Made by a program: the position numbers and the translations under genes. The notes under the pieces are model-generated. The model ran no database searches, had not been told where the DNA came from, and worked only from the letters and a program-made list of their open reading frames with translations. Positions 1-64,000 of a stretch of DNA of 64,000 nucleotides are shown in pieces; the first letter of the stretch is position 1, and each line of letters starts with the position of its first letter. The DNA is from Cryomorphaceae bacterium (GTDB lineage: Bacteria > Bacteroidota > Bacteroidia > Flavobacteriales > UBA7430). Location: the NCBI GenBank assembly GCA_019649675.1, contig BOWN01000001.1:463263-527262 (forward strand), given 5' to 3'.

Positions 1-966
1 TAATGGCTCTTATGAAATTGCACATCATTTAGAATACCACAATGCAGACTACCTAGCCGTAGCATACATAGATGAAGGTGTTGCTCTGCGTAAAAAGGGG
101 ATAACAACTCGAATCATGGTACTCAATGTAAAGGGATCTCAATTTAACGAACTCATAAACAACTGTCTTGAACCAGAAATATACAGCTTCAAACAACTCA
201 AAACACTGCAAGTAGAATTAAAAAAATTAAACCTAAAAAATTACCCTATTCACCTAAAGGTCGATACGGGAATGCGAAGGTTAGGCTTTGAAAGTCATGA
301 AATAAAAACCCTCATTTCATTGATTTCTAAACAGCAAGAAATTCAAATTGCTTCTGTTTTTAGTCATCTTGCCAGCAGTGAAAATAGCCTAGACAAGAGT
401 TTCACATCAAGGCAAATAGATCAATTTACTTCTATATGCAATGACATCGAAGCACAGACTAATAATCCTATTTTAAAGCATATTTTAAATTCATCTGGAA
501 TTATAAACTATCCAGAAGCCCAGTTCGATATGGTGAGGTTAGGAATTGGTTTATATGGAATTGGTGATGAAAAACTTCAAAATTGTAGTTCATTAAAATC
601 TACAATCTCACAAATTAAAGATGTCCCTGCAGGTGAGAGTATAGGCTATAACAGATCATACTTTACCGATAAAGCTACTCGAATTGCAATTATTGCTATC
701 GGCTACGCTGATGGATTAAACAGAGCATTAAGTAATAAAAAGGATGCGTATATATTCGTGGGGAAAAAGCTGATATTATTGGAAACATATGTATGGACAT
801 GTGTATGGTAGACATTAGCCATATTGAGGCAAAAGAAGGGGATGAGGTAATTATCTGGAATACACAAAAACACATTCTAAATATAGCAGAGAAACTTAAT
901 ACAATTCCATATGAGGTTTTAACAAATGTTTCTCAAAGAGTTAAAAGAGTGTTTGTTAAAGAATAG
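1..966 (+). CDS. alr: Alanine racemase, 3' part (starts before the window; indel near 745)
   Basis: Motifs HLKVDTGMRRLG, VFSHLASS, MVRLGIGLYG and IGYADGLNR; continues in another frame as IGNICMDMCMVD...NTIPYEVLTNVSQRVKRVFVKE*. Confidence 0.92.
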
Positions 967-973
967 TGAGGCT

Positions 974-2209
974 TATTATTCGTCTGAGACCTTATTTAAT
1001 CCAGATAATAATGGATACATAAAAGCAAACAAAACAACTCCAGCCTGCCTTTCAAACATGCTTTCTGTTAAACATCCTATAAATGTGAGTCCAATAAATA
1101 TTAAAAAAGTGGGTGTGAGTTCTTTAACAAAAAAGGATTTATCATTATAAACAGTAAAATTAAAAACCCAAAATTCCTACTTCTGCCCAAGTTTGCATAA
1201 ACTGGTTGTGAAAATTGTAATTTTTATTGTGAATAGGAACGTTGTGCTCTCCATTCCAAAACATAGCATCACAAGACTCTAATGCAAAATTTAATTCTTC
1301 TTTTGCATCACCTACTCCAAAGCCAAAAATCGGGTTTTTACAATTAAATCAGCCCCATAACGCCATATAAAAACCCTTGGATTTGTTTGTTTAGGTGTGT
1401 CATATCCAAACATTTTTGAAGTTCTACAACTGTATCATTAAGACGTAAATTTGTTGATGGAATGAATACTAAGGAAGTATAAATAAAGCAGCTATAGATG
1501 ATACTTTAGCCCACATTAAGCTAGATAATTTGTATGTTTTAAACCACTTCAAAAAGCTCAAAATAAAAACAATAATAAACGCTAATATAAACGCGCGACT
1601 AGATAATAGAATTAAAGAAAACAATAAAATTAAAAGACCTAAAAACCAAAGGTCCTGTTTAATTTAGATGAAATTAAATGATAAATTGATATGAAAATAG
1701 CAAACGAGTAGTACCAAGCTACATAATGAACCTTATTAGTTAATACATATGGGAGATTAATGTAGTAGAATGTTTCTTGATTTCCACTTACAAGGTACTT
1801 TAAAAATGCATGTGTCAAATCTGTTAAAGCCATAAGCATCATAAGTACAGCAAAAAACTTTAATATAAACTTTCGTTGTTCATTATAAATAAACTGCACT
1901 GTCGTCATAAAAAAGGCAACAATAAAAAGGATATCTTTAACCTTAAGTCATTCCAGCCCTCTGAAGAGTTCTCAGTATAAAATATACTTAGTAAGTGAAG
2001 CAGGTAGAGTATTACAAATGCAATTGCTGTGGGTTTTTATTAAGCATCGTAGTTTTTCCTTATATGAAAACGAAAAATCCAACTCAGGCCAATAATTATA
2101 ATCCCGCCAGTTAGCGGAACCTTAAAAAATCTTGCATAAACAAGCCCAAAACGAAGCTTATACAAGCGATAAAGTAATAGAATGAAATAGATTTTGTCTT
2201 ATTTATCAT
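974..2209 (-). CDS. O-antigen ligase family membrane protein (several indels; ends approximate)
   Basis: Hydrophobic fragments (ORF 1639..1908) and the minus-strand motifs PIFGFGVGDA and YNFHNQFMQTWAEVGILGF. Confidence 0.7.
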
Positions 2210-3852
2210 CTATGTTACCTGATAAAATCGCTTTATATCGATCAGAATCATTAAGTACTAAGATCGCTTCTTTCAAGACGATATCATCTGCTAATGATGC
2301 TATTACTCTACCTTCTTGGTAATAGTAACGTGCCATCAATTCACTTAGTATAAGTTCTGATACTTGCGACTGGTATTTGTGTATGTCATCTTTTTATAGC
2401 TAAGAAGCTTCTTCTGTAAGACCTCTAAATCTTCTTTGAAATCAGCATATTCATCTTCTGCTTCATTAATTAACTCAACCATTTTTTTCTCAGTTTTCGT
2501 TTCATACTCATACTCCTTATCAGATAAAAACATTACAAAATCTTCATACAATGCATCAGATATCTTAAATTCACCTGGTTCTTCAATTGAATCATTTTGT
2601 AAAACAAACTCTGTAGCAAAATCAAATATTAGCTGCTTAGAAACTAAACTTCCAACAATTTTTGCAAAAGCCTCTTGATCAATAACAATGTCAGGATCAA
2701 CACCACCCCGTCGTAAACTGTTCGCCCATTAGTTGTTTTAAATGCTGTTTTAAGTGAGTCGGCAACCTTACCTACACTACCATCTTCATTTTTATTTGTA
2801 TAGTCTAGTGCCTGGATACATCTTCCGCTTGGCGTATAATATTTTGCAACTGTAACTTTCAATTGAGAGTTATAACTCAACTTACGAGTTTGCTGAACCA
2901 GACCTTTACCGAAGCTTTTTTTCCGAGAATAACACCTCTATCAAGGTCTTGTATGGTTCCTGAAACAATTTCTGAGGCTGAAGCTGAACTTTGATTAATT
3001 AGAACTGCTAGAGGGAGATCTCTATATAAAGGTTCTTTCATTGTTTTGTATGATTTTTCCCAATCTTTTATCTTTCCTTTGGTTGATACAACTTCCTGAT
3101 TTTTATCAATAAAAAGATTACAAAGGCTGACTGATTCATTCAATAAACCACCAGGATTTCCTCTTAAATCAAGAACCAACCCTTTTACATCATTTTCATC
3201 AGTAAGTTCAAGAATCGCATCCTCAACCTCGCTTGCGCAGTTACGTGTAAATCTTGTTAATCGCACATAAGCAATTCCATCATCAACCATTCCCTTGTAG
3301 GGTACAGATTTAACCTTGACCTCCTCTCTGGTAAATGTTTTCTTTATGGGTTTTTCTGTGCCAGGTCGTTCAATAAGTACATTAACCTCTACGCCCGGCT
3401 GGCCTTTAAGAACAGAACTTACATCCTCTGTTGACTTACCCTTTACAGACTTACCGTCAATTTCTATTAGCTTGTCACCTGCTCTCAACCCAGCCTTATC
3501 TGCAGGAAATCCTTCATAGGGTTCTGCAATAACAACATAATCACCCTTCTTTCGAATCATGGCTCCAATACCACCATATTGACCAGTTGTTTGAAAACGA
3601 AAATCTTCAATGTCAGACTCGGAATATATGTCGTATAAGGGTCTAGATCCTCAAGCATGAATCTATTGCCTTTTCAATCATTTCTCCAGGCTTTGTTTCA
3701 TCTACATAGTAAATATTTACTTCACGAAATAAGGAAGTAAAAATATCTAGGTTTTTACTTACCTCAAAGTAGCCAGAAACAAATGCAAATGAAAACATTG
3801 ATACAAGGCTAACAACAGACCAAAAGGTCAATTTTTTTATCACTTTATACAT
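2199..3852 (-). CDS. S41 family carboxy-terminal processing protease (frameshifted pieces)
   Basis: PDZ segment, LDLRGNPGGLL, SASASEIVSG and KVTVAKYYTPSGRCIQ across ORFs 3643..3852, 2877..3560, 2644..2880 and 2345..2551. Confidence 0.92.
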
Positions 3853-3863
3853 ATTTAATTATT

Positions 3864-4094
3864 TTATGGTACTGGATCGTATCCACTGCCTCCCCATGGG
3901 TGACAAGAACCAATTCTTTTTATAGTCAAAACAAAACCCTTCCATAATCCGTGTTTTTGAAAGGCATCAATAGAATATGACGAACATGTAGGATTATATC
4001 TACACGAAGCAGGCGTCCATGGCGAAACTACTTTTTGATAAATTTTGATCAATAAAATGACCCCTGTTTTAAGCCCTTTCTTTAGCATCATCAA
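3864..4094 (-). CDS. yidD: Membrane protein insertion efficiency factor
   Basis: [10 protein letters not shown]...[13 protein letters not shown]. Confidence 0.95.
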
Positions 4095-4451
4095 TAAAAC
4101 GTTTCAAAAACCAATCTTAGTTTATTGTTGAGAAGATCTCTTTTGATTTTCTTCTTTAGTTGTATATATAAGCAAAACTGCATAATTATTACTAAGATTA
4201 GCATAAATGTCTGACTTTTTAAGCCTATAAGCCTCCCTTATCTTACGTTTCATTTCATTTCGGTCAACAGCTAGAGGAAAGCGTTTTTTAGAAACTGAAA
4301 ACGCTATTTTTATTGGGTAACTTTGGTCTACATTTAATTTCTTCCAAACAAGAATAAACGGGTGTTTCTTTACACTTGAACCACTAGCTATTAATTCATC
4401 AAAAATTATTTTACTCTTTAATCTTTCTGTTTTATGAAAGCTTTGACTCAT
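4090..4451 (-). CDS. rnpA: Ribonuclease P protein component (3' end frameshifted)
   Basis: [35 protein letters not shown]; adjacent to yidD. Confidence 0.9.
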
Positions 4452-4476
4452 AATTGTAAAATTAGAAAAAATCAAT

Positions 4477-4503
4477 AAAAAAAGGGCGATAAATCGCCCT
4501 TTG
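4477..4503. terminator. Rho-independent terminator-like hairpin after hemD
   Basis: aaaaaaagggcgat-aa-atcgcccttt inverted repeat with an A/T tract. Confidence 0.7.
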
Positions 4504-4521
4504 AATCAAATAATAAAAAAA

Positions 4522-5281
4522 CTACTTTTTATTTACCTTTTTGATATATTGTTCGATTGCCATAGTCATTGAGGGAGCCTTAGCGGTTGGGGCCTCAATA
4601 TCTACTCTCAAACCAGCATCTGTAACTGCTTTATAGGTTGTTTTACCAAATGCTGCAATTCGAGTATTATTTTGCTCAAAATTAGGGAAATTTTGAAATA
4701 ATGACTTTATACCAGAAGGGCTAAAAAAGACCAAAATATCATAAAATACATTCTCCAAATCAGAAAGATCGCTACAAACCGTCTTATAAAGTACAACACG
4801 GGTATAATTAATACCATTATCCTTTAAAAGTTGAGGGATAACTGGCTTTAAAATGTCCGAAGATGGCAATAAAAAATTTTCTGATTTATGTTTTTTGATT
4901 GACCCAATAAGATCTACAAACCTCTGTTTACCATAATATATTTTTCTTTTGCGGTAGGTAATATATTTCTGCAAATAAAACGCAATCGCTTCAGACATAC
5001 AAAAGTACTTCATTGAAGTAGGAACCTCAAAGCGCATTTCTTGACATATTCTAAAATAATGATCTGCTGCATGGCGGCTAGTAAGTATCACGGCTGTGTG
5101 ATCTGTAAAAAGAAACTTTCTGCTGACGAACATCTGATGCTGCAACAGGCTCAAGGTGTATAAATGAACGAAAATCTACATTAACCTTTTGACTTTTACC
5201 CAATTCATGGTAAGGTGAAGACCCGCTCTTAGGCTCAGGCTGTGAAACAAGAATAGTTTTTACTTTCAAATCTTCAATCAT
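4522..5281 (-). CDS. hemD: Uroporphyrinogen-III synthase, Bacteroidota type (indels near 5' end)
   Basis: KVKTILVSQPEP, VILTSRHAADHYF, LVFFSPSGIKSL, APSMTMAIEQY. Confidence 0.9.
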
Positions 5282-5322
5282 TTAGGGGTTCACTCTTCAA
5301 AAGTCAGTAGAAAAATTTCCAA

Positions 5323-5975
5323 TCAACAATTTAAACCTGTTAGCAACCACAAAAATGGTGCTATTTCTACAGTGCAAATGTACAAAATAATATACAAAAT
5401 TCCCAAAGAAACAATATTTCGCAAAAGCAAAAGTGTCTTAAACTTAGCAAGCATTAACAGGAGTAATGTAATTGATAATAAGAGGTTTATACTTTTTTGA
5501 TTAAAACTTCCTATTAAATAAAAGTAGATTGTAAAAAAAACAATTGGTGTTAAAAATAGATTTACCAAATTGAAGAGATAAGGCCATAAATTCTTTAAAT
5601 AACTTTTCTCTTTTAAATAGAGAAAATAATATTAAAACAACAAGCCATTTTAATAGCATAAAAGAAAATAAAAAAAACGCTGCATATAAAAACAAATGAG
5701 AGTATGCACTATATTTAGAACAATATTCTAAATACGAAGAGAGTAAAAAAGAAACAGAAAGAAATGTTGTTAAAGAAAATAATGGTAAGAAATGTCCAGA
5801 CACTTTATTTTGCCGACCGTAACTAACTTGATACTGTTTGTTGAATAGAGACAGAAAGAAATAACGAAAGCGTCGTGCATCATCATTATATAAATAAATG
5901 TGAATAACAATAATAAAGAAAAAAAAGAATTAAAGTCCATGAAGACTGTGGTGAATCTCTAAGTATTTCTATCAT
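5323..5975 (-). CDS. DUF4271-like membrane protein (fragmented)
   Basis: Hydrophobic ORFs ending YIILYICTVEIAP; sits upstream of hemD as is usual in Bacteroidota. Confidence 0.65.
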
Positions 5976-5995
5976 TCTGTGCTTTTTACAAAGCT

Positions 5996-6023
5996 AAAAA
6001 AAAGAGGCTAATGAGCCTCTTTT
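5996..6023. terminator. Terminator-like hairpin
   Basis: aaaagaggct-aatg-agcctctttt. Confidence 0.7.
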
Positions 6024-6043
6024 AAAATAGATAATAAAATTAA

Positions 6044-6881
6044 TTATTGAATAGCTAATACTTCTGTCAATCGTCCATAAATCGAACGCATTCTCAAGAG
6101 TGTAAAGCCCACTAGAAATATGTGATGGCAAAAAAATCGATTCTATATTTTGATCCCATTTACCATCAAATAAGAACAGTCTTTGACCCCTTAAAATCGT
6201 AAAGTAAAACAACAACATTTTCTTGCTGTTTTTGAGAAAAAGAAATATGAATTTCATCTTGAGCAGGATTTGGGTAGACTGAAAAATCAAACAAGCTAAG
6301 TTCATTTATAGAAACACCAACGTTAAATGCATAGTGATTGGTAACATGCACATCTCCATTATTTTGATTGTTGCTATTTGATAATATTGAGGCGGCATAA
6401 ACCTTAGCTACTTGTCCTTCAAAATTAGCGGGAGGTGTCCAATCAAATTCCCATAGGTGTAGAAAATCATCAGATGGTGCTGTTCCAGCAAAAGTATGAG
6501 TAATATAATCACTATTACCATTAGGAAATTTTGTTCTGTATAGGGTCTACAATAGATATCTCACCAATTTTATTCCCAAAATCATCTTCAACACAAGCCT
6601 GAAAACCAACCTTTTCATATTGCATCCCCCCTGTATTTGACACTTCAATTAAAATCCTGTAGGAGCCCTGATCTAAAGATTGTAGTACAGATATAGCGAT
6701 GTTTTCACCCGACTGTGCTGAAGGGCCAGAGTGACAATAAGCTTGTATTACATGTTGCTCCTTCATCACCAGGAGAAGCAGTATTAGCTGCAGGAGCTCC
6801 AGTACTGAAAGTGTAAGCTAAATCTTTAGAGCTTAAATAAACGATTGCCAATAAAGCCAAAATTGTTCCTAGATATTTCAT
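6044..6881 (-). CDS. Secreted Reeler/choice-of-anchor V-like protein with T9SS C-terminal domain (frameshifted)
   Basis: Signal peptide, then TGAPAANTASPGDEGATC..CHSG, GFQACVED, WEFDWTPP and VYPNPAQD. Confidence 0.7.
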
Positions 6882-6891
6882 CTGTTAAAAA

Positions 6892-7782
6892 TTAATTGTT
6901 TTGCTTTATCATCTTAATGGTTTTAACCAATTTATTATCAGACAACCAAACGGCAGTGTAAATACCATTTGAAAGATTTTTTGAACTCCAATTGAATTCG
7001 TATCGTCCCTTTTTTAAATTTTGAGATAATAAAACTTGGACCCGACTTCCTTTTGGGTCAAAAATTTCAATATCGATCTTTGCATCCTTATTCAAAACTA
7101 AAAACAACTTCGTTTGTTCTGAAAAAGGGTTGGGGTAATTTTGACTTAAATCACCATACTCTCTTTGAAGTTTGTTTATTCCTAAAGGTGGGCCATCACC
7201 AGATAATACGACATCAAAAACACCAAACCAATCTCCTGCAAACCCTGCATTAAGAGGTATAATTCTATTTGTGGCTGAGGGTGCACTTGCCCATGGATCT
7301 GCGGAAATAGAATCGTCACCCTGAAAGTAAATTTGAGTAACCAATTCATCGTAACCATCTGCTTGTACTTTTAAATGAATATGAGATGGTCGGTATTGTG
7401 AGCCATTTAAATATTTACCTGGAATAATTGTCTCTAAATTATAATTTCCATTTTCATCAGTAATAATTTTTCCTCTAAAATTGAAGCCTTCATTGTCGTA
7501 ATCCCCATGTTCATCGGCTTGCCAAAAATCCATTACTGCATTAGAAATTTTCTTATCACAATCTGTCGATGATAATGTCCCAGATAAAAAGAGTCGTTCA
7601 CCTTCGTAATCATCCGGAATAATAGAATTTGTTTCAGGAGCACCCTCGGAAAAAATGGGCCTAAAATATCAGTCGTTGTTGGTTCACAATCTAAAGTGGT
7701 TTGGGATTTTAATTTAAGAGGAGTAATGAAGCTAATGTCGCAATAAAGCCTTTTTTAAAAAATCACGTCGATTCGAATCCAT
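6892..7782 (-). CDS. Intradiol ring-cleavage dioxygenase-like protein with twin-arginine signal and T9SS C-terminal domain (indels at 5' end)
   Basis: MDSNRRDFLKKG; ILGPF; DFWQADEHGDY, ETIIPGKY, YRPSHIHLKV, LVTQIYF; SQNYPNPF...KTIKMIK. Confidence 0.85.
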
Positions 7783-7949
7783 GAGAGTATTATTTTTAAA
7801 TGTTGTGTTGACAAAATGTAGCATATAAGATTTCAATATATACATTTTAAAGTGAACATTATAAATTATAGTTGTAATTTTGCTTTAATAAATGATATTA
7901 CAGAAAAAGTAGATTACTATTATTATTTGACAAACTTAAATAACAAGGC

Positions 7950-9125
7950 ATGGCAACAGATTTGTTTCAAGCACCTGATTACTACAATATGGATGATCTT
8001 CTTAACGAAGAGCACAAAATGGTTCGAGATGCAGCTAGAGATTGGGTTAAAAAGTCTATTTCTCCTATTATTGAAGATGCTTGTGAAAAAGCTGAATTCC
8101 CAAAACAAATCGTTTCTGGATTGGGCGAAATTGGTGCTTTGGGCCTTATATTCCCGGGAGTATGGTGGTGCGGGATTAGATCAAATCTCTTATGGCTTAA
8201 TTATGCAAGAATTAGAACGGGGAGACTCTGGTGTTCGGTCTACCGCCTCAGTTCAATCGTCCTTAGTCATGTATCCGATTTACAAATACGGAACTGAAGC
8301 GCAAAGAAAAAGTACCTTCCAAAGCTTGCTACAGGCGAATATCTTGGTTGTTTTGGCTTAACAGAACCAAATCATGGATCAAACCCGGGAGGCATGGAAA
8401 CAAATTATAAAGATATGGGAGACCACTATCTTTTAAATGGCTCTAAAATGTGGATCTCAAACGCGCCTTTTGCTGACATTGCTGTGGTTTGGGCAAAAAA
8501 TGAAGAGAGTCGAATATTTGGTTTAATTGTTGAAAGAGGTATGGAAGGTTTTACGACCCCAGAAACACATGGTAAGTGGTCTCTTCGAGCTTCAGCTACT
8601 GGCGAATTGGTCTTTGATAACGTGAAAGTTCCCAAAGAAAACTTGCTTCCAAATAAAAGTGGACTTGGCGCACCTTTGGGCTGTCTTGACTCAGCTCGTT
8701 TTGGTATTGCTTGGGGGGCGATTGGCGCGGCGATGGATTGTTATGACACAGCTCTTCGTTATTCAAAAGAACGCATTCAATTTGAAAAGCCAATAGGAGC
8801 TTTCCAACTACAACAAAAAAAATTAGCTGAAATGATTACCGAAATAACAAAGGCACAACTATTAACACTTCGATTAGGCCAACTAAGAAATGAAAACAGT
8901 GCAACCTCTGCCCAAATTTCTATGGCTAAAAGAAACAATGTTGACATGGCTATGACTATTGCAAGAGATGCAAGACAAATACTTGGAGGAATGGGTATAA
9001 CAGGTGAATACCCTGTTATGCGTCACATGATGAATCTTGAGTCTGTGGTTACATATGAAGGAACACATGACATTCACTTACTAATTACAGGGCTAGATGT
9101 TACGGGTCTTAATGCATTCAAATAA
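7950..9125 (+). CDS. Acyl-CoA dehydrogenase, glutaryl-CoA dehydrogenase-like (indels)
   Basis: ELERGDSGVRSTASVQSSL, GSKMWISNAP, RHMMNLESVVTYEGTHDIH. Confidence 0.92.
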
Positions 9126-9161
9126 AAATATAAACTATTTGCTCTTACTAAACAGCACATT

Positions 9162-9192
9162 AAAAAAGCCACCTTAAAAGAGTGGCTTTTTT
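9162..9192 (+). terminator. Rho-independent terminator
   Basis: aaaaagccac...gtggcttttt. Confidence 0.7.
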
Positions 9193-9257
9193 ATGAAAGC
9201 TTAAGTACTAAAATCTATTTGGATACTATTCTTAAGTTATTTAAGTAATTTTATGTT

Positions 9258-10517
9258 ATGAAAAATCGTACTATTAGAAACGTAGCTATACTGGAGTATA
9301 GCTATAGTAGGAGTTATTAGCGTTCAAATTTATTGGATAAATCAAGCGTTGAACCTTCAACAAAAGCAATTTCAAGAAAGCGTATTTATCTCATTAAAAG
9401 AGTAGCAGAAAGAATTTCTGAATACAATAAAATGGATTTCCCAGTTAAAAACCCTGTAAAACAGATATCATCAGACTACTACATTGTAAATATAAGAGAA
9501 GCGATTGATGCAAATATTTTAAAGATTATATTTAAATAAGAGTTTCATAGATCAAATATACAAACTGACTATGAATATGCTATATATGACTGTTCAAGTG
9601 AAAAAATGGTATATGGAGAATATGTTTCTTTCAATAGAACCCAAAAAATAGTCACGCTTGGAGAACTTCCCAAATATGACGAATTTATTTATTACTTCGG
9701 GATAAATTTCCCAAAACAAACCTCATATTTAATCGCAGGAAATACCCTATGGATTATCTTTTCTTTCCTATTAATGATTACTGTCTCGTTTTTTGTTTAC
9801 GCATTGAGTATTATCCTCCGTCAAAAGCGCTTATCCGAACTCCAAAAGGATTTTATAAACAATATGACACATGAGTTTAAAACACCAATATCTACCATTA
9901 ATATTGCTTCGAGTGTTTTGCTAAAAAATGAATACATCAAAAACAATGTAGATTTGAGCAATTATACTCAAATTATTAATGAACAAAACGACCGGCTTAA
10001 TTGGCAAGTAGAAAAAGTCCTGCAAGTAACCGAAATAGAACAGGACCGAATGAACCTTAAAATTGAAAAAATATATTTAAATGAGTCTATAAAATCTGTT
10101 GTTAATAGTGTTAAATTAAATCTTGAAACAAAAGAGGGAAATGTAAAAACAGATCTACTTGCGAAAAATGATTTAATTAACTGCGACAAACTGCATTTAA
10201 CAAATGTTCTATATAATATTATTGATAATGCCATTAAATATTCTGCGGAAAATCCAAAAATTATTATTAAAACTTCCGATGTGGCCGGATTTTTGTGTTT
10301 AAGTATTTGTGACAATGGAATTGGCATTGCTGAAGAGCATATTAAAAATGTGAAAAATAAATTCTTTCGCGTTCCAACAGGAAAAGTTCATAATGTAAAA
10401 GGTTTCGGTTTGGGACTGTATTATGTAAGTCAAGTTTGTAAAGCACACCATTGGGATTGGGAAATCAATAGTCAAAAAGGAGAAGGGACTAGAATTCTTT
10501 TTAAAATTAAACATTAA
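9258..10517 (+). CDS. Sensor histidine kinase (5' part frameshifted)
   Basis: H-box FINNMTHEFKTP, N-box NIIDNAIKYS, DNGIGI, GFGLGL. Confidence 0.92.
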
Positions 10518-10519
10518 TA

Positions 10520-11200
10520 ATGGCTAAAATATTATATGTAGAAGATAATTTAAGCTTAAGCTTTGTAACAAGTGATCAGCTTAAAAAAAGAGGTTATCAA
10601 GTCGTTTCGTGTAAAGATGGCAAAGAAGCCTTAACTACTTTTAAAGAACAGGTATTAGACCTTTGCATTCTCGATGTTATGTTGCCCCAGATAGATGGAT
10701 TTGAATTAGCAAAAAAAATCAGACAAGAAAATGAGCACATTCCAATAATTTTTCTTTCTGCTAGATCTATGCAGGAAGATAAAATAGAAGGATTAAAAAT
10801 AGGTGGAGATGATTATCTAACAAAGCCTTTTGACATAGATGAATTGTGTCTCAAAATTGAAGTTTTTTTAAAACGTAAAGAAATCAACTCTTCTCTAAAG
10901 AACTTATATAAAATTGGAGATTTTCAATTAAATGTTTTAGAACAAACACTATGCATATCAGGTGTAGTACAAACACTCACTTTAAAAGAAGCTCAGCTAT
11001 TATCACTCTTGGTGGAAAAACAAAATACAATCGTTAAACGAGAATATATTCTTACCAATCTATGGGGTAGAAATGACTATTTTTTAGGAAGAAGTTTAGA
11101 TGTTTTTATTTCTAAACTTCGCAAAAAACTGGTGCAAGATAAAAACATATCAATTGAAAACATTCGAGGAGTAGGTTTTAAATTAAGTATAGCCACTTAA
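10520..11200 (+). CDS. OmpR-family response regulator
   Basis: LDVMLPQIDG, DDYLTKPF, RSLDVFISKLRKK, RGVGF. Confidence 0.95.
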   Translation: MAKILYVEDNLSLSFVTSDQLKKRGYQVVSCKDGKEALTTFKEQVLDLCILDVMLPQIDGFELAKKIRQENEHIPIIFLSARSMQEDKIEGLKIGGDDYLTKPFDIDELCLKIEVFLKRKEINSSLKNLYKIGDFQLNVLEQTLCISGVVQTLTLKEAQLLSLLVEKQNTIVKREYILTNLWGRNDYFLGRSLDVFISKLRKKLVQDKNISIENIRGVGFKLSIAT

Positions 11201-11210
11201 ATAAAATCAA

Positions 11211-12350
11211 TTAAAGCGTTCCTCTTCTTGCCTGCTCTGCTTCAATAGACTCAAACAAAGCTTTAAAATTTCCTTTACCAAAAGATTGTGCACCTTTTCT
11301 TTGAATAATCTCAAAAAACATGGTAGGTCTATCAACAATCGGTTTCGTAAAAATTTGTAGTAGGTAGCCCTCTTCATCTCTATCTACAAGTATGCCAAGA
11401 TCTTTTAGCTTAAATATATTTTCATCTATTTCTCCACAGCGGTCTAATACCGTATCATAATAATTGCCTGGGACATAAAGAAACTCAACACCACGAGCTG
11501 TCATTTCAGTAACGGTTTCTATGATGTTATCGGTAGCAACTGCGATATGCTGACAGCCGGGGCCATTATAAAAATCCAAATATTCCTCAATTTGTGATTT
11601 TTTAACGCCCTTTGCTGGTTCATTAATTGGAAATTTCACGCGACCGTTTCCATTAGTCATCACCTTACTCATTAAAGCAGTATATTTAGTAGAAATATCT
11701 CTATCATCGAAGGTGATTAAGTTCGCAAAACCCATCGTTTTTTTATAAAAATCTGACCAAATATTCATTTCATCCCATCCAACATTGGCCACCATATGAT
11801 CAATGTATTTCAAGCCTACCTGTTTAGGGTTAAAAGCAGATTCTTGCTTAACGTAACCCGGCAGAAAAACGCCATTATAATTTTTGCGCTCTACAAAAAC
11901 ATGAACAGTATCTCCATAAGCATGAATTCCAGAACGAACAACTTCACCAAACTCATCTTTTTCAATAGTTGGCGGCATGTAAGCTTTAGCTCCTCTTTTT
12001 GTAGTCTCCTCGAAAGATTTTGTTGCATCATCAACCCACAGAGCAATTACTTTAACACCATCTCCATGTAATTTAATGTGTTCAGCAATATCTCCATCTG
12101 GACCCATGGGTGTAGTTAAAACTACTCGAATTTTACCTTGCTGGAGAACATAGGATGTGCGGTCTTTGACTCCCGTTTCTAAACCAGCGTACGCTACTGT
12201 TTGAAAGCCTAAACAATTCTTATAATAAATTGATGATTGTTTAGCGTTACCAACGTATAGTTCAATATAATCTGTTCCTAAAAGCGGAAGAAAATCTTCT
12301 GCTTGTTGAAATATTTTTTCTAAATCTTGAGGGTGTGAAACTGTACTCAT
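11211..12350 (-). CDS. hppD: 4-hydroxyphenylpyruvate dioxygenase
   Basis: IDHMVANV, SQIEEYL, QHIAVAT, LLQIFTKP, FGKGNFKALFESIE. Confidence 0.97.
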   Translation of the reverse strand: MSTVSHPQDLEKIFQQAEDFLPLLGTDYIELYVGNAKQSSIYYKNCLGFQTVAYAGLETGVKDRTSYVLQQGKIRVVLTTPMGPDGDIAEHIKLHGDGVKVIALWVDDATKSFEETTKRGAKAYMPPTIEKDEFGEVVRSGIHAYGDTVHVFVERKNYNGVFLPGYVKQESAFNPKQVGLKYIDHMVANVGWDEMNIWSDFYKKTMGFANLITFDDRDISTKYTALMSKVMTNGNGRVKFPINEPAKGVKKSQIEEYLDFYNGPGCQHIAVATDNIIETVTEMTARGVEFLYVPGNYYDTVLDRCGEIDENIFKLKDLGILVDRDEEGYLLQIFTKPIVDRPTMFFEIIQRKGAQSFGKGNFKALFESIEAEQARRGTL

Positions 12351-12374
12351 TTTTTTTATTTTTGGAGACGCTCT

Positions 12375-13532
12375 TTAATGAGGCATCCACGATTTAAAAT
12401 AATCTGGATTTTCTATATCTAATGCATGTTGCGTTATTTTTAAGGGTCTAAAAGTATCAACCATAACAGCGAGCTCCTGTGTTTCCTTCTGACCTATACT
12501 TCGCTCCATTGCTCCAGGATGCGGGCCATGTGGTATTCCAGCAGGATGTAAGGTAATGTGACCTTGTTCAATGTCGTTTCTGCTCATAAAGTCGCCATCC
12601 ACGTAATATAAAACTTCGTCTGAATCTATGTTACTGTGGTGATAAGGAGCCGGTATTGCTTTTGGGTGATAGTCGTATAATCTTGGGCAAAATGAACAAA
12701 TTACAAAAGCAGACGTTTGAAATGTTTGATGAATAGGCGGAGGCATGTGTACTCGACCTGTAATAGGCTCAAAGTCGTGAATAGAAAATGCATATGGAAA
12801 ATTATAACCATCCCAACCTGCTACATTAAAAGGATGTGTGCATAAGTAAATTGATGTAAAATCATTTTCTTTTTAATCTTAATCAAAAATCACCTTCTTT
12901 ATCGTAACACTCTAAATTTTTGGTGTTCTAATGTCTCTCTCACAAAAAGGTGAATGCTCTAGGAGTTGCCCAAACTTATTTCTGTACCTATTTGGCGTGT
13001 ATATCGGACTGAAAGACTCTATAATGAAAAGTCGGTTGTCTTCAGAGTCAAAATCAATTTGATAAATGATGCCCCTAGGAATAACCAAATAATCGCCATA
13101 TGAAAACTTAATATTTCCCATCATCGTTCGAAGGGTCCCAGATCCTTTGTGAATGAAAAGTACTTCGTCTGCATCTGCATTTTTATAAAAATAATTTCGA
13201 AGTGAGGTCTTTGGTGCCGCTAAAGAAATATAACAATCATTATTCACTAAAACAGGAATTCTACTTGTTAAATAATCATCAGAAGTAGGAATTTCAAAAC
13301 CTTTTAGCAATCGTGATTTTAAATTTTTATCATCTGCTATTTTAGGACTAAGATCAACAATCTTTCCACTGGCTTTTACCTGAGTTGGTCTGTTTACATG
13401 ATAGAGCAATGATGACATCCCAGAAAAACCTTCAGTACCAAAGAGTTGTTCATAATGATACTTACCGTTCTCTTTCTTAAACACAGTGTGTCGTTTATGT
13501 GGGATATTTCCTAGTTTTGAATAAAATGGCAT
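12375..13532 (-). CDS. hmgA: Homogentisate 1,2-dioxygenase (frameshifted)
   Basis: EQLFGTEGFSG, FYKNADADE, PPPIHQTF, PYHHSNIDSDE, HGPHPG; cotranscribed with hppD. Confidence 0.9.
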
Positions 13533-13816
13533 AATTTAGGTTTTAAATCTTCTAAATGGGGAATAAAATGGTTAGGAATACAAATGTAATCGATTTATTC
13601 AAAACATATCATGCATATTATCAGTTCATTTGTATTAACTAATTTACTTAACCCTTAAATCGAAGAAGCTAAACGCTGTAATCTACTGGTTTATTGAAAT
13701 TCATATAAAACTACAAAATAAGCACTTATCAAACTTGATATATTAAAGATTTCATATCGTTTTCAGCAATCCAAATATCGTATATTTGTTTACTTTGTGA
13801 AGCTAAAATTATATAT

Positions 13817-14770
13817 ATGACAAAAGATACCATTCTCGTAGTAGGTGCTTCAGGGCAAATTGGAACTGAATTGGTAATACAATTGAGGTCTGTTTACGGG
13901 AATTCTTCTGTCGTTGCATCTGATCTAAAATCAGCCACTAAAGAAATTATGGAGGGAGGACCTTTTGAGAATTTCGATATTATGGATGAATCTCGTCTGC
14001 ATGAAGTTATCAAAAAACACAATATCACTCAGATTTATTTATTGGCAGCGCTTTTATCTGCTACAGCAGAAAAAAACATTGAGCTTGGCTGGGCACTCAA
14101 CATGCGTTCTTTGTCGCATGTTCTAGATTTAGCAAGATATGGGAAAATTAAAAAAATATACTGGCCAAGTTCTATAGCTGTTTTTGGCCCTTCAACACCA
14201 AAGATAAATACAGGTCAATATACCGTTATGGAGCCAAATACCGTGTACGGTATTTCAAAACAAGCAGGAGAGCGCTGGTGTGAATATTACCACAATAAAT
14301 TTGGTGTAGATGTACGAAGCCTTCGCTACCCTGGCTTAATTAGCTGGAAAGAAAAACCAGGAGGCGGTACTACAGATTATGCTATTCATATTTATCATGA
14401 AGCACTAAAGCGACAAAAATATGAGTGCTTTCTTTCAGCAACCACAACCTTACCTATGATGTATATGTCTGACGGAATTCGAGCTACCTTAGAGCTTATG
14501 GAGGCCCCTGCCGAAAAAATAAAAATTCGTTCGTCATACAATATCGCTGGTATTAGCTTTAATCCTGAAGAAATAGCAAACACAATTAAAAAACACATTC
14601 CTAAATTTGAAATGTCTTATAAATTAGATCATCGTCAAAGCATTGCAGACGGTTGGCCTCAATCTATTGACGACCATTTTGCTGGAGCACATTGGGGTTG
14701 GAAATACCAATTTGATCTAAATGAAATTACGGAAGACATGATTGCAAACCTCAGAAAAGAGTACAATTAA
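13817..14770 (+). CDS. SDR/epimerase-fold L-threonine 3-dehydrogenase-like protein
   Basis: [37 protein letters not shown]. Confidence 0.88.
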
Positions 14771-14784
14771 AATTAACACACATC

Positions 14785-16248
14785 ATGCAAAACTTAAAAC
14801 TTTACAACTCCCTAAGTAGAAAAAAGGAAGCGTTTAAACCAATAACCGAAGGCCGAGTTGGAATGTATGTATGTGGCCCTACAGTATATGGCGATGCTCA
14901 TTTAGGTCATGCTAGACCAGGAATCACATTTGATGTTGTGTATAGATACTTACAGCATTTGGGCTACAAAACGCGTTATGTGCGAAACATTACAGATGTT
15001 GGACATCTGGTAAATGATGCCGATGAGGGTGAAGATAAAATTGCTAAAAAAGCACGTCTCGATCAGTTAGAACCTATGGAGGTTGTGGCATACTATACGC
15101 GAAGTTACCATAGAGATATGGCGCTTCTAAATACCCTACCACCTAGTATAGAACCAACTGCTACTGGTCACATTATTGAGCAAATTCAAATGATTGAAAA
15201 AATCCTAGCAAATGGCTATGCATACGAAGTTGACGGAAACGTATACTTTGATGTGGTTAAATACAATAAAGATCATGCTTATGGAAAATTGTCGGGAAGA
15301 AACATCGAAGACATGATGTCGAATACTCGTGAATTAGATGGACAATCAGAAAAAAGAAACGCTGTAGATTTTGCCCTTTGGAAAAAAGCCTCTCCAGAGC
15401 ATATTATGCGATGGCCTTCACCATGGTCTGAAGGCTTTCCGGGCTGGCATCTAGAATGTTCTGCTATGAGTACAAAATACCTCGGAAAGCGGTTTGACAT
15501 TCATGGAGGAGGAATGGATTTGGTGTTTCCACATCACGAAGCTGAAATTGCACAATCTTGTGCCAGCGATGGGCATGATGCGGTCAACTATTGGATGCAC
15601 AATAATATGATTACCATTCATGGGCAAAAAATGGGTAAATCTCTTGGAAACTTTATCACATTAAGTGAATTCTTTAGTGGTGAGCACGAGAGTTTAGATC
15701 AGGCATACAATCCAATGACCATTCGCTTTTTTATACTTCAAGCGCACTATAGATCTACGGTAGACTTCTCTAATGAAGCCCTACAAGCTGCAGAAAAAGG
15801 AATGAATAAGTTGATGACTGCAATAGACACTTTAGAAGGGATTACAACTTCAAATGAATCTAGCCTAAATGTAGAAGACTACAAACAGAAATTCTACGAT
15901 GCCATCAACGACGATTTTAACAGCCCTATTTTAATTGCCCACATCTTTGATGTGGTAAAACAAATCAACTCTATTGCGGCCGGGAATGGAAGCCTTAATG
16001 AAAAATCAAAAAATGATTTAATGAAGCTTATGAACGACTTCTGCTTCGATATTTTAGGTTTGAAAAAAATAGAATCTGAAACAGAAGATGGCTTAAGCGA
16101 CGAGATCATGGAAGTTGTTTTGGGCTTAAGAAAACAAGCAAAAGAAAATAAAGATTGGATTACCGCAGACTTTATTCGTGATGAACTCGCTAAGCTAAAT
16201 ATTACAGTTAAAGATTCGAAAGACGGAGCTAGCTGGACAAAAAAGTAA
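14785..16248 (+). CDS. cysS: Cysteine--tRNA ligase
   Basis: [40 protein letters not shown]. Confidence 0.98.
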
Positions 16249-16277
16249 AATATGATATTACTAATGAATTCAATCGA

Positions 16278-17255
16278 ATGAAAAAAATAATCTTAATACT
16301 TCTAAGTTTATTAGTGCAAGGCTGTGGGAATGAACCAGCTGTAAAAAAGAACACTTCTGCACCTAAAAAAGTCGTAGAAGTACCAAGCTTCAACTCAGAC
16401 TCTGCCTATGATTTCATTGCCAAGCAAGTGGCCTTTGGTCCTCGGGTTCCAAACAGTAAAGCACATCAGGCTTGTGGAGAATATCTCATCAATACTCTAA
16501 ATCGATATTGCGATACTGTTATCGTTCAAAAAGCAGACTTAACTGCGTTTAATGGCAATGTTTTAAAATCAAAAAACATTATTGCATCCTTCAAACCAGA
16601 ACGCGCAAAACGAGTTATGCTTTGTGCACACTGGGACACCCGTCCTTTTGCAGATCAGGCAGAAACAAATAAAAATACCCCTATAGAAGGCGCTAATGAT
16701 GGGGGAAGCGGTGTGGCTGTGCTTTTAGAAATGGCGCGTCAGTTTTCAATAAAAAAACCTGATGTAGGTGTAGACATCATTCTCTTTGACTCGGAAGACT
16801 ATGGGCAACCTGACGAAAGTGAGTATCCTAGAATGCAACATTCCTATTGTTTGGGATCGCAGTATTGGGCGCAAAACCTTCACAAACCAAACTATTTTGC
16901 AAAGTATGGCATATTACTAGATATGGTTGGGGGAAAAGAAGCGGTATTTACCCAAGAGTTGACTTCTATGACTTTTGCAGAGAAAACGGTTAAAAAGTTT
17001 GGAATACTGCTGCTGCACTTGGTTACGGTGGACAGTTTCTGTTTCAAAAACCAACCTTGTTATTGATGATCATTACTATATTAACAACTACGCAAATGGA
17101 CGCGTACCTACCATAGACATCATTGAACACGATGCCTCAACAAAAACAAGTTCTACAAGCACTGGCATACGCATGAAGACAAGCTGGAACACATAGATAA
17201 AAACTCGCTAAAAGCAGTAGGTCAAACCGTTATGTACGTGGTTTATAACGAATAG
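16278..17255 (+). CDS. M28 family glutaminyl cyclase-like lipoprotein (3' frameshifts)
   Basis: Lipobox-like VQGC, FGPRVPNS, AHWDTRP, GANDGGSG, DSEDYG, LLDMVG, DDH. Confidence 0.88.
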
Positions 17256-17261
17256 GTGTAT

Positions 17262-17290
17262 AAAAAGCCCCTGCAAATGCAGGGCTTTTT
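17262..17290. terminator. Bidirectional terminator between convergent genes
   Basis: aaaaagcccctgca-aa-tgcagggctttt. Confidence 0.75.
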
Positions 17291-17308
17291 AAATATTATA
17301 AGAAGCAC

Positions 17309-19492
17309 TTACTCAGCTTTTACCAAGTCCATTTCTTCTATTAAGTGCGTTGCACCTGCGTACTTATCTACAATAAATAAGACGTAACGAATGTCGCAAG
17401 AAATTGTTCTTTGTAATTCTGGTTCAAAGGCAATATCGCCACTCATGGCTTCCCAATTCCCATCAAAAGCAGTTCCGATAAGGTGTCCTTTTGCGTTGAT
17501 CACTGGCGATCCAGAATTCCCACCAGTAATATCTGTATTGTGAATAAAGTTAATGATAAGATCTCCGTTTTTGTCGGCATATTGTCCGTAATCTTTGGCA
17601 TCATAAAGATCAATAAGGCCTTGTGGCAAATCAAACTCATGATCGCCAGGCACATACTTTTCAATAACACCCTCTAAAGTTGTTATATAATCATAATGAA
17701 CCGCATCTGCTGGCACATAATCACCTACAGTACCATAGGTAGTTCGCATGGTAGAATTTGCATTCGGATAATACACTTTATCTGAGTCCATTTTACGAAG
17801 ACCATCTACAAATAAGCGGTTTCCTTTAGCAAGCATCGCATCAGACTCTGCTGTGACAGCACCCATACTAAAGTAGCTTTGCACAATAGACCCAGCAGAC
17901 ATTGCTGCAAGATCTTTTGAGAGTTTCTTTGCATTTGGCGCAAGGATAAAGGCATTAAAACGTGCCTCGTCTGTGAAGAAAGACTTCGCATACATCTTAG
18001 CTGCGAAATTGGTAAAATCGCCTTTATACTTTTTATCTACATGAGCAAAAAGCTTGGATGCTGTGAGGCATCTACTCTGCTTGATATTTGGCAAACAATT
18101 TGGCAAATTGCTCTTCATCTAAAGCTGCATTATAATTTTTAAAGTGTTCTGAAGCAGAAGCTTGAGCTGTGAAATTAAGGCCGCTTTTTGGTCAGGATCT
18201 TCTGTGCTTAAAAGCTGCTCAATCATTCGGTTGGCACGGTAGGTAATAAAATAACATCTGTTCCTCTAATCCTACTTCCGAAAGGAAATTAGCACCTTTT
18301 TCTGTTGCATCCGATGCCGCATAGGCTTGTTCAATTAAGCTCAGCGCCTCACCGTATTTTGCTTTATTTGAATCAGAAGAATTTGCAAATGCGGTAAAGT
18401 CTGCTTCAATGGCTTGTTTTTTTTCATAAACACCCAAGCGCTTCAATCCTTTAGATTGGCCTATAAAGTATTTCCAATAGTTGGCCGTTTGAGCATATTT
18501 TGAAGCATATTGATTCTAACAGCTGGGTCGGCATCCATATACTTTTTCATGATGTTTAATTTTAAATCACGAATGTCAACAATGGTAGGCGCTTTAATAT
18601 CGAGCATTTGCTCTACACCCCATGAAGTTAGAAAACGATCTGTAGAACCTGGATAACCCCAAACCATGGTAAAGTCATCATTCTCCACACCCTCTAAAGA
18701 AATAGGTAGGTGGTGGTAAAAAGCATTGTTTTTCTCTCTTAACTCTTTTGTTAAAGGAACATTCTCTTCTGCATAAGCCGCAGGTGTTCCATCAGGCGCA
18801 GCGTAGATTCGGGAAAATGGAAAAGTCGCCCGTATGACGAGGCCACATCCAGTTGTCGGTATCGCCACCGTATTTTCCTACTGAAGATGGAGGGGCACCC
18901 ACCAAACGAATATCGCTAAAACGCTCATACATGAACATGTAAAATTCATTACCCTCGTAAAAAGACTTTACCTTACAAATATAACTGTTGTCTTCTGTTG
19001 CTTCTGTCTTAATTGCTTTCATTTCTGCATCTATAGCCTGAGCACGTTCCACCTCAGTCATCTCATCATTTACAACAGCCAATATACGCTCAGTAACATC
19101 CTCCATTCGTATTAAAAATCAACAAATAAATCTGGATTTTTAAGCTCTTTAGATCGGTCCATCGCCCAAAAGCCATCTGTTAAATAATCATTCTCCACAG
19201 TAGAATGGTCTTGAATGGCACCATATCCACAATGGTGATTGGTTAAAAGCAAGCCTTCTGCGGAAATAACTTCTCCTGTACAAAAGCCACTAAAACTTAC
19301 AATGGCATCCTTCAAACTAGAGTTGTTAATGCTGTATAACTCTTCTGCTGTGAGTTGCAAACCTGCAGCTTGCATGTCTACCTCATTTAAACGCTTAACA
19401 AACATAGGTAGCCACATTCCTTCGTCTGCTTTTAAAGAAATAGGTGCGACAAAAAGAAAGGCTAAAATGAAACCTAAAATTTTCTTATTCAT
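17309..19492 (-). CDS. S46 family dipeptidyl peptidase, DPP7-like (frameshifted)
   Basis: ADEGMWLP, LTNHHCG, DTDNWMWPRHTGDFS, TDITGGNSGSPV, AFDGNWE. Confidence 0.95.
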
Positions 19493-19639
19493 CTGAATAT
19501 TTTTTTCGATTAATAATTATAGTATCACAAAGAAAAGAAATATTCGCAAATAATGGGGCCTCATTAAAGAGGCGATTTCCATCATAAAATCTAAAATACG
19601 GCTCAAGAATAGAAAAATAAAATGCAGATTTAAGCTATA

Positions 19640-21247
19640 CTATTCGATGGCATTCCTGCCCCACTGCTGATCAAGCCAAATTAGTCTTTGCTTAATCCAT
19701 GTCTTAAGCAAATCCAATTCTTCTTTATGCGACTGTGACTTGTATTTGTTGGGCCAGATTTTCTTCCCCATTAATGGCCACTTTTTAAAATTTAATGGTT
19801 GATGAGCAGAAAGCGTATTCTCAAATTGTTCAATTAATTGGTCTATATTATCATTTCTCAATACACTTTTTCGATGCGCAATATAACGTCGTTTAAGAGA
19901 GCTGTTAAACTTTTTATTTTCCCATAATCTATTCCACCAAAAAGGAAGATGATCTGAATAATTCCATCTACAACAAAGCCCTCTGACTAAAAGCATTACC
20001 GTGTTCTGCTAAGCCCCAGGCAATGTTATAATCCCAAGCAATTGGTAATCCAACTTTTGCACCATCAAAAAACCCAAAAAGGTGCTCAACCTGTAAGCAT
20101 CAATGTTTTTACTAAGCTCATTTAAAATAATAAAATCCATAAAACTAATTGTATCCATCAGGCTCAAATCATCATTCAAAATAGCCTCTTCAAAAGCGCT
20201 TAGAACTCGGTCTATTTGTGTTCTTTTTTGTGCTGAATAATTTGATGGAGACTCGATAATATAGGCGGCATTATTTCCTTTTTCTATCCTCTTATAATGT
20301 ACAATATCGCAAGGCGCCCTATCTATTTGAACCAAGAAAGAGTTTGTGTCTAGGTTGTTAATTAATTTTGCATACTGTTGTTTCGGGTGTTCTAATAACA
20401 AATATAAACCGTGATAGTCCCCATTCAACAATACATTTGTAAATACCGAAGGATTCGCAACGCTACTCATTTGAGCATATAAATCATAACTCAATTTATT
20501 TCTTATTAAAGATTTGTCGCTATATGGGGCATACAACACTGATTTGCTAATTGTTATGTCTTTGAAATATGACTGGTGTAATGTTTTAAGTGCGAGTTGC
20601 TTCTTTGGAAACACCTTTGAGCTTGAGCCTCTTATCTTAAGTTTTGAAGCGACAGTTGTGGTTTCATTGTTTGTTATCATTTTAACTTCTGCATTTTGGT
20701 AATCTGCATCTGTTAAAGGAGTATTAAAAGTATTAATCTCAAGCAAAGGAACGCGCTCGCTTAGCAAAGCTTTTTTCGATCTCAACTCTGCAGTTTCAAG
20801 CTCTATCAAATCTCTTGCCTTGTTTTTTTTAGCATGTTTTACCAAAAAGGTCAGTTCGGTATCATCGGTTAATTTTATTCTGTAATATGCCTTGCCCTTA
20901 TCGGGGTAAAAATAATAGTTGTCTCCCCTGACATTTTCATTTTTATAAAATTCCCTGCCCGAGTTGTGATAGATTATTTTTTTTTTCTGAAATAAATAAA
21001 ATGCTTTATTATGTTCTAAAAAAAAGTGAAACTCATTATTAACGATATCCGGCTCAACAAATAACAAAGAGTAGATGCTGTCATTTTCTTGATGGGTGAT
21101 AGTGTCTACCTTGAATAACAGTGGGTCTTGGGAAGATATAATTTCAGCAGCAGACTCGGGTGTTATCTGCAGCATTGTGGCATGATCTATTTTAGTGCAT
21201 GAAACTAAAACAACGCTTAATATGATAATAAAAATATTTTGATTCAT
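19640..21247 (-). CDS. CotH kinase family lipoprotein (frameshifted)
   Basis: LVSC lipobox, KIRGSSSKVFPKK, DKSLIRNKL, NGDYHGLYLLLE, NELSKNIDAYRLS. Confidence 0.8.
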
Positions 21248-21414
21248 TTATTACGCTAAAATTATCAATTTTTCTATATCACTATAAGGTAATTGAATTT
21301 TAAACCTAAAAAAATGCACCCTAAACAGAACGCTTCATACCAATTTAGCTCAATAGAGAGCTAAATTCTGTTTAAGCCTTAAAAAAAGCCTTACTATCTC
21401 TGCTGCTTTTTTAT

Positions 21415-21843
21415 TTATTCCTCATCACCAAAATCATAGGAGATTTCGGCCTCTAGCCAGGCATCAATTTCTTTAAAATTCTCTATAGCTCTGCGGTCTC
21501 TTTTTGTCGGTCTTCCGAGACCGCGATCGCGGTCTTCGCTTGCACGTCGACGGTGGTAAAAAGCTCTAAATTTCTCTCTTTCTTCAACTGGAGTTAAATC
21601 TTCGTAACAATCTTTGGCAATGGCATAAGCAACTCGTCTTTTTAAAATTTCTAATATTTTAAACTGCAGTTTAAGGCCGTTTTTATCTACTGAGATGTGC
21701 TCGCCCTCTGCAATAGGACGTGCCGGCTTGCACTTGGTATTGTTCACCTTTACTTTTCCCGATTTACATGCCTGAGTGGCCATACTTCTGGATTTAAAGA
21801 TGCGTACCGTCCAAAGCCATTTGTCAATTCGTGTTTTCTCCAT
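21415..21843 (-). CDS. hslR: S4-domain ribosome-associated heat shock protein Hsp15
   Basis: RIDKWLWTVRIFKSRS, GRPTKRDRR. Confidence 0.9.
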   Translation of the reverse strand: MEKTRIDKWLWTVRIFKSRSMATQACKSGKVKVNNTKCKPARPIAEGEHISVDKNGLKLQFKILEILKRRVAYAIAKDCYEDLTPVEEREKFRAFYHRRRASEDRDRGLGRPTKRDRRAIENFKEIDAWLEAEISYDFGDEE

Positions 21844-23641
21844 CTTTAAAATATTTTATCAGTTTATGTGCTTTACTCTTGCCCAAGAGTTCTGTTAATT
21901 CTTTAATTGAGGCTGCTTTTATGCGCTTAATAGATTTGAATTTCTTTAATAGGTCGGTTTTAGATTTTGGACCAATTCCTGGCGCATCGTCTAAGGTAGA
22001 ATGCAAACTTAATTTGCTTCTTTTGTTTCGGTGGTGCGCCAAACTAAATCGATGTGCTTCATTACGAAGATGCTGAATCAGCTTTAAAGATTCTGATCGC
22101 TTATCTATATAAAGTGGCACAGAGTCGCCAGGAAAATAGATTTCTTCCAGCCGTTTTGCAATACCCACAATTGCAATTTTTCCTCTGAGTTTAAGTTTTT
22201 CTAAAGCTTTTAAAGAAGAACTAAGTTGACCCTTACCCCCATCTATAATAATGAGCTGAGGGAAGGATTCATTCTGCTCTTTGAGTCTTTTATAGCGGCG
22301 GTACACTACCTCCTCCATAGAGGCAAAATCGTCTGGACCATCTACTGTTTTAATATTAAAATGGCGGTAGTCCTTTTTACTTGGCTTGCCATTTTTAAAC
22401 ACCACACAGGCTGATGCTGGGTTGGTTCCTTGTATGTTGGAATTGTCAAAACATTCAATTTGTAAAGGTAGTTGCGACAGGCGCAAGTCATTTTGCAACT
22501 GCTCCAAAATACGTTTGATGTGTCGCTCGGGATCAATAATATTTAAGGTTTTTAACTTTTCTTGGCGCATATATTTTGAATTGCGTAGTGAAAGGTCAAT
22601 TAATGCTTTTTTATCGCCTCTTTGCGGCACTAATACTCTTACATCTTCCCAAGGACTGTCGATAGCTTTATTGAGTAATATTTCTTTTGCAGAAGAATGA
22701 AACTTTGCACGAATGTTAATAAGCGATAAGCTCAATAAATCTTCATCCAACTCATCGAGCTTTTTCTTTATCTCCAAATTGTAAGACTGTATTATGGCTC
22801 CTTTAACTACCTTAAAATAGTTAATGTAAGCAGAATCGGTATCTGAAAATATAGACATCACATCTACATGATCGATTGTGGGGCTAACCACTGTAGATTT
22901 AGATTGATATTGCTCTAAAGCTTCTAGTTTCTCTTTAATTTCTAATGCTCTTTCATACTCAAGCCTATTAGAATATTCCTGCATCTGTTCTTTTAAAGGC
23001 TTTATTAAGCTTCGTGTATTTCCTTTTAAAATACTCCGGATTTCAGAAATCGTTTGGCTGTAAGATGCTTCGTCTTGATGCCCTTCGCAAGGGCCTAAAC
23101 ATTTTTTTATATGATAATCTAGACAAACCTTAAACTTGCCTTTTTCGATGTTCCCCTCACTTAAATTAAAGGAACAGCTGCGCAGCTGATAAAGCTGATT
23201 GATAAGTTTTAGAAGTAATTTTATTGATTTTGTTGAAACATAAGGGCCAAAATATTCAGAGCCGTCTTTTACAACCTTACGTGTGGAAAATACTCGAGGA
23301 AAGCGTTCTTTTTTAATACAAATCCATGGATATGTTTTGTCATCTTTTAGCAAAACATTATATCGTGGCTGGTGTTTTTTAATCAAGTTATTTTCAAGTA
23401 ATAAAGCATCTATCTCATTCTCAACCAAAATATATTCTATCCTTTCAATCTTTTTTACCAGGACTCTGGTTTTGGCATAATCTGAGTGCTCTTTCTGGAA
23501 ATATGAAGAAACGCGCTTTTTTAACTTTTTAGCTTTCCCCACATAAAGAATCGTATCTTGTTTGTCAAAAAATTGATACACACCCGGAACCAAAGGAAGG
23601 GTTTTTAAACATTGAGCAATATGTTCTTTTATTTCGGGCAC
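21824..23641 (-). CDS. uvrC: Excinuclease ABC subunit C
   Basis: PGVYQF..YVGKAK, IECFDNSN, IDGGKGQL, RNEAHRF, HhH end. Confidence 0.98.
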   Translation of the reverse strand: MPEIKEHIAQCLKTLPLVPGVYQFFDKQDTILYVGKAKKLKKRVSSYFQKEHSDYAKTRVLVKKIERIEYILVENEIDALLLENNLIKKHQPRYNVLLKDDKTYPWICIKKERFPRVFSTRKVVKDGSEYFGPYVSTKSIKLLLKLINQLYQLRSCSFNLSEGNIEKGKFKVCLDYHIKKCLGPCEGHQDEASYSQTISEIRSILKGNTRSLIKPLKEQMQEYSNRLEYERALEIKEKLEALEQYQSKSTVVSPTIDHVDVMSIFSDTDSAYINYFKVVKGAIIQSYNLEIKKKLDELDEDLLSLSLINIRAKFHSSAKEILLNKAIDSPWEDVRVLVPQRGDKKALIDLSLRNSKYMRQEKLKTLNIIDPERHIKRILEQLQNDLRLSQLPLQIECFDNSNIQGTNPASACVVFKNGKPSKKDYRHFNIKTVDGPDDFASMEEVVYRRYKRLKEQNESFPQLIIIDGGKGQLSSSLKALEKLKLRGKIAIVGIAKRLEEIYFPGDSVPLYIDKRSESLKLIQHLRNEAHRFSLAHHRNKRSKLSLHSTLDDAPGIGPKSKTDLLKKFKSIKRIKAASIKELTELLGKSKAHKLIKYFKDGENTN

Positions 23642-23712
23642 AACTCAAATTTAAGAAAAGTAATGCGGGTTCGAAATTGGATGAAGCTTTTTAAGATTAA
23701 AATATAATCCTA

Positions 23713-24516
23713 TTAATTCCAGAATTCTCTCTTTTTATCCCGAGCGCGCTTCAATTGTAAATATTCCTCTGTCGGAACTTTAATAAAAGATGGGTGCTGC
23801 TCGATGGCAAATTCCAAGAGTTCAACAATTTTATCTACCGGGTCGTTTTCATAATTAATTTCCAATGGTTTTTTAATAACCATAGATTGTAAGATGCCTT
23901 TTTTTTTGATCAGCAGGCCTCTTTTGTCAAACGATCGTCTAAAGCCATCTATAACAATAGGAACAACAATGGGTTTGTATTTTTTTATAATGTGGGCCGT
24001 TCCTTTTCGGATGGGATTAAAGGCTTTTGTTGTACCTTGCGGAAATGTAATAACCCAGCCATCTTCCAAAGCTTTTCCAATATTACTTATATCTTTGAAA
24101 TCTACCTGTCTTTTTATAGACTCTCCCGATTCGCGCCATGTGCGCTTAATTGATACAGCGCCTATGTAGGCCATAATTTTGGGTAAAAATCCCGATTTCA
24201 TAGTCTCGGTGGCAGCCACATAGTATAAGTTGGTTTTGGGTCTCCACAAATAACCAACATTTTTAATGCTATCTATACGTCCTTTTAAAGAGGCATTAAA
24301 AACATGATGCATGGCAGTAACGTCTGCAAAGTAGGTTTGATGATTAGAAACAAAAAGAATGTTTTTTTCTGGCAACTCTCTTATAATTTCAGAGCCTTCT
24401 ATTTTTAAACTATTAAAGCCTTGGTATCTTCTATGAGACAAGGTTCCTAATATTTGAATTAGCCAACGTTTTAAAAATACGTAATGCCCAAAAGGGTCTT
24501 TGTGTATTATTCGCAT
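23713..24516 (-). CDS. Lysophospholipid (PlsC-like) acyltransferase
   Basis: SNHQTYFAD, FPQGTT. Confidence 0.88.
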   Translation of the reverse strand: MRIIHKDPFGHYVFLKRWLIQILGTLSHRRYQGFNSLKIEGSEIIRELPEKNILFVSNHQTYFADVTAMHHVFNASLKGRIDSIKNVGYLWRPKTNLYYVAATETMKSGFLPKIMAYIGAVSIKRTWRESGESIKRQVDFKDISNIGKALEDGWVITFPQGTTKAFNPIRKGTAHIIKKYKPIVVPIVIDGFRRSFDKRGLLIKKKGILQSMVIKKPLEINYENDPVDKIVELLEFAIEQHPSFIKVPTEEYLQLKRARDKKREFWN

Positions 24517-24526
24517 ACTGTAATTC

Positions 24527-25522
24527 CTACTTATACAAAAGTTCCATTTCTATTAATTTCTCAGCGATTTGTATCGCATTAGTAGCTGCGCCCTTGCGCA
24601 AATTATCAGAAACCACCCACATGTTTAGAGTATTCTTATACGACTCATCTCTGCGCAGTCTCCCAACAAACACATCATTCTTTCCTTCGGCATATTTCGG
24701 CATAGGATAGGTATTGGTGTCCGTATTGTCTTGTAAGGTTAGGCCTTCGGTGTCTGAAATGGTTTTGCGTACTGTTGTAAGATCGAACTCTTTTTTAAAC
24801 GTAACATTAATACTTTCAGAATGTCCTACCATAACGGGAACACGAACCGCTGTAGCTGTTATACCTATTGACCGGTCTCCTAAAATTTTTCGTGTTTCAT
24901 GTACCAATTTCATCTCTTCCCTGGTATAACCAGTAAGCAGAAAATCATCGCAGTGAGGCAAACAGTTTTGGTAAATTGGATAGTGGTAGGCCATCTCTGA
25001 TTGGGCTCCTTTAGCCTCGTTTTCCAGTTGTTTTTTTGCCTTAACTCCAGTGCCTGTAACAGATTGGTAGGTTGAAATAACAAGCCTTTCTAAGCCATAA
25101 AGTTTATGTAGAGGTGCCAATGCCATTACCATTTGTATGGTTGAACAGTTGGGGTTGGCAATTATTTTATCCGCTGCGGTTAATTCTGATGCATTAATCT
25201 CGGGTACAATTAGTTTGTGGCCTGGTTTCATTCTCCAAGCAGAAGAATTGTCAATTACGGTAGTGCCATTAGCAGCAAATTTTGGTGCCCAATCCAAAGA
25301 GCATTCAGCGCCTGCCGAAAATAAAGCAATATCTGGATTTAACTTTATTGCTTGATCAAGAGACTGCAAAAAATATTCTTTTCCTTGCCAAGAAATGCTT
25401 TTACCAACTGACTTGTGAGAGGCTACCAAAATTAAATCTGTAATCGGAAGTTTGCGTTCTGCCATAACTTTAAGCATCACACCACCTACCATTCCTGAAG
25501 CACCAACTAACGCAATTTTCAT
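24527..25522 (-). CDS. asd: Aspartate-semialdehyde dehydrogenase
   Basis: VGASGMVG, IIANPNCSTIQ, DNLRKGAATNA. Confidence 0.97.
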   Translation of the reverse strand: MKIALVGASGMVGGVMLKVMAERKLPITDLILVASHKSVGKSISWQGKEYFLQSLDQAIKLNPDIALFSAGAECSLDWAPKFAANGTTVIDNSSAWRMKPGHKLIVPEINASELTAADKIIANPNCSTIQMVMALAPLHKLYGLERLVISTYQSVTGTGVKAKKQLENEAKGAQSEMAYHYPIYQNCLPHCDDFLLTGYTREEMKLVHETRKILGDRSIGITATAVRVPVMVGHSESINVTFKKEFDLTTVRKTISDTEGLTLQDNTDTNTYPMPKYAEGKNDVFVGRLRRDESYKNTLNMWVVSDNLRKGAATNAIQIAEKLIEMELLYK

Positions 25523-25811
25523 TATCTATAATTTTGCATAAAGACAATACCTAATGAGCAAATGACTCTTTTAAATAAATTATGTTTAACATAGTTAATT
25601 AATAATCTATGTCTTTTTAACCTTTTGTGATGCTTTGATTCACTCTCATTAATTTTTGAACAAGTTTACGAAAATTTTTCAGTTGAGTTGGCTTTCATGA
25701 AAGCAAAAACGAATTTATATTGGGTATTTATGTCGCAATAGCAGAATTGATTGATACAGAATAAATCAAAATAAATTAAAACTCTCGAAGTGGTTTTAAA
25801 ACAAAAATATA

Positions 25812-25842
25812 AACCCCTGACTTATTTAATAAACCAGGGGTT
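25812..25842 (-). terminator. Terminator-like hairpin after the large T9SS gene
   Basis: aacccctg...caggggtt. Confidence 0.55.
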
Positions 25843-25850
25843 CACATTTT

Positions 25851-28800
25851 TTATTTGATAACTTCTAAACGCTTAGTGATCTGAACGTTATCAACCTGCA
25901 ACTGATAATAATAGGAGCCCGGAGCCAATTGGTTTACGTCTACCTGAGCTGTATGATATCCGGCTGACTTAATTCCAGCAGTGATAAGCTTAATTTCTTC
26001 TCCAATAACATTAAATAGCCGTAATGTAATATCCATTTCTTTATTTAAATAGAATGAAATCTCGGTAAGATTACTCGCTGGATTTGGTACAGAATTAAAT
26101 AGCGCTAAGTCTTTTTCAAAATTACTTTCAGAAATTTGAGAAGCAATAACAAGAGCATCTTTTTCAAAACCGCTAACACCTGTGGTAAGCTCTAGAGAAA
26201 CTGATTGTGAGGTGTTTATTTTTTCAGTGTATAGAACAAGACTCAATTCTTCTGAATCGTACAGACCATCTTTTTCTGATGTAAGTAAATCATTACCCCA
26301 AATTGTAATAAGGGTGTTTGGCAGAGTAATTTTTGCAGCCCCTACCATATCACCTTTTGCATCGTAAACATAAAGCTCATCTTTTGAGCTAACAGGAACA
26401 TTCCATGCACTCTCTGGAATGAGAAGGTGCATATTGCTTCCTGTGTTCTTCTCAAAATCTACTGACATTGACGTATTATCAATAGTTGGAGTATGAGCCA
26501 TTCTGTATTCATCATCATTGGCATTATAAGTCAATATGTGAGAAGCATACAATTTAATTTGATACCCTTGGCCCGCTACCATATCGCCAATGCCATTGAA
26601 GCCCCATTCTGGTAAATAAGCCATTCCCATAACATCTTTAACAATAATTATGTCTGAAGTAAAGGCGTCTAAAACAGCATCAACTGGAGCTGGTTCTGAA
26701 CGTAAATACGCAATCATATTCCATCCTTCGGTCAAGTTTACAGGTGTTTGTTCTGGCGCCACTATAAAACCTGTCATATCAACTACTGCTTCATCATAAA
26801 GCTTTATTTGATAACCCTGTGTATTGTCCCAATCACCGATTCCGTTAAAACCAAAGTCAGGTAGATAAGCTAGACCTAGATTATCTTTCACAATAATCAC
26901 TTGACTTATTATAGGTTCCATTATAGCCTCGATAGACATGTTTTCTGTTTGTATAAAGGAAGAAACCATATTCCATCCTGCTTCTAGTGCTAACTGCTGT
27001 GAGCCTCCGTTTGGATAATTACACGATTCATCACTCACATTTGCTTGAGGGTTAAAGTTAATAGCATTGAGATCAGTACAACCCATCACAAGTTCACATA
27101 TTTGATTAACCCCAAAATGGGCTTTTGTTCCTGAGGTGCCTGATATTTGCTTTTTTCCTTCAATAAGAATAGACCAATTAAATGTTTCTGAACTGCCATA
27201 TTCAGGAACAGTAAATAAGTAACAATCATTTGATAAACAATAATAGTTTACCCCATCAAAACCTGTCTCTAACGTTCCTGTCTCTTGCATTGACCCATCA
27301 AAAGAAGAAAGCTCATAAGTTAACGATCCCCATCCATTTCCACTTGTACTCATGAGTTGAACTTCTACAAGCATTTCATAGAATTCACATGTAATGTAGG
27401 TGCACGAACCATCATCATCTGTTGCTTCTTCATTAAAATTAACAGCTTCATTATCAGTACAACCTAAAACAACCTCATATTCACATGAACCATCATCGGT
27501 ATTTGCATCTGGCGTGAAATTAATTGCAGTTTCATCCATACATCCAAAAACAATAATTTGTGCGCCATCACAACCTGAAAATGTGCCACTAAATAAATAC
27601 TCAAACGAAGAGCCTGAAAAAACTTGGGCGCCACACACATACAAGTGGAATTCTCCATTTCCAGCACCACTAGTTAACCCGTCACCGTATGTGTCATATA
27701 AGTTAAATGTAATGGCTACATCATCAGGCACACAAATTGAATCTACATATAGGGTGTTTTGCTCTTCGAACCCGTTCATGACAATTAATGTATCACCATC
27801 CGCAGAAATTAAGTCCCAAGAGGTCTCCTGAGGATAAGGGTCTGTTTGTAGCTCCATTACCAGCACATTGCTTCCGTCACTACATTCAAGAGGATACTCA
27901 CACGAACCATCATCTGTGGTAGCAGAATCATCATAATTTAATGCAGCTGGGTCTGTACATCCCGCTAAAGGATAATCACACGAACCATCATCTTCCGTTG
28001 CTTCTTGATTATAGTTTAATGCTGTTTCATCTGTACAACCTAACACAGGGCCACAACCTTCTAAGCCAAATTCCCCGACATACGGTGAACCACCAGACAA
28101 TAATACATCTCCACCTTCGGTGGTAATGGTCCAAGAAACTTCATAAGCCCAACCTCCTTCGCTCACAACAACTTCTACGCATCCTAATTCAGGATCATAA
28201 CAAGTAGACTCGGCACCTTCCGATCCCGATTCTAAAGTAAATGACTGACCATTAAGCGTCAACACGTTCCCATTCCATCCATCACCATAAGAATCACTCA
28301 TATTAATTGTTATAGCAGTCAAGTCAGAGCAGTCTATTGGATATTCACATGAACCATCATCTTCCGTGGCTTCCTCATTAAAATTAAGCGCAAGAGAATC
28401 TGTACATCCTAAAACAGGGTATAAACATGAACCGTTATCATAATTAGCTTCGTCATTGTAATTAAGTGCTAAAGGGTCTGTACATCCAGATACTGATTCG
28501 CATTCTGACAAAAAGTTAAGCGGTTGAGCATCTGGGCAAGCTCCTGAAACATAAACATCTTCATATCCAGGGGCCGTTATTTCCCATGAAATTTCATACG
28601 GCCAGCCACCTGTTTCTGGAACACTTACAACGTAACAACCTGGTGCTAGACAAAAGAAATCTGTAGCTTGAGAACCATCTTCCATAGTTCCTACTGCAGT
28701 AGTGTCACCCCATTCATTAGTAATGTGGTAATAATTTCCATTCCAGCCATCACCATAAGAGTCAAATAAATCCATTCGAACAACCCACTCAATACCTTCT

Positions 28801-30620
28801 GCACAATATTCACAAGAACCGTCTTCAAAATTTGCATCAGGGTCATAGTTTAAAGATAAAATGTCTGTACACCCTAAATTTGGCAACTCACAAGAACCAT
28901 CATCAAAGGTAGCTGTAGGAGAAAAATTAAATGCCAAAGTATCCATGCAACCATAAACCGGTATTTCAACATTTATATTTATTGATGGCGAAAAAACATC
29001 AAATACCGAATTATTGCCGTCTAATACACCGTCAAGCCAAGTGTTTCCTCCTGTGTATGGAAGAGTTACTTCCTGACTGTTTCCATCTGTGTCACTAAAA
29101 TACAAGGTAGATGAAATATTTGCATCAAACGAGCCAGAAATTGAAGGAATACCACTTAAACCTATACAAGAATTTCCAACTGGAAAAGAGCAAGACTGAG
29201 GCTCACAAGCCCAGTTTAATCCTAATGGAAGGCCTGAAATATCATTGATTGCAAGAGAATCTACATATACTATGTCGCCATTTACATTAAATGTTTCTGC
29301 TAATAGAAACTGAATAGACTCAATAAAATACTCATTTAAAAATGCCGTTGGCATTAGTGCTTGATTTTCAACCAGATCGACCTCCTCTGAGAAATTGAAG
29401 CCTAAATCAGTCGCATCTGCACTAGGAGCACAAATATCACTTATAGCAGAGCCATCAAACTCTGAAGCATATACAACACTCGTTTGGTTACCTATTGTTT
29501 CAAGCTCAAACAAAACATAAACAATATTATTTTCAAAGTTAATTTCATACTGAGGAACATAGTTGTCGGTTTCCATATTTGTAGAAACGGCTAAAACATA
29601 TTCTCCATCTGCTAGACCTGTAATATCAACCCACTGGCAAGAAATTCCGGAACCGTAAGTGTCTGAACAACCTTTACTAATTCCCATCGTAGAACAACCA
29701 TATGTAAAACTACAAGGAGTAGGATTGGTAATGTAATCAGGCGTCTCACTAGATACGGCAGCCCCTAAATCCATTACACACCAACCATTTTTGTGTCCAA
29801 TGGTCTCGCTTGGCTCTAAACTTGGATAATTATAAAGTCTATAGTTCGCATAACCCTCATAGTGAGCATGACCATGGCAGTCATCCCAATAAAAGTTAGG
29901 GTTCAAATTTCCAGCACCGCCCGATTGACCAATGTAAAAATCTTCATTCCCATAGTTGGAAATAGTCGTGGTAAATCGAAGTGTTTTTCTTTCTCCTGTT
30001 CCAGTTATACATCCTTCGGCTACAAGACATTCATCTGAGCTGGTAAACGAATTTATTTGTAGTGAGTTTAAAATCGTATTGACCGAAACTTGTAAGTCAG
30101 GTCCATTAAGACAGCTACCGTCATCAAAAGTTGCTTGGGAATTATAATTTGCCGCATTTGAGTCTGTACAACCAGGAACCAAGCCCAAACAAGCTGCTTG
30201 AGCCTCTGAATATGAATTACAATCGGCAGCGTTAGAAACAAAAGTAACCGAATAGATAGCGTCTAAATCGACGGCTAATTGCCATTCTAATGAGGCACAA
30301 CACGCGCTTAAATATTCATTATTATAAACACTAATCTCATTTGCATTCATTAATCCACCTAAAGGATCAATTGTCGATATAGATGTTTCGTAAATACTCA
30401 AATTTCCTTCAACACTTACCAAAGAAGATAATGCTTCGAGATTAGTAACATCAGCACCAGTGATGTTTAAGTCGCCTTGAAAAACTTCACAGCCTGCAAG
30501 TGCGTTAAGTGCTTCTTGAGAAGTAATAAAGTTTGATTGACCTGTTATTCCGCATTGGGCATTCAAAAACTGAGATACACTAAATAGAAGTGCAAACATG
30601 AGGGTGGTAAAGTTTTTCAT
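25851..30620 (-). CDS. 1589-aa T9SS cargo: receptor-L/LRR-like N-terminus, lysyl oxidase-like domain, ten GCxD...DDGSC repeats, DSYGDGW modules, two GWN domains and a CTD
   Basis: Intact ORF with signal peptide; WDDCHGHAHY, GHKNGWC, GCSDTY...CQWVDIT; PNPAS...YYYQL...TKRLEVIK. Confidence 0.85.
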   Translation of the reverse strand: MKNFTTLMFALLFSVSQFLNAQCGITGQSNFITSQEALNALAGCEVFQGDLNITGADVTNLEALSSLVSVEGNLSIYETSISTIDPLGGLMNANEISVYNNEYLSACCASLEWQLAVDLDAIYSVTFVSNAADCNSYSEAQAACLGLVPGCTDSNAANYNSQATFDDGSCLNGPDLQVSVNTILNSLQINSFTSSDECLVAEGCITGTGERKTLRFTTTISNYGNEDFYIGQSGGAGNLNPNFYWDDCHGHAHYEGYANYRLYNYPSLEPSETIGHKNGWCVMDLGAAVSSETPDYITNPTPCSFTYGCSTMGISKGCSDTYGSGISCQWVDITGLADGEYVLAVSTNMETDNYVPQYEINFENNIVYVLFELETIGNQTSVVYASEFDGSAISDICAPSADATDLGFNFSEEVDLVENQALMPTAFLNEYFIESIQFLLAETFNVNGDIVYVDSLAINDISGLPLGLNWACEPQSCSFPVGNSCIGLSGIPSISGSFDANISSTLYFSDTDGNSQEVTLPYTGGNTWLDGVLDGNNSVFDVFSPSININVEIPVYGCMDTLAFNFSPTATFDDGSCELPNLGCTDILSLNYDPDANFEDGSCEYCAEGIEWVVRMDLFDSYGDGWNGNYYHITNEWGDTTAVGTMEDGSQATDFFCLAPGCYVVSVPETGGWPYEISWEITAPGYEDVYVSGACPDAQPLNFLSECESVSGCTDPLALNYNDEANYDNGSCLYPVLGCTDSLALNFNEEATEDDGSCEYPIDCSDLTAITINMSDSYGDGWNGNVLTLNGQSFTLESGSEGAESTCYDPELGCVEVVVSEGGWAYEVSWTITTEGGDVLLSGGSPYVGEFGLEGCGPVLGCTDETALNYNQEATEDDGSCDYPLAGCTDPAALNYDDSATTDDGSCEYPLECSDGSNVLVMELQTDPYPQETSWDLISADGDTLIVMNGFEEQNTLYVDSICVPDDVAITFNLYDTYGDGLTSGAGNGEFHLYVCGAQVFSGSSFEYLFSGTFSGCDGAQIIVFGCMDETAINFTPDANTDDGSCEYEVVLGCTDNEAVNFNEEATDDDGSCTYITCEFYEMLVEVQLMSTSGNGWGSLTYELSSFDGSMQETGTLETGFDGVNYYCLSNDCYLFTVPEYGSSETFNWSILIEGKKQISGTSGTKAHFGVNQICELVMGCTDLNAINFNPQANVSDESCNYPNGGSQQLALEAGWNMVSSFIQTENMSIEAIMEPIISQVIIVKDNLGLAYLPDFGFNGIGDWDNTQGYQIKLYDEAVVDMTGFIVAPEQTPVNLTEGWNMIAYLRSEPAPVDAVLDAFTSDIIIVKDVMGMAYLPEWGFNGIGDMVAGQGYQIKLYASHILTYNANDDEYRMAHTPTIDNTSMSVDFEKNTGSNMHLLIPESAWNVPVSSKDELYVYDAKGDMVGAAKITLPNTLITIWGNDLLTSEKDGLYDSEELSLVLYTEKINTSQSVSLELTTGVSGFEKDALVIASQISESNFEKDLALFNSVPNPASNLTEISFYLNKEMDITLRLFNVIGEEIKLITAGIKSAGYHTAQVDVNQLAPGSYYYQLQVDNVQITKRLEVIK

Positions 30621-30709
30621 TATTTATTTATTAAAATATAACGTTCTATCAAAAGGTTCTCAACAATTGTGCCAATACCATGGTTTCAATTGCTCATGAA
30701 ACAAAAAAA

Positions 30710-30805
30710 GGGCAAGCTACTTAAATCACAGTGCTCAACCCTTTACCCTTGCTGCGTTCCCGCCCTGGGGGAATTCAAGGGGAGCTACTTGTCTAAGACT
30801 TGCCC
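30710..30805 (-). ncRNA. ffs: Small SRP RNA (4.5S)
   Basis: Minus strand GGGCAAG...CTTGCCC terminal helix enclosing CAGGGCGGGAACGCAGCAAG (helix-8-like motif), followed by a T tract. Confidence 0.88.
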
Positions 30806-30925
30806 TATGCAAAGATACAATTCTATAAGTATGCTAGCCATTTTAAGTTTGGAAATTTTGTTAAAGTACCCCACAGAAAAATCCTTTATCAAAATTGATA
30901 AAGGATTTATTTCTTTTTTTAACTC

Positions 30926-32467
30926 TTAGCACTTGAGCAAGTATTCTTGCATACTAACCGATTTATCCATAATATCTCGAACTTCATCAATAGAAACACG
31001 TTCCTGCTGCATGCTATCTCTGTGTCTAATGGTTACACAATTGTCATTTGCCGTATCATTATCAATAGTGATACAGAACGGAGTCCCATTAGCATCCTGA
31101 CGACGGTAACGACGACCGATAGAATCTTTCTCTTCGATGACACAGTTAAATTCTAATTTCAAATCATCAAATATTTTGCGAGCCAATTCGGGAAGGCCGT
31201 CTTTTTTTGTTAATGGCAAAATTGCTGCTTTTACCGGCGCTAAAACTGGTGGTAAAGCCAAAACAATCCGCGTGTCATTATCACCTACTTTTTCTTCTCG
31301 GTAAGCATTACACATGGTTAACAAGAACATGCGGTCTACGCCTATAGATGTTTCAACCACATAAGGTGTATAACTTTCGTTAATTGCAGGATCAAAGTAC
31401 TGAACTTTTCTACCTGAATATTCTTGATGTGCTTTTAAGTCAAAGTCAGTTCGAGAATGAATCCCCTCTACTTCTTTAAAGCCAAAAGGGAATTGGTACT
31501 CAATGTCAGCTGCAGCATTTGCATAATGGGCCAACTTCTCATGGTCGTGGAACCGGTATTTTTGTGGATCAACTCCCAAAGATAAATGCCATTTGTGGCG
31601 TGCCTCTTTCCAGTGCTCATACCATTTAATTTCCTCTCCGGGTTGAACAAAAAATTGCATTTCCATTTGTTCAAATTCGCGCATTCGGAAAATAAACTGA
31701 CGGGCCACGATTTCGTTTCGGAATGCTTTACCAATTTGAGCAATACCAAAAGGAATTTTCATACGTCCCGTTTTCTGAACATTTAAAAAGTTTACAAATA
31801 TTCCCTGAGCCGTTTCTGGGCGCAACCACAAATCACTTGACCCGTCGGTGGTAGCCCCCATTTTAGTGCCAAACATGAGGTTAAACTGACGAACATCAGT
31901 CCAGTTCGCTGTTCCCGATATTGGGCATTTTATTTCAAGTTCTTCAATAAGCGCTTTTACATCTGCCAAATCTTCTTTCTCTAAACTGCCATTTAAGCGC
32001 TTGGAGATGTTGGCCATTTTTTCCTTATAGCCCAACACTCTTGGATTTGTTTCTAAGAACTGAGCCTTGTCAAAAGCTTCGCCAAAGCGCTTTGCGGCTT
32101 TTTTAACTTCTTTGGCAATTTTACCTTCAATCTTGGCAATAAAGTCTTCAACCAAAACATCTGCACGATAGCGCTTTTTAGAGTCTTTATTATCGATTAG
32201 TGGATCGTTAAATGCATCTACATGCCCGGAAGCTTTCCAAATAGTTGGGTGCATGAAGATTGCTGAATCAATTCCAACAATATTTTCATTCATCTTTACC
32301 ATGGAAGCCCACCAATAATCTTTAATGTTCTTTTTTAACTCTGAACCATTTGAACCATAATCATACACTGCTGCTAAGCCGTCGTACAACTCGCTAGATT
32401 GAAAAACATAACCATACTCTTTAGCGTGCGCTATTACTTTCTTAAAAACATCGTCTTGATTTGCCAT
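30926..32467 (-). CDS. glyQS: Glycine--tRNA ligase (alpha2 type)
   Basis: LRPETAQGIF, FRNEI, FRMREFEQME, SIGRRYRRQD; start taken at MANQDD. Confidence 0.96.
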   Translation of the reverse strand: MANQDDVFKKVIAHAKEYGYVFQSSELYDGLAAVYDYGSNGSELKKNIKDYWWASMVKMNENIVGIDSAIFMHPTIWKASGHVDAFNDPLIDNKDSKKRYRADVLVEDFIAKIEGKIAKEVKKAAKRFGEAFDKAQFLETNPRVLGYKEKMANISKRLNGSLEKEDLADVKALIEELEIKCPISGTANWTDVRQFNLMFGTKMGATTDGSSDLWLRPETAQGIFVNFLNVQKTGRMKIPFGIAQIGKAFRNEIVARQFIFRMREFEQMEMQFFVQPGEEIKWYEHWKEARHKWHLSLGVDPQKYRFHDHEKLAHYANAAADIEYQFPFGFKEVEGIHSRTDFDLKAHQEYSGRKVQYFDPAINESYTPYVVETSIGVDRMFLLTMCNAYREEKVGDNDTRIVLALPPVLAPVKAAILPLTKKDGLPELARKIFDDLKLEFNCVIEEKDSIGRRYRRQDANGTPFCITIDNDTANDNCVTIRHRDSMQQERVSIDEVRDIMDKSVSMQEYLLKC

Positions 32468-32586
32468 AGCTGCAAAAATAAGAAATAGAATGATACAACC
32501 GAGCCTTCGTATTTTAAGTTCGATTTTTAACTGATAAATAATTATTTTAATGATGGACAAAACATCAAACCAGATACTGCATGAAA

Positions 32587-33561
32587 TTATTTCTTACGCT
32601 CGATGACATACTCTATAAGTGCATTTAGCGCTTGTTTCACCTCAGAGTCAGGAATGTCAGAAATAATATCTATGGCTTTTGCTTTATAAGCATGCATTTT
32701 TTCTGTGGCATACTCTATTCCACCACTTTCTCTAACAATGGCTATAACTTCGTCGACCTTATTAGGGTTGTTGTGATGTCTTTTAATCGTATTTATTATT
32801 TTTCTGCGGGTAGCTTTATCACATTGTTGAAGCGTATAAATAAGTGGTAAAGTCATTTTTTGCTCTTTGATATCAATACCCACTGGCTTTCCGATCAGTC
32901 CTTGTTTTTGGTAATCAAAAAGGTCGTCCTTGATTTGAAACGCAATTCCAATAGCTTCACCAAAATCCCACATTTTTTTAATTTGTGCTTCTTCGCTGGT
33001 AACTGATGCGCATCCAACGGCACAACAAGCTGCAATTAGAGAAGCAGTTTTCTTACGAATAATTTCATAATAAACAGCTTCAACAATATCTAGTCTTCTG
33101 GCCTTTTCAATCTGTAACAACTCCCCTTCGCTCATTTCTTCAACAGCACGAGAAGTTAATTTTAAAAGATGAAAGTCTTCGTTTCTTACTGCCAACAATA
33201 ATCCTTTTGAGAGTAAAAAATCACCAACGAGAACGGCAATTTTATTTTTCCAAAGCGCATTAACTGAAAAAAAACCACGACGCATATTTGCATCATCCAC
33301 TACGTCGTCATGAACCAGCGTTGCCGTGTGTAAAAGTTCTATCATAGAGGCCCCTCGAAAGGTACTTTCATTCGTCTCTCCAAATAATTTCGCAGAAAGA
33401 AAAACAAACATTGGTCGCATTTGCTTCCCTTTTCGCTTTACAATGTAATTAGTGATTTTATCTAAAAGTGGGGCTTTGCTCGCCATCGAGGCTTTGAACT
33501 TGGACTCAAAAGAATCCATTTCAGTTTTTATTGGCGCTTTTATTTGATCGATAACCGACAT
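32587..33561 (-). CDS. Polyprenyl diphosphate synthase
   Basis: GKQMRP, LVHDDVVD..RRG, FQIKDDLFD. Confidence 0.95.
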   Translation of the reverse strand: MSVIDQIKAPIKTEMDSFESKFKASMASKAPLLDKITNYIVKRKGKQMRPMFVFLSAKLFGETNESTFRGASMIELLHTATLVHDDVVDDANMRRGFFSVNALWKNKIAVLVGDFLLSKGLLLAVRNEDFHLLKLTSRAVEEMSEGELLQIEKARRLDIVEAVYYEIIRKKTASLIAACCAVGCASVTSEEAQIKKMWDFGEAIGIAFQIKDDLFDYQKQGLIGKPVGIDIKEQKMTLPLIYTLQQCDKATRRKIINTIKRHHNNPNKVDEVIAIVRESGGIEYATEKMHAYKAKAIDIISDIPDSEVKQALNALIEYVIERKK

Positions 33562-33685
33562 GGGGTACAAATTTAATAATAATTGGGCTGCTAACGCTTT
33601 GTAAAATGAATTATTGCAAGATTAAAATTAACTTTAATTTCGGTTGGTAAAAGCTATACCATTCCTGCAATTCTTATGACTTAAA

Positions 33686-34729
33686 CTACTTTTTATTAGC
33701 AAGTTGCCCACAAGCGGCATCAATGTCTTTTCCGCGACTTCTCCGAATATTTACAACAACGCCACGGTCTTCCAAATAATCTTTAAACTCATCAACTTTA
33801 TGAACTTTGGCCTGCGTATAAACGCCTCCATCTATCGGATTGTATTCAATAATATTTACCTTACACGGAATGTGTTTGCAGAACTCATAAAGCTCATGCG
33901 CATCTACTACCTCATCATTAAAATTATCAAATATGATGTATTCGTATGTGACTCTGGTTTTCGTTTTTGCGTAAAAATATTTTAACGCTTTTGCCAAAAC
34001 CTCTAAATTGTTGGTTTCGTTTATGCCCATAATTTTATTACGCTTCTCATCGTTTGCCGCATGTAATGAAAGTGCCAAGTTAAATTTTACATCATCATCG
34101 GCTAACCTCTCTATCATTCTAGCAACTCCGGCTGTAGAAACGGTAATTCGTTTTGGCGACATCCCCAAGCCTTCTTCAGAAGTTATTTTTTCTATAGATG
34201 CCAGCACATTCTTATAATTCAATAGCGGCTCACCCATACCCATATAAACAATATTCGATAAGGGTTGCCCATTATGCTCTAGTGCTTGATCACGAATAAT
34301 ACGTACTTGATCATATATTTCATCCGCATTAATATTTCGCATGCGTTTTAAACGCCCGGTAGCACAAAATTCGCATGCCAAGCTGCACCCTACTTGCGAA
34401 GAAATACAAGCCGTCATACGGGTGTCCGCAGGGATTAAAACGCCCTCACAAATTTGGCCGTCGAACAAACGAAAGGCGTTTTTAATGGTGCCATCCTTAC
34501 TAATTTGTGTGTCGTCGACCTTTACAGCATTAATGTTAAAATTATCTTTTAACATTTTACGAGTAGACAAAGAAATATTACTCATTTGATCAAAATCAGT
34601 CACTGATTTTTTCCACAACCACTCATAAACCTGTTTCGCACGAAAGGCTTTTTCGCCATTCTCAACAAAATAGTTTTTGAGTTTTTCTTTCGATAAAGCT
34701 CTAATGTCTTGTTTCTTCTGCATTTTCAT
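33686..34729 (-). CDS. rlmN: 23S rRNA m2A2503 methyltransferase
   Basis: CISSQVGCSLACEFCATG, MGMGEP, DIDAACGQL. Confidence 0.97.
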   Translation of the reverse strand: MKMQKKQDIRALSKEKLKNYFVENGEKAFRAKQVYEWLWKKSVTDFDQMSNISLSTRKMLKDNFNINAVKVDDTQISKDGTIKNAFRLFDGQICEGVLIPADTRMTACISSQVGCSLACEFCATGRLKRMRNINADEIYDQVRIIRDQALEHNGQPLSNIVYMGMGEPLLNYKNVLASIEKITSEEGLGMSPKRITVSTAGVARMIERLADDDVKFNLALSLHAANDEKRNKIMGINETNNLEVLAKALKYFYAKTKTRVTYEYIIFDNFNDEVVDAHELYEFCKHIPCKVNIIEYNPIDGGVYTQAKVHKVDEFKDYLEDRGVVVNIRRSRGKDIDAACGQLANKK

Positions 34730-34772
34730 CGCTGCAAAGATAGGGATTCTTACCTTTGCTAAAATTTTACAA

Positions 34773-35942
34773 ATGCGGATCATTCAAGCGTCCTATATTC
34801 TGCCCCTTAATACTGCTCCAATAAAGAACGGTTATCTCTACATTGAAGATGACGGAACGGTAATTCATGTGAATGATGTTGCTCCTATTACAAACCAATT
34901 TGAGGTGGAAGTTTATGAGGGTATTGTTTGTCCTGGATTTGTTAATTCACATTGTCATTTGGAGCTTTCTCACATGAAAGGACTTATGCCTACGGGTTCT
35001 GGGCTTCCAAAATTTGTGAGTCAAATTCCCAAACTTAGACAAACTTCGAAGGTGGATAAGTTAAAGTCCATGAAAGAAGCTGATCAGAATATGTATAAAT
35101 CGGGTATTGTGGCTGTAGGTGATATTTCAAATACAACAGAATCTTTAAGTATTAAAAAAAACAGCGCTATGCGCTATCATTCATTTGTTGAGCTGTTTGG
35201 GCTTGATAAAAATAAAGCTGAGGATTTGCTTAGAGAAGGTTTAAAAACAGTTGAAGAATACCGCTCATTCAATCTTTCAGCATGCCTTGTTCCTCATGCG
35301 CCTTACTCTTTATCGCCCCAACTATTAGAGAAAATTTATTCAAATTCCGACGATCAATTACTAACTATTCACTATCAGGAAACAGCTTCAGAAAAAGAAC
35401 TTTTTCTAGACTCAAAAGGCGATTTGGCAGAGTTGTTTATAGCTAAAGGCCTTGACCTTTCTTCCCAATTAAAAAGTGGTCTAAATTCAGCTCAATATGC
35501 TCTTTTACCCTATTTAGCTAAAAAACAGAAGCTTTTACTAGTACACAATACCTTTTCGGATAGAACTGACATTGAAGAAATAGAAACGTATTTTTCGCAA
35601 GCTTATTGGTGTACTTGCCCAAAGGCAAATTGGTACATAGAAAAACAATTACCAAACTATAATTTGTGGCGGGAAAAGAATTTAAAAATAACGATTGGTA
35701 CTGATTCGCTAGCCTCAAATAACTCCTTATGTGTTTTGGAGGAAATCAAAATGATTCAAAAAAACTTTCCACATATTAGTACAAATGAATTACTGATCTG
35801 GGCCTGTAAAAATGGAGCAGAATTTTTTAATTACGATAAATTAGGTTCTTTTAAGTCTGGTTTTAAGCCAGGGGTTCTATTAATCGAAAATGTTATTGGG
35901 CTGCAACTAACAGAAAAATCTAGAGTAACCGTGTTGGTCTAA
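34773..35942 (+). CDS. Metal-dependent amidohydrolase (deaminase-like)
   Basis: PGFVNSHCHLELS, PHAPYS, IGTDSLASN. Confidence 0.88.
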   Translation: MRIIQASYILPLNTAPIKNGYLYIEDDGTVIHVNDVAPITNQFEVEVYEGIVCPGFVNSHCHLELSHMKGLMPTGSGLPKFVSQIPKLRQTSKVDKLKSMKEADQNMYKSGIVAVGDISNTTESLSIKKNSAMRYHSFVELFGLDKNKAEDLLREGLKTVEEYRSFNLSACLVPHAPYSLSPQLLEKIYSNSDDQLLTIHYQETASEKELFLDSKGDLAELFIAKGLDLSSQLKSGLNSAQYALLPYLAKKQKLLLVHNTFSDRTDIEEIETYFSQAYWCTCPKANWYIEKQLPNYNLWREKNLKITIGTDSLASNNSLCVLEEIKMIQKNFPHISTNELLIWACKNGAEFFNYDKLGSFKSGFKPGVLLIENVIGLQLTEKSRVTVLV

Positions 35943-36616
35943 ATGCTTTGTGGGCGAGCGAGTAAGGCTTCTGCAAAAATGAAATCCTCTGGAGTAGTCA
36001 ATTTAATATTAGTCCGATCACCTTTAAAATGGTGCACCTCTTTGCCCATCGCTTCAACCACAGAGGCGTCGTCCGTAAAGGTTACTTTTTCATTTTGTAG
36101 ATAGGCATTCTGAAGCAATTCTGATGAAAAACATTGTGGTGTTTGTACTGTGTAATACTTGCAACGATCTAAGGCTTTACTTCCCCTTTTATCAGATTTA
36201 CGAATCGACTCTAATACTGGGCAAACCGGAATCACAGCACTATTAGATTCCGCATCATTATATAACTTTTGAATGAGATCTGGATGGATTAAAGGTCGCA
36301 CACCATCATGAACGGCAATAATACCCTTCTCTTTACAATGCACTAAACCATTTTTCACTGACTGAAACCTGGTTGTCCCACCTTCACATATTTGGTGTGA
36401 AATTTTAAATTGGTGTTTATCACAAAGGTTAGTCCATACATTGTGATACGATTTTGGTAATACAACAACAATACAAATCGAGGACGCTGCTAAGAAGAAC
36501 TTTTCAATTGTATGCATCAATACAGGCTTCTGGTTCAACTCCAGGAATTGTTTAGGAACAGGGCTTTTCATCCGTTGGCCGCTTCCTCCTGCAACTATTA
36601 TTGCGTATCGTTTCAT
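35939..36616 (-). CDS. ispD: 2-C-methyl-D-erythritol 4-phosphate cytidylyltransferase
   Basis: AGGSGQRM...PKQF, VHDGVRP, QTPQ, TDDAS, NIKLTTPED. Confidence 0.95.
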   Translation of the reverse strand: MKRYAIIVAGGSGQRMKSPVPKQFLELNQKPVLMHTIEKFFLAASSICIVVVLPKSYHNVWTNLCDKHQFKISHQICEGGTTRFQSVKNGLVHCKEKGIIAVHDGVRPLIHPDLIQKLYNDAESNSAVIPVCPVLESIRKSDKRGSKALDRCKYYTVQTPQCFSSELLQNAYLQNEKVTFTDDASVVEAMGKEVHHFKGDRTNIKLTTPEDFIFAEALLARPQSI

Positions 36617-36700
36617 TTTCTGATTAAAGTAACTACAATTAAAACAAAAAAGCTAAAAGATCAGACAACTCTTAGCTTCTTAGTAATATTTCTTACCCAA

Positions 36701-37750
36701 TTACAAAATCAGCATGGCGTCACCGTAAGTAAAAAACTTATATTTTTCTTTTATCGCTTCAGCATAAGCCTCTTTTAACAGATCAAAACCACAAAAGGCA
36801 GCTGTATGCATCATTAATGTTGACTTAGGAGCATGAAAATTAGTAATCATGCAATTTGGTATTCTAAAATCATAAGGCGGAAAAATGAATTTGTTTGTCC
36901 AACCTTCATATGGATTTAAGGTACCATGTGTAGAGACTGAACTTTCTATTGCTCTCAAAGATGTTGTTCCAACAGAACAAATTTTTCGGTTTTCTTTAAG
37001 TGCCTTATTTACAGTATTACAGGCTTTTTCACTAATCGAAATTTGCTCAGATTCCATCTTGTGTTTAGACAAGTCTTCTACCTCTACAGGCCGGAAAGTA
37101 CCAAGGCCGACGTGTAAAGTTACTTCTGCAATATTGACGCCTTTGATCTCAAGACGCTTTAAAAGGTGTCTACTAAAATGCATCCCAGCAGTTGGAGCGG
37201 CAACTGCGCCTTGTTTTTTTGCATAAACCGTTTGAAATCTAACATCATCATCTTCATCTGGTTCGCGATTTAAATACTTTGGAATTGGTGTTTGTCCTAG
37301 TTCATCCAATTTTTCTCGAAATGCTTCGTAAGGCCCATCAAATAAAAATCGTAATGTTCTACCTCTTGAGGTCGTATTATCGATAACCTCAGCTACTAAT
37401 GAGCTGTCTTCACCAAAGTATAATTTATTCCCAATACGAATTTTTCTAGCAGGATCAACCAAAACATCCCATAGGCGATTCTCTTTATTTAATTCCCTCA
37501 ATAAAAAAACCTCTATTCGTGCTCCTGTTTTTTCTTTATTACCGTACATGCGGGCAGGAAAAACTTTTGTGTTATTCAATATGATAACATCTTGATCATC
37601 AAAATAATCAATAACATTTTTAAATTGACGGTGCTCAATTTTACCGGTATCTCGATGTACCACTAGCAACCTAGACTCATCCCGATTTTGAGGTGGTCTT
37701 TTAGCCAACAATTCTTCCGGCAGGTCAAAGTTGAAGTGGGAAAGTTTCAT
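36701..37750 (-). CDS. queA: SAM:tRNA ribosyltransferase-isomerase
   Basis: [32 protein letters not shown]. Confidence 0.97.
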
Positions 37751-37817
37751 TTTGGTAATCATAGAAAATCTCTTTTTAGGCTCGCAAATATAGGAAATAA
37801 AATACGTTATTACGAAA

Positions 37818-38513
37818 TTAAAGCGACTTGATCATCTGCTGAAAATCATTAATGTCGATTGCGTTTTTTATGGTCTCCGTTCCAATTTTTGTTCTTTGTA
37901 ATTGACACAACCAAGCTCCAGTGTTCATCGCTTTCCCAAGGTCATGAGCAAGGGAACGAATATAGGTGCCCTTACTGCATAAAACACGTAATTTTATATA
38001 TGGTAGGTCCATACTTATGATCTCGAGTTCATTAATACGAATTATTCGTGGTTTAATTTCTACTTTATTTCCCTTTCTTGCAGATTCATAAAGCTTTTTA
38101 CCTTTTAGCTTAATCGCTGAAAAGATAGGTGGAAGCTGTTCTATTTCTCCAATAAATCTATTACAAACGCTTATTATAAGTTCTTTTGAAATATGTTTTG
38201 TAGGGTAAAAATAAGTCTCTTCCGTTTCGCCATCGTAGCTGGGTGTTGTTGCTCCCAACTTTAACGTTGCTATATATTCTTTTTCAGCAGCCTGATGCTG
38301 ACTAATTTCCTTAGTTTTTTTACCGGTACAAATAATCATTAGACCTGATGCTAAAGGATCCAATGTGCCTGAATGACCTACCTTAATTTTTTTTATACCA
38401 AGCTTCCTTTTTATTAGCCAACGCAATTTATTTACTAGCTGAAAGCTAGTCCAATGAAGAGGCTTATTAATTAGTAAAACTTCGCCTTCTAAAAACTGAA
38501 ATGTTTTTTTCAT
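37818..38513 (-). CDS. truB: tRNA pseudouridine(55) synthase
   Basis: [28 protein letters not shown]. Confidence 0.96.
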
Positions 38514-38966
38514 TCAATATAAATTGCTAATTCTCGGCAAATCTTTTCTAGCAGTTGTTGGTCGTCTTGTTTAAAGGCTGCAGGTGTATGAGAATCAATA
38601 TCAATTTGCCCAACAACAATTTGGTTTTTTATAATGGGAACAACTATTTCAGACTTAACATAAATACTACAAGCAATATAATTTTTTTCTTCTGCAACAT
38701 CGTCGATCACAAATGTTTTTGAGCTTCTGCTGCTTGCCCACAAACACCCTTGCCATATGAAATAGAAGTGTGTTCTGTTGGTTCTCCATAAAATGGTCCT
38801 AAATGTAGTTTTTTATTTTTCACATCCGAAAGATAAAATCCTACCCAATCGTATGCCGGCATTTGACTTCCCAGAAATTGCAAATGGCTTGCATTTTTTC
38901 CTTTAATGTAACTTGAGAATGAATTATTGTTTCACATTGAAACCATATGTCTTTGCAGTTACTCAT
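38510..38966 (-). CDS. GAF-domain protein, fRMsr/MsrC-like (frameshifted)
   Basis: YDWVGFY, LGPFYG..HTSISYGKGVCG, YIAC...SEIVVP..QIDIDS. Confidence 0.8.
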
Positions 38967-40241
38967 GCTTCAATTTCTTGAAGGGTTTCTTCGAGTGCAA
39001 AAGAGTTTTATCAAGCAATTCTTTTGTGTGTGATCGGGATATAAAGAGAGCTTCGAAGGCTGAAGGAGCCAAATATACACCGCGTTTTAACATGCCATGG
39101 AACACCTTTTTAAAATAATTGGCATCTGCAGCACATGCATCATCAAAACAGGCAACCTTAACGCTATTAAAATGAAAACTCAGCATTGACCCAACTCGAT
39201 TAATACAAACTTTCAATTTGAACTTTTCAAACACTCGACGCATTCCTTCTTCTAAATATTTAGTCTTTTCTTCAAGATCTTCAAAAATAACTTGGTGCTC
39301 ATGGAGTTCCTTCAAAAGTGTATAGCCACAGGTCATAGCTAGAGGATTTCCGGAAAGGGTTCCGCTTGTAAACGGGGCCAAGTGGTGCAACCATGTTCAT
39401 GATTTCTTCTTTACCACCAAAAGCTCCTACAGGGAGTCCTCCACCGATTACTTTACCTAAACATACCATATCTGGTTGAATGTTATACTTTTGGCTAGCG
39501 CCTCCGGGTGACAAACGGAATCCTGTCATGACTTCATCAAAAATCAAAACTGCACCATGCTTGTCACAGAGCTTTCTTAAGGATTCTAAAAACCCTTTTG
39601 GGGTGGTATGCAACCCATGTTTCCAGCAACAGGTTCCAATATGATCGCCGCAACTTCTCCTTTGTTTTCGTTGAGTATCTGTTCTACATGATTAATATCA
39701 TTGTAACGCGCGAAGTAGAGTATCTTTTGCTGTTCCTCTAGTAACCCCAGGTGAGTTTGGTACACCTAAAGTTACGGCTCCAGACCCGCTTTTATGAGAA
39801 AAGGGTCTGCGTGGCCATGGTAACAACCTTCGAACTTTATAAACTTTTCTCGGTTTGTATATGCGCGTGCTACTCGGATGGCGCTCATACAAGCCTCTGT
39901 ACCTGAATTACCATACGCACTTTGTCAACACAATGCATCATCGTACAAATAAGTTCCGCAATTTTTGTTTCTAGCTCTGTTGGCGTACCAAAGGATGTCG
40001 ACTTATCAGCTACATTTTTAAAGCTTCTATTACGGTGGGTGTGCGTGGCCGAGGATCATAGGCCCCCAAGAACCAATATAATCGATGTATTCTTTTCCCT
40101 CAACATCAATCATGATGGCACCCTTGGCTTTCTTAAAAAAACAGGTGTGCCGCCTACTGATTTAAAGGCGCGGACTGGAGAATTAACACCGCCAGGAATA
40201 AATAACTGTGCTCTTTCAAAAAGATCTTTAGTGGTCTTCAT
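38959..40241 (-). CDS. hemL: Glutamate-1-semialdehyde 2,1-aminomutase (many indels)
   Basis: [48 protein letters not shown]. Confidence 0.93.
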
Positions 40242-40297
40242 AAACTGGTTTTTACACTTGCTATAGATGCAAGAATTTATCTCTCGTTTACAGGCTT

Positions 40298-41280
<983 letters not shown>

Positions 41281-41329
41281 ACGAATATATTTAATTGCAA
41301 AAATACGTTGAATTCCTGAATGTCTATAA

Positions 41330-41810
41330 TTATAAACTGATTTCGTGCATAGCCATTTGCTTTTGCTTAATCTCACCCGTACCTATGCGTAATATAAGCG
41401 TCTGGCAAGCTTTGTGAAAATCTTCCACTAAATTCTCAACAACAAAAAGGCGTTGGCCTTCTATAACTTCAAGATGCGCACCTTTATTGTTCTTTCTGTT
41501 TGCTAATATTATGAAACCTCCAGTAGTGACTAAATGACTCATGTTACACCTGAACTGCTTGTAAAGCCAATCTCGGTCTGTAAGCTCTTGGTATTTGTTT
41601 TCAAAAAGCTGATCTATGGCTAAATGAAATCTTTTTTCGATTGGACTTTGCCCCCAAAGGCTTTTTATCCAAAAACCCGCCAAGTGTTTCAATCCCTTGG
41701 CTGATTAGAAGAAAAACTGGGAAATAAAATTCGGCATCAAGTAAGTTTTGACTTTCATCAATTAACCTCTGCTTTATAAAGTCTTCATTTCTCATAAAAA
41801 TATCATGCAA
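41330..41810 (-). CDS. Hypothetical protein, possibly HEPN-like (one frameshift)
   Basis: Two overlapping ORFs that join; contains FLLISQGIETLG and LYKQFRCNMSH. Confidence 0.55.
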
Positions 41811-41869
41811 TGGGTAAAGCTTAAAAAATAGAGTCTATTCTAAAATACACTTAGACATAAAGGAAAATC

Positions 41870-42485
41870 TTATCCATTTATGGCAACTACTTCTTTCACC
41901 AAGGTCGGTAGCATTTTTTTGAGTAAGTTTTCGATACCCTGTTTAAGGGTTACCGTAGATGATGGACAGCCACTACATGCGCCCTGAAGCAAAACCGATA
42001 CGACACCTTCTTCATAAGACATGAACCGAATATTTCCGCCATCAGATTCTACGGCAGGCTTAACAAATTCATCAAGAATATCTACAATACGGTTTCTACT
42101 TCTCCCAACTCTTGCTGATTTATAGGTGTAACTGTTTCGGTTGACTCTTTAGAGGTCTCTTTTGTCTGAACTCCTCTATTTCATGAACAACAACACTACC
42201 CTCGGCTAAATATTCTCGAATAAATTCTCTGACTTCCATAGCGACATCCTCCCATTCCATGGCGTCATATTTTGTTAACGAAACAAAATTTTTAGCAATA
42301 AAAACTTCCCTAACAAATGGAAAGTGAAATAATTTCATAGCTAATGGTGAGTTTTTAGCCTCATCTATATTCATAAATTCAACACTGTCACCTTGAATTA
42401 TAGCCCTATTGGCTACAAACTTCATGACTTTCGGGTTAGGTGTCGATTCAACATAAACCGTTGTCGCTATTTTATTCTCACTCAT
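41870..42485 (-). CDS. NifU/Nfu family Fe-S scaffold (frameshifted)
   Basis: ESTPNPKVMKF; second frame PAVESDGGNI...GACSGCPSSTVTLKQGIE. Confidence 0.92.
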
Positions 42486-42524
42486 CTTGTTTATTTTTAC
42501 ACAAAATTACAAATAAGTACAGAT

Positions 42525-43039
42525 ATGACACTAATGAAAGCAATAAAAGGTAAAAGTCCGAAGTGGGGGAAAAACTGCTACATGGCAGAAAATGCAACGC
42601 TCGTTGGAGATGTTACTATGGGAGATTATTGTAGTCTATGGTTTAACGCAGTTGTTCGTGGTGACGTACACTATATTAAAATTGGTAATGAAGTCAATGT
42701 GCAAGATGGTGCTGTGATTCATTGTACCTATAAAAAGCACCCAACAAAGATCGGCAATAAAGTATCTATCGGGCACAATGCATTAGTTCATGGCTGCACA
42801 GTACACGACAATGTTCTAATTGGAATGGGTGCAACTGTTATGGATAATTGTGTGATACACTCCAACAGCATCATTGCTGCTGGAGCAGTTGTTCTAGAAA
42901 ATACAATTGTAGAATCGGGCAGTATTTATGCCGGGGTTCCTGCTAAAAAGTTAAAACCTTAAACGAAGAACAAATAGCAAGTCTTATTGAGGGAATCGCA
43001 AATAATTACGTCGTATATGCTAGCTGGCTTGAAGAATAA
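42525..43039 (+). CDS. Gamma carbonic anhydrase family protein
   Basis: VVRGDVHYIKIG, NVQDGAVIH, GHNALVHGC hexapeptide repeats. Confidence 0.92.
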
Positions 43040-43044
43040 AAGAT

Positions 43045-43562
43045 TTAAACTTCAAGAGGAAATTCACTTATAATCTGTGCTACCCAAGTATCAATCCTTT
43101 CATCGGTTTGCTCGAACTGGTTGTCCTCATCAATAGCCAAACCTAAAAAAATACCCTCTTCCAATTCGGCCTTAGATTCTGTGTGTTCATAACCTTCAGT
43201 AGACCATTTACCAACAATCTTTCCACCGTTTTCTATAACCACTTCCCCTATAATTCCAACACCATCAATAAAATAATCACAATACACATACTGATCTCCT
43301 AAGCCAAAAAGAGCTACCGTTTTACCTTTAAAGTCAACCTCTTTAAACTCTTCAAAAAACGTATCCCAGTCACTTTGAAGTTGTCCATCGTGCCAGGTTG
43401 AAAGACCTAAAATGATTTTGTCATACTGATCAAAATCTTCTTTTTTAGCATCATACATATCAATAAGATAGACGTTTTCATTGCTAATTTTACTTCTAAT
43501 TTTATGCGCAACACTTTCTGTGTTTCCTGTGTCTGAACCAAAAATAATCCGATTTTTTCCAT
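43045..43562 (-). CDS. fldA: Long-chain flavodoxin
   Basis: GSDTGNTE, STWHDGQLQSDW, FGLGDQ, GLAIDEDNQ. Confidence 0.9.
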
Positions 43563-43681
43563 TGTTGATTTAATTTAACACAAAATTAAACAATCTTAAT
43601 TATTTATCCTCATAAATATATGTCTCGTATTCGTATTCTTTCGTAATTTTACAATAGTATTAAAAACGTAAAAAAAAAAAT

Positions 43682-44095
43682 ATGTATCCAGAACAAATGG
43701 TGGCGCCAATGCGTCAAGATTTAACTCAAGAAGGAGTTATTGAACTGCGGACAGCTGAAGAAGTAGAAAAACTATTAAGTACTGAAAAAGGTACAGTACT
43801 TGTTGTGGTGAACTCTGTTTGTGGTTGTGCAGCAGGAAATGCAAGACCGGGTGTTAAGTCAGCGATAAAAAATGCTAATAAACCAGACCATATTACAACT
43901 GTTTTTGCCGGAGTAGACAAAGATGCAGTTGCTAAAGCGCGCGAATATATGGTTCCCTTCCCTCCTTCTTCACCGAGTATCGCACTATTTAAAGGTGGAG
44001 AGGTTGTTCACATGCTCGAAAGGCACCACATTGAAGGTCGTGGAGCGGAAGCAATTAGCGCCAACTTAAAAGCGGCATTTGATGAGTTTTGTTAG
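43682..44095 (+). CDS. BrxA/BrxB family bacilliredoxin
   Basis: VNSVCGCAAGNARP, PPSSPSIALFK, RHHIEG. Confidence 0.92.
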   Translation: MYPEQMVAPMRQDLTQEGVIELRTAEEVEKLLSTEKGTVLVVVNSVCGCAAGNARPGVKSAIKNANKPDHITTVFAGVDKDAVAKAREYMVPFPPSSPSIALFKGGEVVHMLERHHIEGRGAEAISANLKAAFDEFC

Positions 44096-44128
44096 AGGAG
44101 CATTATTTAAAACTTATCTTAACGATAT

Positions 44129-44164
44129 AAAAAAAGCCCATTATTAGATGTAATGGGCTTTTTA
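44129..44164. terminator. Bidirectional terminator
   Basis: aaaaaagcccatta-ttagatg-taatgggcttttt between convergent genes. Confidence 0.8.
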
Positions 44165-44199
44165 TTGTCTAAAATAATCGACTAATAAGTCTATTCAAA

Positions 44200-45919
44200 C
44201 TAGGCTTCGCAGGCGACACAGTCTTTTTTTTGCTTAAATTTTTGTGCTGCATTCATGCTATGCTGATAGTATAGTGATTTGAGTCCCAGTTTCCAAGCAG
44301 TAACATACAAGTTGTTGATATCTTTTATAGGCATATCGGGGTGTACCATAAGGTTAACCGACTGTCCTTGGTCGACATGTACTTGTCTGTTAGCTGCCTG
44401 ATAAATGATGTCCATTTGGTCTATTTCAGAATATGTTTTAAAAACATTTTTCTCGTTTTCAGACAAAAAGTCTAAATGCTGTACAGATCCATCTCTTTCT
44501 CTAATAGAGTGCCAAACTTCGGTTGTATTCTTACCTTTTTCTTCCAGCAAATCCAATAAAAATGGATTCTTGATTGTTGTTTTAATCTTTGCAATATCCT
44601 TTACGTAAATGTTTGACCATACTGGCTCTATACCCTGAGAAACTTGTCCTAAAATAAATGCCGAGGAAGTTGTAGGCGCAATTGCGTTTAAAGTCGCATT
44701 TCTCCGGCCATATCCTTTTAGTACCTCTGGCTCACCAAACATTTCGGCCAATTCTTCGGAGGCTTGGTAAGAACGCTCTTTAATGAACCTGAAAACGTTT
44801 GAATTTAAATCGAACGCTTCTTTGCTGTTAAAAGCAAGCTTTTGAGATTGTAAAAGTGAATGCCAACCTAGAACACCAAGACCTAAAGCACGATTCTCTT
44901 TCGCAAAATTGTAAGCACGCTCCATGAATAAAAAGGTTTGGCGGTCATCTCTGTCTTTAGAGTCTTTGTATCGTTCAAGTTTCTCCAAGAACTCCGTAAT
45001 AACAGCATCCAAGAAATAAACCATTGTTTCTACCGCATCTGTCTCTTTCCACTTGTCGTAATGAAGTAAATTAATTGACGATAAAACGCATACAAAAGAC
45101 CACTTTTCATTAGAAGGGAGCATAATTTCAGTGCAAAGATTACTCGCGTGAATGCGGTGGTCTTTTTCTTTGTATACTTCAGGAGCTCCGTTATTTGCCT
45201 TATCGTTAAAGAAAATATATGGATAGCCTATTTCGCCGCGGCGTTGAATAACTTTAGCCCAAATTTCTCTTTTAGACACATCCCCATCTATCATTTCTTG
45301 CATCCATTTATCAGATACCGTTACACCATGTGTTAATTCCTGAATTGGATTTCCTTCGGTTCCAATATCTAAAAATTCTTCTATATCATTGTGCTCTACC
45401 GGCAAATAAGGCGAAAACCGACCTCGACGAACAGAGCCTTGGCTCACCACATCCACCATTGTCTCAAAAAGTTGCATGATGTGAACTGAACCAGAAGCTT
45501 TTCCATTATTTTTAACGGATGCACCTCGATGTCTGATGTTTCCAAAATATCCGGATGTTCCTCCACCCAACTTCGACATCATTCCAACTTCAGACTGGGT
45601 GTATAGAATGCTACCCATATCATCAGATATATTAGATCCAAAACAACTTATTGGTAACCCGCGTTCTTTACCAAAGTTTGACCATACCGGTGAGGCCAAT
45701 GAAAAAAAGCCTTGAGACATGTAGCTATAAAACTTATCGGCAAATCCATCTATTTGTAGTATTTGCTCTGCGCGATCCGCTATTTCTCTTATGCGCGTTT
45801 CCGGTGTATCACCAGCGGTCAAATAACCAGCCTCTAAAAATGCGCGACTGTGGTCTGTTAACCAATCAAAAGCGACTTTACCTTGTGTTTGTGTTTCGTG
45901 TTTGAAATTGTGTCTCCAT
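44200..45919 (-). CDS. nrdA: Class I ribonucleotide reductase alpha subunit (short, no ATP cone)
   Basis: SPVWSNFG, PISCF, SNLCTEI, APTTSS, KSLYY, C-terminal CVAC; own ATG at 45919. Confidence 0.93.
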
Positions 45920-45920
45920 C

Positions 45921-47193
45921 TTAAAAAAGGTCGTCTGCTGTTATACTTTTTGTTCTTTTTGCTATAATTGATAGATCTTTTTACAAAAGTCTCCTGCTTG
46001 GTTCCAATAATCTCATCATTAAACCATTCAGTATCTTTTAAAAGGGCATCGTCCGTTTCAAAAATTTTGTCTACACCAATACTCTTTAAAGACCTGTTAA
46101 ATCGGTCTTTAATAAACTCCTTTACTTGATTTATTGGAATAAAGTCAAGATCGCCTTTTTCATAGATCCAATCAATAATTTCGCTCTCAGACTTATATGC
46201 CTGTAAACACATGTCTTTAACTCTATTGGCATAATTTTCGTCAAACCAGGATGGGTTTTCTTTTTGAATAATCTTGATTAAGTCAATACCAAAATCACCA
46301 TGAATTTGTTCTTCTTTTGATGTTGCCTCAACCACATTAGAAACCCCTTTAAGTAAATTTCGGTGCTTATTAAAAGCCATAATAATTAAGAACTGAGAAA
46401 ATAGCGAGACATGCTCAATGAATAATGAGAACAATAAAAGTGCATCTGAATATTCTTGGAGGTTTTCGCTCTTAGAACTTGTGAGTGCATTTTCTAAATA
46501 CTGAACGCGTCTCATTATAACAGGTTTCTTTTTTAATTCTTTAAACTCTTTATTCAGACCTAATATTTCAATTAAATGAGAGTATGCATCTGCGTGGCGT
46601 ACTTCACTTTCTCCAAATGTAGCTCCTACTGACCCTACTTCTGGTTTAGGTATTTTATGATATATGTCGCCCCAAAAACTTTTTACTGATACCTCAATCT
46701 GAGAAATGGCAAGCATGGTGTTCTTAATCACTGAGCGTTCCCTGTCAGACAACTTTGCCTTAAAATCTTGAATGTCGCTTGTAAAATTAAACTCTGAATG
46801 AATCCAATATGAGTGACGAATAGCAGAAACATACTCATAAAGCTCTGGATATTCATATGGTTTTAAGTTCAACCTTTTTTCAAAAATATTTCTTTTGCGT
46901 TTTTGGGCTTGTTCATTACGGTAAAGTATGTACGCTTTGGCGACATCCAAAAACTCACTATCCATTAATCTGTGCTCAACGATATCTTGGACCTCCTCAA
47001 TACTCGGCGCATAATTAGAAATTCTTTCGCTGCGTTCTTTAATAATTTCACACACAGTGGCAGACATCCTTTGAGCGTCGGTATGATCACCATGATTTGC
47101 AGATATCATGGCTTTAAAAATTGCTTCTGTAATTTTGTTTGCGTCAAAAACTTCTTTCGAGTCGTCTCTTTTAATGATGTGTTTAATTTCCAT
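45921..47193 (-). CDS. nrdB: Class I ribonucleotide reductase beta subunit with N-terminal ATP cone
   Basis: IIKRD...FDANKITEAI..A...IEEVQDIVE..L (ATP cone); EVRHADAY, EEQIHG; corrected tail SKRTKSITADDLF*. Confidence 0.92.
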
Positions 47194-47514
47194 AGTTCTT
47201 TTATTATATAGCAATATGTATTTCCTCCCTTCCGGGCAAATTATGTTATTGTACTCGTTTAAATCTATAAAATCAAAGATGGTCGAGGGCCAAAAAAAGC
47301 TCACTAAGTCATGAGCATTACAAATATTTTAATAAAAACTTTGTCTTCCAATAGAAGTTTTAAAGTTGGCTTTTGAAGTTTTCAACAAATCATAAATTTA
47401 CATTCGCAATTGCCCAATTTTAATGGGTTATAAATTTTATACCTGTGTTAAAAAGTAAATTTATTTTCTTTTTTCGAACAAAAATTGACTTAAGAAAAAA
47501 AATTAATTATGTGC

Positions 47515-48075
47515 TCATTTTTTTTAAGGTTTTCTGCTGAAAACTCTAAAGGGGTTTTTACCAATCGGTTAAAAATTTTTTTAAAAAGGGGGTTTTTTTA
47601 AAATTTATAGACTGTAACCTTTAATTTTTGCCCCAAATCGCAAGCGGGTTTTTCAAATATGCCAATTGTGGTAGTTCAAAGCATCAAATTCAGGGTAGGA
47701 AGAAATACCCCAAACCCGGGTAAAGTTCCAAAAAGATGGGTTTTTATATTTGATTTTGCCTTCTCCCGGGAAGCGGCCTCAATTGCGCACTTTGCTTTTT
47801 TTTTATCAAAAACATAAACACATTCCGCCGCGCACCAAGGGTGTTTCCTTTTGCCATCTTCTCCAACTACCCCTTGCCTTGGGTTCGACGCCCTTTCCCT
47901 TCTCAGTCATGTAAAGGGTTAACGTCTGCGTATATCAACTCCAAATTTCTAATTCATCCTCGTTGGGGGGCACCGCCATCCCCTAGCCCCACCGCCCCAC
48001 AAGCCCCAGATCGAAAAACAAATTCTTTTTCTAAAAAGGTCTTAAAGAGACCAGCGTATTTTTATTGAAATTATT
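47515..48075 (-). CDS. DUF3109 family Cys-rich protein (heavily error-corrupted; ends approximate)
   Basis: Readable minus-strand fragments EDLxxKEFV, GDGGAP, ELIYADV, PEFDALNYHNWHI, PACDLG, VYKFLK. Confidence 0.65.
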
Positions 48076-48222
48076 TTAAAAAGATACGTTATCATTAGAA
48101 ATGGCCACAATAATTAAATAAAAAAAAAATTGGTGTTAAATTAATTTGATTAATGCAAAATTAAAAAACGAAAAAAGCTTTTGCGGGGATAAACAAAGGG
48201 TTATTTTTTTGAACATTCAATT

Positions 48223-48299
48223 GCCTTGGTGGCGGAATTGGTAGACGCTGGATTAAAAATCCAGTTCTTTCGAGGTGGGTTCGATTCCCACCCAAGGTA
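48223..48299 (+). tRNA. tRNA-Leu (probably CAA; sequence has errors)
   Basis: GCCTTGG/CCAAGGT acceptor stem, TGGCGGAATTGGTAGAC D-arm, CTGGA/TCCAG anticodon stem, long variable arm, GGTTCGATTCCC, discriminator A. Confidence 0.88.
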
Positions 48300-48302
48300 T
48301 TT

Positions 48303-48332
48303 TAACCTTCTCAGAAATGAGGTTTTTTTTTT
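48303..48332 (+). terminator. Hairpin plus T tract after the tRNA; equals the right half of the island repeat
   Basis: aaccttctcagaaatgaggtttttt; the same motif recurs at ~49545, ~54441 and ~55318. Confidence 0.75.
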
Positions 48333-49224
48333 TTAAAAAAGGTCTTTGAGGGTTTTTAGATTTTAATAATTTTCTAGACTGGTGTATCTGGGGCCTTGCA
48401 TTGAGCCACTTTTTGCATTCCCATATTTGATAGTATTTATTTTTTCAGCTTTTGATTTGAAATTTAACTTTACCTTCCTGCGTCTCCGTAAAGGGTCCCC
48501 CAAAAAGGGTACTTCTGCATAATGTGTAATTGCTGAAACTGGAGATGTTTGATAAGCTGCAATATATTTTATTTCATTTTAAAATTTTTCCCCCCAGATA
48601 TTCTTATAGCATAAGGAATTATCTCCAAGAAAAACTCTGTTAAATCCCTCTTTTTTTGCAGGAACAACAATTGGATCAAAACTTTTTTTTTTTATTTTTT
48701 GGTTAACAATAATCTTTTTCCTTTTTTAAAGACCCTTACATTAACTAAAGGAAAAATGCTTAGCACTTCATTTAAAAACTCTTGAATATCTGCTTTTTCA
48801 GACTGGGTTAAAAAATGGTTTTGTTAGGCGTGACAACATTTTAATCTTACATCTTCCGATATCAACAGCTTTTTTTTTTTTAAAACCCATTCCATCCATG
48901 TTATATTAAAATTTTTAAAAAATTATTATTTGATGTAAACCCCCGAAAGTTTTATTCCAAAAAACTTTATTTTTTGATGCGCATCAATTCTGTTTTATAA
49001 CATCCACCTTGACCAATATATATGGTCGGCAAATCATCAGATTCCTCTTCATGTCCGATTAAAATTATTCCTATTTGTGAAAATTATCATTATGTTTTTC
49101 TTACCCCAAAGGGGCTCTGTCTACCTCTAGACCCACCCTGTCCAGTTCTTTTTTGTGATTATTTTAAAGCCCCGGGGTTCCCCTGTTGGGAGAAATAATT
49201 TAATTGTTTTGGCTTTAAGCTCAT
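48333..49224 (-). CDS. GIY-YIG nuclease family protein (heavily frameshifted)
   Basis: Fragments KLFLPTGEPRGFKII, NWTG, IYIGQG, IVVPAKKEGFNRVFLGDN, IKYIAAYQTSPVSAITHYAEV, MQGPRYTSLEKL. Confidence 0.7.
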
Positions 49225-49391
49225 TTTTTTAATTTTTTTAAAAAAATTTGGTGGCACCCAAAGATAGACTTTATACTAAATTGAAACAATATAACTTTTT
49301 TAAAAGGCTTCTAGTCCCTAATTAATAAACTAACGCCATTTTTATTATAAGTATGATTTTATTATTTGTTAAACCCTTCACTTTATGTTGA

Positions 49392-49569
49392 TTCAATAAC
49401 CGTGGTGTAGTATATAATCACTCCAACCCTTCGTTATAAATGCCATATGGGCTTTACCCTCTTCTAGCAGAATGGTCTAAAAGCATAGATTTTATCTAGG
49501 TTCTCGTAAAGGTGTTCGATAACTGGAACGTCATGGGTACTTCAAACCTTCTCAGAAATAGGGGTTTTT
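49392..49569. repeat. Island repeat copy A (most divergent)
   Basis: TTCAATAAC..GTAGTATA left end; GTTCGATAA; GGGTAC followed by AACCTTCTCAGAAAT..GGTTTTT. Confidence 0.7.
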
Positions 49570-49606
49570 GTTTTTTGTATCTTTACTTTTCTTATTCCCC
49601 AAGACT

Positions 49607-51238
49607 ATGAAAAACTACTTTACATATTACTATTTGTTCCTTTTACTTTGTTTGGGCAAGAGAATGACCCTTGTTATTCGCTTTTAATAATATTTATCAA
49701 GAAATTGAAGAATATAATCCCCCCACTCAGTATTGATTTAAACGTTGGTTGGAATTTAATCGGTTATCCATGTGCAGAAGGAGAAAATGCTGAAGCTGCA
49801 TTTAACTTAATTGTTGAAAATATTGAAATTGTAAAAATAATGGTGGCTACGTTTATTGGCCTGAATTCGATTTTAATGGGATTGGCGATTTAAACCCTGG
49901 ACAGGGTTATCAAATTAAGTTATATGATATTGAGACTAATTTTTCATTTTGTAATTCTATTTCATTTCCGGAAGTTCTTGGTTGTACTTACTGTGAATCA
50001 TTAAATTTTAATCCCTTTGCAAATATTGATGATGGAAGTTGTATTTCTGTGATTGAGGGATGTATGAACCCTGTTGCAATAAATTATGACTTCAATGCAA
50101 ATTTGAATATAACTGTGAGTACTATAATACATCCGCAATTTCAGATTCAAACTTTTTATATTTTCTTAATAATAATTTATCCATCTCTTATAGTTAATGA
50201 TTCTCTTAATATTGATGAGGCTTCACACGGTTTCTTTCTTAGAGATTTTTGATGACCAAAATGGTATTTCAAATATAGATGAGTTGGAATATTTTGTTAA
50301 TTTAGATACCTTGATTATCGAGCATCTTGATATTATTCCAGACATAACAGCGTTAACCAATCTAGATAGACTTCTACTATCAGGTCTTCTAATTTCTAGT
50401 TCACTCAATTTATTCTGGATTAATAAATTTAACTTATTTAGAATTAATGAATGTAGATTCTATAATTCAATTGGATTTAGCAGAATTAATTAACCTAGAG
50501 AGTCTTAAAATTCGTTTAAATGATAATTTAGAAAGTGTTTCTGGAATGAATAATCTAAATTTGAATTTAAGTTTCACTAGTTTCATTGGTAATCCAAATT
50601 TAGAATGCCTTGAAGGGATACCACCGTTTTATGATTTAGCTGCGTCTGCTCCACCTCTTGCTTAACAAATGAAGATATTCTTAATGGAAATATTTCTAAT
50701 CTTAAAAAAAGTGATTATTGATTCTTTACAGACAGAATTAGATTCAATTACATTGTCTGGTTGTTCTGATATTTAGTTTGTAATTACCATCAGTCTTACG
50801 TTTACGATGATGGCTCTTGTGTTTTTCCAGAGGAGGGTTATAATTGTCAAGGTGATTTTATTTTTAAGTATTGAGACTTTGCGTTTGGTGGAATTATTTT
50901 TCAGATTAATCAAAATGGTTCTTGGAATGGTTGCTGCACCTGAAGATATTGGTGCATTTCCCAATGGGATGACGCACTCACTGATGCTTCTAGTTATACA
51001 TATGGTGGATATAAGCTGGTATTTGCCTGGCTTAAATGAACTGAACTTATGTATAATACAATTGGTCAAGGGGGGAACTAATGTTGGTAATTTCTGCAAA
51101 TAGTTGGTGTATTGGTCTTGTTGGCAATATAGTAATATGTATTCATATCATTTTTAATTTTAACACTGGTAGTTATAGTAATACTGGTTATAAAAGTAGC
51201 TCTTCCTTATCAAGTCCGCCCAATCCGTTCCTTCTAAG
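49607..51238 (+). CDS. Secreted modular protein: GWN domain, GCxD repeats, LRR segment and DUF1566/Lcl-like C-terminus (frameshifted)
   Basis: Signal ..LFG-QEND; LNVGWNLIGYPC...WPEFDFNGIGDLNPGQGYQIK; GCMNPVAINY; ELEYFVNLDTL; WYLPGLNEL; VRPIRSF*. Confidence 0.65.
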
Positions 51239-51257
51239 TACTAGTTCAATACTAGTT

Positions 51258-51406
51258 GTTCAATAACTGCTGTAGTATAATATCAAGCCTCTTCTAGCTT
51301 CCTTTTAGATTTATCCTCTATATAGCTTTTGTGCTTTTCATAGAACTTTCCAACCTTTTCAAGGTCTTCAATAAAAGAGTTCGATAAGTTCTCACCGCAT
51401 AGTGTG
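51258..51406. repeat. Island repeat copy B (lacks right hairpin)
   Basis: GTTCAATAAC..GTAGTATAA...TAGAACTTTCCAACCTT...GTCTTCAATAAAAGAGTTCGATAAGTT..CACCGCATAGTGT. Confidence 0.9.
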
Positions 51407-51412
51407 CCGTTT

Positions 51413-52472
51413 TTATTTTCCGCTTTTTCTTCTATTATCCTCTCTGCATAACATTTGGCAGTTTTCCGCTGTAGTTTTTCCGCCAGAATGCCAAGGGTCA
51501 ATATGGTCAGCTTCCATTTCGTTTAATTCAAAATGTTTCTTGCAAACTACGCATATTCCTTTTTGTCTTTCGTAGGGATTCCTCGTTTTTGCTTATCACT
51601 AAATGCACGTATGTTTTTAAGTGCTTTTCTTTACCTGTTAAAACAAGAGTATATTCCCTTATTTTGAATATCTTCGTCAAGCATTAGTTCAGTTATTTTT
51701 CTTCCAATTTTTCAGAATCAAATTTTTGGTCTTTATAATCATTGTATAAAAATCCCCATTTTAATCCTTTCATTTCTTTGCGATAATTTGGAAACGTTGC
51801 CTTTACCCAACTAATTACAGCTTGAAAATATAACCAAATTTCATTAGCATTAGGTTCGTGTTGGTTTTTATCATATAGTCTTCAATATTCCCATCAGAAA
51901 TCCAATCAATTGCTGTTTCTAAATATTCTGTCGATTGGCTGAGCCACTTAAATATTCATCTCCAATTTTAGGTCTACTGTTCTTTGCAAAATAGCGTTTT
52001 ACATCTGTAACCCAAGTACCTGAATAAACTGCATTTCGTAATTCTTGATTCGTGAGTTTTTCTCCTGCAATATTTATTGTTTTAAAACCATTCAAGTTTT
52101 TCACTATCTGTTCCTTTACAGAAATAAACCATTAATTCATAATCTAATAATTCGTCTTGTTTATCTTTTGGAAGATTATGAAAGCAAGTCCATTTATTGA
52201 AAAATCGTTGTTGACATATTGACAAATTGATATTGTTCTTTGTTGTCCATCAATTATTTCAAAATCGCCATCTTTTTAACTGCCCAATACATAACATTTA
52301 AGGGAAAGTTTTTTTTTATAGTTTCAATTACTGGTCTCGTTGTTGTCTTTAATAAAATTCTCGTTGATATGGGGGGACGAATATCTAATTTACCTCCATA
52401 TCCAAAACTTCGTTAATTTTCAATCTTTCGTAAGTTCACGTACTTTTTTTTTTTTTTTAGGTCTATGTTCAT
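51413..52472 (-). CDS. DUF262 (ParB-like) plus HNH endonuclease (frameshifted)
   Basis: [80 protein letters not shown]. Confidence 0.85.
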
Positions 52473-53519
52473 TTATAATTTCTTGTTTTAATGATTATTC
52501 TATAAAATTGACTTATACGATTTCCCTTTTTATTTTGGGATCCCTTTTTAAATCAGAAAGAGCATCTTTTTTGGGAAAATTTTTATTTTTGATTATATGG
52601 GCTTTCCCAGGGTAAAACCTATGATTTCAAATTGGTCAGGATTGTGTTTGTCAACAAATGTTTTTGGGGCACCCATTTTCCCCTTTTTAGTCCATTGGAA
52701 TATTTGCAACTTTTTAAACTTCAATCGCATCATAATTTTCATACTTCGGAAATCATCTTCATTTCCTTTGTATGCTTTATAAAGAATTAAATCTTCTGTG
52801 TGTTTCTTAACTTTTTGATTTGTAAACCAACAAAAGGATACACGTGCAATTTTTTTCCGTCATCATCTATATGGTGAAATTTTCCCCGTTTAGGAACAAC
52901 AAAACATTCCTACATTGAAATTTGTATAACCCGTTCTCATTTTGCCTTTTTTAAGAGAAAGGATTCTTTGTATGAAAAGCTTTGTTTTCCTATTATTAAA
53001 AATTTCTTGTCATATTCATCCAACTGTGAAATGTATTCTTAAATAAAGAAAACGGTGGATTACTAACTATTATGTCAGTTTTTTTAATATATCTAAACAT
53101 TCTTGACTTCTAAAATCTCCATTTCCCTTTTTTAATGCAGAGAATTCTTACGTGTTTTAAGAGATACTCTACATCACTAATATCAATGCTCCATCATTAT
53201 TAAAATTTTAACTTCATTAATTACAATTTTGATTGGCTCTTTTTTTTTGGGACTTAACTCCTTTTATGTCAAAAATAGATAATTAGTACCTAATATTTGA
53301 ACATGCATAGCGGGTTGAAATGGTTTTTTGCCGAGTAAATTGAAATTGAAGCAAAGTATTTAAAGAAATTATTTTAAAATGGGTCGTCAGCGTTACAATA
53401 AACTATTTTATCCGTGAATTGCCCTTTTGTAATGTCGAGTTTTTTTTCAATGTCAGTTAGTTGAGTATAAAACTCGTTTTTTTTAGTTTTTATAGTTTTT
53501 TTAATGTTTTATGAGCCAT
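52473..53519 (-). CDS. Adenine-specific DNA methyltransferase, EcoRI family (frameshifted)
   Basis: Fragments EFYTQLTDIE, IVYCNADDP, GNGDFRSQECL, DIIVSNPPFSLF, WFTN, NPDQFEIIG. Confidence 0.82.
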
Positions 53520-53599
53520 TCATTTAAAGTTTTTTTTTGGTTTCCATTTAAAAAAATTCAATTCCTTTTTTCGTTTTCAGCACAATGTTTGTTCAAATG

Positions 53600-53737
53600 G
53601 CACACAACTGGTTATATCCAAACAAAAGGGTTTTTGTTACTAGCTAAATATTTGGGGATAACACAACTTTTTTTTTCATTATTTTTTAAATATAAAAAAA
53701 ATTTTAAATCCAATCCAAAGGTTCATTAGTTGTATGC
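53600..53737 (-). repeat. attC-like inverted repeat upstream of the methylase
   Basis: gcacacaact (53600-53609) and agttgtatgc (53728-53737), 9 of 10 positions complementary. Confidence 0.45.
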
Positions 53738-54287
53738 GAAATACTTGTTACTTTGGGGAAAACAAAAGGCATTAACTTAATAAGCAATCCAATATGGCCG
53801 TCAAAGATGCTAACAAATATTATGAAATTTGAACTCCACAATTGAATTACTTAAACAAATACATTCAGCATTGACTCACTTCCCTATAAATTACCGGCCT
53901 TGACATACGAGATTATGAAAAAATAAAGGCCACTACGTATGAGTCAATAAAAAATAAGAGAATTCAACCATTAAAGATAAAGAAATTAGAAGCCTTTTTT
54001 GAATACTACATTTTCAGTCTAGATGTTCGGCGGGTTGAGTCGGTGTTTAGTCAATTTTCAAATGACTCTAGAGCCTATATTAAAAAAAAATATAGATAAA
54101 AAAAACATTGCAACCACCCGGGAAGAAATTTTAAATTAAAAAGGGTTTTTTTAACAGATTTCATTCTGCAATGAACTACAGTGGTGGTCGAGTGTATTAT
54201 TACAATACATTTTTAGATGAAAGTATTTCCATAAAAAAAAAACTGTCTTTTTTTATTTATGATTTTTTTTATAATAGCTACCCCTTA

Positions 54288-54468
54288 GTTCTATAACTGT
54301 ATAGTAGTATAATCCTAAGCATCTTCTAGGTTCTTCTTAGAGTTAGAGCGTATATTTTTTATGCTTTTCGTAGAACTTTCCAACCTTCTCGGGGTCTTCA
54401 AAAAAAAGAGTTCGATAAGTTCACCGCATAGTGTACTTCTAACCTTCTAAAAAGGGGAAAGGGTTTTT
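54288..54468. repeat. Island repeat copy C
   Basis: GTTCTATAAC..GTAGTATAA...GTAGAACTTTCCAACCTT...GTTCGATAAGTTCACCGCATAGTGTAC, then an error-corrupted AACCTTC hairpin. Confidence 0.9.
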
Positions 54469-54476
54469 TATATTTG
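54469..54476 (+). promoter_or_regulatory. Bacteroidota -7 promoter element
   Basis: TATATTTG matches TAnnTTTG, just upstream of the cargo ATG. Confidence 0.5.
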
Positions 54477-54483
54477 AATATTA

Positions 54484-55188
54484 TGATGGAATACAGCTTA
54501 TTATTTGTCACAATTTTTTTTATTACAACCTGTTTTATTACTGTTTTAGGTTTTTATGCAGCAAGTAAGTCTAAGGCTTTTCTAATTTTTTCACTATCCT
54601 GGATTTTAATTCAATCGGTTCTTGGTTTTTATGGTTTTCTATCAAAACATCAACTTGACGCCACCTAGGATAATGTTGTTTGGACTTTTACCAATTTTAT
54701 TAATTTTTGCATCTACATTTTTTTCATTAAAAGGTAAAAAGTTTATTGATAGTATTGACTTAAAATTACTTACGTATTGCCACACAATAAGAATCCCTAT
54801 AGAAATTATCTTAACATTATTGTACCATAAAGGATTAATGTCTGTCTTAGTTACATTTGAAGGAACTAATTTTGATATTTTAACTGGTATCTCAGCACCA
54901 ATAATCGTGTTTTTTATTTTTAGAAAAAACACTGTTCATCATCGAGCTTTGCTTCTGTGGAATTTTGTCTGTTTAATCTTGTTATTAAATGTAATTGTTA
55001 CAGCTGTGCTATCAACACCATCACCAATGCAGTTATTATCTTTAGCCCAACCAAATGTTGCAATTTTAACTTTTCCATTTAATCTACTTCCATCGTTTAT
55101 AGCCCCCCTAATGTTATATGCACATCTGATAGCAATAAGAAAAATACTTATTAAAAATTCTAAGTTCTATAACCACCTTGTAGTATAG
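54484..55188 (+). CDS. Multi-pass membrane protein of unknown function (one frameshift)
   Basis: ORFs 54474..54668 and 54622..55188 join; HTIRIPIE, TFEGTNFDILTG, QPNVA, FPFNLLP. Confidence 0.75.
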
Positions 55189-55343
55189 CCCTATACCCTT
55201 CTAGGGTCATCTTAGAATTAGACTTTATATATCTCTTTACGTTTTTCGTAGAACTTTCCAACCTTATCGAGATCTTCAATAAAAATGTTAGATAAGTTCA
55301 CCGCATAGTGAACCTCTAACCTTTTCAGAAATGAGAAGGTTTT
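55164..55343. repeat. Island repeat copy D (cleanest)
   Basis: GTTCTATAAC..GTAGTATA...GTAGAACTTTCCAACCTT...GATAAGTTCACCGCATAGTGAAC, then AACCTTTTCAGAAATGAGAAGGTTTT. Confidence 0.9.
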
Positions 55344-55349
55344 ATTTTT

Positions 55350-55357
55350 TATATTTG
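55350..55357 (+). promoter_or_regulatory. Bacteroidota -7 promoter element
   Basis: TATATTTG 22 nt upstream of ATG 55380. Confidence 0.55.
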
Positions 55358-55379
55358 ATTATCAATTAAAATTAAAACA

Positions 55380-55946
55380 ATGAAAAAATTCTCTTTGCTT
55401 ATCATTACCTTAATACTTGCAGCGCTTAACTCTTATTCTCAAGACAAACCCTTCAGGGTTGGAGTTGGGTTGGGGTTTCCAAATTTGGCAGGTTTAAATC
55501 TTGAATACGTGACCTCTGGATTTAATAATAAATTGGCAGCTAACTTAGACTATTCATCAATAAAATTAAAAGATGGAGAAATAGATTTTAACTATTCGTA
55601 TTTTGAGCTTGGTGGAAACTATTATTTTGGTCAAAAAAGTAAAGGTTTATATGGTCATCTTAGTTATGGAATAATTGGGTTTGAAGGAAACTATAGCGAC
55701 CCTGTTTACGGAATTGGAAATGGAAAAATCTCATTAAATATGATTAATTTAATGATAGGCGCAAAATGGGGTAATCGTATGTATATAAGGCCTGAAGTTG
55801 GTTTTGCTAGTTTCTTTAATGAAGCCATAATTAGTGTTGAATATACCGAGCCAACAACAAATGTTACATTAACTGTAGAAGAAGAAATTCCTAATTTTCT
55901 TAAAGATGGCTTAATCTATAATATAGGTGTAGGGCTTTCATTTTAG
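55380..55946 (+). CDS. Small outer-membrane beta-barrel-like protein
   Basis: Signal peptide (SYS-Q), alternating Gly/aromatic strands, C-terminal YNIGVGLSF. Confidence 0.7.
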   Translation: MKKFSLLIITLILAALNSYSQDKPFRVGVGLGFPNLAGLNLEYVTSGFNNKLAANLDYSSIKLKDGEIDFNYSYFELGGNYYFGQKSKGLYGHLSYGIIGFEGNYSDPVYGIGNGKISLNMINLMIGAKWGNRMYIRPEVGFASFFNEAIISVEYTEPTTNVTLTVEEEIPNFLKDGLIYNIGVGLSF

Positions 55947-56287
55947 TGTCCTATCATAATTCAAAAACAGAGGCCACCCAAATGGCTGGTTTTTCATTTG
56001 TTCTGGTTTTGTTATTGTAAACATAGACAAATAATTTATATTGTTTTAATGTATCAGGTATGTAAAGTTATTAATGGTCGCGGGAGTAAATCGAAAAGCC
56101 GATTGAGAGGGTGGCGTCATTTATTTAGACAAAATATTTTTTATTTCACTACACTCTATTTTAATCGCTGTTCTCATGACTAGTGATCTGTTCTTCGGAG
56201 GTTAAAAGTGGATTAAGTTTAACACTCTTTGCTGTTTCAGAAATAAAATATAAATAGTCTTTTAGGTTTACGAATTAACGCAGAATT

Positions 56288-56992
56288 ATGGAATTAAAAA
56301 ACAAAAACATCCTTCTTACGGGGGGTAGCTCAGGTATAGGAAAAAAAACCGCTGAGATGCTGGTTGAAAAAGGAGCAAAAGTTCTAATTACAGGGCGGTC
56401 TTACGATAAAATAGAGACAATTAAACAGCATTTGGGGGTGTTAGGGGTCTCCTTTGACATTTCTGATATAGAAAACATAGCTATAAAAACAGATGAGTGT
56501 GTTGAGCTCTTAGGGGGGCGTGTAGATGTCTTAATTAACAATGCTGGCATAGGTGAATTTGGGCCATTGGACAAAATAGATGTGACAAGCTTTCTAGAGG
56601 TTTTTAATACAAATGTATTTGGCTTAGCTTTATTAACTAAGGAGCTTATTCCTGTAATGAAAAAACAAAGTCAAGGAACCATAATTAACATTGGGTCATC
56701 TGCTAGTATTCGTGGATTTAAAAACGGAAGCGTTTATGCTGCTTCTAAATTTGCAGTGCGAGCACTATCTCAATGTTGGCAAGCAGAGTTAAGGCCCCAC
56801 AATATTCGCGTCTGTCAAGTTAATCCTAGTGAAGTAACAACTGCCTTTGCTCAGAAAGACCGAAAAGAAAGAGCGGATCTTGACCACAAACTCTCACCAA
56901 AAGAAATTGCTCACACCATTATTTCAATAATAGAGATGAGAAATAAAGGGTTTGTTCCGGAAGTGAATATCTGGGCTACTAATCCTTTTTAA
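56288..56992 (+). CDS. SDR family oxidoreductase
   Basis: TGGSSGIG, NNAG, YAASK. Confidence 0.93.
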   Translation: MELKNKNILLTGGSSGIGKKTAEMLVEKGAKVLITGRSYDKIETIKQHLGVLGVSFDISDIENIAIKTDECVELLGGRVDVLINNAGIGEFGPLDKIDVTSFLEVFNTNVFGLALLTKELIPVMKKQSQGTIINIGSSASIRGFKNGSVYAASKFAVRALSQCWQAELRPHNIRVCQVNPSEVTTAFAQKDRKERADLDHKLSPKEIAHTIISIIEMRNKGFVPEVNIWATNPF

Positions 56993-57152
56993 ACTTCACT
57001 AACCATCCTTTTAAATAAATTAATAAAACCCTGTCTCTGCTCGGTAGAAGACCTATTGAAAAATACTGGATATCGCTGTTAGATACTCCTCAATAAATTA
57101 AGACCAAAAAGATGATGTTTTTTGTATATTTACTGCACTTATCCAACACACA

Positions 57153-57503
57153 ATGAAAAAGCAATTTTACTTCTTTTTGTTTATTTTACTCTTTTTCAAC
57201 GCTTCCTGTAAAGACAGTGTATCGGGCTGTGTAGATGCCAGTGCAACCAACTATAATCCAAATGCGACTATTAATGATGAATGTTGCTATAATTGCTTCA
57301 CTTCTCTTGGTTACAGCCTTGGCGAGTATTGTAACTATAATTTAGACTTTATCCTCGAAAATGAATTTAATGGTTTGATTCAGTGCTACTCAGTAAATGG
57401 AGATATTGTTCCCGCATCAGTGCAAGAGGGTACTGCTATTCTTGACTCACAAGGAGAACCTGTATTCTGGCCTTATGCTTCTTTTAATATTTATTGCAAT
57501 TAA
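57153..57503 (+). CDS. Small Cys-rich lipoprotein with one GCxD repeat
   Basis: Lipobox-like ASC followed by GCVDASATNYNPNATIND. Confidence 0.7.
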   Translation: MKKQFYFFLFILLFFNASCKDSVSGCVDASATNYNPNATINDECCYNCFTSLGYSLGEYCNYNLDFILENEFNGLIQCYSVNGDIVPASVQEGTAILDSQGEPVFWPYASFNIYCN

Positions 57504-57615
57504 GTATTCACTTGTTTACTTTTCGCTTATAGCGTATTAATATTTAAAATAAGCTACTTATTACCTCTGTTTTAATCTCAGTTTTGTAGATTAGCGAAAA
57601 CAAAATTTATCCGTC

Positions 57616-57996
57616 ATGAGAACAAAACTTACTCTTACAATATTAGGTGCATATAATATTCTTTTTGGCTTGGTGGCTATGTTTGCGTCTGCTACAATGG
57701 CTGCGGAAATAGTTAACTCAGACAGCCTTGAAGTAATTAGAATGGGAGAGCTATTTCACATTGGTTTGGGTCATGCTATTTTTCTTTGTGGTTTGTTATT
57801 AATGTTTGCTAGAAACGCAGAGTTAGCTACTGCAAAAAATATTATATTAGCTTATATGATTGGAATAGCAATTCTTTTTTATATTTTTTTCGGGGTAATG
57901 GCAAACGAACCGTTAATTCTATTTAGCGCTTCAAATGTGGTGCCTGATTTTCTTTTCTTTGGTGTTGCCATTTTCGGTTACTTAAAAGCAAAATAG
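57616..57996 (+). CDS. Four-helix membrane protein of unknown function
   Basis: Intact ORF with four hydrophobic segments. Confidence 0.7.
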   Translation: MRTKLTLTILGAYNILFGLVAMFASATMAAEIVNSDSLEVIRMGELFHIGLGHAIFLCGLLLMFARNAELATAKNIILAYMIGIAILFYIFFGVMANEPLILFSASNVVPDFLFFGVAIFGYLKAK

Positions 57997-58060
57997 CTAA
58001 AGGCCTATATTTAAAATGCCTTCTGCTTGAGATGGCTTTTTATTTTCATTAATACATCTT

Positions 58061-58396
58061 ATGAACCAACAAGAGCGAAAAAAGGCGAAAGAGTCGATCA
58101 TAAAATCAATTGAAGAAACACAGAAAGACATTTCAAACCTTAAAGAACTAACAAAACCAATACCTCCAGAAAACGCAATTGGGCGAGTCAGCAGAATGGA
58201 CGCCATTAACAATAAAAGTGTGAGTGAAGCTGCGTTAACAAATGCCATTAACAAGCTTACTTTGTTAGAGCTTGCGCTTCAAAAAATAAATCACGAAGAT
58301 TTTGGTCTTTGCGTTAGATGCAAAAATGAAATTCCTATTCAACGGATCTTATTAATGCCTCAAAGTAACAGATGTGTTCATTGCGCTTCCAAATAA
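58061..58396 (+). CDS. TraR/DksA family C4 zinc-finger protein
   Basis: GRVSRMDAINNK, FGLCVRC..I..QR....P....CVHC. Confidence 0.9.
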   Translation: MNQQERKKAKESIIKSIEETQKDISNLKELTKPIPPENAIGRVSRMDAINNKSVSEAALTNAINKLTLLELALQKINHEDFGLCVRCKNEIPIQRILLMPQSNRCVHCASK

Positions 58397-58560
58397 CCTC
58401 ATATAGGTATGTTTATTTTGCCACTAAAGCCAATGATAGAAGTGTATTTAACTGTTGGTTTTTATTTTAAAATACAGACCTCTATTTTCAATATAATTTT
58501 ATACATTTGCTGGCCATAATAGAATGGCTAATTATTCTATTTATCAAAGAGTTAAGGACG

Positions 58561-59487
58561 ATGGGTACACCAGTTAAAATATTTTCAGGAAGAGCAACCT
58601 TACCATTAGCAAAAGAAATTGCCAAGAGTTACGGTGTAGCTTTGGGAAATGTTATCATTTCTAGATTTAGCGATGGTGAGTTTATCCCTTCTTTTGAAGA
58701 GACGGTTAGAGGCTCAAAAGTATTTATCATTCAGTCTACACCACCACCATCAGATAATTTAATGGAATTGTTACTGATGATTGATGCAGCAAAGCGTGCA
58801 TCGGCTGAACAAATTGTTGCTGTTATGCCTTATTTTGGTATGGCACGACAAGATCGCAAAGACAAGCCTAGAGTACCAATAGGTGCAAAGCTAGTTGCCA
58901 ATATGCTCTCGGCAGCTGGTGCTACAAGAGTAATGACTTGTGATCTTCATGCAGATCAAATTCAGGGCTTCCTTGAGGTTCCGGTAGATCACCTGTATGG
59001 ATCTTCTGTGTTTATCGATCACATTCGAGCATTAAACTTAAATAAGTTAACTATTGCATCACCTGATATGGGTGGCTCTAAGCGCGCAAATGCATATGCA
59101 AAACATTTGGCTTGCGAAATGGTTATTTGTTACAAGCATAGAAAAAAAGCCAATGAAGTTGGTGAGATGCGTGTTATCGGTGATGTAAAAGGTAAAAACA
59201 TTATTCTTGTAGATGACATGGTTGATACAGCCGGCACACTCACAAAAGCCGCTGATATGATGATTAAAGAAGGTGCGCTATCAGTCAGAGCTATTTGTAC
59301 TCATGCTGTTTTGTCTGGTGATGCATACAATCGCATTGAGAATTCAAAAATACTAGAGCTCATTATTTCTGACACACTACCAAGTAATAAAAGTCCTAAA
59401 ATAAAAGTCTTAAGTATCGCTCCAATGTTCGCCAATGTTATTAAAAACGTTGTGTTCAATGAGTCGATAAGCAAAAAACTTTATTAA
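58561..59487 (+). CDS. prs: Ribose-phosphate pyrophosphokinase
   Basis: FSDGE, PYFGMARQDRK, DLHADQIQGF, VDDMVDTAGTL. Confidence 0.97.
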   Translation: MGTPVKIFSGRATLPLAKEIAKSYGVALGNVIISRFSDGEFIPSFEETVRGSKVFIIQSTPPPSDNLMELLLMIDAAKRASAEQIVAVMPYFGMARQDRKDKPRVPIGAKLVANMLSAAGATRVMTCDLHADQIQGFLEVPVDHLYGSSVFIDHIRALNLNKLTIASPDMGGSKRANAYAKHLACEMVICYKHRKKANEVGEMRVIGDVKGKNIILVDDMVDTAGTLTKAADMMIKEGALSVRAICTHAVLSGDAYNRIENSKILELIISDTLPSNKSPKIKVLSIAPMFANVIKNVVFNESISKKLY

Positions 59488-59515
59488 TTAATTCATTAAC
59501 TAAAAATCAAACAAA

Positions 59516-60144
59516 ATGAAATCAGTATCTATTAGCGCTGAAAAGCGTGTAGATTTGGGGAAAAAAGAAGCTAAGTCTTTAAGGGCTGCGGGAAAAGTAC
59601 CATGCGTTGTTTACGGAGGTGAGACTATCCTTCACTTTGCCGCTTCGGAGGTCGCTTTTAATAACCTTGTTTACACACCAAATGTATATACGGTGGCGAT
59701 TGATATTGAGGGCAATACTGTGAATGCCCTTATCAAAGACATTCAATTCCACCCCGTAACAGACCGAATTATTCATGTTGACTTTATTGAGCTGACGGCA
59801 GGAAAAGAAGTGAACACGGAAATCCCGGTGATAATTACTGGAAACGCAATCGGGGTGAGAAATGGTGGAAAATTAAGAAAGACACTTCGTAAACTAAGCG
59901 TAAGATCCACGCCAGAAAATCTCCCTGATGCAATAACGCTCGACATCACAGATATGAAAATTGGAGAGAAAATTTATGTTCGTGACATCGATTCAGACAA
60001 TTTTGACATTCTCACTTCAGGGAATGCTGTTGTTGTTGCTGTAAAAACAGCTCGTAATGCAGTTGAGGTTGAGGATGAAGTAGAGAGCGAAGATGGTTCT
60101 GAGAGCGCTGAGCGCCTGCTACTGACACTCCTGCTGCAGAATAA
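59516..60144 (+). CDS. rplY: 50S ribosomal protein L25/Ctc (tail frameshifted)
   Basis: [23 protein letters not shown]; prs-rplY-pth gene order. Confidence 0.95.
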
Positions 60145-60146
60145 GC

Positions 60147-60713
60147 ATGAAAAAATTCCTAATCATTGGTTTAGGTAATGTTGGTGATTCATACAGAGGT
60201 ACGAGACACAACATTGGTTTCAAAATATTGGATGCGCTAGCTAGCGCATCCCAAAATTTCTTTTGAGCCAAATCGTTATGCAGATACTTCGAAATTGAAA
60301 ATTAAAGGGCGAACTCTAGTCTTGGTAAAACCGACCACATTTATGAACCTAAGTGGGAAAGCAGTAAACTACTATCTGCAGTCTGAAAAAATTGAACCTA
60401 AAAACCTTCTCATTATTACTGATGATCTTGCGCTTCCATTTGGAACATTTCGCTTGCGAACTAAAGGAAGTGATGGTGGACACAATGGTTTAAAACACAT
60501 CATTCAAACGCTTAATAGCACAAATTTTCAAGGATTCGGTTTGGTGTCGGGAATGAGTTTTCTAAGGGCAAACAAGTTGATTACGTGTTAGGACAATGGT
60601 CAGAAGAAGAAGAGTGTGCACTTCAAGAACGGATTGATACTGCTATAGAAATAATTAAAAGTTTTGTGATGGTTGGAGCTACACAAACCATGACCCTTTT
60701 CAACGGAAAATAA
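60147..60713 (+). CDS. pth: Peptidyl-tRNA hydrolase (frameshifted)
   Basis: [35 protein letters not shown]. Confidence 0.95.
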
Positions 60714-60724
60714 AACCCTTAAAC

Positions 60725-61762
60725 CTATTTATGAGTCTCAAGCTTTGGGTTCATAATTCGAAACCATAAGGGAGGTATTAAACTTAAAATCATCATGCCT
60801 GGATATCCTGTTGGGAGCTGAGGCGCATCATCATGATGGTTTAACACCTGGTACTTCTTATGTGCTTTAAAATGGTGATCTGAATGCCGCGATAAATTAA
60901 ACATCATTAGCCGGCCAAATACATGATTTGAGTTCCAGGAATGGTGTGCCTTAACCCTTTCGTGACGACCTTTTTCATTCTTTTTTCTTTGCAAACCATA
61001 GTGTTCTAAATACTGAACAGTTTCAAAACTCACATAGGCAATGGCAGCATTAAATAAGAACGCCATAAGTATAAAACCACCAAACAAATAGTAAATCAAA
61101 CCAACAAATAAAATCTGTATAATTTGAAATTGAATCATCTCATTGTGCAAACTAAAATTAGACTGTTTGAATTCACTTCAAGCCTTTTCTTTTCAAGCTG
61201 CCATGCAGAAAGATATTCATTAAGTATTGCCCGAAACCAAAAGGCATAAACAGTCTCACCTTTGCGGGCGGTGGAGGGGTCTTCAAAAGTAGCTACGTTT
61301 TTGTGATGCCCTCTATTATGCTCTATAAAGAAATGCATCATTAGGGTTGTCAAAAGCATTAACTTAGATAAAAATTGCTCTCCCCAAGATTGACGGTGAC
61401 CTAGTTCATGAGCCAAGTTAATAGCAAACGTTGTAACTAGCCCCATTGATAATACTCGGCCAACAACTTCATATATTTGAAGCGATGCGTCTTGCAAAGA
61501 GAAAAGAAAAACGCATAATAAGACCAAGTGAAGTCCTACGGAGGTGTAAAGTATCAAATCGTATGCAATATTTTTTTGCAAGACTTTCCTCAAATTCCGA
61601 AAAGTTACGCTCATCATTTATTAAAAAAAACTCAATCAACGGAATCATAGCGTATGCATATAAAAAAGCACTATATGTCAGAACTCCTCTTTGAGTAAAA
61701 CTCAAATAAGCGAAAAAAGCCAAAGAAAGAGGTGCTACTGTAAATTTTATCGCGCTAATCAT
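60725..61762 (-). CDS. alkB: Alkane 1-monooxygenase family membrane diiron enzyme (frameshifted)
   Basis: His boxes AHELGHR, EHNRGHH, YLEHYGL and LSRHSDHH, plus PQLPTGYP. Confidence 0.9.
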
Positions 61763-61876
61763 GTATACCTAATTTAGTAAAATTTATTCCCCTTAAATAA
61801 ATCTAAAAAACACATTTATATTGTTTTTGTATCTTGTCACAAATATAAGGTACTATTTGATAAAGTTTAAAAAATT

Positions 61877-62794
61877 ATGAAAACTCTTCTTATTTCCCTA
61901 ATACTAACTGTTGGGGTTAGTGCATCTGCACAAATTGATGAATGTTGTATTAATCCAGACTGGATAAACCCTAATGCCATGTGCACCATGGAATTTAATC
62001 CTGTTGTTGGATGTAATGGCGTGGAATACAGCAATCCTTGTGTTGCTCAAGTTTCTGGTGTTACCTCATGGACCAATGCTGCTACCGGATTGACTAATAC
62101 ATTAGACTGGAACTGTGAAACTGGGGGGGTGCTTTGTACATCGTTGTCTGGAATCGAAATTTTTGAATACGGTTTCTGGGCAAACCCTAATGACCCATGT
62201 GATATGGGGGAGTGTGCACCAAATGGGGAATTCTATGGCATTGCTATAGACTGTGCTTCATGGTTTGGCGCTCCTTGTAATGGAGAGTGGGTTAATGTTG
62301 ACGGGGAATGTTGCCCTGTATGTATCGAAGTAGAACCACTTTGTACCTCTTATTCTGGCATTGACATCTTTGAAAGTGGTGAATGGACGAACCCTAACGA
62401 TCCATGTGATTTTGGGTTCTGTGGTGATGACGGATTCTTTTCAGGCGTCATTATTGACTGTCCAGAACAAATGGGTATGCCATGTGATGGTGAGTGGGTG
62501 TTAGAAGATGGGGCTTGTTGCTCTACTTGTGTAGAAAATACTTATTCTGATTGTGGAAGCATTTCTATTACACTTAACAATGGCTGGAATATGATTGGCT
62601 TTGCTTGTTCAGAAAACACAAATGCCATGATTGCTTTTGCTGCCATACAAGACAAAATTATTATTGCAAAAGACGGTGTTGGAAATGCATATTTACCAGA
62701 TTGGGATTTTAATGGTATTGGCGAACTTGAGAGAGGTTATGGCTACCTTATAAAAGTATCTGAAGAAATAATCGATTATAATATTTGTGACTAA
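61877..62794 (+). CDS. Secreted Cys-rich protein: Kazal-like unit, two tandem Cys-rich repeats and a C-terminal GWN domain
   Basis: Signal SA-Q; CTMEFNPVVGCNGVEYSNPCVA; two copies of LCTSxSGIxIFExGxWxNPNDPCDxGxC...CC..C. Confidence 0.75.
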   Translation: MKTLLISLILTVGVSASAQIDECCINPDWINPNAMCTMEFNPVVGCNGVEYSNPCVAQVSGVTSWTNAATGLTNTLDWNCETGGVLCTSLSGIEIFEYGFWANPNDPCDMGECAPNGEFYGIAIDCASWFGAPCNGEWVNVDGECCPVCIEVEPLCTSYSGIDIFESGEWTNPNDPCDFGFCGDDGFFSGVIIDCPEQMGMPCDGEWVLEDGACCSTCVENTYSDCGSISITLNNGWNMIGFACSENTNAMIAFAAIQDKIIIAKDGVGNAYLPDWDFNGIGELERGYGYLIKVSEEIIDYNICD

Positions 62795-62890
62795 GATGAA
62801 AGTTTAAATCGTTTAAAAATGCGCCTCAATCTGAGGTGTATTTTTTTATTCAAAAATTTGAGAAGTTTATATTAGATAACAAAGCGCTTA

Positions 62891-63989
62891 ATGATTCTAT
62901 ATCTCTACCCTCAATGGCTGCGAATAAGCACATGTCAATTTTTTAAACTGTTGACAGAATCCATGTGTCTGTTTCCTTTTCGCCCTAACTCTATTCATAA
63001 ATTCGTTTTGGTGACACTGCTCTCTATCTGTGCTTTACTCATTTCGTACATACATCTAAGCGTTGTTTTTGTGGAACAAGTCCTGTTTTCTTTATTCGTC
63101 TCATTTAAAGCCTACCCTACCGTATTCATTATTGGTCCACCGCGAAGTGGTACCACGCGCATGCATAAGCTTTTGGCTAAAGACGTTGAGACATTTAGCT
63201 CAATGAAAATGTGGGAGCTTTTTTTTGCGCCTGCAATAAGCCAAAAACTTATACTTATTTGTTTGGGTAAAATTGACGAATTGTTTGGCGCGCCTTTCTT
63301 TAGACTTATACAATATTTTGAAAAAAAAATCTTTAAAGACTTTAATCGTATTCATAAGCTCGGGCTTTTTAACGTAGAAGAGGATGCACTTATTTTGTTC
63401 CACTTATTTTCTTGCTATCATATGTCATTCCTAATAGGCAAAGAGCGGTCTTATTCGCACTTAAATTACGATAAGGGTGTTCCTAAGGCGGTTTGGGCAT
63501 ATTACAAAATTTGTGTGGACAACCATATGCGCCTTAACTCAAAAAAAAACGTATTTATCTAAAAACCCTTTTTTCTCAGGGTCTTCTGTGTCTCTAAGCG
63601 AATTATTTAAAGCGCCCAAATTCATATACATGGACAGAGAAATGAGTCAGGTTGCGCCATCATTTTTTAGCTTGAAAAAGTTTCTTTCACATGTTTTTTA
63701 TGGAAATCAGCCTAGCAAAATGCAATATAAATCTATTCTTAAAACATTGCATTTTTGGCGTGATGCTCCATTAAATGAGATTTATAAATCCGCTATATTC
63801 AGAGTAAGCTTTAAAAAATTAACCACAGAGCCAATGGATCTAGTTATTAAAATTTATCACTTTTTAGGAATAAAAATGGGTGCAGAACACAAAAATGGGT
63901 TAATTGCGGAGGTGCAAAAAGCGAAAGTTTACAAAAGTGAACACAAGGGATTCACCAAAATATTGATCTTGAAAATTAATTTGATTTAA
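62891..63989 (+). CDS. Sulfotransferase family protein (one frameshift)
   Basis: 5'-PSB-like IIGPPRSGTT; second frame YLSKNP...KFIYMDR...SFFS. Confidence 0.8.
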
Positions 63990-64000
63990 AATTAAAAAAA

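Follow-up and report, generated by a model that had tools for sequence, protein, structure and literature searches.

Repeats in a tRNA-Leu-anchored cassette array of a marine flavobacterial genome as probable scars of large serine recombinase genes

The stretch of DNA analyzed here (the window, 64,000 nucleotides of contig C1 of a Cryomorphaceae bacterium) raises the question of what is repeated between unrelated genes downstream of a tRNA gene, and how such an array could be built where no recombinase is recognizable. The first-pass annotation had proposed four copies of one element between unrelated cargo, and the copies were found where it placed them, with the left motif GTTC(A/T)ATAAC starting at 49391 (A), 51258 (B), 54288 (C), and 55164 (D). 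Each left half is described below as L-M and each right half as R, and the features of the region are the following, with LSR standing for large serine recombinase.

48222..48300, plus strand: tRNA-Leu(CAA)-type gene, the anchor and B half-site; A replaces C34 and two short deletions are present in the window
48301..48334, plus strand: R0, native tRNA terminator hairpin, the right (B') half; tRNA and R0 together make an attB-type junction
48335..49390: cargo 1, broken reading frames, no Pfam hit, many gaps against independent contigs
49391..49540, minus strand: L_A-M_A, putative scar of a second LSR tail lineage, ending ...CATGGGTAC; 77% identical to G009:C5
49541..49575, plus strand: R_A hairpin
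49576..51253, plus strand: cargo 2, frameshifted here, a secreted protein from the Lcl_C/DUF1566-tailed group
51254..51407, minus strand: L_B-M_B, putative LSR tail scar without an R half, intact frame of 37-45 codons (E 7.8e-13)
51408..54283, both strands: cargo 3, whole unit
~51413-52450, minus strand: HNH/GmrSD_N (DUF262) gene of cargo 3 (Pfam)
~52590-53510, minus strand: EcoRI-type adenine methylase of cargo 3 (Pfam)
~53700-54290, plus strand: cargo 3 ORF ending at L_C; a homologue precedes the M element of G010
54284..54436, minus strand: L_C-M_C, putative LSR tail scar, frameshifted in the window, ending ...CATAGTGTAC
54437..54470, plus strand: R_C hairpin, reading CTTCTAACCTTCTCAGAAATGGGAA in contigs of run X5
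54483..55188, plus strand: cargo 4, a membrane protein with one frameshift here; 226 aa long in relatives
55160..55313, minus strand: L_D-M_D, putative LSR tail scar, ending ...CATAGTGAAC (E 1.3e-8)
55314..55348, plus strand: R_D hairpin, a 10-pair terminator-like site by score
55380..55946, plus strand: outer-membrane-barrel-like protein of 188 aa, either the last unit or the first conserved gene of the right flank

The anchor was called as a 79-nt tRNA-Phe(AAA) by ARAGORN, an identity that we rejected by comparison with L057 and other relatives, which revealed a tRNA-Leu(CAA) body with three lesions and thereby upheld the original assignment to tRNA-Leu. An 83-nt tRNA-Leu(CAA) occupies the same place in G011, G013, G003, and L057. 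Independent contigs show additional letters at 48267-48274 of the tRNA, and the three lesions are probably assembly errors. The empty site of G003 reads GGTAC followed directly by TTCAAACCTTCTCATTTCTGAGAAGGTTTT, with the tRNA joined to R.

In a blastn search of the four copies against all seven contigs, matches were confined to C1:511558-518622 (window 48296-55360) and none was found elsewhere in the 1.74-Mb assembly; the copies are thus not scattered through the genome as MITEs or other dispersed repeats would be. Copies B, C, and D match one another with pairwise E-values of 1e-23 to 1e-37, whereas copy A aligns to them at its two ends only and has a different middle, which belongs to another tail lineage with a homologue in G009; at G009:C5, the LSR 3' end comes next. 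Two distinct tail lineages, A versus B/C/D, therefore lie within one array. The right half, the hairpin AACCTTCTCAGAAATGAGAAGGTTTT, is present at the tRNA end (48300-48334), as had been described, and after A, C, and D; it is missing from B, in which the M part adjoins the stop codon of the HNH gene (51413-51415). The geometry suggested earlier, in which the right half stays with the tRNA and internal junctions combine left and right halves, agrees with this layout. Single-strand DNA folding of L-M (both strands of two copies) gave z-scores of -0.05 to -1.5; the repeats are not attC-like, in agreement with the first-pass annotation, and no Rfam family matched the element.

The cargo is diverse. 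Pfam supported the methylase and DUF262-HNH genes of cargo 3 and returned no family for any of the four fragments of cargo 1, so that the GIY-YIG nuclease proposed there was not recovered. Cargo 2, previously read as a secreted lectin-like protein, is indeed related to secreted proteins (L046, L076, and others by blastx), and the domain found in those is Lcl_C; its C-terminus and flank share 83% identity with a cassette of G013. The 188-aa barrel-like protein had no Pfam hit, and a tail precedes it in nine other loci of this lineage.

Sequence comparison identified L-M as the end of an LSR gene, comprising its last ~40 codons and its 3' flank; at GTAC this piece joins the terminator hairpin native to tRNA-Leu(CAA). 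Two different LSRs of full length, P0002 (546 aa) and P0005 (551 aa), end in a C-terminus that M matches on the minus strand, and both have Resolvase and Recombinase domains (and Zn ribbon) in Pfam; the Resolvase catalytic domain, the Recombinase domain, and the zinc ribbon were all found in the relatives' genes G002, G005, and P0002. This identity of the left half had not been foreseen in the first-pass annotation. Nucleotide diversity across 48 copies of the tail is 0.175, 0.163, and 0.30 at codon positions 1, 2, and 3, and judged by this pattern the tail evolved as coding sequence. The motif LSNxF(I/L)xDL is retained across LSRs whose bodies are only 26-42% identical. Additionally, the distance from GTTCGAT to GTAC is 16 nt in M versus 11 nt in the tRNA, and in serine integrases one motif is shifted 5 bp outward in attP relative to attB half-sites. 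These comparisons indicate that the element is an attR-type scar of LSR-driven integrative elements. Since the left half is the 3' end of an LSR gene with its downstream flank, the system would be the trace of such elements and not, as had been put forward, an integron-like system with a dedicated site of its own.

The relatives also supplied the recombinases. Full-length LSR genes lie at this tRNA end, antisense into the tRNA, in G005, G002, and L060, and an LSR at the same tRNA was also counted in G004. The G005 enzyme is 81% identical to P0005 over residues 1-514 and then reads ...FSHS, followed by VPRAGIEPALPRKLDFESSASTSSAT and a stop codon, which is antisense tRNA-Leu(CAA); L060 shows the same antisense-tRNA ending for the P0002 lineage. 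G002 carries a complete 3.15-kb element, in which the tRNA is followed by a reverse-strand LSR (535 aa), two small forward cargo genes, and an M variant that adjoins the native terminator and shares the reading frame of the LSR body. Three lineages of LSR genes occur at the same site within the same family, and tRNA-antisense tails were found in 74 of 98 database homologues of a large Bacteroidota LSR clade. Because LSR bodies at the tRNA read antisense into it and the same bodies elsewhere (P0002, P0005) carry the M tail, attP would lie inside the LSR reading frame, and integration would therefore exchange the C-terminus of the enzyme. No primase, helicase, or replication gene was found among the few ORFs of the complete elements G002 and L060, and no R-like hairpin lies between LSR and cargo in the two complete elements read. 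All four junction types were observed in relatives, with the common core GTACT:

attB-type, tRNA joined to R: G003, L057
attL-type, tRNA joined to LSR: G005, G002, L060
attP-type, M joined to LSR 3' end: L065, L070, L077
attR-type, M joined to R: 40 junctions

In 42 marine metagenome loci, 51 junctions comprised 40 of M with R, four of M with an LSR 3' end, and seven other or partial hairpins, and two to four tails were present in 12 of these loci. The tandem units at this one target are bounded by att-type junctions, some of them lack a recombinase, and recombinase-bearing units occupy it in relatives. As the first-pass annotation had noted for the window, no serine recombinase domain was detected, nor was one found in the assembly, which is 71% complete; a search of the assembly with P0005 recovered tails only. 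With the LSR missing from both, the window holds scars only.

Cargo content and order vary among relatives with breakpoints at the junctions, in line with the earlier expectation, and the cassette content of close relatives differs exactly there. In particular, the unit at 54437-55313 (R, membrane gene, L-M) matches L057 over its full length at 94.8% identity and L066 at 96.9%; in L057 it comes immediately after the tRNA, and in L049 and L051 this cassette has different neighbours. L047, the closest relative by its flanks (91-93%), has the same two units with one further cassette of 424 bp between them. In seawater contigs, 48299 or 48322 is joined to 54462, which links the tRNA and R to cassette 4 without cassettes 1-3, in three of four runs from two studies. 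No circular M/R junction of any window cassette appeared in the Logan contigs, which are blind to rare forms and are no proof of absence. A back-joint from 51387 to 48304 was considered as a window circle and rejected, as it has a different M end and originates at another locus.

We regard it as probable (roughly 0.8) that the array arose as small LSR-carrying elements integrated repeatedly and site-specifically. These elements would integrate at the first base 3' of tRNA-Leu(CAA). In the free element, the recombinase frame would run across attP, with the last ~40 codons (M) and the 3' flank (L) on one side of the crossover and the remaining gene on the other, and the crossover would fall within GTACT. 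Integration would place the LSR body against the tRNA end (attL), its frame continuing antisense through the tRNA, and would place cargo-L-M against the old tRNA terminator R (attR). The repeats of the window would then be attR junctions of L-M with R, and the tRNA with R would be attB-like. Units without a recombinase (R, cargo, L-M) would resemble cis-mobilizable cassettes that are gained, lost, and reordered at junctions, moved by an LSR from another element or by recombination between the ~230-bp repeats. We infer the loss of the LSR body, the placement of R before each cargo, present-day mobility, and the way in which recombinase-less cassettes arise and move. The canonical attP x attB and attL x attR reactions alone do not explain the loss of the LSR body together with the gain of R before cargo. 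Homologous recombination between repeats could yield identical variants. Also counting against this reading are the circle junction not seen in contigs, the lack of a serine recombinase domain in the 71%-complete assembly, the missing R-like hairpin between LSR and cargo in the complete elements, and copy B with its lack of R.

A tentative possibility is that an LSR acting in trans routinely excises and inserts recombinase-less R-cargo-L-M circles with a single attR-type site, through attL x attR-type or attR x attR reactions, which would make the array an active gene-capture platform. The occurrence of one cassette at different positions and beside different neighbours, with homology bounded by the junctions, fits this proposal, as do mini-cassettes down to 424 bp that one close relative has and another lacks; an attR circle could in principle enter attL through the excisive reaction. 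Against it stand the strict choice of site pairs by serine integrases, the circle junction not seen in contigs, the absence of an LSR from this genome, and the origin of the first R-cargo unit, for which it does not account.

It is unlikely that a single ancient LSR integration left repeats that have since served as portable homology for insertion, deletion, and exchange of the intervening DNA by a RecA-dependent, Campbell-type route, no recombinase being active at present. Repeats that are 78-97% identical over ~190-230 bp would suffice for RecA, this genome has no LSR, orphan junctions far outnumber LSR-bearing ones (40 versus 4 of 51), and in runs X1 and X2 the seawater joint falls inside or after R0 and not at GTAC. 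However, tail differences lie mainly at third codon positions with most frames open, a pattern that several independent LSR lineages explain better than the neutral decay of one scar would; the two tail lineages in one array and the three LSR lineages at this site in the same family also speak against a single event, and the tRNA/R and M/R junctions share only ~30 bp, poor homology for the 6.1-kb difference in the seawater contigs.

A functional gene at the cassette ends, either a small RNA running from L to the R terminator or a minus-strand peptide of 23-40 aa, is very unlikely. Conservation of the non-coding L core (GTTCTATAACTG..TTGTAGTATAAT) equals that of the coding part, R is a plus-strand terminator, and most orphan tails keep an open frame, but several copies (G013, G010) carry frameshifts or stops, the Rfam search and the folding gave nothing significant, and full-length LSRs demonstrably carry the tail as their C-terminus. 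Cassettes 1-3 are indel-ridden, as is 47300-54400 as a whole; independent contigs differ from these cassettes mostly by gaps and mark two extra bases at 51390 in L_B-M_B as an assembly error. Misassembly as the source of the repeats and the array, to which these indels and a contig depth below that of the flanks in four of four runs might point, is already contradicted by the divergence of the copies (only 78-81% identical to one another), by independent short-read contigs that span cassettes 1-3 with few substitutions, and by the same architecture in G011, G013, and 42 metagenome loci.

The array is a case of tandem accretion with recombinase-less units, a known kind, in a new variant. In SCCmec composite islands and pseudo-SCC of staphylococci, LSRs integrate at the 3' end of a conserved gene and leave several att repeats, and SCC units without ccr genes rely on recombinases in trans. 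The LSR, the 3'-end target, the multi-repeat arrays, and the recombinase-less units are shared with our locus, whereas the target (rlmH), the host phylum, and the use of two recombinases (CcrA/B) differ, and we know of no recombinase-tail scar in SCCmec. Integrons and CALIN consist mostly of single-gene cassettes with a recurring site of ~150-200 nt and no nearby recombinase, an arrangement found here as well; they differ in their folded attC, IntI tyrosine recombinase, and attI, whereas the site here does not fold as an attC, the associated enzymes are serine recombinases, and the target is a tRNA end. SSV1-type archaeal integrases and integration-dependent immunity phages have attP within a reading frame, so that integration changes the protein made, as proposed for the LSR here. 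In contrast, those systems use tyrosine recombinases, and the SSV1 gene is split in two, whereas here the last ~40 codons would be replaced by an antisense-tRNA tail.

The ssrA islands of Dehalococcoides, as described in the available text of McMurdie et al. 2011 (PMC3146451), lie in tandem behind a small RNA gene, with a CcrB-like serine recombinase of ~540 aa on the reverse strand directly adjoining attL, and include 15 units without an integration module that were read as cis-mobilizable and moving by accretion. Our array resembles them in its tandem units, its recombinase-less units, and the reverse-strand serine recombinase at attL. Their target lies within the T-loop of the tmRNA, with a 20-bp direct repeat left behind, whereas the crossover here would fall just after the tRNA, so that no tRNA sequence is duplicated; their islands are large, with a six-gene module, and the units here are 0.4-3 kb, often with one gene. 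A recombinase frame spanning attP is not reported in that text for the Dehalococcoides islands. Tycheposons of Prochlorococcus (preprint 10.1101/2020.12.28.424599) are tRNA-anchored islands of streamlined marine genomes in which each new integration displaces older elements inward and degraded remnants stay behind, all of which recalls our array. They carry tyrosine recombinases in 910 of 937 cases and in many cases replication genes, and their repeats are partial tRNA copies; here the junction follows the discriminator base, the repeat is a terminator and not tRNA, the enzymes are LSRs, and no replication gene was found. Type II ICEs of Elizabethkingia (preprint 10.1101/402107) share the Flavobacteriales host and the tRNA-Leu-CAA 3' end, mostly lack a co-located integrase, and include a few serine recombinases, and they are large conjugative elements in contrast to the arrays of mini-cassettes here.

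With the repeats read as recombinase-gene scars, the enzyme family, the target, and the likely crossover can now be named. For serine integrases, two things stand out as unusual: a reading frame that runs across attP, so that integration would alter the C-terminus, and recombinase-less single-gene units in far greater number than complete elements. It may be, on a doubtful extension of these results, that streamlined marine Flavobacteriales run an LSR-based, integron-like capture system, in which recombinase-less mini-cassettes of terminator, cargo, and LSR tail scar are inserted, cut out, and shuffled at the tRNA end by LSRs in trans and a conserved C-terminal helix encoded across attP is swapped for an antisense-tRNA tail on integration. 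If true, the tail swap could act as an inbuilt switch that sets the state of the recombinase in a large Bacteroidota LSR clade; it could also be a simple natural control of directionality, of relevance to recombinase engineering, and if the units are mobilized in trans they would form a serine-recombinase counterpart of the integron. For the organisms themselves, the locus shows how these small genomes gather and exchange accessory genes at one site, and it provides a molecular handle on how a single hypervariable spot is kept supplied with surface, secreted, and defence genes in the small, streamlined genomes of marine flavobacteria.

The four repeat copies (A to D) behind the tRNA of the window were shown by sequence comparison to correspond to attR-type junctions of large serine recombinase (LSR) elements, and the arrays of relatives were shown to differ at such junctions. 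On these comparisons, the window array is of the serine-recombinase accretion type; its cassettes are unusually small and for the most part lack a recombinase, and the recombinase frame spans attP. The geometry proposed in the first-pass annotation, with composite junctions (L-M/R) between cargo units and R behind the tRNA, was right, and the four copies of one element were confirmed at the following positions.

48222-48300: the single tRNA of the window
49391, 51258, 54288, 55164: starts of the L modules of the four copies
L module: GTTC(A/T)ATAAC..TGTAGTATA
M module: about 120 nt, ending ...CACCGCATAGTGTAC
R module: hairpin AACCTTCTCAGAAATGAGAAGGTTTT, the native terminator of tRNA-Leu(CAA), also present directly 3' of the tRNA

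R is missing from copy B, and the M of copy A differs from that of the others. The suggested scan of the genome for further copies, carried out by blastn against the whole assembly, placed them only in this array, indicating that the element is not a dispersed repeat. The window copies are 78-81% identical to each other and 75-84% identical to copies of two other genera, and therefore are not recent local duplications. The tRNA was the sole match in an Rfam scan of 47000-57000 at E<=1 and was called by ARAGORN as Phe(AAA) of 79 nt. In body it corresponds to an 83-nt tRNA-Leu(CAA) that occupies this position in three compared genomes (G011, G013, and G003) and in locus L057; relative to these, the window copy has A instead of C34 and two small deletions.

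Minus-strand translation of M gives an open frame, (V)HYAVNLSNSFIEDLEKVGKFYEKHKSYIKSKSKKNLEE(A/V) followed by a stop, which is intact in copy B and G011 and frameshifted in copies C and D, G013, and G010. A protein search limited to longer proteins returned 6 of 21 candidates, including two full-length LSRs (P0002, 546 aa; P0005, 551 aa), and the remaining four were fragments or read-through frames. The bodies of P0002 and P0005 are about 24% identical (tblastn match) and end in the same tail. Pfam identified Resolvase, Recombinase, and zinc ribbon domains in P0002 and in the LSR genes of G002 and G005. Nucleotide diversity among 48 aligned tail copies was 0.175, 0.163, and 0.30 at codon positions 1, 2, and 3, indicating that M diverged as coding sequence; it was about 0.5 in the flank further left of the tail, and the L core is conserved despite being non-coding.

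Other origins of the repeat were considered. An attC site was rejected because L-M, folded as single-stranded DNA, showed no significant structure. M is not the C-terminus of the adjoining HNH gene, whose frame stops at 51413-51415 in another frame, nor a decayed tRNA copy, as the two have in common only GTTCGAT and GTAC, and M is coding. The HNH/GmrSD-type gene of cargo 3 stops 5 nt from the M junction of copy B (51408-51415), where the recombinase gene would normally lie, and in that gene's orientation.

With P0005 as query, 10 of the family's 17 genomes gave matches. Full-length LSRs were present in G005 (81% over residues 1-514), G002 (39%), and G015 (31%), and an LSR fragment lay at a contig end in G004; the window's own assembly (G000), G011, G013, G010, G009, and G007 contained only tails or weak matches. 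In G005, G002, and G004, the LSR gene immediately adjoins the 3' end of tRNA-Leu(CAA) and is convergent with the tRNA. The frame of G005 ends ...FSHS/VPRAGIEPALPRKLDFESSASTSSAT and a stop, its tail being antisense tRNA, and L060, of the P0002 lineage, likewise has an antisense-tRNA end (...NNSRL/VPWVGIEPTLS). Thus, one recombinase body can carry two tails, M or antisense tRNA, with the switch point just before the V at GTAC. A complete element of 3.15 kb is present in G002 between tRNA-GGTAC and the genus's own terminator hairpin. In this element, the tRNA is followed by the LSR (535 aa, minus strand), a small upstream ORF, plus-strand cargo (an 87-aa membrane ORF and a 202-aa lipoprotein), and a diverged M ending in GTGTAC, which is in frame with the LSR body. 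An empty site, tRNA-GGTAC/TTCAAACCTTCTCATTTCTGAGAAGGTTTT, was found in G003. From these arrangements in relatives, all four junction types of a serine-integrase system were therefore observed at the sequence level.

attB: tRNA/R
attL: tRNA/LSR
attP-type: M/LSR 3' end
attR: M/R

The four types have only GTACT in common. The mature tRNA is untouched by the integration junction, and the new terminator hairpin is supplied by the element, within the last codons of the LSR body. The distance from GTTCGAT to GTAC is 16 nt in M and 11 nt in the tRNA; the attP half-sites of serine integrases differ from attB half-sites in that one recognition motif is moved outward by 5 bp. A small conserved ORF lies just upstream of the LSR on the same strand (MISLEKCKEILN... 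at L032 16331-16546 in G002; MVSLENCKKILT... at L035 541-675 in G005) and is a candidate accessory or directionality factor. The far end of a four-tail array in L053 holds a 173-aa LSR fragment (flipped coordinates 9895-10444) whose frame continues into tRNA-Arg(ACG), and this tRNA may be a second target for a related enzyme. In G010 (L017 200-320), a degenerate tRNA-Leu remnant without an ARAGORN call precedes an R hairpin, after which come 6.7 kb of cargo closing in a decayed M. Searches of viral contigs with P0005 and P0002 found no relatives.

The arrangement appears to extend to the wider LSR clade, for which 98 database proteins of >=500 aa related to P0002 (plus P0005) were collected. 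As counted with self-chosen protein patterns rather than DNA, a T-loop-antisense tail signature (G[ILFV]EP and similar) was found in 74 of the 98, LDFESSAST, as in antisense tRNA-Leu, in 20, and an LSNxF tail in three, with a related tail in P0042; several of 21 other proteins also looked tRNA-derived by eye. LSRs that match P0002 at only 26-42% identity in the body still have LSNxF(I/L)xDL in their native tails. With native tails shared and antisense-tRNA tails recurring, a frame across attP and a conserved native tail appear to be general in this Bacteroidota LSR clade.

The tail alignment matched two loci only (G011 and G013) among species-representative genomes, and five of 401 genomes of the order, four in the window's family and one weak. 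Among marine metagenome contigs it matched at least 42 loci. The 42 loci listed held 56 tail hits, and leaving out five that started after residue 3 gave 51 junctions. Among these listed matches, the tail was followed by an R-type hairpin in 40 of 51, by the LSR 3' end in four (L065, L069, L070, and L077), by other hairpins with a T-run in four, and by partial or other sequence in three; 12 of the 42 listed loci had two to four tails. The R stems differ between loci with compensating changes, and the cargo start codon lies about 20-45 nt past R.

The expectation that cargo content varies between relatives at the junctions was borne out by gene maps, alignments, and seawater contigs. The window, L043, L044, L047, and L059 share a right flank consisting of a 188-aa barrel protein, a short-chain dehydrogenase, three small genes, prs, rplY, and pth. 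On the left of this flank, the window has a membrane protein, and L058, L059, L062, and L071 have other single ORFs; in L070, this place holds two tails and nothing else. The unit at 54437-55313 (R-membrane gene-L-M) aligned over its full length with L057 (94.8%), in which it immediately follows the tRNA, and was 96.9% identical to L066. L047, the closest relative by flanks (91-93%), has an extra 424-bp cassette (53-aa membrane peptide) between the same two units, and in L068 the short-chain dehydrogenase gene itself is flanked by tails. Contigs of one seawater run (X5) join 48299 to 54462 with the R hairpin between, and those of two others (X1 and X2) join 48322 to 54462; as read from the contigs, these joints are genomes in which tRNA/R is followed at once by cassette 4. 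Pfam assigned no family to any of 10 fragments from cargo 1, cargo 2, and the plus-strand ORF at 53890-54099. The recognizable cargo was as follows.

Window: HNH/GmrSD_N with an EcoRI-type methylase
Complete element L060: Eco57I/type I-like restriction-modification fusion
Relatives: Lcl_C-tailed and DUF285 secreted proteins
Relatives: CotH kinase
Relatives: ion-channel-like protein

Several apparent rearrangements were also seen near the array. An 82-aa GIY-YIG gene lies immediately upstream of tRNA-Leu(CAA) in G013 (L014 10860-11170), L069, and L074, preceded by a duplicate of the tRNA's first ~24 nt, as if inserted into the tRNA 5' end with target duplication. The R hairpin loop occurs in both orientations, GAAA or TTTC (L016 9930-9965 in G003, L052, L070, and L060 80-232), and in L060 one R hairpin is bordered by a pair of inverted M ends, a hint that this palindromic site undergoes inversion. 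The tRNA and array are inverted in place between lineages (window 46000-60200 versus L013 of G011 and L016 of G003): G011 and G003 have minus-strand prs-rplY-pth to the left of the tRNA, the window lineage has these genes on the plus strand to the right of the array, and the other flank is exchanged in the same way.

The window (G000:C1:463263-527262) belongs to an assembly of 1.74 Mb in 7 contigs (34% G+C, rated 71% complete); public relatives with the same element are Flavobacteriales MAGs, and the stretch is present in runs from seawater and marine metagenomes. Long reading frames cover most of the window and are absent at about 47300-54400, where independent short-read contigs aligned to the window differed mostly by gaps (26 gaps and 5 substitutions over 1441 nt; 13 gaps and 0 substitutions over 459 nt), in contrast to 0 gaps and 4 substitutions at 56218-57430. 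Because these differences are mostly gaps, we read the broken genes of cassettes 1-3 as assembly indel errors, not pseudogenes; the odd window tRNA is probably such an error too. Within this indel-ridden region, the conserved gene to the left of the tRNA, which is homologous to a ~190-aa protein, is broken across three frames. Contig depth over cassettes 1-3 is below that of the flanks, which is a hint only because contig depth does not equal share of cells.

The term "integron-like" used in the first-pass annotation holds only as an analogy, because the enzyme is a serine recombinase, judging from the Pfam domains of relatives' LSRs, and L-M lacks an attC fold; on this comparison, the window array is not an integron. 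Parallels include SCCmec composites, SSV1-type split integrases, and integration-dependent immunity. The open-access literature search found no description of this system, nor of a Bacteroidota serine recombinase at a tRNA whose frame spans attP, which is not proof of absence. The nearest described case found is that of the Dehalococcoides ssrA islands, for which passages of the report describe tandem units behind tmRNA, a CcrB-like LSR on the reverse strand beside attL, and 15 units without an integration module, read as cis-mobilizable and moving by accretion (PMC3146451). Tycheposons, as outlined in parts of a preprint, are likewise marine and tRNA-anchored with a push-inward logic, but use mostly tyrosine recombinases (10.1101/2020.12.28.424599). 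Elizabethkingia type II ICEs are described in passages of another preprint as located at tRNA-Leu-CAA and mostly without an integrase (10.1101/402107).

The complete elements L060 and G002 have no R-like hairpin between LSR and cargo; therefore, simple site-specific loss of the LSR body does not account for R-cargo units. Neither of the canonical reactions, attP x attB or attL x attR, converts LSR-cargo-L-M into R-cargo-L-M. Such units could have arisen by excision via a nearer or farther attR, with neighbours picked up and later left behind, by an excisive reaction that lets a circle carrying attR enter at attL, by relaxed site choice of the kind known for CcrAB, or by homologous recombination between the ~230-bp repeats. 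L070 and L069 represent another fate, in which the LSR body was deleted and its 3' hairpin kept in place. No serine recombinase domain was found in the window's assembly (71% complete), so mobility at present would require an element to enter from outside. Serial integration at the tRNA end would push older units away from the tRNA, and recombinase-less units would then persist as cis-mobilizable cassettes.
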